IMG/VR virus record: IMGVR_UViG_3300005934_000012
Location: 1 to 36,901 of that record
DNA length: 36,901 nucleotides
DNA from: a virus
Taxonomy: Duplodnaviria > Caudoviricetes
Direction: 5' to 3' (one strand)
Below the pieces are notes generated by a model. The model was given only the letters and a program-made list of their open reading frames with translations, was not told the DNA's origin and ran no database searches. Below are positions 1 to 36,901 of the stretch, in pieces. How positions within the stretch are numbered: position 1 is the stretch's first letter; every line of letters starts with the position of its first letter. The position numbers were made by a program, and so were the translations under genes.

Positions 1-578
1 TCTATCATAAGCCTTTGACACTTATCTTTAGAAAAGTTTACAAAGGGTGTATACTTCTCGATTTTTCTTTTGTTATCAGGCCAAATAATGGTATCTGATA
101 TCTTAGAATCTTCTCGTTGTACAAACCCAAGTATGGAATTTAGAATCACCACTGTTTCCAGCGTAATATCTTCTTGCATCCACATTTGTACGATCATTGG
201 TTGTTGACCATCTACACTTGTGAATAGATTATCAAACTTAACACCAATATTAATATCGATTATTTTATTTATATCAATTGAAAACACTCTATGAATACTT
301 TCTTTGATTTTTTTATATGTTGCATAGTAGCTTTCTGCCTCACTATCCATCATATCTCCTACGTATTTCTGTTCATTAATAAACTGAGATACATAAAATT
401 CTTTTAAACTTCCATTATACTTCTTTGCTAGCTTAGCAAAAAAATATTTATCTTTCCGATTTAAGAAAGATTTTGGTGTTACATTTGTTTTATAATTATA
501 CTTTATTGCATCATAACTACCTTCGAAATGTAGCTTTAATGCGTTATATAATTTATAAGATTCAAATGGATCATTCAT
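1..578 (-). CDS. 59: gp59-like helicase loader (3' end runs off window)
   Basis: Not in ORF track; read manually from ATG 578 (ATGA overlap with gp33 stop): MNDPFESYKLYNALKLHFEGSYDAIKYNYK...KDKYFFAKLAKKY...ITLETVVILNSILGF; directly downstream of gp33 as in T4. Confidence 0.85.
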   Translation of the reverse strand, partial: MNDPFESYKLYNALKLHFEGSYDAIKYNYKTNVTPKSFLNRKDKYFFAKLAKKYNGSLKEFYVSQFINEQKYVGDMMDSEAESYYATYKKIKESIHRVFSIDINKIIDINIGVKFDNLFTSVDGQQPMIVQMWMQEDITLETVVILNSILGFVQREDSKISDTIIWPDNKRKIEKYTPFVNFSKDKCQRLMI

Positions 579-817
579 ATTGGTAGTTTATTTCCTTTCT
601 TAACTCTAATTAAGTTTAAGCCAGATGCTTCTGCTTCTATCTTTTCTTTTAAAGAATCAGTTAATAGCTTTTTAAGATTACTATAATCCATTCCTCTTTT
701 TTCTATGATAAAAGTAGCTGCATCAATATAGCTTAAGTTTCCTTTCGCGACTAATTGTTCAACTGCTGTCGAAAATCTTTTTCTAGTCATAATTTTAACA
801 TCTAAATCTACACTCAT
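575..817 (-). CDS. 33: gp33 late transcription co-activator
   Basis: 80 aa, SYIDA..LKEKIEAEA..LNL pattern and C-terminal clamp-binding-like NKLPI; adjacent to gp59. Confidence 0.85.
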   Translation of the reverse strand: MSVDLDVKIMTRKRFSTAVEQLVAKGNLSYIDAATFIIEKRGMDYSNLKKLLTDSLKEKIEAEASGLNLIRVKKGNKLPI

Positions 818-1965
818 AATACTCTAAGTAATATACAATCGACATTAATTCTACCATTTGGTACACTAACTTTAGTTGTTAATGTGTCCCATACTTGTTT
901 ATCGATTTGTTTAATAGTTCTATTTAAAATGAGTGGTAGTATTTCATCTGGCTTTCTAAGCGTAGCTGATCTACTTGATTCACATATGTTTTTAATGGTA
1001 GTACCACTTACCTCAAACCCCTTTGTTGAGTTTGTTTTATACTGTATAAGTTTTCTTGTTTTAGTATTATATACAAACAACAACTCTTTTCCAGGAATCA
1101 TTACAGGATTAATAGACATTAGTTTAGCGTCAATATCTTCAACCTTGTATTTAAGATTCTTAACTTGAACATCAGAGGCTTTTGGCTTCTTCGTTCTTGG
1201 AACTCTTGCTGCTTTTGCAGCTGCTTTAAGCTTATCTAAATCTTCAAATACTGTGTCCATCACAGCAATCATTTTCTTTAGATTAGCTTTAGATACGTGA
1301 GAATATGCTTCTACTGATTGATCACATGTTTTATTATATGCGTCAACTATTGGTTGATATTCTAACATAACTTGATCTCTAAACATATTAAGCACTGCAC
1401 CTTTTAATTGATACTGCTTAAATAGTTTATATACATCAATCTTTTGCTTGAAATCGCCATCCATCCAACCATCAACAATAGCATCCCAATCTCCATATAT
1501 GGTATCTACCATTTTTTGTCTCATTCTTTCCTGAATGGTTGGTGGTTTAGGCTTAGATGATTGTTCTTCTTTGATTTCTTTTACGATTGTTTTGGCATAA
1601 GCAAGTTTTTCTTTATAATCTTGCTCAATTCTACTGAGTTCGCTTTCATTATATTCGTAACCTCTATAGAAAAGTTTGACACTTTTACCAATTGAGCCAA
1701 CTAATTCCCAATCTTTTAATTTTTTTAAAGCTTGAACTTCTTTTTTATTATATCCGAGTTGATCTTGAGCATATTGTAAGATAGTTGGAATATAATCTTT
1801 AGAATTATAATAGTAATTATACCAATGAGCTGCTTTAGTCCATTTACTACTACGATTTTCTGTAGTTAATTCACCTGATGCAAAAATCGGTTCTGCACCC
1901 ATATACTTGTCATCGAGTGTAACTCTCTGCTTTCTTAATTTCGTTCTTACTTTATTTTCTGCCAT
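814..1965 (-). CDS. conserved hypothetical protein of T4-like phages
   Basis: 383 aa ORF, SD AGGAG, C-terminal PNGRINxDCILLRV motif. Confidence 0.8.
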   Translation of the reverse strand: MAENKVRTKLRKQRVTLDDKYMGAEPIFASGELTTENRSSKWTKAAHWYNYYYNSKDYIPTILQYAQDQLGYNKKEVQALKKLKDWELVGSIGKSVKLFYRGYEYNESELSRIEQDYKEKLAYAKTIVKEIKEEQSSKPKPPTIQERMRQKMVDTIYGDWDAIVDGWMDGDFKQKIDVYKLFKQYQLKGAVLNMFRDQVMLEYQPIVDAYNKTCDQSVEAYSHVSKANLKKMIAVMDTVFEDLDKLKAAAKAARVPRTKKPKASDVQVKNLKYKVEDIDAKLMSINPVMIPGKELLFVYNTKTRKLIQYKTNSTKGFEVSGTTIKNICESSRSATLRKPDEILPLILNRTIKQIDKQVWDTLTTKVSVPNGRINVDCILLRVL

Positions 1966-1974
1966 ATATTACTC

Positions 1975-2064
1975 CTAAAAATATTGTGCAACATAAGCCA
2001 CCCACAATGGTAGTGTGACTATTATTGTAATCTTTATAATATTATCATTTATAAATTTTTCCAT
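1975..2064 (-). CDS. 29-aa membrane micro-protein
   Basis: MEKFINDNIIKITIIVTLPLWVAYVAQYF; SD AGGA; first ORF after early promoter; fills the gap exactly. Confidence 0.6.
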   Translation of the reverse strand: MEKFINDNIIKITIIVTLPLWVAYVAQYF

Positions 2065-2073
2065 AATTTTCCT

Positions 2074-2103
2074 ATTATACCATACTTTTTATTCGATGTA
2101 AAC
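2074..2103 (-). promoter_or_regulatory. early (sigma70-type) promoter
   Basis: GTTTACA-17 nt-TATAAT with TGG before -10; matches T4 early promoter consensus. Confidence 0.85.
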
Positions 2104-2152
2104 AGGCATGGCGCATTTTTGATATGATAAGGAGTAGTGTGCGCCATGCCTG
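2103..2152. repeat. 13-bp perfect GC-rich inverted repeat with 24-nt loop (terminator or small RNA)
   Basis: caggcatggcgca (2103-2115) / tgcgccatgcctg (2140-2152), intergenic. Confidence 0.9.
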
Positions 2153-2156
2153 CACA

Positions 2157-2405
2157 TCAAGACTCTGATGAATCAAAGCCTTCGTAATCTTTTACTCCTA
2201 ATACAAAATTCTCTGCAGCAGATTCTGCATAAGCTTCTGAGTGCGACGGATACCATTCAATACTCAATGATTTACCATTAGATAGCATTCTAATACCATA
2301 ATAGTTTTCATCAAGTTCTACTGTCTTAAGTACCTCTGCAGATCTGTTCGAATATTCTCCTGAACCACTATATTCAGATAGCAATACATAATTTGTTTTA
2401 GCCAT
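2157..2405 (-). CDS. hypothetical protein
   Basis: 82 aa ORF, SD GGAG, coupled to upstream ORF. Confidence 0.75.
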   Translation of the reverse strand: MAKTNYVLLSEYSGSGEYSNRSAEVLKTVELDENYYGIRMLSNGKSLSIEWYPSHSEAYAESAAENFVLGVKDYEGFDSSES

Positions 2406-2557
2406 TATGTGTTATCTCCATCTCTATTTTTTACTTTATCTTTGTCGAACAAAGATTGTCCTTTTTGTTGTGCTACCATCTCTGCAGATGCGATTGCGAA
2501 AAATCCTGCAAATGTTAGTAGTACAAATCCTCCAATAAAACCAATTGTTGTTTCCAT
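2405..2557 (-). CDS. 50-aa single-TM micro-protein
   Basis: METTIGFIGGFVLLTFAGFFAIASAEMVAQQKGQ...; SD GGGAG; TAATG coupling to next gene. Confidence 0.7.
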   Translation of the reverse strand: METTIGFIGGFVLLTFAGFFAIASAEMVAQQKGQSLFDKDKVKNRDGDNT

Positions 2558-2559
2558 AA

Positions 2560-2877
2560 TTATCTCCCTATGTGTTTTACATCTTTTTGTGGAATTACTT
2601 GGTATGCACCTTTATTGTATGCAGGTGCAACTGTAAAGTTTTTTGATGCTTCAGCTTTCCATGATTCATCCTTTTCTGGAGTATATGTGCTACTGATTGG
2701 CATCGATGGATATTTCTCTCTATGATCTTCCATCTGTTGTTGAGCAAATGTTTTTGGTTGTGCTGTCATAGGCACAAATTTAGGTTTGCTCTTCCTAACT
2801 GACATTGATGTGGTCTTACGTTTTCTGCCACATGGCGAATATCTTAAACTTCCTGAATAAAAACTTGTCATTCCCAT
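2560..2877 (-). CDS. conserved hypothetical protein
   Basis: C-terminal FTVAPAYNKGAYQVI motif recurrent in T4-like phages. Confidence 0.75.
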   Translation of the reverse strand: MGMTSFYSGSLRYSPCGRKRKTTSMSVRKSKPKFVPMTAQPKTFAQQQMEDHREKYPSMPISSTYTPEKDESWKAEASKNFTVAPAYNKGAYQVIPQKDVKHIGR

Positions 2878-3143
2878 TATGTATTCCTCACATAGTGTTC
2901 TAGTAATTCATTACCTTCTAGTATTCTTCCAAAAGTACGAAGCACTTTACCATTTTGTTTTCTTACAATATAACCACAATTATATTCGATATCGGTAACA
3001 CTTCCGTTCTCGGTATCTTCAGGGTGGTCATCATAATACATACTACTAAATGAATGTATATGTATTGACTTAGTTTTCATTGACCACTCTTCAGCTTCTA
3101 ATAATAATCTTTGCCTTTCTACTGTATCGTCGTACTGTGTCAT
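2877..3143 (-). CDS. hypothetical protein
   Basis: 88 aa ORF, coupled to neighbours. Confidence 0.75.
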   Translation of the reverse strand: MTQYDDTVERQRLLLEAEEWSMKTKSIHIHSFSSMYYDDHPEDTENGSVTDIEYNCGYIVRKQNGKVLRTFGRILEGNELLEHYVRNT

Positions 3144-3144
3144 A

Positions 3145-3429
3145 CTAATCCCAATTATCTTGATCCTTCATAGAATTATATGTTTCCATGTATGATGTAC
3201 CTGCAAGATAGTCTTGTGTTTGCTTTTCTGTATAGTACATATTTTCTTCTTTGAAACAATCTAAATTTCCTGGAGATTGATGTCCAGCTTTCTTAACTGA
3301 TGCAGTTAGTTTATTGTAATAATCTTTTGGTTTACTATAAACATTCTTGACTGCTTGCTTGAACTCTTGTTCAGCATCGTATTTTGCTTTTTCTTCTAAC
3401 AAAACTTTTTTGATATCTTCAAAATTCAT
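3145..3429 (-). CDS. hypothetical early protein
   Basis: 94 aa, SD AAGGAG, directly after early promoter. Confidence 0.8.
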   Translation of the reverse strand: MNFEDIKKVLLEEKAKYDAEQEFKQAVKNVYSKPKDYYNKLTASVKKAGHQSPGNLDCFKEENMYYTEKQTQDYLAGTSYMETYNSMKDQDNWD

Positions 3430-3452
3430 AATTTACTCCTTTATAATGGTAT

Positions 3453-3482
3453 ATTATACCACAACTAAAACTATTTGTAAAC
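3453..3482 (-). promoter_or_regulatory. early promoter
   Basis: GTTTACA-17 nt-TATAAT (TGG extension). Confidence 0.85.
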
Positions 3483-3492
3483 AGTTTTTTAA

Positions 3493-3696
3493 CTATTTTA
3501 CCCAAACGTGATGATATTTTTCAGGAAGGTCATCACACGTATACTTGTCTGATTCGACATAGTTTATTACCTTCACGCATTCTCCAGTAGAGTGACTTAT
3601 TTGAACTTCAGGGAGATTCAATGAGTACATCAAAGCACCAACAAATAGAAGTCCTGCAAATAATCCTCCACCAATAGCAAATACTTTATCTGTCAT
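3493..3696 (-). CDS. small membrane-anchored protein with two Cys
   Basis: N-terminal hydrophobic helix followed by short extracytoplasmic domain (GECVKV...YTCDDLP). Confidence 0.7.
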   Translation of the reverse strand: MTDKVFAIGGGLFAGLLFVGALMYSLNLPEVQISHSTGECVKVINYVESDKYTCDDLPEKYHHVWVK

Positions 3697-3869
3697 AATA
3701 CTTTCCTATTACCAATAGTTCCGAATGGTTGTTCTACAATCTCTGTTACAGAACATCTATTATCATGAGCAATTTGCTCATCAGTAGCTTGTTTTTGAGC
3801 TTGAAAAATGGCTTCTTTGTCATTCTCAGCAAAAACATACTTTTCTAAAGTTACTACATATCTTTTCAT
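3693..3869 (-). CDS. 58-aa hypothetical protein
   Basis: Below ORF-track cutoff: MKRYVVTLEKYVFAENDKEAIFQAQKQ...PFGTIGNRKVL; coupled to both neighbours. Confidence 0.7.
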   Translation of the reverse strand: MKRYVVTLEKYVFAENDKEAIFQAQKQATDEQIAHDNRCSVTEIVEQPFGTIGNRKVL

Positions 3870-4141
3870 TAGTGAAACATCTCCTTTTTACCGTTAACCA
3901 TTAAATGAGTAACGTGCATATTACCAATTGGATTTAAAAATCCATAATCTTCTAATTTATTACACATGGAATCCCAATCGTCTCCATCTTTTGAGAGAGC
4001 TAAGTTTTCTAATTCTTTAGGAACAGGAATTATTAAAATTGCTTCCTCTCTTATAACGCCATCATAACAAGGATGACCATGTATTTCAACAGCAGCTGAT
4101 TTTCTATCAACTGCTGGTTTGCAATCCATTTGGATTCTCAT
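3869..4141 (-). CDS. hypothetical protein
   Basis: 90 aa ORF, TAATG coupling. Confidence 0.7.
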   Translation of the reverse strand: MRIQMDCKPAVDRKSAAVEIHGHPCYDGVIREEAILIIPVPKELENLALSKDGDDWDSMCNKLEDYGFLNPIGNMHVTHLMVNGKKEMFH

Positions 4142-4416
4142 TACGCAACCACCTTAATCATACCAAGTGGAACGTTCCAAATCATATCGCCAACTTCAAC
4201 CTTAGCTTTTGATCTGTTAATCTTAAGAATCTTGCCAGGTTCTTTAACCTTAGGACTATCAACTTCAACAACCGCACCAACAAAAAGACTTGATTTTGAC
4301 TTAGCATTCTCAAAATCTTTTAATTGTTTATGTTTGATCTTAACAAGCTCCCAAAGCTCGTGACACTCTTCGATTGAAGATAGTGAATTCACTGCGTTAA
4401 TAACTGACTTTTTCAT
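4141..4416 (-). CDS. hypothetical early protein, SH3/KOW-like C-terminus
   Basis: LFVGAVVEV...GKILKINRSKAKVEV...WNVP pattern; SD AAGGAG. Confidence 0.7.
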   Translation of the reverse strand: MKKSVINAVNSLSSIEECHELWELVKIKHKQLKDFENAKSKSSLFVGAVVEVDSPKVKEPGKILKINRSKAKVEVGDMIWNVPLGMIKVVA

Positions 4417-4446
4417 AATTTACTCCTTTTATCAATTTACTGGTCT

Positions 4447-4480
4447 ATTATACTAAGTGGGCAGAATATGTACATGCTTT
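4447..4480 (-). promoter_or_regulatory. early promoter, AAAGCATGTACA class
   Basis: AAAGCATGTACA-16 nt-TATAAT with upstream A-tract. Confidence 0.75.
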
Positions 4481-4516
4481 TTTTAAAAAAAAGTACATAA
4501 ATTTTATACATATTTT

Positions 4517-4906
4517 TTATATAAAACATCGTTTATATAACTTCTCTTCCAATGCATTAGCTTGTTTTTCCCATGGTTGATGTTCGTATACACATTTCTC
4601 ATAGTTACGTTTTTTCCATAAATTACCATCTAATTCTTTACGTAAGAACTGTTTTGCGTGTACCATCTCATGAGCTAATGTTTGCATTTGATCTTCAAAT
4701 GGAATAGTACGATTAATTTGTATATCAACATCATATACATCGCCTATACAATAACCCCACGCGTCATCTTCCATTACACTTTTAAAACGTATAGTAATTT
4801 CTCTGTTTCGAAGACGATGTATATTTAGTTCTTTACATAAATTAATTACGTATAATAATACTCTATCTTTATCTTTGATATGAGATGGAATGTTAATATC
4901 TAACAA
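4517..4906 (-). CDS. HExxH zinc metallopeptidase-like protein
   Basis: TLAHEMVHAKQ motif and downstream QPWEKQA; TTG start with SD AAGGA. Confidence 0.75.
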   Translation of the reverse strand: MLDINIPSHIKDKDRVLLYVINLCKELNIHRLRNREITIRFKSVMEDDAWGYCIGDVYDVDIQINRTIPFEDQMQTLAHEMVHAKQFLRKELDGNLWKKRNYEKCVYEHQPWEKQANALEEKLYKRCFI

Positions 4907-5380
4907 TTAAAAATTTCCTTCTTTTCTACTTACAACTTGTATACAATTGACACCATTAGATTTCCACATATCTACGACTTTATTTCTATCATCGTACACA
5001 ATATCTGGATCTTGACCTAAAATATCATCTTGTCTTAAAAATTCTAATATATCTCTTTTGAATATTTCGTCTGGCCTATAATCACCAGGTCCTCTCATAA
5101 AAAGAATTGGATTATCGATACCTATCCAATTTCTTATTTGATCAATAGTAATATCTCTTTCGGTATTATTTCTAGCTGAAACAAACATTACTGTATCACC
5201 TTCTGCAACATGCATTTTTGCTAATTCACAAACATGTTCTATAGGTGTATCATTTACAGTTTCAGCTTTAAATGAATCCCAATCATTATTACCATTTGAC
5301 ACAAAGTGTCTTCGATGATTACAATCGGCTATTGTACCATCGATATCAAATACTACGTTTTTTATTCTATCCTTAATCAT
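4907..5380 (-). CDS. HAD phosphatase resembling the 3'-phosphatase domain of T4 polynucleotide kinase (stand-alone)
   Basis: FDIDGTIAD, VSAR, LFMR..D.RPD..K, YDDRNKVVDMW; start moved to 5380 because 5387-5420 is a promoter. Confidence 0.8.
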   Translation of the reverse strand: MIKDRIKNVVFDIDGTIADCNHRRHFVSNGNNDWDSFKAETVNDTPIEHVCELAKMHVAEGDTVMFVSARNNTERDITIDQIRNWIGIDNPILFMRGPGDYRPDEIFKRDILEFLRQDDILGQDPDIVYDDRNKVVDMWKSNGVNCIQVVSRKEGNF

Positions 5381-5386
5381 GTACCC

Positions 5387-5421
5387 ATTATACCAAACTC
5401 TGGGAGCTTTGTACATGCTTT
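5387..5421 (-). promoter_or_regulatory. early promoter, AAAGCATGTACA class
   Basis: AAAGCATGTACA-17 nt-TATAAT, phased upstream A-tracts. Confidence 0.8.
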
Positions 5422-5467
5422 TTTTCACTTTTTTTAGATTTTTTTGTTATAAGTATATAACTTTTTG

Positions 5468-6055
5468 TTATAAGGAAGGGAGAGTTATTAGTCCAACAGA
5501 ATCCATAACCTCTATGTTATTAATAACGGCAATCGTAGTAAGAATGTTAGGAAATATTAGATCATCAGTATTATCACCCGCAAGATGCCATAATAAACCA
5601 CCAACAGTTAATTTAAGAGCAACTAATTCTCCAAGTGCAGGTCTTTCTCCTAATATAGGATTAGTTTCATATACTCTTGGATGTTTTAAGCCTCTATAAG
5701 TTGTATATACGTCAAGAGAATTAACTACGATAAAATATGTTTTAACTCTTTTTTCATCAAACTGTGAGAATCGTAACTCGCTCAGATTTGCCTTTGACTT
5801 GTATGTTATCGACTTGAGTATAGCTTCGTTCCGAACTTGCTCTAGCAGTGAATTGTGATAGCAGCACTCGTACCCCATCGTAATTGCGAGTTTGGCCTTC
5901 GAGTCTAGCTGCGAGATTAACGGCATCTCCAATGACGGAATAGTCAAATCGAGATTCTGATCCCATGTTTCCGACGATGCAATCCCCGGTATTAATACCA
6001 ATACCAACATCAATACGGGGTAAACCTTGTTCTTCCAATTCTGCAATAAGTTCAT
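5468..6055 (-). CDS. membrane protein whose 5' part overlaps the cyclase gene in +1 frame (start 6055 or 6010)
   Basis: Non-overlapped part has protein-like LDVYTTY.GL....ETNPILG motif and hydrophobic helices, but no usable in-frame ATG near its 5' end; N-terminus signal-peptide-like. Confidence 0.6.
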   Translation of the reverse strand: MNLLQNWKNKVYPVLMLVLVLIPGIASSETWDQNLDLTIPSLEMPLISQLDSKAKLAITMGYECCYHNSLLEQVRNEAILKSITYKSKANLSELRFSQFDEKRVKTYFIVVNSLDVYTTYRGLKHPRVYETNPILGERPALGELVALKLTVGGLLWHLAGDNTDDLIFPNILTTIAVINNIEVMDSVGLITLPSL

Positions 6056-7583
6056 CTGCTGCTTCTACTATTTCAATAGCAGTTTTAACTGCCATATCTG
6101 CGTGATTTTCGCATGGTAAAGGTGCGTTCCAGAATGCCATAATGCAGTCACCCATATACTTATCAATTGTTCCACCATTTGAAAGTATAATTTTTGTCAT
6201 ACGGTCTAAGTAATTATTTATAAGTTTTACTAAACCCTCTGGATCATTATTGTTTTTATAATGCTCTGATATTGGTGTAAATCCAACAATATCCATAAAC
6301 AAGAAAGACATTGTTTTTCTTTCTCCTCCAAGCTTTAAAAGAGAAGGATCTTTTTGTAATAACATAACTTGACGTGGATCGAGATATGTTTCAAATTGTT
6401 TCTTAATTTGTTGTCTTAGTACAAATTGCTTATAGAAGTTATTAAAGCTTGTTGAAGTGAATAAAAGTATATATAATATAAGTGGATAACTTAGGTCGGA
6501 GAGGATCCTTAATTCAGACCATAACCACCACGTACCAAACCCACTTCCTAATAAAATACTAAGGAATACTATAGATGATGTCAAGATTGATGTATAATAA
6601 GCAGTCAGAATTATTATTGAACCCAACAAAAACATTAAACCAAACTCCAGAGCCTCTGACCAAATCGGACGAGATATCGATATTTCATCCATTATTGACT
6701 GGATGGACGCAGCTTGAATATGATGAGATGATCGCAGACCAGCAGGTGTTGGTATTTGAGCAGACAATCCCTTCGCGGTTAACCCAATTAGAACTGTTTG
6801 ACCCTGAAGATCTGGAATAGGTTCTCCATATTCTAATTCAATAAATTTATAATTTGGATTAATCCACATAGAACCATTACTATCTGATTTAATTCTAAAT
6901 GGTCGTAATATAATTTCTTCGATTCCTGCATCTTGTATTTTAACTGTGTATGATGGTTTTTCGTTTAAAACTCGAATAGTTTCTAATGCAAACGAAGGAT
7001 ATAACTGATCATTTATTTGCGATATAAGTGGTATACGTCTTACTAATCCATCAACTTCAGGCATAGCATTTGTAAGTCCATGACCCCATGCTCCTTCTTC
7101 GATTTGTGGAATATTAGTGACTAATCCTTCGTATTTTATAACCCAATCTAATGGATCACCTGTACCAAATATAGCTGTACCGACATAAGGTGCTTGAGAA
7201 CTTCTACCTTGAGAATCTGCATCTTGTGCCAATATAATACCATTATCTTTTACCCATGATGCAAATACTTCGTCTCCTCCGAATCTATCGTTCTCTGGAA
7301 ACATAATCGTGAATCCAATATAACCTGCACCAGCGTTTCTTAGATCTGATATCATTTGTGCATATTGGTGTCTTGGGAATGGATATTGACCGTGCGCGAG
7401 GAGCGCTTTTTCTCCAATATTGAGTAGGATTATACTATTAGATTCACGAGAGGGCACTGTCTTAATATAGCTATCGAATGTATTTAATCTTAATTGTTCA
7501 ATAAGAGGTAAATCAATGATACGTAATGATAGTAACCCAACAAAAAGAATTATTGTTGTCCAGATGGACGTTATATACTTCAT
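5757..7583 (-). CDS. CHASE2-domain class III adenylate cyclase
   Basis: N-terminal TM, CHASE2 motifs (GQYPFPR, DGLVRRIPL, YPSFALE), three TMs, catalytic FMDIVGFT, IDKYMGDCIMAFW, GIGINTG, DYSVIGDAVNLAARLE, VKGK. Confidence 0.93.
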   Translation of the reverse strand: MKYITSIWTTIILFVGLLSLRIIDLPLIEQLRLNTFDSYIKTVPSRESNSIILLNIGEKALLAHGQYPFPRHQYAQMISDLRNAGAGYIGFTIMFPENDRFGGDEVFASWVKDNGIILAQDADSQGRSSQAPYVGTAIFGTGDPLDWVIKYEGLVTNIPQIEEGAWGHGLTNAMPEVDGLVRRIPLISQINDQLYPSFALETIRVLNEKPSYTVKIQDAGIEEIILRPFRIKSDSNGSMWINPNYKFIELEYGEPIPDLQGQTVLIGLTAKGLSAQIPTPAGLRSSHHIQAASIQSIMDEISISRPIWSEALEFGLMFLLGSIIILTAYYTSILTSSIVFLSILLGSGFGTWWLWSELRILSDLSYPLILYILLFTSTSFNNFYKQFVLRQQIKKQFETYLDPRQVMLLQKDPSLLKLGGERKTMSFLFMDIVGFTPISEHYKNNNDPEGLVKLINNYLDRMTKIILSNGGTIDKYMGDCIMAFWNAPLPCENHADMAVKTAIEIVEAADELIAELEEQGLPRIDVGIGINTGDCIVGNMGSESRFDYSVIGDAVNLAARLEGQTRNYDGVRVLLSQFTARASSERSYTQVDNIQVKGKSERVTILTV

Positions 7584-8401
7584 TAGTTTTGTGTTATTGA
7601 TACACTACAACCACCGACTGTTTGACAATCTTGTGAAAGTGTATATGATTGATCAGTTGATGTTTGTTGTAGTAAATATAAATTTGTAGGATATGAACCA
7701 CCAAGTGTAATAGTTGCTGAATGGCTACCTTGTCCTTCTTGTTTTATCCATGCTTCGTTGTAATCATTATTTGTTGTAAGTGAAAGATAATGGTCACCTT
7801 GCCTTTGATGTGTATAGATATCGTTGTAATCGCTATAAAGATTTATTTCTGCACGTATAGTATCACCTGAGTCATCATTTCTTTGTGTTCCGATAAGTGT
7901 ATTATTATTTCCATGTATATCTAATCTAACATACATTCCACCATACTCATCGTTATCAATAGTAAAATTACCTGTATCTGAAACAACAAATCCTTGTCCA
8001 AATTTTACAGTGTTGTTATTACCTGATATATGAAATCCAAAATAGTTATTTGTTGGACTATTTCCTGTTGTAGTGTTTTGTTTAATGGTAATAACATTAT
8101 CAGTTCCATCTAAATCACCACCCCAATTATAACCTGAACCCCATGTATCAGTCCATTTTACAGTATTGTTTGCACCTGTTTGCAGAATATCTATAACATT
8201 ATCTGCACCTCCAATTGAAAAATAAATCTCTTGATCATATCCTCTTTGTTCTAATGTAAGATCTAAATTATCTGATGCAGTTGGTGTTTGAATGTTAATT
8301 ATATTATCATCTGCATATATTGGAAGTACCATAAAATAACATGCACCCCATGGTAATATCCAATATTTAAAAATTGTTTCTCTAATTTTTTTCCAATTCA
8401 T
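7583..8401 (-). CDS. secreted curlin-repeat (CsgA/CsgB-like) protein
   Basis: Signal peptide; repeats such as DILQTGANNTV, HISGNNNTV, DIHGNNNTL, IKQEGQGSHSA; in csgG/csgF operon. Confidence 0.75.
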   Translation of the reverse strand: MNWKKIRETIFKYWILPWGACYFMVLPIYADDNIINIQTPTASDNLDLTLEQRGYDQEIYFSIGGADNVIDILQTGANNTVKWTDTWGSGYNWGGDLDGTDNVITIKQNTTTGNSPTNNYFGFHISGNNNTVKFGQGFVVSDTGNFTIDNDEYGGMYVRLDIHGNNNTLIGTQRNDDSGDTIRAEINLYSDYNDIYTHQRQGDHYLSLTTNNDYNEAWIKQEGQGSHSATITLGGSYPTNLYLLQQTSTDQSYTLSQDCQTVGGCSVSITQN

Positions 8402-8406
8402 ATATG

Positions 8407-8414
8407 TATTTATA
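8407..8414 (-). promoter_or_regulatory. T4-type late promoter
   Basis: TATAAATA in the 13-nt gap before ATG 8401. Confidence 0.7.
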
Positions 8415-9512
8415 CTAGTTTTGATTGATAATTACAATTATATCTTCAGCATCATTTCCAGTAATAATTCCTTGATAACCGGGAGTTGTTGTATCTAATG
8501 TGAAATTACCACCTGCAGCAAATTCAATTTCTATTACACCATTTACATTTCTATATAGAACAAGATTACCATCACGTAAAAATACATTAAATTGTGATTC
8601 ATCATTTAAGCCTCTTGTTGCACCTTTAATATCAAATTCGCCTAATGTATCAAATAAATCTGCCGAATCTACGACAGAAAGAAAATCTAATAAAAATTCG
8701 ACATCTAATTCATCAATATCTAATTCACTAAATTCTTCTAATTCATCTTCTGCAAGTTCATCTTCTTCTAATTCATTAAATTCTAAGAAATCTATATCCA
8801 ATAAACCTTGATCTTCGTCTTGTTCGTCCTGTAATTCTTCCTCTATTCTTTGTTTTACTTCAGGAGGTGGATTAACAATAAACATATTATCAATTAAAGC
8901 TGGTGTAATACCATTAATGACTGTCGATGTTGTTGGTGGTGTATCGGTTGTTGTAACCATTGTTGCAGCGTATGCTTGATCAAGTGTTACTGTACCACCA
9001 TTATTTGAAACTTCTATTACACCAGATGGATTGCCTTTATCATCAGGTAGAAGTATAACCAATGAACGTCCAAGTTCATCGATTGTTGTTGTAAAATCTG
9101 TACCACGAACTGCAATAGTAGCAGTTGGTGTTTGTATGTTTATATTTGCTTTATTAACTAATCCTAATTTACCTGATGCGAAACGTGCAGTTCCCATTGC
9201 CATTTTTAAAGACATTTTAGATAATGATGGATCTGGATCGTAATAAATCTCGTCTATTAAAACGAGAGAATGTTCTTTTAATTGTAATTCTGCTTCATCT
9301 AAAAATTCGATGAGCATACGACCTTTTGCTGTTTGTGCTTGATCGTATAATTCTATTTTGTCTGTTTGAATTGTTTCTTTATCGCGTAAAACTGATGTTA
9401 CGCCCGTAGATTCTCTTACATCGCCAATGGGATTAGCATAGCTAACCCCACTGATGAGTAAAAGACTAAGAGTCGCTGCCGCTGTCTTTTTGATTGATTG
9501 TAATAATTGCAT
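8415..9512 (-). CDS. periplasmic FecR-domain protein with acidic linker
   Basis: Signal peptide (..SYA/NP), FecR pattern with IQTPTATIAVRGTDF, long D/E-rich segment. Confidence 0.85.
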   Translation of the reverse strand: MQLLQSIKKTAAATLSLLLISGVSYANPIGDVRESTGVTSVLRDKETIQTDKIELYDQAQTAKGRMLIEFLDEAELQLKEHSLVLIDEIYYDPDPSLSKMSLKMAMGTARFASGKLGLVNKANINIQTPTATIAVRGTDFTTTIDELGRSLVILLPDDKGNPSGVIEVSNNGGTVTLDQAYAATMVTTTDTPPTTSTVINGITPALIDNMFIVNPPPEVKQRIEEELQDEQDEDQGLLDIDFLEFNELEEDELAEDELEEFSELDIDELDVEFLLDFLSVVDSADLFDTLGEFDIKGATRGLNDESQFNVFLRDGNLVLYRNVNGVIEIEFAAGGNFTLDTTTPGYQGIITGNDAEDIIVIINQN

Positions 9513-10212
9513 TATCCGATGTTACGTCTAATACGATATTAGCATTTGGTGATGTACAACCAACACCAGCACCTGTTGCACAAGTACCAGAAATTTGATT
9601 AATATCAATATCAGCACTATCACCTACTAAAGTAAGCTCTAAATTTTGAGCTCCGTCATTCTGTAATGTATTAATATTATTTGAATCACCTGTAATATCA
9701 AAATTCCAAACGTTATCATCAGATTCAAAATCTAAATCAAATATGTTTGAACTACCAATCAAGATTAAATCAGCATCTAATCTCTCTGCACTAACTGAAT
9801 AACCCTGATCTAAATCAAATGTGTTACTGTCTCCAGTTACATCAAAATTTATATTTGAGCTATCTGAACTGCCAATATAACCGATATTCCAATCGATTTC
9901 GTTTGAATCACCTGTAAAATCAAGCTTATAATAAGAACTATCAGATACAACTGGTCCAAATAAAATGTTTTGATTACCAGTAAAATCTAAATCGAAATCT
10001 AAACTCGAACCAGTAATACTCATTGAAGTACCTGAGCCGCTTGAAAAATCGTCTCCTCCAATTTTGTTACCGAAACCAATTTGATCGATATACAATTCTA
10101 GTGTATCACCAGATTGTGTGATTTTAATTTCGTTGTCATCAGTGGCTTGTGCGAAAAGTGAAGATGTCGACACTAAAACTCCTGCAAGGAGTATACTATA
10201 TAGTTTATTCAT
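9466..10212 (-). CDS. secreted curlin-like beta-solenoid protein
   Basis: Signal peptide; repeats IDQIGFGNKI, LDFTGNQNIL, LDFTGDSNEI, FDVTGDSNTF, LILIGSSNIF, FDITGDSNNI. Confidence 0.75.
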   Translation of the reverse strand: MNKLYSILLAGVLVSTSSLFAQATDDNEIKITQSGDTLELYIDQIGFGNKIGGDDFSSGSGTSMSITGSSLDFDLDFTGNQNILFGPVVSDSSYYKLDFTGDSNEIDWNIGYIGSSDSSNINFDVTGDSNTFDLDQGYSVSAERLDADLILIGSSNIFDLDFESDDNVWNFDITGDSNNINTLQNDGAQNLELTLVGDSADIDINQISGTCATGAGVGCTSPNANIVLDVTSDNAIITINQKDSGSDS

Positions 10213-11206
10213 TTTCGTTTATTTCCTCTGTTAACGGATGTTTCGCATTCGCACCGTTGTTTTGATGCGGATGGCGATGTCCATCCTCAATAATCCAATA
10301 ACCACGATCGTGGCCTTGGTACACTAATTCCAGTACTCCTGCTTCAATAGCGGTTCGTACTGCGTATGTCACAGACTCATTATTTCCCACACCGTCCTCA
10401 TATTCCAACAATGTGGTGCTTTGATCGACGAATCGAAAAATATCACCACTTCCACCATAACTAAGAATTGTCTTCTTAGCTTGAACGTTTAATAATACTT
10501 CTCCTGTTAAAACTGAAACAGCTCTAATGGAGACGGTTACAACATCTTGTTGATATCGTTTACTCTTACCAATACCCAGTAATCGTGCGCCTCGACCACC
10601 TGTTTGAATATTAGTATCGTATCCAATAATTCCACCTTCAATAATCATACCAGCGAATAAGAGTGGATTTAATGGTTGCGGACCACCGTCGCCCGCAAAC
10701 TCTTGTCTTGCACTTCTGATAATCTGACGTTCTCTTACTAGATTATCAATTCCTTGTCTTTCTACTACTCTAAACCATGTACCACCACCTGCAGTTTTTA
10801 ATGCATCGATCAACATTTCAGTTCCGCCTTGAGTAACTGCAGTTGAAAAATCAGCAATACCTGGTCTTGATTTTCTTTGTCCTGTTTTATCAATAAAGTT
10901 ATATACCGCAACAATTGGTCTTTCTTTTGCTGCAGGTAAATTTAATAATTCTACGTATGATGGTAGTCTTACAACTTCTGCTTCTTCTACACAAATATAA
11001 CTATGATTTATTGTTTTATCTAATAGTGCTTTTGTATTAGGAATAGTAGAACTATCAAAAACAACTTCGTGTTCTATTAAACCTTTTTCGTAATCAGATT
11101 CTTGAAAAGTAATTTCTTTGCACTCTTTTGGCTCTGCAGACCAAATAGGAGTCGATGATTCATTCATCAACCCTAAAATAAGTAATAATCCTAATACAGC
11201 TTCCAT
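10205..11206 (-). CDS. csgG: curli secretion channel CsgG
   Basis: VAVYNFIDKTGQRK, FSTAVTQGG, WFRVVERQGIDNLVRERQIIRS, EGGIIGYDTN, TGEVLLNV..KKTILS. Confidence 0.93.
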   Translation of the reverse strand: MEAVLGLLLILGLMNESSTPIWSAEPKECKEITFQESDYEKGLIEHEVVFDSSTIPNTKALLDKTINHSYICVEEAEVVRLPSYVELLNLPAAKERPIVAVYNFIDKTGQRKSRPGIADFSTAVTQGGTEMLIDALKTAGGGTWFRVVERQGIDNLVRERQIIRSARQEFAGDGGPQPLNPLLFAGMIIEGGIIGYDTNIQTGGRGARLLGIGKSKRYQQDVVTVSIRAVSVLTGEVLLNVQAKKTILSYGGSGDIFRFVDQSTTLLEYEDGVGNNESVTYAVRTAIEAGVLELVYQGHDRGYWIIEDGHRHPHQNNGANAKHPLTEEINENE

Positions 11207-11728
11207 TTAGCCACCATCCGGATCTTGGCCAAAGTTACCAGAACCGATTGGAATTTCTAAAACAGTTGTTGTTCCATCGTCCATAACTATAGTCATTTTA
11301 ATATATTCTGTGCCATCTTCGTTTGTAATAACTTCATAGGTAACTGTGTTACCTTCTAATACAAATGATCCAAATCTAACTGCATTATCATTACTAAACA
11401 TTGATTCAACTAGCTGTTTTGATAGTTGAGCATAAATTCTGCTCTCTAAGTTTCGAATGAACTTAGCCATTGTAGTATTTTCTGCTTCTCTTTCAGCTGC
11501 TTTACGTGCAGCTTCCATAGCATCTTTAATTGCTTTCTTTCTGCTATGTTCCTGATTCTCAATCGTTAAATAATGAGCACCAGTACCTATTCCACTAAAT
11601 GATGGATTTTTAAATTCATGTACAATATCTGCTGCAGCCACGTTTGGTGATACCGCTAAAATACTAACCATGAAAATAGTAATTAATGTAGCAATTTCGA
11701 AATTTTCTTTACACTTCTGTTTCTTCAT
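11207..11728 (-). CDS. csgF: curli assembly component CsgF
   Basis: Signal peptide then HEFKNPSFSG (cf. CsgF FxFxNPxFGG), F..NLESRIYAQLS; directly upstream of csgG. Confidence 0.85.
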   Translation of the reverse strand: MKKQKCKENFEIATLITIFMVSILAVSPNVAAADIVHEFKNPSFSGIGTGAHYLTIENQEHSRKKAIKDAMEAARKAAEREAENTTMAKFIRNLESRIYAQLSKQLVESMFSNDNAVRFGSFVLEGNTVTYEVITNEDGTEYIKMTIVMDDGTTTVLEIPIGSGNFGQDPDGG

Positions 11729-11984
11729 TTTCTTTTAATAATTCCTGTCTTTCACGATATTCTAAAACTACCTTAATTTTTTCTTGTAATCTTATCATAT
11801 CTTGATCTAGCATTCTCACTTGATCAATTAATCTAATAAGAGACATATGCATCTCTTCAATTTTTGGATCCAATTCTTTATTTACAAATTGCCATACAAA
11901 ATATACAAAATAACCTAAACCAACTATAGCAACGGTTGTAAATCCATATTCGGCAATTAAAACAACAGGATTAATTGAATCCAT
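11709..11984 (-). CDS. small single-TM + coiled-coil protein
   Basis: YGFTTVAIVGLGYFVYFVW then heptad-like LIRLIDQVRMLDQDMIRLQEKI. Confidence 0.75.
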   Translation of the reverse strand: MDSINPVVLIAEYGFTTVAIVGLGYFVYFVWQFVNKELDPKIEEMHMSLIRLIDQVRMLDQDMIRLQEKIKVVLEYRERQELLKENEETEV

Positions 11985-11985
11985 A

Positions 11986-12282
11986 TTAATCCCTTCTGAC
12001 GTCTATTTTACCGTCTTCTACAAAATTCTCTGATCGTGCCACTCGGTCAATCGGTGGCGTCAAATCCAATGCGCTTGAAACTAATAAATCAATCTTTACA
12101 ATTTCGTTGTTCATAGTTCTTGCACGTGTTTCTAAACTCTTAGTAAATATATTAAGAGTATTTATTTGATCTATAATACCAGAAAATAATTGTTTTATAA
12201 TTACAAATATAAAAATACCACTCGCCATTGCACCGGCGATTGGTAAACCCACCTCTGATATTAAATCAAATATTTCACCCAT
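11986..12282 (-). CDS. small single-TM + coiled-coil protein
   Basis: VGLPIAGAMASGIFIFVII then helical tail. Confidence 0.75.
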   Translation of the reverse strand: MGEIFDLISEVGLPIAGAMASGIFIFVIIKQLFSGIIDQINTLNIFTKSLETRARTMNNEIVKIDLLVSSALDLTPPIDRVARSENFVEDGKIDVRRD

Positions 12283-12285
12283 TTA

Positions 12286-12543
12286 TTAATGTGATTTAGC
12301 TATTTTTACAGCTAAAATACCAGTAGCTGCTGCTTGCAACTTCTCGTGTGGCCACTTTTTAATGACTTCAACACTATTAGGTAGTATGCTTAATGTACCT
12401 ACAGTTGCATCACTAGCGTCTGTTACAGTTACAACAATAGCTGCCGCAGTAGTATTATAACATCTTACTAAATGTGCAGCATCAAAATCTGTTGAAGCTA
12501 AATGTGCTAAAGCTGTTTCTGAGCCCATTACATCAATTGCCAT
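12286..12543 (-). CDS. small beta-rich protein, possibly virion-associated
   Basis: 85 aa, SD GGAG, Ala/Thr/Val-rich. Confidence 0.7.
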   Translation of the reverse strand: MAIDVMGSETALAHLASTDFDAAHLVRCYNTTAAAIVVTVTDASDATVGTLSILPNSVEVIKKWPHEKLQAAATGILAVKIAKSH

Positions 12544-12724
12544 ATTTATTCTCCATTTCTTCTTTTGTTAAATTCCAATCTGAATGTCTAAAAAATCCTT
12601 GTTTTTCATGACACCAGAACCAACCTCTATCTTCGCCTTGATCTTCGTTAGTGTGATAATATCTTACACTGCCTCGAGTCTCGACATAAGTCTTTCTGCT
12701 CTGTTCGTTACTTGTCTGTACCAT
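12533..12724 (-). CDS. hypothetical protein overlapping lysozyme 3' end (start 12724 or 12760)
   Basis: Fills the gap between lysozyme and next gene with GWFWCHEKQGFFRHSDW; the plausible ATG starts lie inside lysozyme. Confidence 0.5.
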   Translation of the reverse strand: MVQTSNEQSRKTYVETRGSVRYYHTNEDQGEDRGWFWCHEKQGFFRHSDWNLTKEEMENKYGN

Positions 12725-13134
12725 CGTGAATCTCTGCCTTCTATAGCAGCCTCCTTCCAATCTCCTTCGAGAATTGCTGCATGCATTTTTTTAAATTTAC
12801 TTAATCTGGTCCTACCCATATTAAACATCATGTTGACCAATATCTGCTGGACTTCGTCGGGTAAAGCACTAAATCGCCCGTCTTCGTATAGCTTATTACA
12901 TTCTTCGATGGCGATATCGAGATCACGTTCGAAGCATTCTTTGACTCGCTCTTCGGAAACCACAGTGCCAACTTCAGATCCATATTCCGGATCAGAGTCG
13001 AGTACCAAGTGTCCCACCCCAAAAGTAGGATATCCCAGATGGTCTTTATATATTGCATAAACCACTCCTTCGTCCACTTTTAACTGTTCAAAAACAGCAT
13101 CTCTATCTAATGTTGTATCTTTTCTAAAAAACAT
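12664..13134 (-). CDS. e: T4-type lysozyme (GH24 endolysin)
   Basis: Catalytic E-x8-D-x5-T in DEGVVYAIYKDHLGYPTFGVGHL; LVNMMFNMG; SRWYRQVTNRAERL; SD AAGGA before 13134. Confidence 0.92.
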   Translation of the reverse strand: MFFRKDTTLDRDAVFEQLKVDEGVVYAIYKDHLGYPTFGVGHLVLDSDPEYGSEVGTVVSEERVKECFERDLDIAIEECNKLYEDGRFSALPDEVQQILVNMMFNMGRTRLSKFKKMHAAILEGDWKEAAIEGRDSRWYRQVTNRAERLMSRLEAV

Positions 13135-13186
13135 TATTTTATCCTTTTTAATTTTGTTCCAAAATACCTTATCAATATCTTCTGTA

Positions 13187-14038
13187 TTAAGAGATAAAGT
13201 ACCTCGTGTAAGTTTTGACATACTTAATTTCTCCAGTAGTCCCCTTTACAGTAAATCCATACTGCATAATATTATCTGTGATATCACCATTATGTATAAA
13301 GGATATACTATTGGCATCGCAAAATTCTTTTACTAGATTTTGAGGAGCCTGAAAGTATATATCATAATGTTCGTCTATGTTTTCATCTTTATCATGAATC
13401 ATTGCTACATATAAGTTAACATCACCATCATTATGATCAACTCTACGTTCAGTATCGAGATTCCATAACCAATCTGGTAAAAATGGAATAACCATATCAT
13501 CTCTTTTATTTGCTAAAAATCCTGGCCAATTATAAACTGCCTTACATAAAACAGCCTTTGTAACTTTATCAAATTTTAATCCCCACCATTCTCTAAAATG
13601 ATCTGAGTTACTTGATAATCCAAAATCTGATACAATACTTGAAGGCATGGCATCGAAACAATACCATGAAATACTATCATTAACATAAGGTTCTCTATCA
13701 GCACCATATTCTGATACTAAGTTTAATGGATTAGATTCATAATCAGAAACTTCATCAGCCCAATCTGCTTCGAGTTTGGCTTTAATTTCCTGACCTTGTG
13801 TTGATCCTATTGAGTAATCGCTTCTTCCTAAAACACCACCCATATATACATCATCTCTCATATTATTCGTATTTAATACAATATTTTGAGTTGCAAAATG
13901 ACTTTGTAAATATCTTTGAGCTCTTTGCATAAGCAATCGATCGGGATTACCTTTTCTAGGAATATAATGCGTAACTCCAGCGTAATCGGAATCTATTACG
14001 ATTGCTTGATTTTCTTCTAATGTATATGTAATTGCCAT
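13187..14038 (-). CDS. hypothetical protein, possible fibre/adhesin partner
   Basis: 283 aa, SD AGGA, directly downstream of fibre-like gene. Confidence 0.75.
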   Translation of the reverse strand: MAITYTLEENQAIVIDSDYAGVTHYIPRKGNPDRLLMQRAQRYLQSHFATQNIVLNTNNMRDDVYMGGVLGRSDYSIGSTQGQEIKAKLEADWADEVSDYESNPLNLVSEYGADREPYVNDSISWYCFDAMPSSIVSDFGLSSNSDHFREWWGLKFDKVTKAVLCKAVYNWPGFLANKRDDMVIPFLPDWLWNLDTERRVDHNDGDVNLYVAMIHDKDENIDEHYDIYFQAPQNLVKEFCDANSISFIHNGDITDNIMQYGFTVKGTTGEIKYVKTYTRYFIS

Positions 14039-14044
14039 AATTTC

Positions 14045-15571
14045 CTATTCTATAAATTGTATTGTATGTGTTCCATTAGTTGATGGTGTTGTACTTGTTC
14101 CAAAGTAATTTGCAAAAGTTTTACTACCAGTAGCTGTTACATTTGCAGCAGTCCATGTCATAAAGAGTCTAATAAAACTTCCTTGGTCTGACTGTGATAC
14201 TGAAGCATCAGATACATCAACTGAGAAGAATGGTGTTCCGCTTGTATCTGTGCCATCATATACATCTATTCTACTAAAATTATCATTTGCAACATAAGCT
14301 GTTGTGGCCTCATTAGTTAAAACATCTAAAGTAACTTTAAAATCTACAAAGTTTGCTGGTATAGATGATGTATTTGAATAGTTGGTGTAAACATCCTGTA
14401 TTGTAACATCACTAGTAGTAAATCCTAAGAATGTATTAGATGGAACAAAATCATCATCACCGAATACTGCAGCCGAATCTGTAGGGAATGAAAGACTCCT
14501 AATTCCTGAGTTTGCTGTATTTGTTGTATAGATTGTAAATGTATTATAATCTGGTAACATTGTAGTACTATGTAATACTGTCTCAAGTGCTACTCTTGTT
14601 TTTCCATAAAAATCACTGAATTTTATTTCACCACTTGTTGGAATTCCTGTTGTGGCATGATATATATCATCTTTATAATAATCACTAAATTCGATTGGAT
14701 CCGTATCTGTGCCTGCTGACATTTCTTCTGAAATTCCTGTGTTTAATGTTGTACTAGCACTTGATGTAATTTTAAATGTTTTACTACCTGTTGTTCCAAT
14801 TGCTGTTAAGTCTGAATCAGTAACTTCAGCTGCAGACCATAACCAGGTTCTATAATAATGTGTACCAGATGAAACATTACTATCATTTGAGGAAGTAGCT
14901 GATTGTATTTTGGTATCTGCTGCCGCGGTTCTTAAAAATTCTTGTCCATTAATGATTACACTATAAAAAGAATCATTAGTATTTGGTGGATAGTCACTAG
15001 TATTTTTCAATGATAACATTATCCAGTTACCTTCCGCCTGTGTATCTAATACTGTTCCATTAGGATAACTATTTGAGGAATTATTAAACCAACCAAAGTG
15101 ATGAACTTCTAAAGTTCCTACACTACCTCCTCCAGTATATGATTGAGTTCCTATACTTCCTAATGAATTTTCATCTACGCCTAAAGTAATTCCTACAACG
15201 CCTGCAGATGTCCACCATGTTCCTGTTCCACCAGGAGTACTACCAAACCAATCTTCATTAACTAAGAATCCTGAGCCTAAGACTTGTGATCCATTTAACG
15301 CAGGATTAGTATCATCAAATCCTCTAGCCACTCTAGTGGTACCACTATATTCAGTTGTTTGTGCTGTTTTAAATCCATATACAGTTCCACTTAAAGTGGT
15401 CTCTATGGTATAAAAAACATCTGATCCTTCTTGTTCACGTACAAATCCTACTACACTACATGATGTACTTGCTGATGTAATTGTTGTGTCTAAATATGTA
15501 GGTTGACCTGTTGGATTAGTGTCACCCGCACCTTTTAATTTTATTTCACTTCCTGATGATACTAATGTCAT
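14045..15571 (-). CDS. virion fibre/adhesin-like structural protein
   Basis: Thr/Ser/Gly-rich; MTLVSSG..I, PIEFSDYY and GIPTSGEIKFSDFYGK motifs; in late-promoter unit. Confidence 0.65.
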   Translation of the reverse strand: MTLVSSGSEIKLKGAGDTNPTGQPTYLDTTITSASTSCSVVGFVREQEGSDVFYTIETTLSGTVYGFKTAQTTEYSGTTRVARGFDDTNPALNGSQVLGSGFLVNEDWFGSTPGGTGTWWTSAGVVGITLGVDENSLGSIGTQSYTGGGSVGTLEVHHFGWFNNSSNSYPNGTVLDTQAEGNWIMLSLKNTSDYPPNTNDSFYSVIINGQEFLRTAAADTKIQSATSSNDSNVSSGTHYYRTWLWSAAEVTDSDLTAIGTTGSKTFKITSSASTTLNTGISEEMSAGTDTDPIEFSDYYKDDIYHATTGIPTSGEIKFSDFYGKTRVALETVLHSTTMLPDYNTFTIYTTNTANSGIRSLSFPTDSAAVFGDDDFVPSNTFLGFTTSDVTIQDVYTNYSNTSSIPANFVDFKVTLDVLTNEATTAYVANDNFSRIDVYDGTDTSGTPFFSVDVSDASVSQSDQGSFIRLFMTWTAANVTATGSKTFANYFGTSTTPSTNGTHTIQFIE

Positions 15572-15837
15572 TACTTAACTATCCCCGATATTAAATCTTC
15601 GAATTGTTCTACTTTGGCAACTCTATTCGGCCAATAAATATATTCTTTTTCAGGATTTTTCTTTAAATTTGAGAGCAATGGGAGAATAGAATTATATAAC
15701 TTATTTAGCTTATCTTCTAATTCTTGTGAAGTTGCTGCAGCTGTAGTAGCTTCAGTTTTAACGGATTGTACTGCTTCTAATTCGTCTTCATCGACTGCAG
15801 TAAATCCGAAATCAAAATTTAATAAATCATCGCTCAT
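15571..15837 (-). CDS. conserved hypothetical late protein
   Basis: FDFGFTAVDEDEL ... NLKKNPEKEYIYWPNR; SD AGGAG. Confidence 0.8.
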   Translation of the reverse strand: MSDDLLNFDFGFTAVDEDELEAVQSVKTEATTAAATSQELEDKLNKLYNSILPLLSNLKKNPEKEYIYWPNRVAKVEQFEDLISGIVK

Positions 15838-15857
15838 AATTTCTCCTGTAATACTAT

Positions 15858-15889
15858 TATTTATACAGTATTTTCAGATACTATTTATA
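15858..15889 (-). promoter_or_regulatory. tandem T4-type late promoters
   Basis: TATAAATA at 15858-15865 and 15882-15889, intergenic. Confidence 0.8.
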
Positions 15890-15907
15890 AAAAAAGAAAT
15901 TTATGAG
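15881..15907. repeat. 27-nt imperfect direct repeat, copy 1
   Basis: ctatttataaaaaaagaaatttatgag vs 16525-16551; 2 mismatches. Confidence 0.85.
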
Positions 15908-15914
15908 GACTCTT

Positions 15915-16520
15915 CTATTTAATTCTTTTCGTGCTTCCCTTTAAATCAACTAAATATGCAAACATTTCAATTGAAGGAAACTCTTTTTTTAAATCAAGTA
16001 ATGCAGTTAAGTTTTCTTTGTGATCATCGAATAATCTTATTCTTGCATACTCACCAGTTTTTAAATATTTTCTAAATATTATTTGTTTATTTTCTGCACT
16101 TGAACCACTCATATTACCAGCTCTTTCAACATATATATTCTTCATTGGTATACCATGTGATTCAAATGTTTTTATAAAAAGTTTTTTATCATCCATATCT
16201 GCCCTTGCAGTTACAATGATAACCTTTGAACCTTTGGCTGTAGCATTCTTAATAATTGCTTTAGCCTTTTCTATCATGCGACCGATTGGTGTAGCCGTTT
16301 GATAAAATATTTTTGCTGATTTAAACTCACCATAATCATACTCTTCATTTGGTTTTAACTTATATGTGTTAAACTCTTGAGGAGTTAGGGCTTTTGTTTT
16401 TTTAGTATTTGTATTCTTTACTAGTACACGAGCTTTTGAAACAAATAAAGTATCATCTATATCAAATATAGTTAATCCTTTACCTGCCTTTTCTATTAAA
16501 AACTCGTTAAACTTTTTCAT
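15915..16520 (-). CDS. HAD-superfamily phosphatase with capsid-targeting-like N-terminus
   Basis: IFDIDDTL, IVTAR, K, LFDDHKENL; begins MKKFNEFLIE; late promoter 5 nt upstream. Confidence 0.8.
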   Translation of the reverse strand: MKKFNEFLIEKAGKGLTIFDIDDTLFVSKARVLVKNTNTKKTKALTPQEFNTYKLKPNEEYDYGEFKSAKIFYQTATPIGRMIEKAKAIIKNATAKGSKVIIVTARADMDDKKLFIKTFESHGIPMKNIYVERAGNMSGSSAENKQIIFRKYLKTGEYARIRLFDDHKENLTALLDLKKEFPSIEMFAYLVDLKGSTKRIK

Positions 16521-16524
16521 AATT

Positions 16525-16551
16525 CTATTTATAAAAAAATAAAGTTATGAG
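16525..16551. repeat. 27-nt imperfect direct repeat, copy 2, containing late promoter TATAAATA (16526-16533)
   Basis: ctatttataaaaaaataaagttatgag. Confidence 0.85.
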
Positions 16552-16661
16552 TCTTCGTTTTTCTGATCTTTTAGTTGTTTTAAAAGCTCTATGAGCTCTT
16601 CTATTGTATTGACATCTTGACTATTTTCAGTATCAATTTCTACGTTTATATTAACTTTCAT
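16545..16661 (-). CDS. 38-aa hypothetical protein
   Basis: MKVNINVEIDTENSQDVNTIEELIELLKQLKDQKNEDS; ATGA overlap with upstream stop. Confidence 0.65.
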   Translation of the reverse strand: MKVNINVEIDTENSQDVNTIEELIELLKQLKDQKNEDS

Positions 16662-16855
16662 TCCCAAACAATTTTTATGCCTCTTCTTATTAGCTCGTTT
16701 AGACATTTTTGCCTAAGCTTAGGCTTTGCATTTCCACTATTAATATAATCGAATAACTCTTTCTTTGGAGTTTGTTTCATATAAAAGTGTTGTGTTTTTT
16801 TCTTACCTGTACTTCTATCTAATAGTATCTGTGATGGTTTAAATTTCGCTGGCAT
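16658..16855 (-). CDS. small basic hypothetical protein
   Basis: 65 aa, SD-like GGAAGG upstream. Confidence 0.75.
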   Translation of the reverse strand: MPAKFKPSQILLDRSTGKKKTQHFYMKQTPKKELFDYINSGNAKPKLRQKCLNELIRRGIKIVWE

Positions 16856-16856
16856 A

Positions 16857-16997
16857 TTACCTTCCTTGGCCTCTATACTTTTTAAATGATCTTCTTTTAC
16901 TTTTATTCATAGTGGATGTATCAGGACGTCTTCCTTGACTTGTCCCCTTTTTGATACCCGTATGCTTTTGCGAGAAAGCTCCACCCGATTTTGCCAT
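16857..16997 (-). CDS. 46-aa highly basic protein (KKYRGQG type)
   Basis: MAKSGGAFSQKHTGIKKGTSQGRRPDTSTMNKSKRRSFKKYRGQGR; SD AGGAG; TAATG coupling. Confidence 0.75.
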   Translation of the reverse strand: MAKSGGAFSQKHTGIKKGTSQGRRPDTSTMNKSKRRSFKKYRGQGR

Positions 16998-17578
16998 TAT
17001 TCTCCTGTTATATGATTATATATATGCTTCCACTTCCAAAATCTTGGAATTTCACCTTCATAAAAGGCGTTATGTTCATGAGCAACAATAATTGGATTTA
17101 AACCTAAGCTTTCTCCAACTTCTGCATTTATTGGTTTATCTTCAATCCACCAACAACCTGTATCTTTAAATTTAGCTAACTCTTCATCTTTATCAGCACC
17201 ACAACCTAAATACACAAAGTCTTCCCAAATCTCTTTACCGAATAGTAATTCTAAGTTTTGAGTTCTTAGCTTTTGTGCATACTTATTAGTGCTTAAAGAT
17301 GTTACACAAATAAACTTATAACCGTGTAACATATTTAATCTTTTTATGTAATATACAGCATCTCTGAGAGGTGGTAAAAATGCAATAGCTGCTGAATCAT
17401 TAAACTCAGCAACGAAGTCGCTACCTTCGGCTTTTGTAACTCCGAATCTTTTACCTACATTATATTCGCTGTATATTTTAGTTTTGATCTTTTTGGTATG
17501 TTCCATGAAGTGTGTAAATGCGTATTCCCAGTTACAAAGAACTCCATCGCAATCTACTAATATAATATTTTCTTTCAT
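16997..17578 (-). CDS. HAD 5'(3')-nucleotidase-like protein (T4 gp30.2-like)
   Basis: LVDCDGVLCNW, CVTSL, WWIEDKPINAEVG..LGL; SD AAGGAG before 17578. Confidence 0.8.
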   Translation of the reverse strand: MKENIILVDCDGVLCNWEYAFTHFMEHTKKIKTKIYSEYNVGKRFGVTKAEGSDFVAEFNDSAAIAFLPPLRDAVYYIKRLNMLHGYKFICVTSLSTNKYAQKLRTQNLELLFGKEIWEDFVYLGCGADKDEELAKFKDTGCWWIEDKPINAEVGESLGLNPIIVAHEHNAFYEGEIPRFWKWKHIYNHITGE

Positions 17579-17599
17579 ATTTCTCCTTAACATGGGACT

Positions 17600-17634
17600 A
17601 TTATACCAAAAAATGACATGTTTGTACATGCTTT
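17600..17634 (-). promoter_or_regulatory. early promoter, AAAGCATGTACA class
   Basis: AAAGCATGTACA-17 nt-TATAAT. Confidence 0.8.
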
Positions 17635-17656
17635 TTGTGAAAAAAAGTCAACCCTT

Positions 17657-17767
17657 TTAGCTAAATAACCACATAAAAAACTTGATCTGATAGTACCAAA
17701 TAGCTCCTAAAGCGATCAAAAGTACTATCCATACTCCAAGTTTAATAAACCAATCTATTTTACGCAA
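17657..17767 (-). CDS. 36-aa membrane micro-protein (TTG start)
   Basis: (M)RKIDWFIKLGVWIVLLIALGAIWYYQIKFFMWLFS; AGGA upstream; fills gap. Confidence 0.45.
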   Translation of the reverse strand: MRKIDWFIKLGVWIVLLIALGAIWYYQIKFFMWLFS

Positions 17768-17957
17768 AATGATTCCTGATTGTTTCCAATTTATCTTCTG
17801 CCTCAGCAATTTTTCCAATCTGAGTTTCAATAGCTTCTACAATATCAGGATGTTCTCCAATACCAGCTGAGTTTCTTTGATATACCATTACATTTGCTTT
17901 GGCTACTTCAATTTCACCTTCTAACTTAGCACATAATGCTTTTAATAAATGGTTCAT
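17760..17957 (-). CDS. conserved hypothetical helical-hairpin protein
   Basis: GIGEHPDIVEAIE motif; ATG 17957 overlaps peroxiredoxin stop. Confidence 0.75.
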   Translation of the reverse strand: MNHLLKALCAKLEGEIEVAKANVMVYQRNSAGIGEHPDIVEAIETQIGKIAEAEDKLETIRNHFA

Positions 17958-18475
17958 CCTACAAATTCCTCTCCTGGATTCCACTCACATCCAGTAAGAC
18001 CACCAGCTTTTAATGCTTGTAATGTTCTTAACACTTCATGAGCGTTTCTTCCTGTATCTAATGCATTAATTGATGCGTGTTGAATAACTCTATCTTTATC
18101 GATGATGAATGTTGCTCTGTAGCATACTCCATTTTCTTCATCAACAATACCTAATTCATGCGATAAACCTAAACCGCAATCTGCTGCTAATGCATGTCTA
18201 ATATTGCCAATTAACTCATTATCTTTTTTCCAAGCTAATTTACAAAATTCATTATCACCACTGATACCAATTACATTAGCTTCTTCTACTAACATATCCA
18301 TACCAGCAATTTCTGTTGGACAAATAAATGTAAAATCTTTTGGATAAAAGTAAATAACACTCCAATCATTTTTGAGCGGAGTATAACCCTCATCTACACT
18401 TACTTGAACAAATTCGTTGTTTTCATTTACTCCATTTAAAACGAATGGAGGAAACTTTTCACCTACACTTAACAT
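17954..18475 (-). CDS. ahpC: peroxiredoxin (AhpC/TSA family)
   Basis: YFYPKDFTFICPTE, RATFIID, GRNAHEVLRTLQAL, C-terminal Cys (TGCEW); SD GGGAG before 18475. Confidence 0.92.
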   Translation of the reverse strand: MLSVGEKFPPFVLNGVNENNEFVQVSVDEGYTPLKNDWSVIYFYPKDFTFICPTEIAGMDMLVEEANVIGISGDNEFCKLAWKKDNELIGNIRHALAADCGLGLSHELGIVDEENGVCYRATFIIDKDRVIQHASINALDTGRNAHEVLRTLQALKAGGLTGCEWNPGEEFVG

Positions 18476-18476
18476 A

Positions 18477-19154
18477 TTATCTCCCAAATAATTTTCTTCT
18501 TTTATATTCAGCAATTGTTTCTAATAACTTCTTGCTCCAATTATCGCGATGTTCAATGAATACTTGTGCGCCTTCATCTCCCGCGATTAAAGTAACCAAT
18601 TGTGTAATTGGCATACCTGTTCTTTCTTCCCACATAATTGCGTATGCAGTTTCTTGTATAAAATAGTTTTCACAATATGATTTCTTTTTTAACTTCGCTG
18701 AAGTTTTATAATCAATAATAGAATTTTTACCATTCCATACACCTACGCAATCAACTCTACCTGCCACACCTAAATGATCTGAATAAAGTGGAGCTTCTTG
18801 CGCATAAACCTTTGTTAGGTTTTTATCTATAATGTCTTTTACTTCCATGAAGTTTGATTTCACAATTAAGTTAGCATCTTCATAATAATCTTCTTCATTA
18901 TCGACATACCTTTCTAATACAGCATGAACCGCAGTACCACGAGTCGAAGCTCGTTGTGATACTCTATTGGCTTCTTCTTCACCAACTCTTGCTCTCCAAG
19001 CTTGTATAGCTTCTTCGTTTAAAATTCCGAGAACTGTTGTAATGCTAGGATAACTAGTATTATTAGGACAGGCATATTCTCTGCCACGGTCAGTACTAGT
19101 TGCCACCAAGTCATCATAACCGAGATCAATTGGTTCATGTTTAAAGTTTCCCAT
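18477..19154 (-). CDS. PD-(D/E)xK exonuclease (Cas4/RecB-like)
   Basis: YPSITTVL, RGTAVH, E..LYS, AGRVDC, IIDYKTS, Q..AY. Confidence 0.88.
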   Translation of the reverse strand: MGNFKHEPIDLGYDDLVATSTDRGREYACPNNTSYPSITTVLGILNEEAIQAWRARVGEEEANRVSQRASTRGTAVHAVLERYVDNEEDYYEDANLIVKSNFMEVKDIIDKNLTKVYAQEAPLYSDHLGVAGRVDCVGVWNGKNSIIDYKTSAKLKKKSYCENYFIQETAYAIMWEERTGMPITQLVTLIAGDEGAQVFIEHRDNWSKKLLETIAEYKRRKLFGR

Positions 19155-19824
19155 TTTCGTATAATTCCCTTGTCATAATAAAATCTCTTACAAAATCGCT
19201 TCGTACAATATCTTTCCAGCCGAATTCAACATGTTCAAAATATTTCATATGATCAACAATTATCATAAATTCTTTGATTCCATTTTTATCTCCAGATCTT
19301 GTAAAATCTGATTGATAATAATCACCGCACGTAATAAATCTGCAATTATCACCCAATCTTGTAATTACTGAACAAAGCTCGTGATAATTACAATTTTGCG
19401 ATTCATCGACTATTACAATTGCATCTTTAATAGTTAATCCTCTTATAAAAGATGTAGTTAAAAATTCTATTTGCTTTGCTTGTAGCAATTTACTCCACGC
19501 TTCGTGATCTTCAAATAGATCATTAATAATAGCCTTATATGGAGTTTTATAAGCTTCTTCTTTTTCTTCTAATGTTCCAGGAAGAAATCCCATATCTCTT
19601 GTTGGTAATGCAGATCTTACAATTATAACTTTACTATATTCTTTTTTAAGAACAGCTTCTATAGCTAAATATAGAGATATAAATGTTTTACCTGTACCAG
19701 CAGAACCATCTAAACATAAATGACGACCTTTTTCGAAATATTCAAATACTTCTTTTTGTGCATCAGTTAATGGTTCTAATTGTTTTAAATGTTCTAAGCG
19801 TAATTTAGAAGGTCTTTTATTCAT
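19141..19824 (-). CDS. phoH: PhoH-family ATPase
   Basis: GSAGTGKT, GFLPG, FIRGLT, IVDESQN, ITRLG, GD..QSD, DIVRS. Confidence 0.95.
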   Translation of the reverse strand: MNKRPSKLRLEHLKQLEPLTDAQKEVFEYFEKGRHLCLDGSAGTGKTFISLYLAIEAVLKKEYSKVIIVRSALPTRDMGFLPGTLEEKEEAYKTPYKAIINDLFEDHEAWSKLLQAKQIEFLTTSFIRGLTIKDAIVIVDESQNCNYHELCSVITRLGDNCRFITCGDYYQSDFTRSGDKNGIKEFMIIVDHMKYFEHVEFGWKDIVRSDFVRDFIMTRELYENGKL

Positions 19825-20983
19825 AATGCTTTAACACCTCATTTAGTCTTTGCATGTCTTTATCTCTTGTATATTTTTCTCTAAAATAATTTGATACTGC
19901 ATATCTATCAAAATCTAAATCGGCCACTTCTTTAACTGTTTTTGCTAATCCTTTAGCTCCGATCCATTTTCTTTTAAATCCATAATCTTTTAGATAACAA
20001 TCTGGTGGATCTATTTTATATATGACCTTACAACCATGAATTACTCCTTCATATCCAACTAAACCCAATGTTTCTTTTAAAGTGGGCCACAATAATATGT
20101 GAGTATCTGATAATGATTTCATAATATCTTTATGTAATGTATTAATATGTAGATTAATTCCCGACTTTTTTATCATTTCCATAGCAGTGATTGTTTGTTG
20201 TTTAGTTAGTTTTTCATCCCTCGTATATACGTGACAATTCCAACCTTCTTTATCTAAAATTAACATAGCATTAATTGCTTGTACGAAACCCTTTTCATTA
20301 ACTGGTCTTCCAACAAAAACTACTTTTTTTTCATCAACTGGTTTTAAATCTTGAGCATCTTCTAAATAATGTATAATATCAAAACTTCCATTATAAAATC
20401 CTTGAGTTTCTAGCGTATTTCCCCATTTTTCTCTTTCCCAATCGTGGATTCTATGTGTTCTTATATATGGTTCATGCTCTCTTACTCTATAAGCTTTCAT
20501 AGTTTGATCTGTTACCCAATCGTTTGGAGATAATACTTTTCCTCCTTTTTGTATAATTGCTAGTTGATTAAATATAGCACTATATGTTGGTATTGATGAT
20601 GATGTTAGTTCATAATAGTGTTGCATATATAATATTTTATCCAATAATCCTTCAAACTTTTTTCGTAATACACCTGCTGTCATCATCGAAGAAAGTAATA
20701 TTACATCATAATCATCATATTTCTCTTCTAAAAAAGAATAAAATTTATTAAAATTAAATGTCCAACTAACTCCCTTTCCCTCTTTATCATAAGGTCTAGA
20801 AGATAAAGGACTTAAAATAATATTAGGATCTGCAGAAATTGTATCATTTGGTACTAAAAGATGTACATCATGTTCAGATTCTAAAAGTAAATCATATATA
20901 TTAGAAACCCATTTTTCTACACCACCAACAAAAGATTCTCTATCATATGTTGATGATCTTGGCCATTCAAGTAGTATTTTCAT
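19817..20983 (-). CDS. GT-B glycosyltransferase (GT4-like)
   Basis: N-terminal GGVE, VVFVGRPVNEKG, E-x7-E motif ETLGLVGYE. Confidence 0.8.
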   Translation of the reverse strand: MKILLEWPRSSTYDRESFVGGVEKWVSNIYDLLLESEHDVHLLVPNDTISADPNIILSPLSSRPYDKEGKGVSWTFNFNKFYSFLEEKYDDYDVILLSSMMTAGVLRKKFEGLLDKILYMQHYYELTSSSIPTYSAIFNQLAIIQKGGKVLSPNDWVTDQTMKAYRVREHEPYIRTHRIHDWEREKWGNTLETQGFYNGSFDIIHYLEDAQDLKPVDEKKVVFVGRPVNEKGFVQAINAMLILDKEGWNCHVYTRDEKLTKQQTITAMEMIKKSGINLHINTLHKDIMKSLSDTHILLWPTLKETLGLVGYEGVIHGCKVIYKIDPPDCYLKDYGFKRKWIGAKGLAKTVKEVADLDFDRYAVSNYFREKYTRDKDMQRLNEVLKHYE

Positions 20984-21222
20984 TTTGTTCTAATATTGTC
21001 TTTTAGCCTTGGAGGTAAACCTGATTTAATTCTATTTTGTACTTCTTTCCAGCCATCGCCAGCTTTTTTAAGTGTACCACCAACTTCGGTTGCAATAGTA
21101 GGTGCGCTTATAATCGATTCTAGTTCTGGGTTATCTTTTAAAAATTGTTCTCTATCGGCGATCTTTACCATTTTAGTAATTATCTCACCAGTATTTTTAT
21201 TTCTAAATTCATATAACGGCAT
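20980..21222 (-). CDS. FmdB-like small regulatory protein (Cys-less)
   Basis: MPLYEFRNKNTGE...FLKDNPEL..IISAP...GWKEV..RIK. Confidence 0.75.
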   Translation of the reverse strand: MPLYEFRNKNTGEIITKMVKIADREQFLKDNPELESIISAPTIATEVGGTLKKAGDGWKEVQNRIKSGLPPRLKDNIRTK

Positions 21223-21781
21223 TGAACCACTCCGGGACTTCTCTTTTAGTCCATTCCATTTTAAATCTTTTTTGTTTTGTTTGATAAAAGTTTTGATATG
21301 ACTTAACTGCATCTGTTCCACCTAATCCATGAACAACACACTCAGGATTTGATTTCATTGCTAGTTTAAATGGTGTCATACCTCCAGATCTATTAATATT
21401 TTGAGGTAATTGCTTAAGAACGTTTCTTAACTTAGTATCTGTTGAATGAATTTTTTCATAGCGATATGTATACTCATCGCATAGAGCAATGAAATGTTCA
21501 TAGTGCCAACTATAATTGCAACAACTCTCTCCTGTCCATACTGTACAAGGATGTTTAAAATGTACTGCTTTGTAAAGTACATCTTCTCTTTCATCATTCA
21601 ATCGATAATAATCTACCATTCTTTTACCTGATTTTGATGGTCTTTTTTCTTTAGTCCCATCCAACATTCTATGTATAGTAGATAGCATTTGTGCCGATTC
21701 AACAATCATTTTTACAACATGTTTGTCGCATTGTAGCTGGGCTGCTACAACTGGATCATCATCTAATACAAATACATTCAT
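21209..21781 (-). CDS. pyrimidine-dimer DNA glycosylase (DenV-like family)
   Basis: MNVFVLDDDP..AAQ..CDKHVVKMIVESAQMLST, YK..H..HPCTVW. Confidence 0.8.
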   Translation of the reverse strand: MNVFVLDDDPVVAAQLQCDKHVVKMIVESAQMLSTIHRMLDGTKEKRPSKSGKRMVDYYRLNDEREDVLYKAVHFKHPCTVWTGESCCNYSWHYEHFIALCDEYTYRYEKIHSTDTKLRNVLKQLPQNINRSGGMTPFKLAMKSNPECVVHGLGGTDAVKSYQNFYQTKQKRFKMEWTKREVPEWFNAVI

Positions 21782-21787
21782 AATAAT

Positions 21788-21817
21788 ATTATACCACGTT
21801 TTCTATATAATGTAAAC
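21788..21817 (-). promoter_or_regulatory. early promoter (leaderless transcript)
   Basis: GTTTACA-17 nt-TATAAT, 6 nt before ATG 21781. Confidence 0.85.
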
Positions 21818-21987
21818 TAATTTATTTGATTTATCTCAATCATGTCATTAATGTATTGGTCAATATATGCTATTTTTTTCTCCATCTTATATGCCAATAC
21901 TTCTTTTCCCTTTTTGATTAAATTCTTCTGATAGTATAATGCCTCTTTTTTGTCTTTCTTTAGGCGTTCCAATTGTTGTAAACTCAT
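21817..21987 (-). CDS. 56-aa hypothetical protein
   Basis: MSLQQLERLKKDKKEALYYQKNLIKKGK...; SD GGAG. Confidence 0.7.
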   Translation of the reverse strand: MSLQQLERLKKDKKEALYYQKNLIKKGKEVLAYKMEKKIAYIDQYINDMIEINQIN

Positions 21988-22046
21988 ATATATTCTCCAT
22001 AAGTTGTGTTAATTGTACTACCATAATATAAATTTAGTTTTCCTCC

Positions 22047-22478
22047 TTATTGTTTTATTAATCCTGGAAAAGCAGATTTCACAATAGCTTTAGTCACATA
22101 TTTAAGACTTAGATTTTTATCTTTAGCTGCGATCAAAAGTTCTGCTTCATCAGGGTGAATTCTTTGTAGCATTTCTACAAAGAGTTGTTCTCTTTTAAAT
22201 TGATTTAATTTAGGTGTAACAGCAGGAATAAAATTACCAAACTTAGGATATTCGAATCTAAGTTGTCTTGGTTCATCTGCTTGTTTAGCTTCTAAATTGT
22301 ATGCTTTGTATGGCGGTGCGCCATCAGGTAATGCTAATTTAATAGCGTCATCGAGAGCGATTCTTAATATATCTCTAAGAGCAGTACAATCATGCTCTTG
22401 TAAATATGCAATTCTTTCGTCTCGAGTACTAATTTTATTTACTTCTTTTAAAATATCTGATATTAATGGTTTAGCCAT
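22047..22478 (-). CDS. conserved hypothetical protein downstream of RNase H
   Basis: LPDGAPPY ... KREQLFVEMLQRIHPDEAELLIAAKDK; SD GGAGG before 22478. Confidence 0.8.
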   Translation of the reverse strand: MAKPLISDILKEVNKISTRDERIAYLQEHDCTALRDILRIALDDAIKLALPDGAPPYKAYNLEAKQADEPRQLRFEYPKFGNFIPAVTPKLNQFKREQLFVEMLQRIHPDEAELLIAAKDKNLSLKYVTKAIVKSAFPGLIKQ

Positions 22479-23325
22479 TATAAAATTCCTCCACGACTTC
22501 AATCAAATGATTACATCTTTTCTTTATTAAATAATTCAATACACGCATTTTCATTGCTGGTTTTTGACTTTCATATGTATTTATAACATTATTCTGTAAC
22601 TCTGTGGGAATCTCAGCGAGATCAATAAGAGTTTTGTTTCTCTGGTAATTTCTATATTCTTCACTTGTCATAACATCACGAAGATTATCTGCATTTTCTG
22701 CCCAATAATCGATTTTCTTTTTTGTCATTGGTGATTGTCTTATATCATCCATAATAGCATTATCAGGAGAAAGGACATTAGGTATACCATCACCTTTATC
22801 TCCTCTCATAATATGTTCGAACATGTATGATCTTGGATTTGGATCTGATACCATTTTCTTTTGAATTGGTGAATATTGTTTTACATTACTATATTTTTGT
22901 AATTGAATAAAATCTTTATCTGAAGAGATAATCATAATAGGTTCGCTTTGGCCAAATTCTTGAGTTTTTAATACAAGTGAACCGATAATATCATCAGCTT
23001 CTAAACCTTCTAAATGTAAAACTTTATACGGTAAATTTTCTTTAATTTCATCTCTTACAAGATTTAGAATTCTAAAGATTTCATTCCAATCTTGATCAGA
23101 TTCTGTTCTATTCTTTTTTCTATGAGCTTTGTAAAAAGGAAAATAATCTTTACGCCATGTATTCATACCATCGGCACATATGACCATTTGGCCATATTCA
23201 TCTCTATATTTTTTATTATACATACGAATACTATTCAGTATCATATGTCTAATCATATTTTCATCGTTTAGTTTTTGCACAATAATATTTGATAGTGCAA
23301 TTTGTGAGTAATCAAGTAGTATCAT
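22471..23325 (-). CDS. rnh: T4-type RNase H (5'-3' exonuclease/flap nuclease)
   Basis: MILLDYSQI, WRKDYFPFYKAHRK, EADDIIG, SSDKDFIQL, GDKGDGIPN. Confidence 0.95.
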   Translation of the reverse strand: MILLDYSQIALSNIIVQKLNDENMIRHMILNSIRMYNKKYRDEYGQMVICADGMNTWRKDYFPFYKAHRKKNRTESDQDWNEIFRILNLVRDEIKENLPYKVLHLEGLEADDIIGSLVLKTQEFGQSEPIMIISSDKDFIQLQKYSNVKQYSPIQKKMVSDPNPRSYMFEHIMRGDKGDGIPNVLSPDNAIMDDIRQSPMTKKKIDYWAENADNLRDVMTSEEYRNYQRNKTLIDLAEIPTELQNNVINTYESQKPAMKMRVLNYLIKKRCNHLIEVVEEFYNG

Positions 23326-23665
23326 GATGTCCTTGTTGTTCTAATAGTTTTTCGTAGATAACATCCATATATTCGTGTAAAAAATGCTTCATTCCACCAT
23401 ATCTCATGAACATAGAAGATAATAGATTTACTATCACAAAAACATCTTTTGATTCTTGTACATCTTTATTTCTAAAATTCATACCTTCGAATGGTGATCC
23501 ATCTGCATCATTAACTAATTCCTCTATAACTGTAAGAATTAATTGTGCTGTATCTACGCAATCATCTGCAAAATATTCCATTGCCATATCTTCTTCATAT
23601 TGTTCATCGGCAATTTGTTGCATTCTTTCTTTTATAGGAAACTTTATTATATTATCCTTCGACAT
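23312..23665 (-). CDS. hypothetical protein
   Basis: 117 aa, N-terminal DNIIKFP motif; follows early promoter. Confidence 0.75.
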   Translation of the reverse strand: MSKDNIIKFPIKERMQQIADEQYEEDMAMEYFADDCVDTAQLILTVIEELVNDADGSPFEGMNFRNKDVQESKDVFVIVNLLSSMFMRYGGMKHFLHEYMDVIYEKLLEQQGHHDTT

Positions 23666-23672
23666 AGTGTCT

Positions 23673-23701
23673 ATTATACCATACTTTTAAAAATAAGTAC
23701 A
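23673..23701 (-). promoter_or_regulatory. early promoter (leaderless transcript)
   Basis: TGTACT-17 nt-TATAAT, 7 nt before ATG 23665. Confidence 0.75.
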
Positions 23702-23710
23702 TAGTTATTT

Positions 23711-24316
23711 TTAATAATTTCCTGAACTTAAAACAATCTTACAAATATGTTCCAACCTTTCAATATGTTCAAATGCTCTCCATGGCGTTTCATCAATAGC
23801 TACTACACCATGACCTTTAATACCAACAATATCAAAATAACACGATCCATCACTTTGTAATCCAAGATTATCAAAACAATGATCAGCTAATTCTTGAGAA
23901 ATTGGTGGAACATCAGGTACATTTGTTGCTACTTTAGAATAACGTCCTAGTTCTGGAAAATTAGTTACTAGTTCGTTTAGTTGAATTCCAGCGTGCATAG
24001 CTGAAACAATATATGTTGGATGAGTATGTAACACCACACGTGTTTCTGTTGGTATATTTTTTTGTAATCCCCAGTGCAGAGGTAATTCTCCTGTTGGTTT
24101 TAAACCTGATGCGATATCTGTGAAATACATATCATCACAATTATCGACTTTTAATTTTTTAAACATATCATATTGAATAACTGGCTTTCTAACACCAGAT
24201 GGAGTTACATAAAAATGATCTCTATCTGCATGTCTAAGAGATACATTACCATCTCTTGTACTAATCATTCCTTTATCATATGAATGTTTCATCACTTCAC
24301 ATATAGTTTCTAACAT
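23711..24316 (-). CDS. class II aldolase/adducin-family protein
   Basis: DGNVS, VTPSG, PTGELPLH, VLHTHP, KGHGVV metal-binding pattern. Confidence 0.88.
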   Translation of the reverse strand: MLETICEVMKHSYDKGMISTRDGNVSLRHADRDHFYVTPSGVRKPVIQYDMFKKLKVDNCDDMYFTDIASGLKPTGELPLHWGLQKNIPTETRVVLHTHPTYIVSAMHAGIQLNELVTNFPELGRYSKVATNVPDVPPISQELADHCFDNLGLQSDGSCYFDIVGIKGHGVVAIDETPWRAFEHIERLEHICKIVLSSGNY

Positions 24317-24325
24317 AATATTTCC

Positions 24326-24748
24326 TTACTTTATATTTTTTACTGCGTTTCCACCAAGCCTGATTTGTATTATACCATTATAATAGTCATCAGTTAGTAA
24401 AACTCCTCGATCAAATTGCTCTTTAGCTTCTAAATATGCGCATTCACCCTTTGTCTTACAAAGATGAAGTATTTCTCTATGAAACATTTCTTCACCTTGT
24501 TTTTGAACATCTTCGTTTAAATGTTTATTCGAACCATAATAGGTTTTCCAATCACTCTCAACTAGTAAACGTTTACGACGCTTTCTTGTCTTCGTAATTG
24601 GTAATGTTTTCTTGCTCCAAAAGAATTTTTTCCCTATGTATTTCTTTCCTGTCGCTCTGTTCGTTATCAGATAAACGAAACCATATACGTCGTTGTGATT
24701 GAATTCTTTTGGTAGTTCGTATTTTTTGCCTTCGTAATGCCATGTCAT
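24326..24748 (-). CDS. GIY-YIG family endonuclease
   Basis: YGFVYLITN..TGKKYIGKK, YYGS, E, YYN; AATAAATA late-promoter variant at 24754-24761. Confidence 0.82.
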   Translation of the reverse strand: MTWHYEGKKYELPKEFNHNDVYGFVYLITNRATGKKYIGKKFFWSKKTLPITKTRKRRKRLLVESDWKTYYGSNKHLNEDVQKQGEEMFHREILHLCKTKGECAYLEAKEQFDRGVLLTDDYYNGIIQIRLGGNAVKNIK

Positions 24749-24756
24749 ATACCTAT

Positions 24757-24906
24757 TTATTCATCAAAATTTAGCTCATCTGCAGGTTCAACTGCAGTTC
24801 CGCAATGCGGACAATAAATAGTTTCTGGTCTCTCATCTTCAAAATACATTTTTGTTTCAGTAAAACAAAACTCACAACTATGTGTATACCAATGAGTTGG
24901 ATTCAT
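24757..24906 (-). CDS. 49-aa zinc-ribbon protein
   Basis: CEFC ... CPHCG; SD AAGGA; below ORF-track cutoff. Confidence 0.75.
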   Translation of the reverse strand: MNPTHWYTHSCEFCFTETKMYFEDERPETIYCPHCGTAVEPADELNFDE

Positions 24907-24917
24907 TTTTTTATTCC

Positions 24918-25136
24918 TTAATCGAATTGCGCCTTTAGTTCGTTATATCCACCGATTTTTTCTCCCATAAAAATAATCTGTGGAAAAGTTCTTGCTGTAG
25001 GAAATTTCTCCATCATTTCCTCTCTTGTAAAATCTGTACCAAAGGATTTGTATTCATATTCAACTCCTTTTTGTTCACATAATTGTTTTGCCATATCACA
25101 ATATGGACATTGTGGTTTTCCATAAATTTCTATCAT
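24918..25136 (-). CDS. nrdC: glutaredoxin
   Basis: CPYC, TFPQI, IGGY; downstream of nrdAB. Confidence 0.92.
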   Translation of the reverse strand: MIEIYGKPQCPYCDMAKQLCEQKGVEYEYKSFGTDFTREEMMEKFPTARTFPQIIFMGEKIGGYNELKAQFD

Positions 25137-25330
25137 TTCAATATTTCTCCTATAATATACATTGTTCCTAACATAAATCCTACTAAGCTTACTTGTAGAA
25201 TAGATATGCCAATAATTAATTTACCTTGGATATCAGCCCAATATTTAAGCTCACCATTAATCCATTCTTTTTGTTCTTTTGGTGTACAATCTCTGGGTTT
25301 AATAAATAAAAATTCTAATTGTTGTGGCAT
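25133..25330 (-). CDS. small membrane protein
   Basis: 65 aa with C-terminal hydrophobic helix; coupled on both sides. Confidence 0.7.
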   Translation of the reverse strand: MPQQLEFLFIKPRDCTPKEQKEWINGELKYWADIQGKLIIGISILQVSLVGFMLGTMYIIGEILK

Positions 25331-26403
25331 TATAAACTTAATCCCGCAAGTTTATTTTCATCCATATCTTGCTTTACACCACCTACAACATATGAACTAA
25401 TTTCTGTTTCTTGAGGTGCAACTTGTACATTTCCACCTCCAATCCATTTTTCAGTCCAGGGTAATGGGTTCATCTTTGATACTGTATAAGGACAAGGCAA
25501 ACCTAATGCTCTCATTCTTTTACAACCAATCCATTCAATATATTGATTTAAAATTGTTTCATTTAAACCAATCATTGAACCATTTCTAAATAAATATTTA
25601 GCCCATTCTTTTTCTTGTTCAATAACATTTGTAAATAATCTTACAACTTCCTTTTCTTTTTCTTTTGCGATTTTTACAAAGTCTTTATCTTCTTCTAACA
25701 TTTTTTTGATCATTGTAGTTGTTGCAGCTAAATGTGTATTTTCATCACGGGCAATAAATTTAATAATCTTTGCATTACCTTCCATTTTTTTAAGTTCGGC
25801 AAATGCCCATGAACAAGCAAATGAAACATAAAATCTAATACCTTCTAAGGCATTAGCACTCATCATACACATGTATAATGATCTTTTATGATCCATTCTA
25901 TTTGTAGCAGAATTATTATCTTTAATTAGTTCATCATAGTATGTAGCAATATCGTTACCACATTCTAAAATTTCTTTAACATTTAACATACCATCAAATA
26001 CAGCAGAAGGATCAGGATAAACATTTCTAATAATATGAGTATAGCTTCTGCTGTGTATAGTCTCAAAAAAGCTCCATGTCTCGATCCAGTTTTCGACTTC
26101 CGGTAATGAGGCGATAGGTAAAAAAGCAATATTAGGAGCACGTCCTTGAACCGAGTCCAATAAGATTTGTCTTTTGAGGTTTGATGTAAAGATGTGTTTT
26201 TCATGTTCTGTTAGTCCATCAAAATCTTTTTTGTCTTTTGAAATATCTACTTCTTCAGGTCTCCAAAAAAATCCTAATTGTTTTTCTGTTATTTTTTCTA
26301 TCTGTGGGTATTTTACAACATCAAATCGTTGGATATCAACTGATTCATCTAAAAACATATTTTTATGCAGGTGTGATTTTTTACTCTTTTTAAGTACTGA
26401 CAT
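25330..26403 (-). CDS. nrdB: ribonucleotide reductase class Ia beta subunit
   Basis: FFWRPEEV, LLDSVQGR, ETIHSRSY, EGIRFYVSF, RDENTH, VAPQETEISSY. Confidence 0.97.
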   Translation of the reverse strand: MSVLKKSKKSHLHKNMFLDESVDIQRFDVVKYPQIEKITEKQLGFFWRPEEVDISKDKKDFDGLTEHEKHIFTSNLKRQILLDSVQGRAPNIAFLPIASLPEVENWIETWSFFETIHSRSYTHIIRNVYPDPSAVFDGMLNVKEILECGNDIATYYDELIKDNNSATNRMDHKRSLYMCMMSANALEGIRFYVSFACSWAFAELKKMEGNAKIIKFIARDENTHLAATTTMIKKMLEEDKDFVKIAKEKEKEVVRLFTNVIEQEKEWAKYLFRNGSMIGLNETILNQYIEWIGCKRMRALGLPCPYTVSKMNPLPWTEKWIGGGNVQVAPQETEISSYVVGGVKQDMDENKLAGLSL

Positions 26404-26423
26404 TTAATTCCTCTTTAGTTTAA

Positions 26424-28739
26424 TTATATTTTACAGCTATCGCAATCTTCTTCATCGATTGGTAAGCTTTCGCCATCATAGGAATGATGAGTTTCATTGT
26501 CGGTCATTTCACCAGCACCATCATATGTATTAAAATAGTATAGCTGCTTTAGACCGTATTTGTATGCTGTCACAAGATCAGTAATCATAGATGACATTGG
26601 AATCTTATTATCTTCGTAATGTTCTGGATTATAAGATGTATTTACACTAATTCCTTGATCAATGTATTTTTGTAATATCGCACAAATTTTTAAATAACCA
26701 TCTGGTGATTCTTGCTCCCAGAGTAAGTCATATTTATTTTTGAGATGGTGATACCCTGGAACAACCTGAGCCATGACTCCATCTTTACTTTGTTTGTACG
26801 ATACCAATGCTCTTGGTGGTTCAATACCATTCGTACTATTACTAATTTGTGCACTTGTTTCAGCAGGCATTAATGCCATTAGAGTCGAGTTTCTTGTTCC
26901 CGTTTCTAGGACTTGTTTACGTAGGTCTTCCCACGGTAATCTTACTTTATGCTCTATCAAATTATCTATTGCACTCTTATATGTATCATTAGGAAACTCT
27001 CCACGAGCATATTTTGTGTGTTTTTTCAAAGGAATTTCACCTTTTTCTTTAGCTAATTGTGCAGATGCTTTAATTAGATAATATGACCAAGCTTCAGCAT
27101 ATTCATCTACAATTTCAAATGCTGATTCATCATATTTTAAACCACGTTTGGCCAAGAAATACGCAAGGTTGATGATACCAATTCCAAGAGGTCTTCTGTT
27201 TTTAGTACCTGCTTCAGCTGCGGCAATTGGATAATCTTGGTAATCAAGTAACTCATCAAGAGCACGTACAGCAAGATCGCAATATTTTTCAAATTCAGAT
27301 GTTTCATTGATTAGACCCCAATTTATTGCTGATAATGTACATAAACTAATTTCTCCTGTATGATCATCGTATGATTGTAATGGTTCAGTTGGTAAATCAA
27401 TTTCACAACATAAATTACTCATTCTAATTGGTGCAAGTTCAGGTATAAATGAACCATGATCATTTGCATGATCTACATTCATAATATAAATTCTTCCTGT
27501 ATCTTTTCTTTCTTGTAATAATGTAGAAAATACTTCAAGAGCTGGTAAAGTTTTCTTTCTTATACTATATGCTCTTTCATATTTTTCATATAATTCTTTA
27601 AACTTATCTTGATCTGCAAAGAATGATTCATATAATCCTGGAACATCATTAGGATCAAAGAAAGTAATATTACCACCAGTGATTAATCTTTCATACATCA
27701 ACTTATTTAATTGAAATGCATAATCCATGTGTCTTACACGATTTTCTTCTGTACCTTTATTATTTTTAAGTACGATTAAATCTTCAAATTCATAATGCCA
27801 TAAAGGAAGATAAACAGTTGCTGCACCTCCTCTTACTCCACCTTGTGAACATGATTTTACCGCAGATTGAAAATATTTTAAAAATGGAATTAATCCTGTA
27901 TGTACTACAGAACCATCACCAACTTTTGCTCCTTCGGCTCTGATAGAACCTGCTCCAATACCAATACCTGCTTTCTTACTTATGTATTTGACAATAGAAG
28001 TAGCAGTAGCATTGATACTATCAAGACTATCTCCAGCTTCAATAAGTACACAAGAAGAAAATTGACGGGTTGGGGTACGAACCCCTGCCATAATCGGCGT
28101 AGGTAACGAAATATAGAATTGAGAAATTGCATCGTAGTATTCCTTAACGTACTTCATACGTGTTTCTTTTGGATAATTAATGAATAGCGTTGCTGCTACC
28201 ATCATGTATAACATTTGAGGTGTTTCGTAATGTTCTTTCGTTCTTCGATCTTGTACTAAATACTTACCTCTGAATTGTTCCATACCTGCATAGGTAAATG
28301 TATTATCTCTATCGTGTTTGATATAAGCATCTAATTCATCGATCTCATCACGAGAATATTTTTCCATGATGCTACCATCGTAAACTCCTCTACTTACATT
28401 TTCAATAATTATTTGAGCAAGAGGCCATGGTGTATAATCGCCATAAACTTCTTTTCTTAATTTGTAAGAGATAAGTCTGGCTGCAACAAATTGATAGTTT
28501 GGAGTATGCTCTGAAATGAGCTCTGCAGCCGACTTAATAAGTAATTCGTGTATATCATATGCAGGAATTTTGTCGTATAACTGTATATTTGCTTTTAATT
28601 CTATTTCTGAAATGGAAACACCAGTTATATCTTCGCATGCCCATTCGAGAACTTTATGTACTTTCTCGAGATCAAAAACTTGTGTGGTCCCATCACGTTT
28701 AGTGACGTTTAAATTCATAATACTTTGTCCATTGTTCAT
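26424..28739 (-). CDS. nrdA: ribonucleotide reductase class Ia alpha subunit (start may be 28718)
   Basis: ATP cone VTKRDG, FSSC, SCSQGGVRGG, SNLCCEI, C-terminal CDSC. Confidence 0.98.
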   Translation of the reverse strand: MNNGQSIMNLNVTKRDGTTQVFDLEKVHKVLEWACEDITGVSISEIELKANIQLYDKIPAYDIHELLIKSAAELISEHTPNYQFVAARLISYKLRKEVYGDYTPWPLAQIIIENVSRGVYDGSIMEKYSRDEIDELDAYIKHDRDNTFTYAGMEQFRGKYLVQDRRTKEHYETPQMLYMMVAATLFINYPKETRMKYVKEYYDAISQFYISLPTPIMAGVRTPTRQFSSCVLIEAGDSLDSINATATSIVKYISKKAGIGIGAGSIRAEGAKVGDGSVVHTGLIPFLKYFQSAVKSCSQGGVRGGAATVYLPLWHYEFEDLIVLKNNKGTEENRVRHMDYAFQLNKLMYERLITGGNITFFDPNDVPGLYESFFADQDKFKELYEKYERAYSIRKKTLPALEVFSTLLQERKDTGRIYIMNVDHANDHGSFIPELAPIRMSNLCCEIDLPTEPLQSYDDHTGEISLCTLSAINWGLINETSEFEKYCDLAVRALDELLDYQDYPIAAAEAGTKNRRPLGIGIINLAYFLAKRGLKYDESAFEIVDEYAEAWSYYLIKASAQLAKEKGEIPLKKHTKYARGEFPNDTYKSAIDNLIEHKVRLPWEDLRKQVLETGTRNSTLMALMPAETSAQISNSTNGIEPPRALVSYKQSKDGVMAQVVPGYHHLKNKYDLLWEQESPDGYLKICAILQKYIDQGISVNTSYNPEHYEDNKIPMSSMITDLVTAYKYGLKQLYYFNTYDGAGEMTDNETHHSYDGESLPIDEEDCDSCKI

Positions 28740-28754
28740 ATTGTAATATTATAT

Positions 28755-28783
28755 ATTATACCACGATTAGACAAAAAAGTAAA
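28755..28783 (-). promoter_or_regulatory. early promoter of nrdA operon
   Basis: TTTACT-17 nt-TATAAT with TGG extension. Confidence 0.8.
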
Positions 28784-28786
28784 TGT

Positions 28787-29104
28787 TTATTTAATCTTTT
28801 TTTCTAATTTTTCGATTCTTTTAATAAGTTCTGGGTATGCTTCAAATTCATGAAGTTCTTTACACGGATGTGAGTTTGATTCTAACTCATCTAATCTCTG
28901 TGCTGCGAGAGGATATTGCTTTCTAAACTTAGCATCTTTTTTCATAAGTTCCAATTCATACTTTTCTGCAAAGTATTCCATAAACCTATCTACTTGTTTT
29001 TGAAACCAAATTCCTAGTGTTGTACCTTGGAACCATTGGTAGAATGAACTACCAATGATCGAAGATAATATTGATTTTAGTGTTAATACTATTAACCAAT
29101 GCAT
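28787..29104 (-). CDS. hypothetical membrane-associated protein
   Basis: Hydrophobic N-terminus; SD AAGGA. Confidence 0.75.
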   Translation of the reverse strand: MHWLIVLTLKSILSSIIGSSFYQWFQGTTLGIWFQKQVDRFMEYFAEKYELELMKKDAKFRKQYPLAAQRLDELESNSHPCKELHEFEAYPELIKRIEKLEKKIK

Positions 29105-29106
29105 TT

Positions 29107-29868
29107 TTATTTTTCCTTTTTAGATAACCTCTGAATTGCTTTTACATAGTTTGGCATACCGTGATCTACTATACCATCAAAGAATTTAAATCTCTTCCAT
29201 GAGTTTAGTACTCCAAAAAATAAATCACCCCATGTTGGTTTAGGTTGTTTTTCACCATTTCTATCGAAATAAATCATTTCGCCATGATGTCTAAATCCTA
29301 ACCATGCAGGAGGAATTCTACATACGATATCATTATTGTTCATGAATCTATAATGTGGACATTTAACATGCTTAATAAATCTTGGTCCACCTACTCTTGG
29401 TGATCCAAAAGTAAATAATTCATGTGGTTGATATCTTGTTGCGGCAATTGTTGCCATTGCAGCACCTAGTGAATGTCCTGTCATGTAAACATCTTTACGA
29501 ACTTTTAATTGATCATTATGTTCAATTTCAGCTAATACATCCATCCAAAGATCATTTACTTCTTTTTGAAATCCACCATGTACTTTACCACCAGCTACAG
29601 CGGCTTGTTTAATTACATTTAAATCAGCTAAGACATCATTTAATTTTGAAGGTTCTGTACCTCTAAAGGCAAACCATAAATCATTTCTATCTTTTGCTAC
29701 TAATACTTCAGCACCATCGCGACTAATTAGTTTAGCCCATGGGAAACCGAGTTTCTTTGCTGCATTAATCGCAGGCTTTTCATTCATATAAGCAATTGCA
29801 GAAAGTTTTGCTGCAATCACTGCTCTGTCCCACTTCCCAATTTGCTCTTTCATTCTAGTTGTCGCCAT
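29107..29868 (-). CDS. class 3 lipase (alpha/beta hydrolase)
   Basis: AFRGTE, VHGGF, TGHSLGAAMA, TFGSPRVG, NDIVCRIP, DH; SD GGAG before 29868. Confidence 0.92.
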   Translation of the reverse strand: MATTRMKEQIGKWDRAVIAAKLSAIAYMNEKPAINAAKKLGFPWAKLISRDGAEVLVAKDRNDLWFAFRGTEPSKLNDVLADLNVIKQAAVAGGKVHGGFQKEVNDLWMDVLAEIEHNDQLKVRKDVYMTGHSLGAAMATIAATRYQPHELFTFGSPRVGGPRFIKHVKCPHYRFMNNNDIVCRIPPAWLGFRHHGEMIYFDRNGEKQPKPTWGDLFFGVLNSWKRFKFFDGIVDHGMPNYVKAIQRLSKKEK

Positions 29869-30355
29869 TATCATTCTCCACTTTAATTTCAACTGCTCCA
29901 GCTTCTTCATCATTTATTGTCACATTCCTATAATAGACTATCACCTCACCGAGTTGATTAATATAACGTTTAATTTCTTGAGTATTATAAGACATCATCT
30001 CATAATCCTCAACACTCATGGCGACAAAAACGACATCGCCTCCATGTTTCTTTTTAATATCATCGAGGAATTTATCTAAATATGTATATCCCTCTGGATA
30101 TAAATCTTCTCTACCTAACTTACAATTAGGCTTTTTTGTCTCTGGGTCTTTTAAACAAGACTCTATAATCTTTGCATCTGATACAACATACCATTTTGGT
30201 TCTTTTAAATCAATAGGTCTTGGTAATGTTGGTTGTGTAATTTGTAATTTAATTGGCTTTGTAATTACCTCAACTTCTCTTGGAGCTTGTTGTAATAATG
30301 AACAACCACTAATCGTTAAGACTAGAAATGCGATTGCTATCTGCTTCAATTGCAT
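29855..30355 (-). CDS. outer-membrane lipoprotein, o-spanin-like
   Basis: Lipobox ISGC, Pro-rich segment, C-terminal helix; SD AAGGAGG; start overlaps upstream i-spanin-like gene. Confidence 0.75.
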   Translation of the reverse strand: MQLKQIAIAFLVLTISGCSLLQQAPREVEVITKPIKLQITQPTLPRPIDLKEPKWYVVSDAKIIESCLKDPETKKPNCKLGREDLYPEGYTYLDKFLDDIKKKHGGDVVFVAMSVEDYEMMSYNTQEIKRYINQLGEVIVYYRNVTINDEEAGAVEIKVENDNGDN

Positions 30356-30701
30356 CGAATACCTCCTTGGTTGCATTATTAACTCTTGTTTCCATCAAAC
30401 CAGGTTTGGCACTAGCCAACTTAGCAATATTATGTCTTCTAAATATATCTAAATATTCAGACATTTCTGCTTCGTATTGTTGATTTTGGATTTGTAATCC
30501 TCTTAAGGATTCAGTGGTCACAGCTAAATTATTTTGAATAGATTCAATTGCTGCTCTTTGTTCTTGATCTCTTAGATCTTGAGCTATAATAACTTGTGCT
30601 TGTTCTTCCAGCTTATTTTTCATTGGAACAACTGAGAATTGGTAGTATAAGAATCCACTTACACTCATTGCCATAATAACACTCATCAAAATTTTTGTCA
30701 T
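30309..30701 (-). CDS. i-spanin-like protein
   Basis: N-terminal TM followed by long coiled coil; overlaps lipoprotein gene by 47 nt. Confidence 0.72.
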   Translation of the reverse strand: MTKILMSVIMAMSVSGFLYYQFSVVPMKNKLEEQAQVIIAQDLRDQEQRAAIESIQNNLAVTTESLRGLQIQNQQYEAEMSEYLDIFRRHNIAKLASAKPGLMETRVNNATKEVFDAIEADSNRISSLND

Positions 30702-30702
30702 A

Positions 30703-31356
30703 CTATAACCTATCTACGTCTATACCTAATACCTTTTTAATTGCTGCCTTAAGTTTTTTCTCATCACGTCCCCATTTTTTACTATAATCATTAAATTTAA
30801 TTGTTGGTCCGCTAACACTAAGATCTTTACCATATATGTCATAACCAGCCTTTTTAAAAGCTTGTTCTACATCATATCCATAAGCTCTATTTTTTAACTC
30901 TAATTCATATGGTCTATAATATCTAAAATCGTATTTACTTAAAGCTTCTAAATGTAAATTAGCTTCTTGTTCTGTTACACCTAATTTGTTTAGTAGAACA
31001 TTAATCTTTTTATTAATAGCACGAATTACTGCAGAACTAGGTTTATTATTCTTTTTAATTAATCTAGCTTTTGTTGCTAATAATTCAGCATATTCTTGCC
31101 ATTCTTCAGCACCTTTCATTTCTTCTACTGCTTCTGTTACTTCTTTTTGTTCTGCTTTTGCTTTAGCTTCTGCACGGGCAGTTCTTCGTGCTAAAATTCT
31201 TTCGACAAACTTTTTACCTTCGCGAGTTCTACCATCATAGATTCTTTTCTTTTTCTTTTGAGCATTTTTACCCATAGCATCAGCTGGAAGAGATACTCCT
31301 CCACCTGCAACTGAGTTTGCTGCTGCATCTTCCCACATGTCTTTAAAATTTTTCAT
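30703..31356 (-). CDS. putative internal virion protein
   Basis: MKNFKDMWED N-terminus, AANSVAGGG motif, Lys/Glu-rich modules. Confidence 0.65.
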   Translation of the reverse strand: MKNFKDMWEDAAANSVAGGGVSLPADAMGKNAQKKKKRIYDGRTREGKKFVERILARRTARAEAKAKAEQKEVTEAVEEMKGAEEWQEYAELLATKARLIKKNNKPSSAVIRAINKKINVLLNKLGVTEQEANLHLEALSKYDFRYYRPYELELKNRAYGYDVEQAFKKAGYDIYGKDLSVSGPTIKFNDYSKKWGRDEKKLKAAIKKVLGIDVDRL

Positions 31357-31814
31357 TGTGCTGCCTTTAATTCTTTACCTATCTTTTTAATATCATTCCT
31401 TGTTAACTTCGATTTAACGTTTTTAGAAACTTTAATAGCTTTATTATAAATCGATTTAGCTTTTTTTGGATTTTTAACTGCAATAACACTTAATAAAATA
31501 GCTCCTAATGTAACTGCGCCTAAAGCAGCAATTCTACCAAATATTGCAGCTGCTACTTTTGGTGCTATTTCTATTCCTAACCATTTACCTACATCTATAA
31601 TTAATCCAACACCCAAGCTTTGAAGTTTAATTATAGCTGTTAAATCATATTTTGTCGCAATCGAATATATTACAGTACCTTTTACTGCTGATTTTATCGA
31701 TAAAGGTGGTCCTGCTAATTTTACAATTTCTTTACCCAATCGTAAAGCTACCATTCCAACTTGGGCCCAAGCTTCATCCAATTCATTATATTCTTTAAAC
31801 GACATTACTGTCAT
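31353..31814 (-). CDS. putative internal virion protein with hydrophobic helices
   Basis: MSFKEYNELDE motif, Ala/Gly-rich hydrophobic segments, basic tail. Confidence 0.6.
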   Translation of the reverse strand: MTVMSFKEYNELDEAWAQVGMVALRLGKEIVKLAGPPLSIKSAVKGTVIYSIATKYDLTAIIKLQSLGVGLIIDVGKWLGIEIAPKVAAAIFGRIAALGAVTLGAILLSVIAVKNPKKAKSIYNKAIKVSKNVKSKLTRNDIKKIGKELKAAQ

Positions 31815-32386
31815 TTTTTAATATCCGCACTTGTAACTAAAAGTTTTTGTTTTGTAATAACATGTTCTACTTGGTAAACATTTAAGCCAAAAATAGAACC
31901 ATAAGGTTCTACAAAATCATTTACTTTTACTTTATTATTTATAAATCCGATTATCTCGCCTGTATCTATAGAAGCAATTTCATTCGTTAAAAAATAAGTA
32001 CCAGGAGTTAACTTATGATTTACATTGCTTTCAGATAAATCGATCGATTCCATATCACCGAAAATTTCATCTAAAACTTCGCGAATAGATTCTTCATCCA
32101 TTCCAGTTTTTTCTTTGATTAAAAATAAAGCCGAAGCGTAAGTTGCTAATTTATTAACTAAACCACCACCAGGAACTTTGTTAAGTAATCTTTTAATATT
32201 AAATACTAATCTATGAAAAACAGTATATGCTGATTTTTCTTCAGGTGTAGTTCTCTTTTTTAAAACTTTACCTTTATCATCAATAATACCCAATTCATAC
32301 GCAGGCAATTTATTCCAAGGTGTTACTAACAACTTGAGAAACCTAAAGGCGTAAAATAAATCTCCTGTTCTTGATAAAATTCCCAT
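31811..32386 (-). CDS. conserved hypothetical protein of T4-like phages
   Basis: FRFLKLLVTPW...AYELGIIDDKG...AYTVFHRLVFNIKRLL. Confidence 0.8.
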   Translation of the reverse strand: MGILSRTGDLFYAFRFLKLLVTPWNKLPAYELGIIDDKGKVLKKRTTPEEKSAYTVFHRLVFNIKRLLNKVPGGGLVNKLATYASALFLIKEKTGMDEESIREVLDEIFGDMESIDLSESNVNHKLTPGTYFLTNEIASIDTGEIIGFINNKVKVNDFVEPYGSIFGLNVYQVEHVITKQKLLVTSADIKK

Positions 32387-32757
32387 TAAATGTTCCTTAA
32401 TCTTTGTACCACAAATTCATCAAGTGGTACTTCAACTTTATAATCTTCCGGCAAATAATGTAAAAATACTAAAAAAGTTTTTAAGATTGAATAATGCTCT
32501 TCTTCTACTTTAAACCACATCATACGATTTGCTGCTTTAATACCAAACACATTATAGATTACTATAATATGATTTAGTATCAATCTTTCTTGTAAATCGC
32601 CTGTCATTTCATAGCGTCTAAGCAATCGTTTCAGATACTTAAATCTTCTTAAATCATCTTTGAACTCTTCTATTTCACAACACTCTGGATTATTATAGTT
32701 TTGTGAAGCAAAAAGCTCAAAATTCTTGTTTGTCAATTTATCAAATATTTTCATCAT
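32386..32757 (-). CDS. conserved hypothetical protein of T4-like phages
   Basis: YNNPEC..EEF..DL.RFKYLKRL, ERLILNHII..YNVFG; TATAGATA late-promoter variant at 32762-32769. Confidence 0.8.
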   Translation of the reverse strand: MMKIFDKLTNKNFELFASQNYNNPECCEIEEFKDDLRRFKYLKRLLRRYEMTGDLQERLILNHIIVIYNVFGIKAANRMMWFKVEEEHYSILKTFLVFLHYLPEDYKVEVPLDEFVVQRLRNI

Positions 32758-32783
32758 ATATTATCTATAAAGATAATTTTACA

Positions 32784-33062
32784 TTAAACGTCGCCGTCTT
32801 TCTTAGCCTTTAATAATTCTTTCCAAGTATTACCTTCAAATCCTAAATACAGTTGAGCATACTTAACAATGTCTTGCTCTCTTCCTGTAAGAATAGCAGC
32901 ATCTGGTCCACCATATCCATCACCTTTACCTCTCATCAATTTAGCCTTTAATCTAAGTTTCTTAGCTTGTTTTGCAACAGGATAATCTTCTAGATCAGTC
33001 ATAATCTCAAATGATGCTTCTGATAATATTAAATTATTTTCTCTTACTTTAAAAAAATCCAT
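32784..33062 (-). CDS. putative internal virion protein
   Basis: MDFFKVRE..ILSE leader then small basic domain. Confidence 0.6.
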   Translation of the reverse strand: MDFFKVRENNLILSEASFEIMTDLEDYPVAKQAKKLRLKAKLMRGKGDGYGGPDAAILTGREQDIVKYAQLYLGFEGNTWKELLKAKKDGDV

Positions 33063-33934
33063 TAGTCTTCCTCGTTATCTGCTTCGTAGTTTTTATCTAC
33101 GTAATCAAAAAATTCTTTCTTTTTCTCGCCTTCTAATTCTGCTGGTGATTTAACACCAAACTTTTTCAAAGCAGATTGGAAAAATCTTTGATATTTTTCT
33201 TTATCGCTTTCTGTTTTTACTTCTACTTTTTCATTAGCTTCATTGGCTAATTGTAAAGCTTTTTTCACTTCAGGATGATCTGATAATCCTTTCTTAAGCT
33301 TTTCAATTTTCTTAACTGCAGGTGTCATAGCTCCGCCCATGCTTGAAGCAATCTTAACTGCTTTCTTCACAAGTGCATTTTCATAAGCCATATTTCCTTC
33401 TAGTAATTCCGGAAATAGATCTTCGATATCATCTGAATCCATATCGTATTCTTTTGATTGCAAATATGCTAGAATATTCTTCTTTTCTCCAGAAACATCG
33501 TAACCAAATCTTGTTTTTTTAAACTTAAGCTTATATTTTTTAGCTGCAGCAGGAATACCTTCACCAGTGTGATCGATATCTACTTTAGTTTTTCCTTTAC
33601 CAGCTTTTAGCTTGGCTTCATCAAGAGAAATGGTCATTTCTTTAACAACTGTTCCATCTTCTTTTTCACCTGATTTTTTTACAGGGTGTTTAGCTTTAAA
33701 GTCTTTTTCACCTTTAGCTCTTGGTTCTTCAACCTCTTTAACTTCAGGTTTTTCGTGGGTATAACCCTTTTCAGCGTATTTTTCGTGTTCAGCTTTATCT
33801 TTAACTTCCACTTCTTCGCCTTCAGGACTATACATCATATGAGGATATTTCACTTCCTCTTTTTTTGTTTTACCTTCGACAACGTCACTTACAGATGCAG
33901 CAACGCTTTTGGTAATACTATCGTTTAGCTTCAT
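33062..33934 (-). CDS. Lys/Glu-rich modular late protein (internal/prohead-core-like)
   Basis: SD AGGAG; short modules separated by V/L-x-E sites. Confidence 0.7.
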   Translation of the reverse strand: MKLNDSITKSVAASVSDVVEGKTKKEEVKYPHMMYSPEGEEVEVKDKAEHEKYAEKGYTHEKPEVKEVEEPRAKGEKDFKAKHPVKKSGEKEDGTVVKEMTISLDEAKLKAGKGKTKVDIDHTGEGIPAAAKKYKLKFKKTRFGYDVSGEKKNILAYLQSKEYDMDSDDIEDLFPELLEGNMAYENALVKKAVKIASSMGGAMTPAVKKIEKLKKGLSDHPEVKKALQLANEANEKVEVKTESDKEKYQRFFQSALKKFGVKSPAELEGEKKKEFFDYVDKNYEADNEED

Positions 33935-33944
33935 AGTTTTTCTC

Positions 33945-34244
33945 CTAGTTTATAAAAAGCATTCCTGTGATGCCAGTGGCTGCTGCCGCTATGACTACCC
34001 AGAATATTTTGTTAATAATATTTACAGTGGCCGCATTAGTGCGAACCAAATCTTCTAATCTATCAACTCTATTTATAAGAGTTAATATCTGTTCTCCTTG
34101 TTGTTTACCAAATTCTGTCAATGTAGAGATTTTTTCTTCAGCACGTGCCAAAGCAATAATCGCCTCTGACATTTGGTCGATTTTTTGTTCTATGCGATCA
34201 AGTCTTTGAGCTTGTTCAGCTCTTTGTTCAGCTGCTGTTGCCAT
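33945..34244 (-). CDS. coiled-coil protein with C-terminal TM helix
   Basis: RLDRIEQKIDQMSEAIIALARAEEKI...IFWVVIAAAATGITGMLF. Confidence 0.75.
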   Translation of the reverse strand: MATAAEQRAEQAQRLDRIEQKIDQMSEAIIALARAEEKISTLTEFGKQQGEQILTLINRVDRLEDLVRTNAATVNIINKIFWVVIAAAATGITGMLFIN

Positions 34245-34506
34245 ATAGATATACCCTACATTTTAATGGTGTAACACCTTTTATTAATCGATGATATTCG
34301 CCCTTTTTAATTACAAATACCATACCCTCTTTTAAAAGCCAAGGTAAGCATTTATCAACTTGATATTGCCAACCTTCACCTTCTAAAACTTCTATTTCTC
34401 TATCTTCCATATCACGGTGCCACACAAATTCTTCGTCTTCCCTTGTTGGATCAAACGTTCGTATGATGCCGTCTTCCCAGTACGGCTTACCAAAAGTAAT
34501 TTCCAC
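34228..34506 (-). CDS. cupin-like small protein
   Basis: WHRD.EDR.I.V.EG.GW ... GEYHRLIKG. Confidence 0.7.
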   Translation of the reverse strand: MEITFGKPYWEDGIIRTFDPTREDEEFVWHRDMEDREIEVLEGEGWQYQVDKCLPWLLKEGMVFVIKKGEYHRLIKGVTPLKCRVYLYGNSS

Positions 34507-34858
34507 CGCCCTTTAGTCCTAATTCTTTTGCGTACTTTGGTAATCTACATGCCCAATAACCAGGAGATAGTTTATCCGTTTTCGTATCGCAATTATGTCT
34601 AGCAGCAAAACTTTTAGCTGCTTCTTTATCATTTATTTTTGATGATAATCCGCCTTTTTCATCACCAAAAGTAATCTTTTTTACATTTCCTGTTGTAGGA
34701 TTTTTTACATATACTACATATTTTTTACCAGGTCCTGAGTTTCTTTTTGGTTTGTTTAACTCAGGTTGAGCTTCTTCAACCATAGGTTGTTCTAATGGAA
34801 CATGAACCCCTTCATATAATCCAAACCTTTCTTCAATGTGTTCTAAAAAGCTATGCAT
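34487..34858 (-). CDS. conserved basic protein, putative internal virion protein
   Basis: MHSFLEHIEE leader; KKYVVYVKNP..G.VKKITFGD, SFAARHNC, YWAC. Confidence 0.75.
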   Translation of the reverse strand: MHSFLEHIEERFGLYEGVHVPLEQPMVEEAQPELNKPKRNSGPGKKYVVYVKNPTTGNVKKITFGDEKGGLSSKINDKEAAKSFAARHNCDTKTDKLSPGYWACRLPKYAKELGLKGGGNYFW

Positions 34859-35343
34859 TACACTTTTACCCTTTTAAAGAATTGAAGTTGTTTATCTAAT
34901 TCTTTTGCTGCCTTATCTAACTGATCTTTAGCAGCTTTAATTTTTGCTTTATTTAAAGCTCTTTCATCTGCAGCTATTTGGTTCAATCTATCTCTTTCAT
35001 CTTTAATTCTTTGCTTAGCATCTAATATATCATCTTTAGCCATTCTTAATCGAGTTAATTTATCTGCCTTTTTCATTACTTTTGCTCTTTTACGATCAGC
35101 AATAGCTTGTTTTGCATATCTAACTGATAAAGCTTTTCCACCTTTTACAATACCTTTAACTGCCAATTTCCCCATAAAAATACCAGCTTTAGTTGCTAAT
35201 TCAACTGCTTTATATGCTTTATCAACTACCATTAATAATGCATCTTCATCCAATTGCGATAAATGCATATTAGCTTTATTTTCATCCATTTCTAGAATTT
35301 CTTCTAGTGTTTTTGGCTCTGTATATTCGTTAAAACTTTTCAT
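34858..35343 (-). CDS. putative internal virion protein, coiled coil
   Basis: Start 35343 (ATGA overlap) gives MKSFNEYTE leader. Confidence 0.7.
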   Translation of the reverse strand: MKSFNEYTEPKTLEEILEMDENKANMHLSQLDEDALLMVVDKAYKAVELATKAGIFMGKLAVKGIVKGGKALSVRYAKQAIADRKRAKVMKKADKLTRLRMAKDDILDAKQRIKDERDRLNQIAADERALNKAKIKAAKDQLDKAAKELDKQLQFFKRVKV

Positions 35344-36014
35344 TTTTGGCTTTTTATCCATTTTTGTGCTTTCGCATTTTCAGGTGGCTTTTTGGCCCAC
35401 GCTGCAATCTTTTTATAAGCATCCATTGTTGCTCTATCAATATCTGAAGCTTCAGAATTATCAACAACAATCATTCTATTTCGAAACAAACCTTGAAATT
35501 TTCCGATATTCTTTTGAACATCTTTCCACATCTTTTCTACCTGATCATCGGGCAATTGACGTGGCCTAGATTTATTTCTTTTTAATGCTGTTTCTAAATC
35601 TGTATTTACAAAAATCATATAAACAGCATAACCTATATCTCTTAATCCATCAACTTGTTTTTTGATTTTACTGTAATCTTTACCAGTACCATCAATAACA
35701 AGTCCTAATCTTCCCTTTAAAGCAATTTCCATTTGCTTATTAGTTATATTTTTTGCTTTGGCCCTTACTTCTTGACCTTGTACAGAAAATATATCTTCTG
35801 GATCCATTGTTAATCCAGCTTTTTTCAAACCTTTTTCAAATTGATCATCAGAATTAATTAATCTAAATCCTAATGACTTTAAAGAAGTTTTACCCACCAC
35901 AAATGATTTACCACTTCCTGGACCACCTGCTAAAAAAACTGCTTTAAATATTGAAGGATCATTTATTCCTTCCATCATATTTAAATAATCAGTAAAATTA
36001 TTTTCCAAATTCAT
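35340..36014 (-). CDS. P-loop kinase (zeta-toxin/AAA_33-like)
   Basis: FLAGGPGSGKS, INSD, LVIDGTG, ALKRNKSR.R lid, VVDNS. Confidence 0.82.
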   Translation of the reverse strand: MNLENNFTDYLNMMEGINDPSIFKAVFLAGGPGSGKSFVVGKTSLKSLGFRLINSDDQFEKGLKKAGLTMDPEDIFSVQGQEVRAKAKNITNKQMEIALKGRLGLVIDGTGKDYSKIKKQVDGLRDIGYAVYMIFVNTDLETALKRNKSRPRQLPDDQVEKMWKDVQKNIGKFQGLFRNRMIVVDNSEASDIDRATMDAYKKIAAWAKKPPENAKAQKWIKSQK

Positions 36015-36276
36015 GTCCAGCTACTCTTTTCATTTGCTTAACATATTCATTATAATCTGGCTTCTTTCTATAAAGTTTAATAGAGATCTCATCTCTTTCT
36101 TTTCCTTTGATTCTCCAATTATAACCTTTTTCTTTATGTTCAGGATCATCAGTTGGAACTACTCTTCTTTTGAAACCATCTTCCCACGTTTCTCCCTTAT
36201 ACTTTCCTTCGCCTTCGCTCATATCAGCTAAGCTATAAAAAGTTGCGAAAGATATGTAATTTCTACTTCCTATCAT
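35998..36276 (-). CDS. hypothetical protein
   Basis: 92 aa, ATGA-coupled. Confidence 0.7.
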   Translation of the reverse strand: MIGSRNYISFATFYSLADMSEGEGKYKGETWEDGFKRRVVPTDDPEHKEKGYNWRIKGKERDEISIKLYRKKPDYNEYVKQMKRVAGHEFGK

Positions 36277-36491
36277 TTTAAATTATAAGTAAAAGTTTTA
36301 CCTTTTGCTTGCTTTTTCTTTGTTACTTTCATTTTAGCAAGACGAGCAATATTATTTACCAATTCTTCGTCTCCTCTCTGCAAAGCATCAACCATTACAT
36401 CTTCTACTTTTTTTAGAATATGTTTTACAATAGCTCTATCTCCTGCGACTAAAGCTTCATCTGCGTATTGATGCTCATTAAATCCTTTCAT
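36273..36491 (-). CDS. putative internal virion protein
   Basis: MKGFNEH..ADE leader. Confidence 0.65.
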   Translation of the reverse strand: MKGFNEHQYADEALVAGDRAIVKHILKKVEDVMVDALQRGDEELVNNIARLAKMKVTKKKQAKGKTFTYNLK

Positions 36492-36493
36492 TA

Positions 36494-36901
36494 TTATAAA
36501 CTTCCAGATCTCGGTGTTGGTTTAGATAAAATTTCTCTTGCTTTTTTTGGATTTTTCTTTAACATAGTCATTGCTTGATCTAAATAATCTTCGGAATCGC
36601 CGTAAGAAACTCTACTCCATCGAGGATTACCATCTTGATCTGAAAGATATTGTGCAATTCTTAATCCATCAAATGCTCCACCATCGTCAGAAGTATATCT
36701 TCCTTCTTTGAACATCTTTCCCCTTTTAACGATTAACATTGCATCTTTCTTATCCATATCGTAATCTTTTACTAACCAATTGATAAGATTTTTTTCTTCT
36801 CCACCGAGAGTAATAACTGCTTTACGCTTGTCCCAATTTAACATTACTACTCTTTTGTCATCTTGCCAATCAGGTGCAAGCCTTTGAGGATTACCAAAAT
36901 C
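36494..36901 (-). CDS. hypothetical protein, 5' end outside window
   Basis: Frame stays open upstream of ATG 36844 to the window edge (DFGNPQRLAPDWQDDKRVV-MLNW...). Confidence 0.7.
   Translation of the reverse strand, partial: DFGNPQRLAPDWQDDKRVVMLNWDKRKAVITLGGEEKNLINWLVKDYDMDKKDAMLIVKRGKMFKEGRYTSDDGGAFDGLRIAQYLSDQDGNPRWSRVSYGDSEDYLDQAMTMLKKNPKKAREILSKPTPRSGSL

Follow-up and report, generated by a model that had tools for sequence, protein, structure and literature searches.

The last 99 codons of a CHASE2-cyclase gene in a T4-like phage very probably serve a second time, in the +1 frame, as the beginning of a real, translated and conserved gene. The window, i.e., the whole 36.9 kb stretch of DNA analysed here, is a piece of a phage genome of this type, in which gp59, RNase H, ribonucleotide reductase and PhoH were found; the sequencing runs that contain it are labelled mostly marine or estuarine, and some freshwater. 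Sequence comparison shows an open second frame, a kept start codon, selection on the +1 amino acids, homology with free-standing genes and a single lineage of cyclases that carry the overlap. The product of the overlapped gene is likely to be a small, exported, membrane-associated accessory of the phage curli-FecR-cyclase cassette.

The cassette and the geometry of the overlap

The minus strand of the window carries csgF, csgG, a curlin-repeat gene, a FecR gene, a gene for a 272-aa protein and the gene for a 608-aa CHASE2-cyclase (Table 1). A phage curli (T8SS)-FecR-adenylate cyclase cassette is known from the pelagiphages HTVC008M and Melnitz (Wittmers et al. 2022, PMC9599517; Buchholz et al. 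2022, PMC9004378). The texts of these reports give the gene order csgF-csgG-curlin-FecR-second repeat gene-cyclase, and csgF, csgG, curlin repeat, FecR and cyclase follow in this order in the window. Wittmers et al. also describe a 'histidine kinase' gene upstream of these. The window cyclase is 44% identical to the HTVC008M cyclase and 36% identical to that of Melnitz. Comparison of the 272-aa protein with Pfam and PHROG gave no significant match, and a scan of the whole window for tRNA and Rfam families gave none.

Table 1. Positions of the cassette genes and of the features of the overlap in the window
Feature	Positions	Strand	Basis or remark
CsgF	11207..11728	-	PF10614
CsgG	10205..11206	-	PF03783
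Curlin-repeat protein	9466..10212	-	PF07012
FecR-domain protein	8415..9512	-	PF04773
TATAAATA box directly before the 8401 gene	8407..8414	-	Sequence
272-aa protein, located where the published cassette has its second curlin-repeat gene	7583..8401	-	Gene position
CHASE2-adenylate/guanylate cyclase, 608 aa (P0002)	5757..7583	-	Pfam PF05226 and PF00211; invariant columns
T4 late-promoter box TATAAATA within the cyclase gene, 160 nt before the ATG	6215..6222	-	Kept in the window's subclade
195-aa ORF (P0001)	5468..6055	-	Predicted signal peptide, LDLTIP motif, Cys-Cys motif, DUF5658-like domain
Dual-coding region, 299 nt	5757..6055	-	Frame 0, cyclase codons 510-608; +1 frame, P0001 residues 1-99
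Likely start ATG, built from cyclase codons GAT-GAA (D510-E511)	6053..6055	-	Kept in homologues
Predicted Sec signal peptide, residues 1-28, cleavage likely A-S-S/E-T	5972..6055	-	Sequence; hydrophobic peak 11-29
LDLTIP motif, the +1 reading of cyclase S-R-F-D-Y-S	5936..5953	-	Sequence comparison
L-x7-I-x2-G-x-[ET]-C-C-Y-x7-V motif, the +1 reading of cyclase A559-S583	5834..5908	-	Sequence comparison
Non-overlapped DUF5658-like domain, predicted three-helix bundle	5498..5755	-	Pfam comparison, AlphaFold
10-codon ORF MKKELKHILS* at the cyclase stop	5725..5757	-	ATG sharing the cyclase TGA; not conserved

From stop to stop, the +1 frame extends over 6064-5468, and 289 nt of the part that codes for the 195-aa product lie free of the cyclase gene. 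The sequence agrees with what the first-pass annotation had read from it: the frame has no stop from 6055 past the cyclase stop to 5468, residue 184 is the sole Met of the free part and, with the stop counted, stands 13 codons before the end, and the ATG at 5757 yields just the 10-codon ORF, which is probably due to chance. The overlapped segment is also GC-richer than the rest of the gene, as had been remarked (43.8% over cyclase codons 510-608 against 34.6% over codons 1-509), and the box noted upstream of the overlap is present as TATAAATA. The proposal of dual coding across the active site needs a qualification. The dual-coding region itself is supported, but it spans only the second half of the catalytic domain, so that D553, N556, R560 and K597 lie inside the overlap and D431, K475 and D479 outside it. 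These class III cyclase residues are invariant across 39 sequences, and we take them to be the two metal-binding Asp, the substrate Lys and Asp, the catalytic Asn and Arg, and the C-terminal Lys. With the class III residues intact, the window cyclase presumably remains active.

Conservation and selection in the +1 frame

Ranking by cyclase similarity alone gave 598 viral loci, of which the best 80 were used; one of these ends before the cyclase stop. In 78 of the other 79 the +1 frame is open for at least 290 nt before that stop, the sole exception being L088, and the downstream domain is present in 77 of the 79, one contig ending 27 nt past the stop. The cyclases of these viral loci are 69-90% identical to that of the window. 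Without duplicates and L088, and with the window and two ORF-selected loci added, the set comprises 73 distinct loci. Their overlaps contain no +1 stop where about 555 are expected, a depletion beyond chance, and the loci share ancestry, so that such counts represent non-independent events. A search with the ORF alignment gave 79 new loci, all of which overlap a cyclase in the identical phase, and the 120 distinct overlap ORFs all share one phase. In 97 distinct phage cyclases that have no overlap, the corresponding 95 codons contain 3-20 +1 stops, with a mean of 9.8 (three further sequences were dropped because the anchor motif was missing). Among cellular cyclases (best 80 of 480 GTDB loci) the +1 frame was stop-free in 2/79, both GC-rich (67-68% GC), and the gene was found near none of the 80.

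The second frame is also constrained in its amino acids. Measured against the codon use of the whole gene, synonymous diversity amounts to 0.87 for CHASE2 and 0.93 for the catalytic residues ahead of the overlap (420-500), and drops to 0.56-0.61 within the overlap; this drop persists in columns matched for amino-acid conservation. Outside the overlap, synonymous sites are near saturation despite the kinship of the loci. These genes are AT-rich, and codons seldom used in them are almost fixed within the overlap (GAC in 69/73 loci, TCC in 67, GGA and GGG in 72 each). Identity of the +1 reading in the overlap is 0.66, compared with 0.43 after recoding that avoids stops, and stop avoidance is therefore insufficient to account for the synonymous constraint; outside the overlap the excess of real over recoded sequence is small or nil (0.49 vs 0.46 and 0.48 vs 0.48). 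Single positions show selection on the second protein directly: a +1 Cys is constant in 73/73 loci although cyclase residue 573 is V, L or M, a +1 Val although residue 583 is C, S or G, and a +1 Leu although residue 559 is A or S. The motif xDLTIP occurs in 63/73 real loci and in 7/730 synonymous redraws, and L, I, G, C, C and V of the Cys-Cys motif are invariant in all 73. Stop depletion and suppressed synonymous variation among homologues, both proposed as checks by the first-pass annotation, are thus present.

The start codon is likewise conserved. In 71/73 loci (all but L059 and L061) the open frame has an ATG at a distance of 95, 104 or 113 nt upstream of the RFDY codon, compared with 952/5096 comparable background windows, and NAY+G sites in the start zone use T in 77/77 cases vs 1275/1679 elsewhere. 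A Shine-Dalgarno-like word precedes the candidate ATG in only 38/73 loci. A TATAAATA box at the 6222 position is found in 27/73 loci where 4.3 are expected, and in 1/66 control cyclases. By clade, it occurs in 27/31 members of one fully supported subclade, that of the window, and in 0/42 outside, suggesting that it is likely an internal late promoter gained once in this subclade. All 9 TATAAATA boxes of the window are on the coding strand, and a late mRNA from the box before the 8401 gene could run through the cyclase and the overlapped gene. A sigma-70 scan gave no more sites than in shuffled sequence, and RNA runs gave nothing but short contigs over this stretch.

Three other explanations of the open frame were weighed against a translated dual-coding gene. 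One is that the start has mutated or the sequence is in error, and that chance has left the +1 frame open. The frequent hydrophobicity of the +1 reading of T-ending codons and the two stop-free, GC-rich cellular cyclases speak for it, but it can practically be dismissed. When the synonymous codons of the window cyclase were permuted, the last 99 codons were stop-free in +1 in 1/20,000 trials, with a mean of 7.8 stops; independent runs show no indel over 5468-6222 among the matches listed, and one independent contig matches the window 100% over 5931-6216. The single phase of the overlap ORFs speaks against it too, as do the homologues: a start of their own after the cyclase stop, which the first-pass annotation had named as the contrary outcome, is absent from nearly all of them (a +1 ATG within 30 nt of the stop in 3/73, an ATG in any frame at the stop in 7/73). 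The open frame in 78/79 loci, the missing stops and the stop-containing control cyclases refute an artefact. It is hardly credible, either, that an RNA structure or DNA element suppresses synonymous change over a passive +1 ORF. A DNA-level signal, the TATAAATA box, does sit within the cyclase gene. However, RNA folding gave no signal (mean z +0.34, 0/30 loci below -2, a weak consensus fold, and z -1.3 for the window itself), so that the suppression of first-frame synonymous variation is unrelated to RNA structure, and the constraint tracks the +1 amino acids and fits the motifs of free proteins. A programmed +1 frameshift, fusing CHASE2-TM and half of the cyclase to a +1 product that has no start of its own, would account for an open frame whose ribosome-binding signal is weak, but is very unlikely. 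The +1 stops cluster densely in the codons right before the start zone, and in many loci a stop immediately precedes the ATG, which leaves no room to shift; moreover, the ATG is kept and followed by a signal-like segment, and free homologues start likewise.

The 195-aa protein, its family and its origin

The N-terminal stretch of P0001 had been read as a signal peptide. It is signal-like, and free homologues have a signal-like start ahead of the same motifs, but its hydrophobicity exceeds that of recoded cyclase DNA only modestly (2.69 vs 2.26, sd 0.8), and is largely what the cyclase strand yields in +1 anyway. An example peptide of the +1 product is ETWDQNLDLTIPSLEMPLISQLDSK. Both motifs of the overlapped part recur in relatives: L-D-L-T-x-P is invariant across 31 short homologues, and L, I, G, Y and V of the Cys-Cys motif are at least 90% conserved across 105 free-type proteins. 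In the non-overlapped domain D115, E130, N132, P139, K148 and N180 are invariant. AlphaFold predicted a confident three-helix bundle over residues 101-186 and an N-terminus of low confidence; a free protein of the Cys-Cys type has a similar predicted fold. Foldseek found no match in the PDB at E 0.001 or better, the best hits of VIA-align (Z 8.0 and 6.4) are both generic helical bundles, and BFVD contains one uncharacterised viral relative; these fold matches yield no function for P0001, and PHROG contains no family for it.

The window protein matches Pfam DUF5658 (PF18902) with 17.7 bits, short of the gathering cut-off (25.2); the match spans positions 2-45 of the 82 in the profile. The profile matches 67/81 family members at E <=0.01 (best 1.7e-6), 11% of one Atlas neighbour cluster is DUF5658, and several homologues carry this label in precomputed annotation. 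We therefore call the domain DUF5658-like. D-x3-T and E-x-N-P motifs are common to DUF5658 and the family, whereas the window protein differs by an N-terminal extension of 100 residues. A literature search found no publication naming DUF5658.

Homologues of P0001 comprise 70 long proteins (58-98% of the query matched) and about 30 short free-type ones of 122-132 aa; a family profile extended this to 522 cluster representatives, and the Cys-Cys type alone includes 183 proteins. Cultured phage records contain no relative. Several database entries begin at a Met near residue 80, and gene callers often truncate the protein. Short forms for which DNA is available are free genes inside the same cassette; for proteins without DNA context, "free" is judged from sequence. 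Among 42 new loci, the gene lies upstream of the cyclase in 23, on the opposite strand in 6 and downstream in 2, where it briefly overlaps a long tail of the cyclase; 6 more are overlap forms, and the 5 that show no cyclase are all short or cut contigs. For the Cys-Cys/GxxxPY type, a cyclase follows downstream in 15/20 loci, the other 5 being short or cut, and among distant relatives 10/12 loci have no cyclase within 3 kb. The co-inheritance with the cyclase suspected by the first-pass annotation is thus borne out as a gene neighbourhood, in which free copies adjoin the cyclase. Its description as an overprinted gene holds for the N-terminal 99 residues, but the C-terminal domain comes from a wider family. 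A gene overprinted wholly de novo is ruled out, as this domain and both motifs exist in free genes.

Free N-termini are signal-like and mostly contain either LDL[TS][IL]P or L-x7-I-x2-G-x-x-C-C-Y (a GWHAPY variant exists); the overlap form has both motifs and most free forms one. We built a profile from 101 free N-termini, excluding the 4 nearest rows and the C-terminal domain. It scored at least 10 bits on 55/73 real +1 peptides and on 0/730 recoded controls, which is the strongest sign that the overlapped segment is a working protein sequence.

On the cyclase side, comparison of the sequences indicates a single origin of the overlap. Across the catalytic region, every cyclase that carries it has at least 63% identity to that of the window. 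In the cyclase tree, built from 42 representatives of 359 rows, these cyclases group as a nested lineage (86/80) whose sister is the HTVC008M type; the cyclases of free genes branch deeper, which favours a free ancestor. In the domain tree (138 rows, 47/78 overlap representatives), overlap and free forms are interleaved with 22 changes, at least 9 of them forced; a single overlap clade was rejected in a 56-row domain tree, some rows of which were picked after the first tree and which has about 100 columns. Domain swapping and repeated release from the overlap would both fit the interleaving equally well. One protein judged free from its sequence, P0123, has both motifs at the same 32-residue spacing, yet 16/32 residues do not fit the cyclase sequence, D553 and R560 being among the cyclase residues affected. 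Its domain is sister to that of overlap locus L076 (100/97), and it points to at least one release. DNA context was looked for but not found for P0123 and P0121.

Two histories may explain these data. We give a little less than an even chance to release, in which the +1 frame of the cyclase gave rise to the N-terminal motifs, and the free genes with motifs descend from released copies. The overlap form has both motifs at a spacing fixed by the cyclase; LDLTIP is the +1 reading of the ancient RFDYS motif, which bacterial cyclases also have; E or T before Cys-Cys, found in 75/96 free proteins, parallels an R/D polymorphism of the cyclase; and overlap domains are spread across the family tree, P0123 adding to this. 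Against release stand the nested position of the overlap cyclases, the missing DNA context of P0123, the high diversity of free N-termini and a residual-memory test (213/5000 shuffles) that was weak after conserved positions were dropped. Alternatively, a free gene with motifs may be ancestral, a copy having moved behind the cyclase, the codons there having been tuned to the +1 motifs and the C-terminal domains swapped later; this is a serious possibility, though one we would sooner bet against. It suits the deeper free-gene branches of the cyclase tree, module swapping suits the interleaved domain trees as well, and some free forms have an LD[LI]G segment plus a G-x3-PY variant. Locus L032, with one free upstream copy and one overlap copy, would be the duplication stage proposed for spanins in the text of PMC6139136. 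However, two motifs from different free subfamilies would have to match an invariant catalytic core, for which we roughly estimate a chance fit well under 1 in 100, and P0123 is left unexplained. It is conceivable, at somewhat less than even odds, that active-site DNA spawned a +1 signal peptide and two motifs, was joined to a DUF5658-like domain and was then repeatedly freed as genes. If true, a large family of marine phage envelope proteins would have N-termini from frameshifted adenylate-cyclase sequence, and nature would offer a case in which overprinting, and then the escape from it, can be traced. A literature search on release from overlap found nothing direct.

Possible role and comparison with known systems

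In the arrangement proposed here, ribosomes would initiate at the internal ATG at 6055 within the cyclase message, which would be a late one driven by the 8414 box or, in the window's subclade, by the 6222 box. The product would be exported by Sec with removal of residues 1-28, placing the LDLTIP and Cys-Cys segments, with their vicinal cysteines, in the periplasm ahead of a membrane-associated, DUF5658-like three-helix bundle, and the cyclase would keep its activity beside the overlapped product. The role that we prefer, although it is rather doubtful taken by itself, is that of a modulator, itself non-essential, that acts on the input of the CHASE2 cyclase. We favour it because the gene adjoins the cyclase in four arrangements. 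The gene is dispensable for the cyclase, because HTVC008M, Melnitz and 80 HTVC008M-type loci have a cyclase with no copy of the gene nearby. A role with the curli pore or fibre (CsgF, CsgG, curlin, FecR), or alone in the membrane, with the cyclase adjacent only as the end of the cassette, has a nearly balanced prospect; superinfection exclusion and lysis timing are examples of a stand-alone membrane role. The signal-like start and the position within a curli cassette are in line with it, as are a C-terminal domain that is hypervariable among loci where the cyclase is conserved, the distant relatives without a cyclase within 3 kb, and entire cyclase clades without the gene. It does not explain that the gene adjoins the cyclase whether upstream, downstream, overlapped or on the opposite strand. 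A role with the curli pore and one on the cyclase input appear about as likely as each other.

Long same-strand overlaps are usually deemed cheap, since they are located on a disposable tail. The overlap in the window sits on invariant catalytic residues of a large dsDNA phage and is kept across more than 100 genomes, so that, in a single lineage of marine T4-like phages, selection maintains the same DNA for two proteins. As overlapped, free, duplicated and absent states all exist, the system is a good test bed for the origin and resolution of overlaps, and also for whether overprinted sequence seeds free genes. Our search of a mainly open-access literature found no description of the cyclase overlap; phage curli cassettes and overlapped genes are already known, and an overlap on the catalytic core of a phage cyclase is apparently undescribed.

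The published phage curli-cyclase cassette gains a recurrent gene. The texts on the pelagiphage cassettes list neither a DUF5658-like gene nor an overlap (PMC9599517, PMC9004378), though their figures and supplements may show the gene; unlike the window, HTVC008M and Melnitz have a cassette cyclase without the overlapped gene. Viral overprinting in general is treated in PMC8227390, and out-of-frame remodelled genes of the ALT-ORF type have been described in E. coli (Watson, Lopez, Bapteste 2021, PMC8788219). In contrast to the latter, as far as the text of that paper describes them, both frames are under selection here, in over 100 genomes, and the motifs of the alternative frame recur in free-standing relatives.

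An o-spanin (Rz1-like) identity of the product was rejected: there is no lipobox Cys at the predicted cleavage site or after the hydrophobic stretch, the upstream gene is a cyclase, and neither a PHROG match nor spanin homology was found. As a case of overlap, the nearest precedent is nevertheless the two-component spanins Rz/Rz1, which occur in separated, overlapped and embedded forms (Kongari et al. 2018, PMC6139136). According to the text of that study, they too are phage envelope proteins with a signal sequence in the +1 frame of the upstream gene, and separated and overlapped members occur within one family. Spanin overlaps in such mixed families are there given as 70-155 bp, on an upstream C-terminus that is divergent or variable. 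The overlap in the window, in contrast, covers 299 nt across invariant catalytic residues and keeps the motifs of the mature free protein.

A possible repeated element and neighbouring genes

The sigma-70-like site on the minus strand lies in an A-rich intergenic setting immediately 3' of the overlapped gene. The stretch containing it was matched by reads and contigs of other genomes, whose sequence diverges beyond the match, which suggests a repeated early-promoter element. A phage lysozyme gene adjoins the curli cassette on its upstream side in the window, as in the compared loci L093 and L097.

Coordinates of the features
Feature	Locus	Positions	Strand	Source
Sigma-70-like site, TGTACA-17-TATAAT with TG	window	5387-5466	minus	promoter scan
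Phage lysozyme	window	12664-13221		domain scan
Class II aldolase	window	23711-24316		domain scan
Class 3 lipase	window	29107-29913		domain scan
Zeta-toxin-like kinase	window	35340-36014		domain scan
DUF5658-like gene, two copies	L032	1305-1728; 3187-3907
Short-overlap gene	L222	3610-4294
Short-overlap gene	L223	3697-4294

Arrangements of the DUF5658-like gene and the cyclase

In the L032 genome the gene occurs twice, once free and immediately upstream of the cyclase, and once in the overlapped form. A second, short overlap type was found in L222 and L223, where the gene lies downstream of a long-tailed cyclase and starts within the last ~50 bases of its tail. In cassettes L097, L099, L102, L103 and L190-L197, the cyclase has the opposite orientation to csgF-csgG-curlin-FecR-DUF, with one more gene in between in L102 and L103.

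The database protein P0135 passes from the +1 frame into the cyclase frame and back again; either the copy is frameshifted or its assembly is wrong. Two short contigs within bacterial MAGs, L307 and L314, carry cyclases nested in phage clades of the cyclase tree; both are probably phage contamination.

Distant relatives

Distant relatives (L003-L012, around 2830-3300) consist of signal and domain only, and several are flanked by long T/N-rich genes. Their C-terminal end reads G-x-hydrophobic-x-F/W, which we take to resemble the outer-membrane beta-signal.
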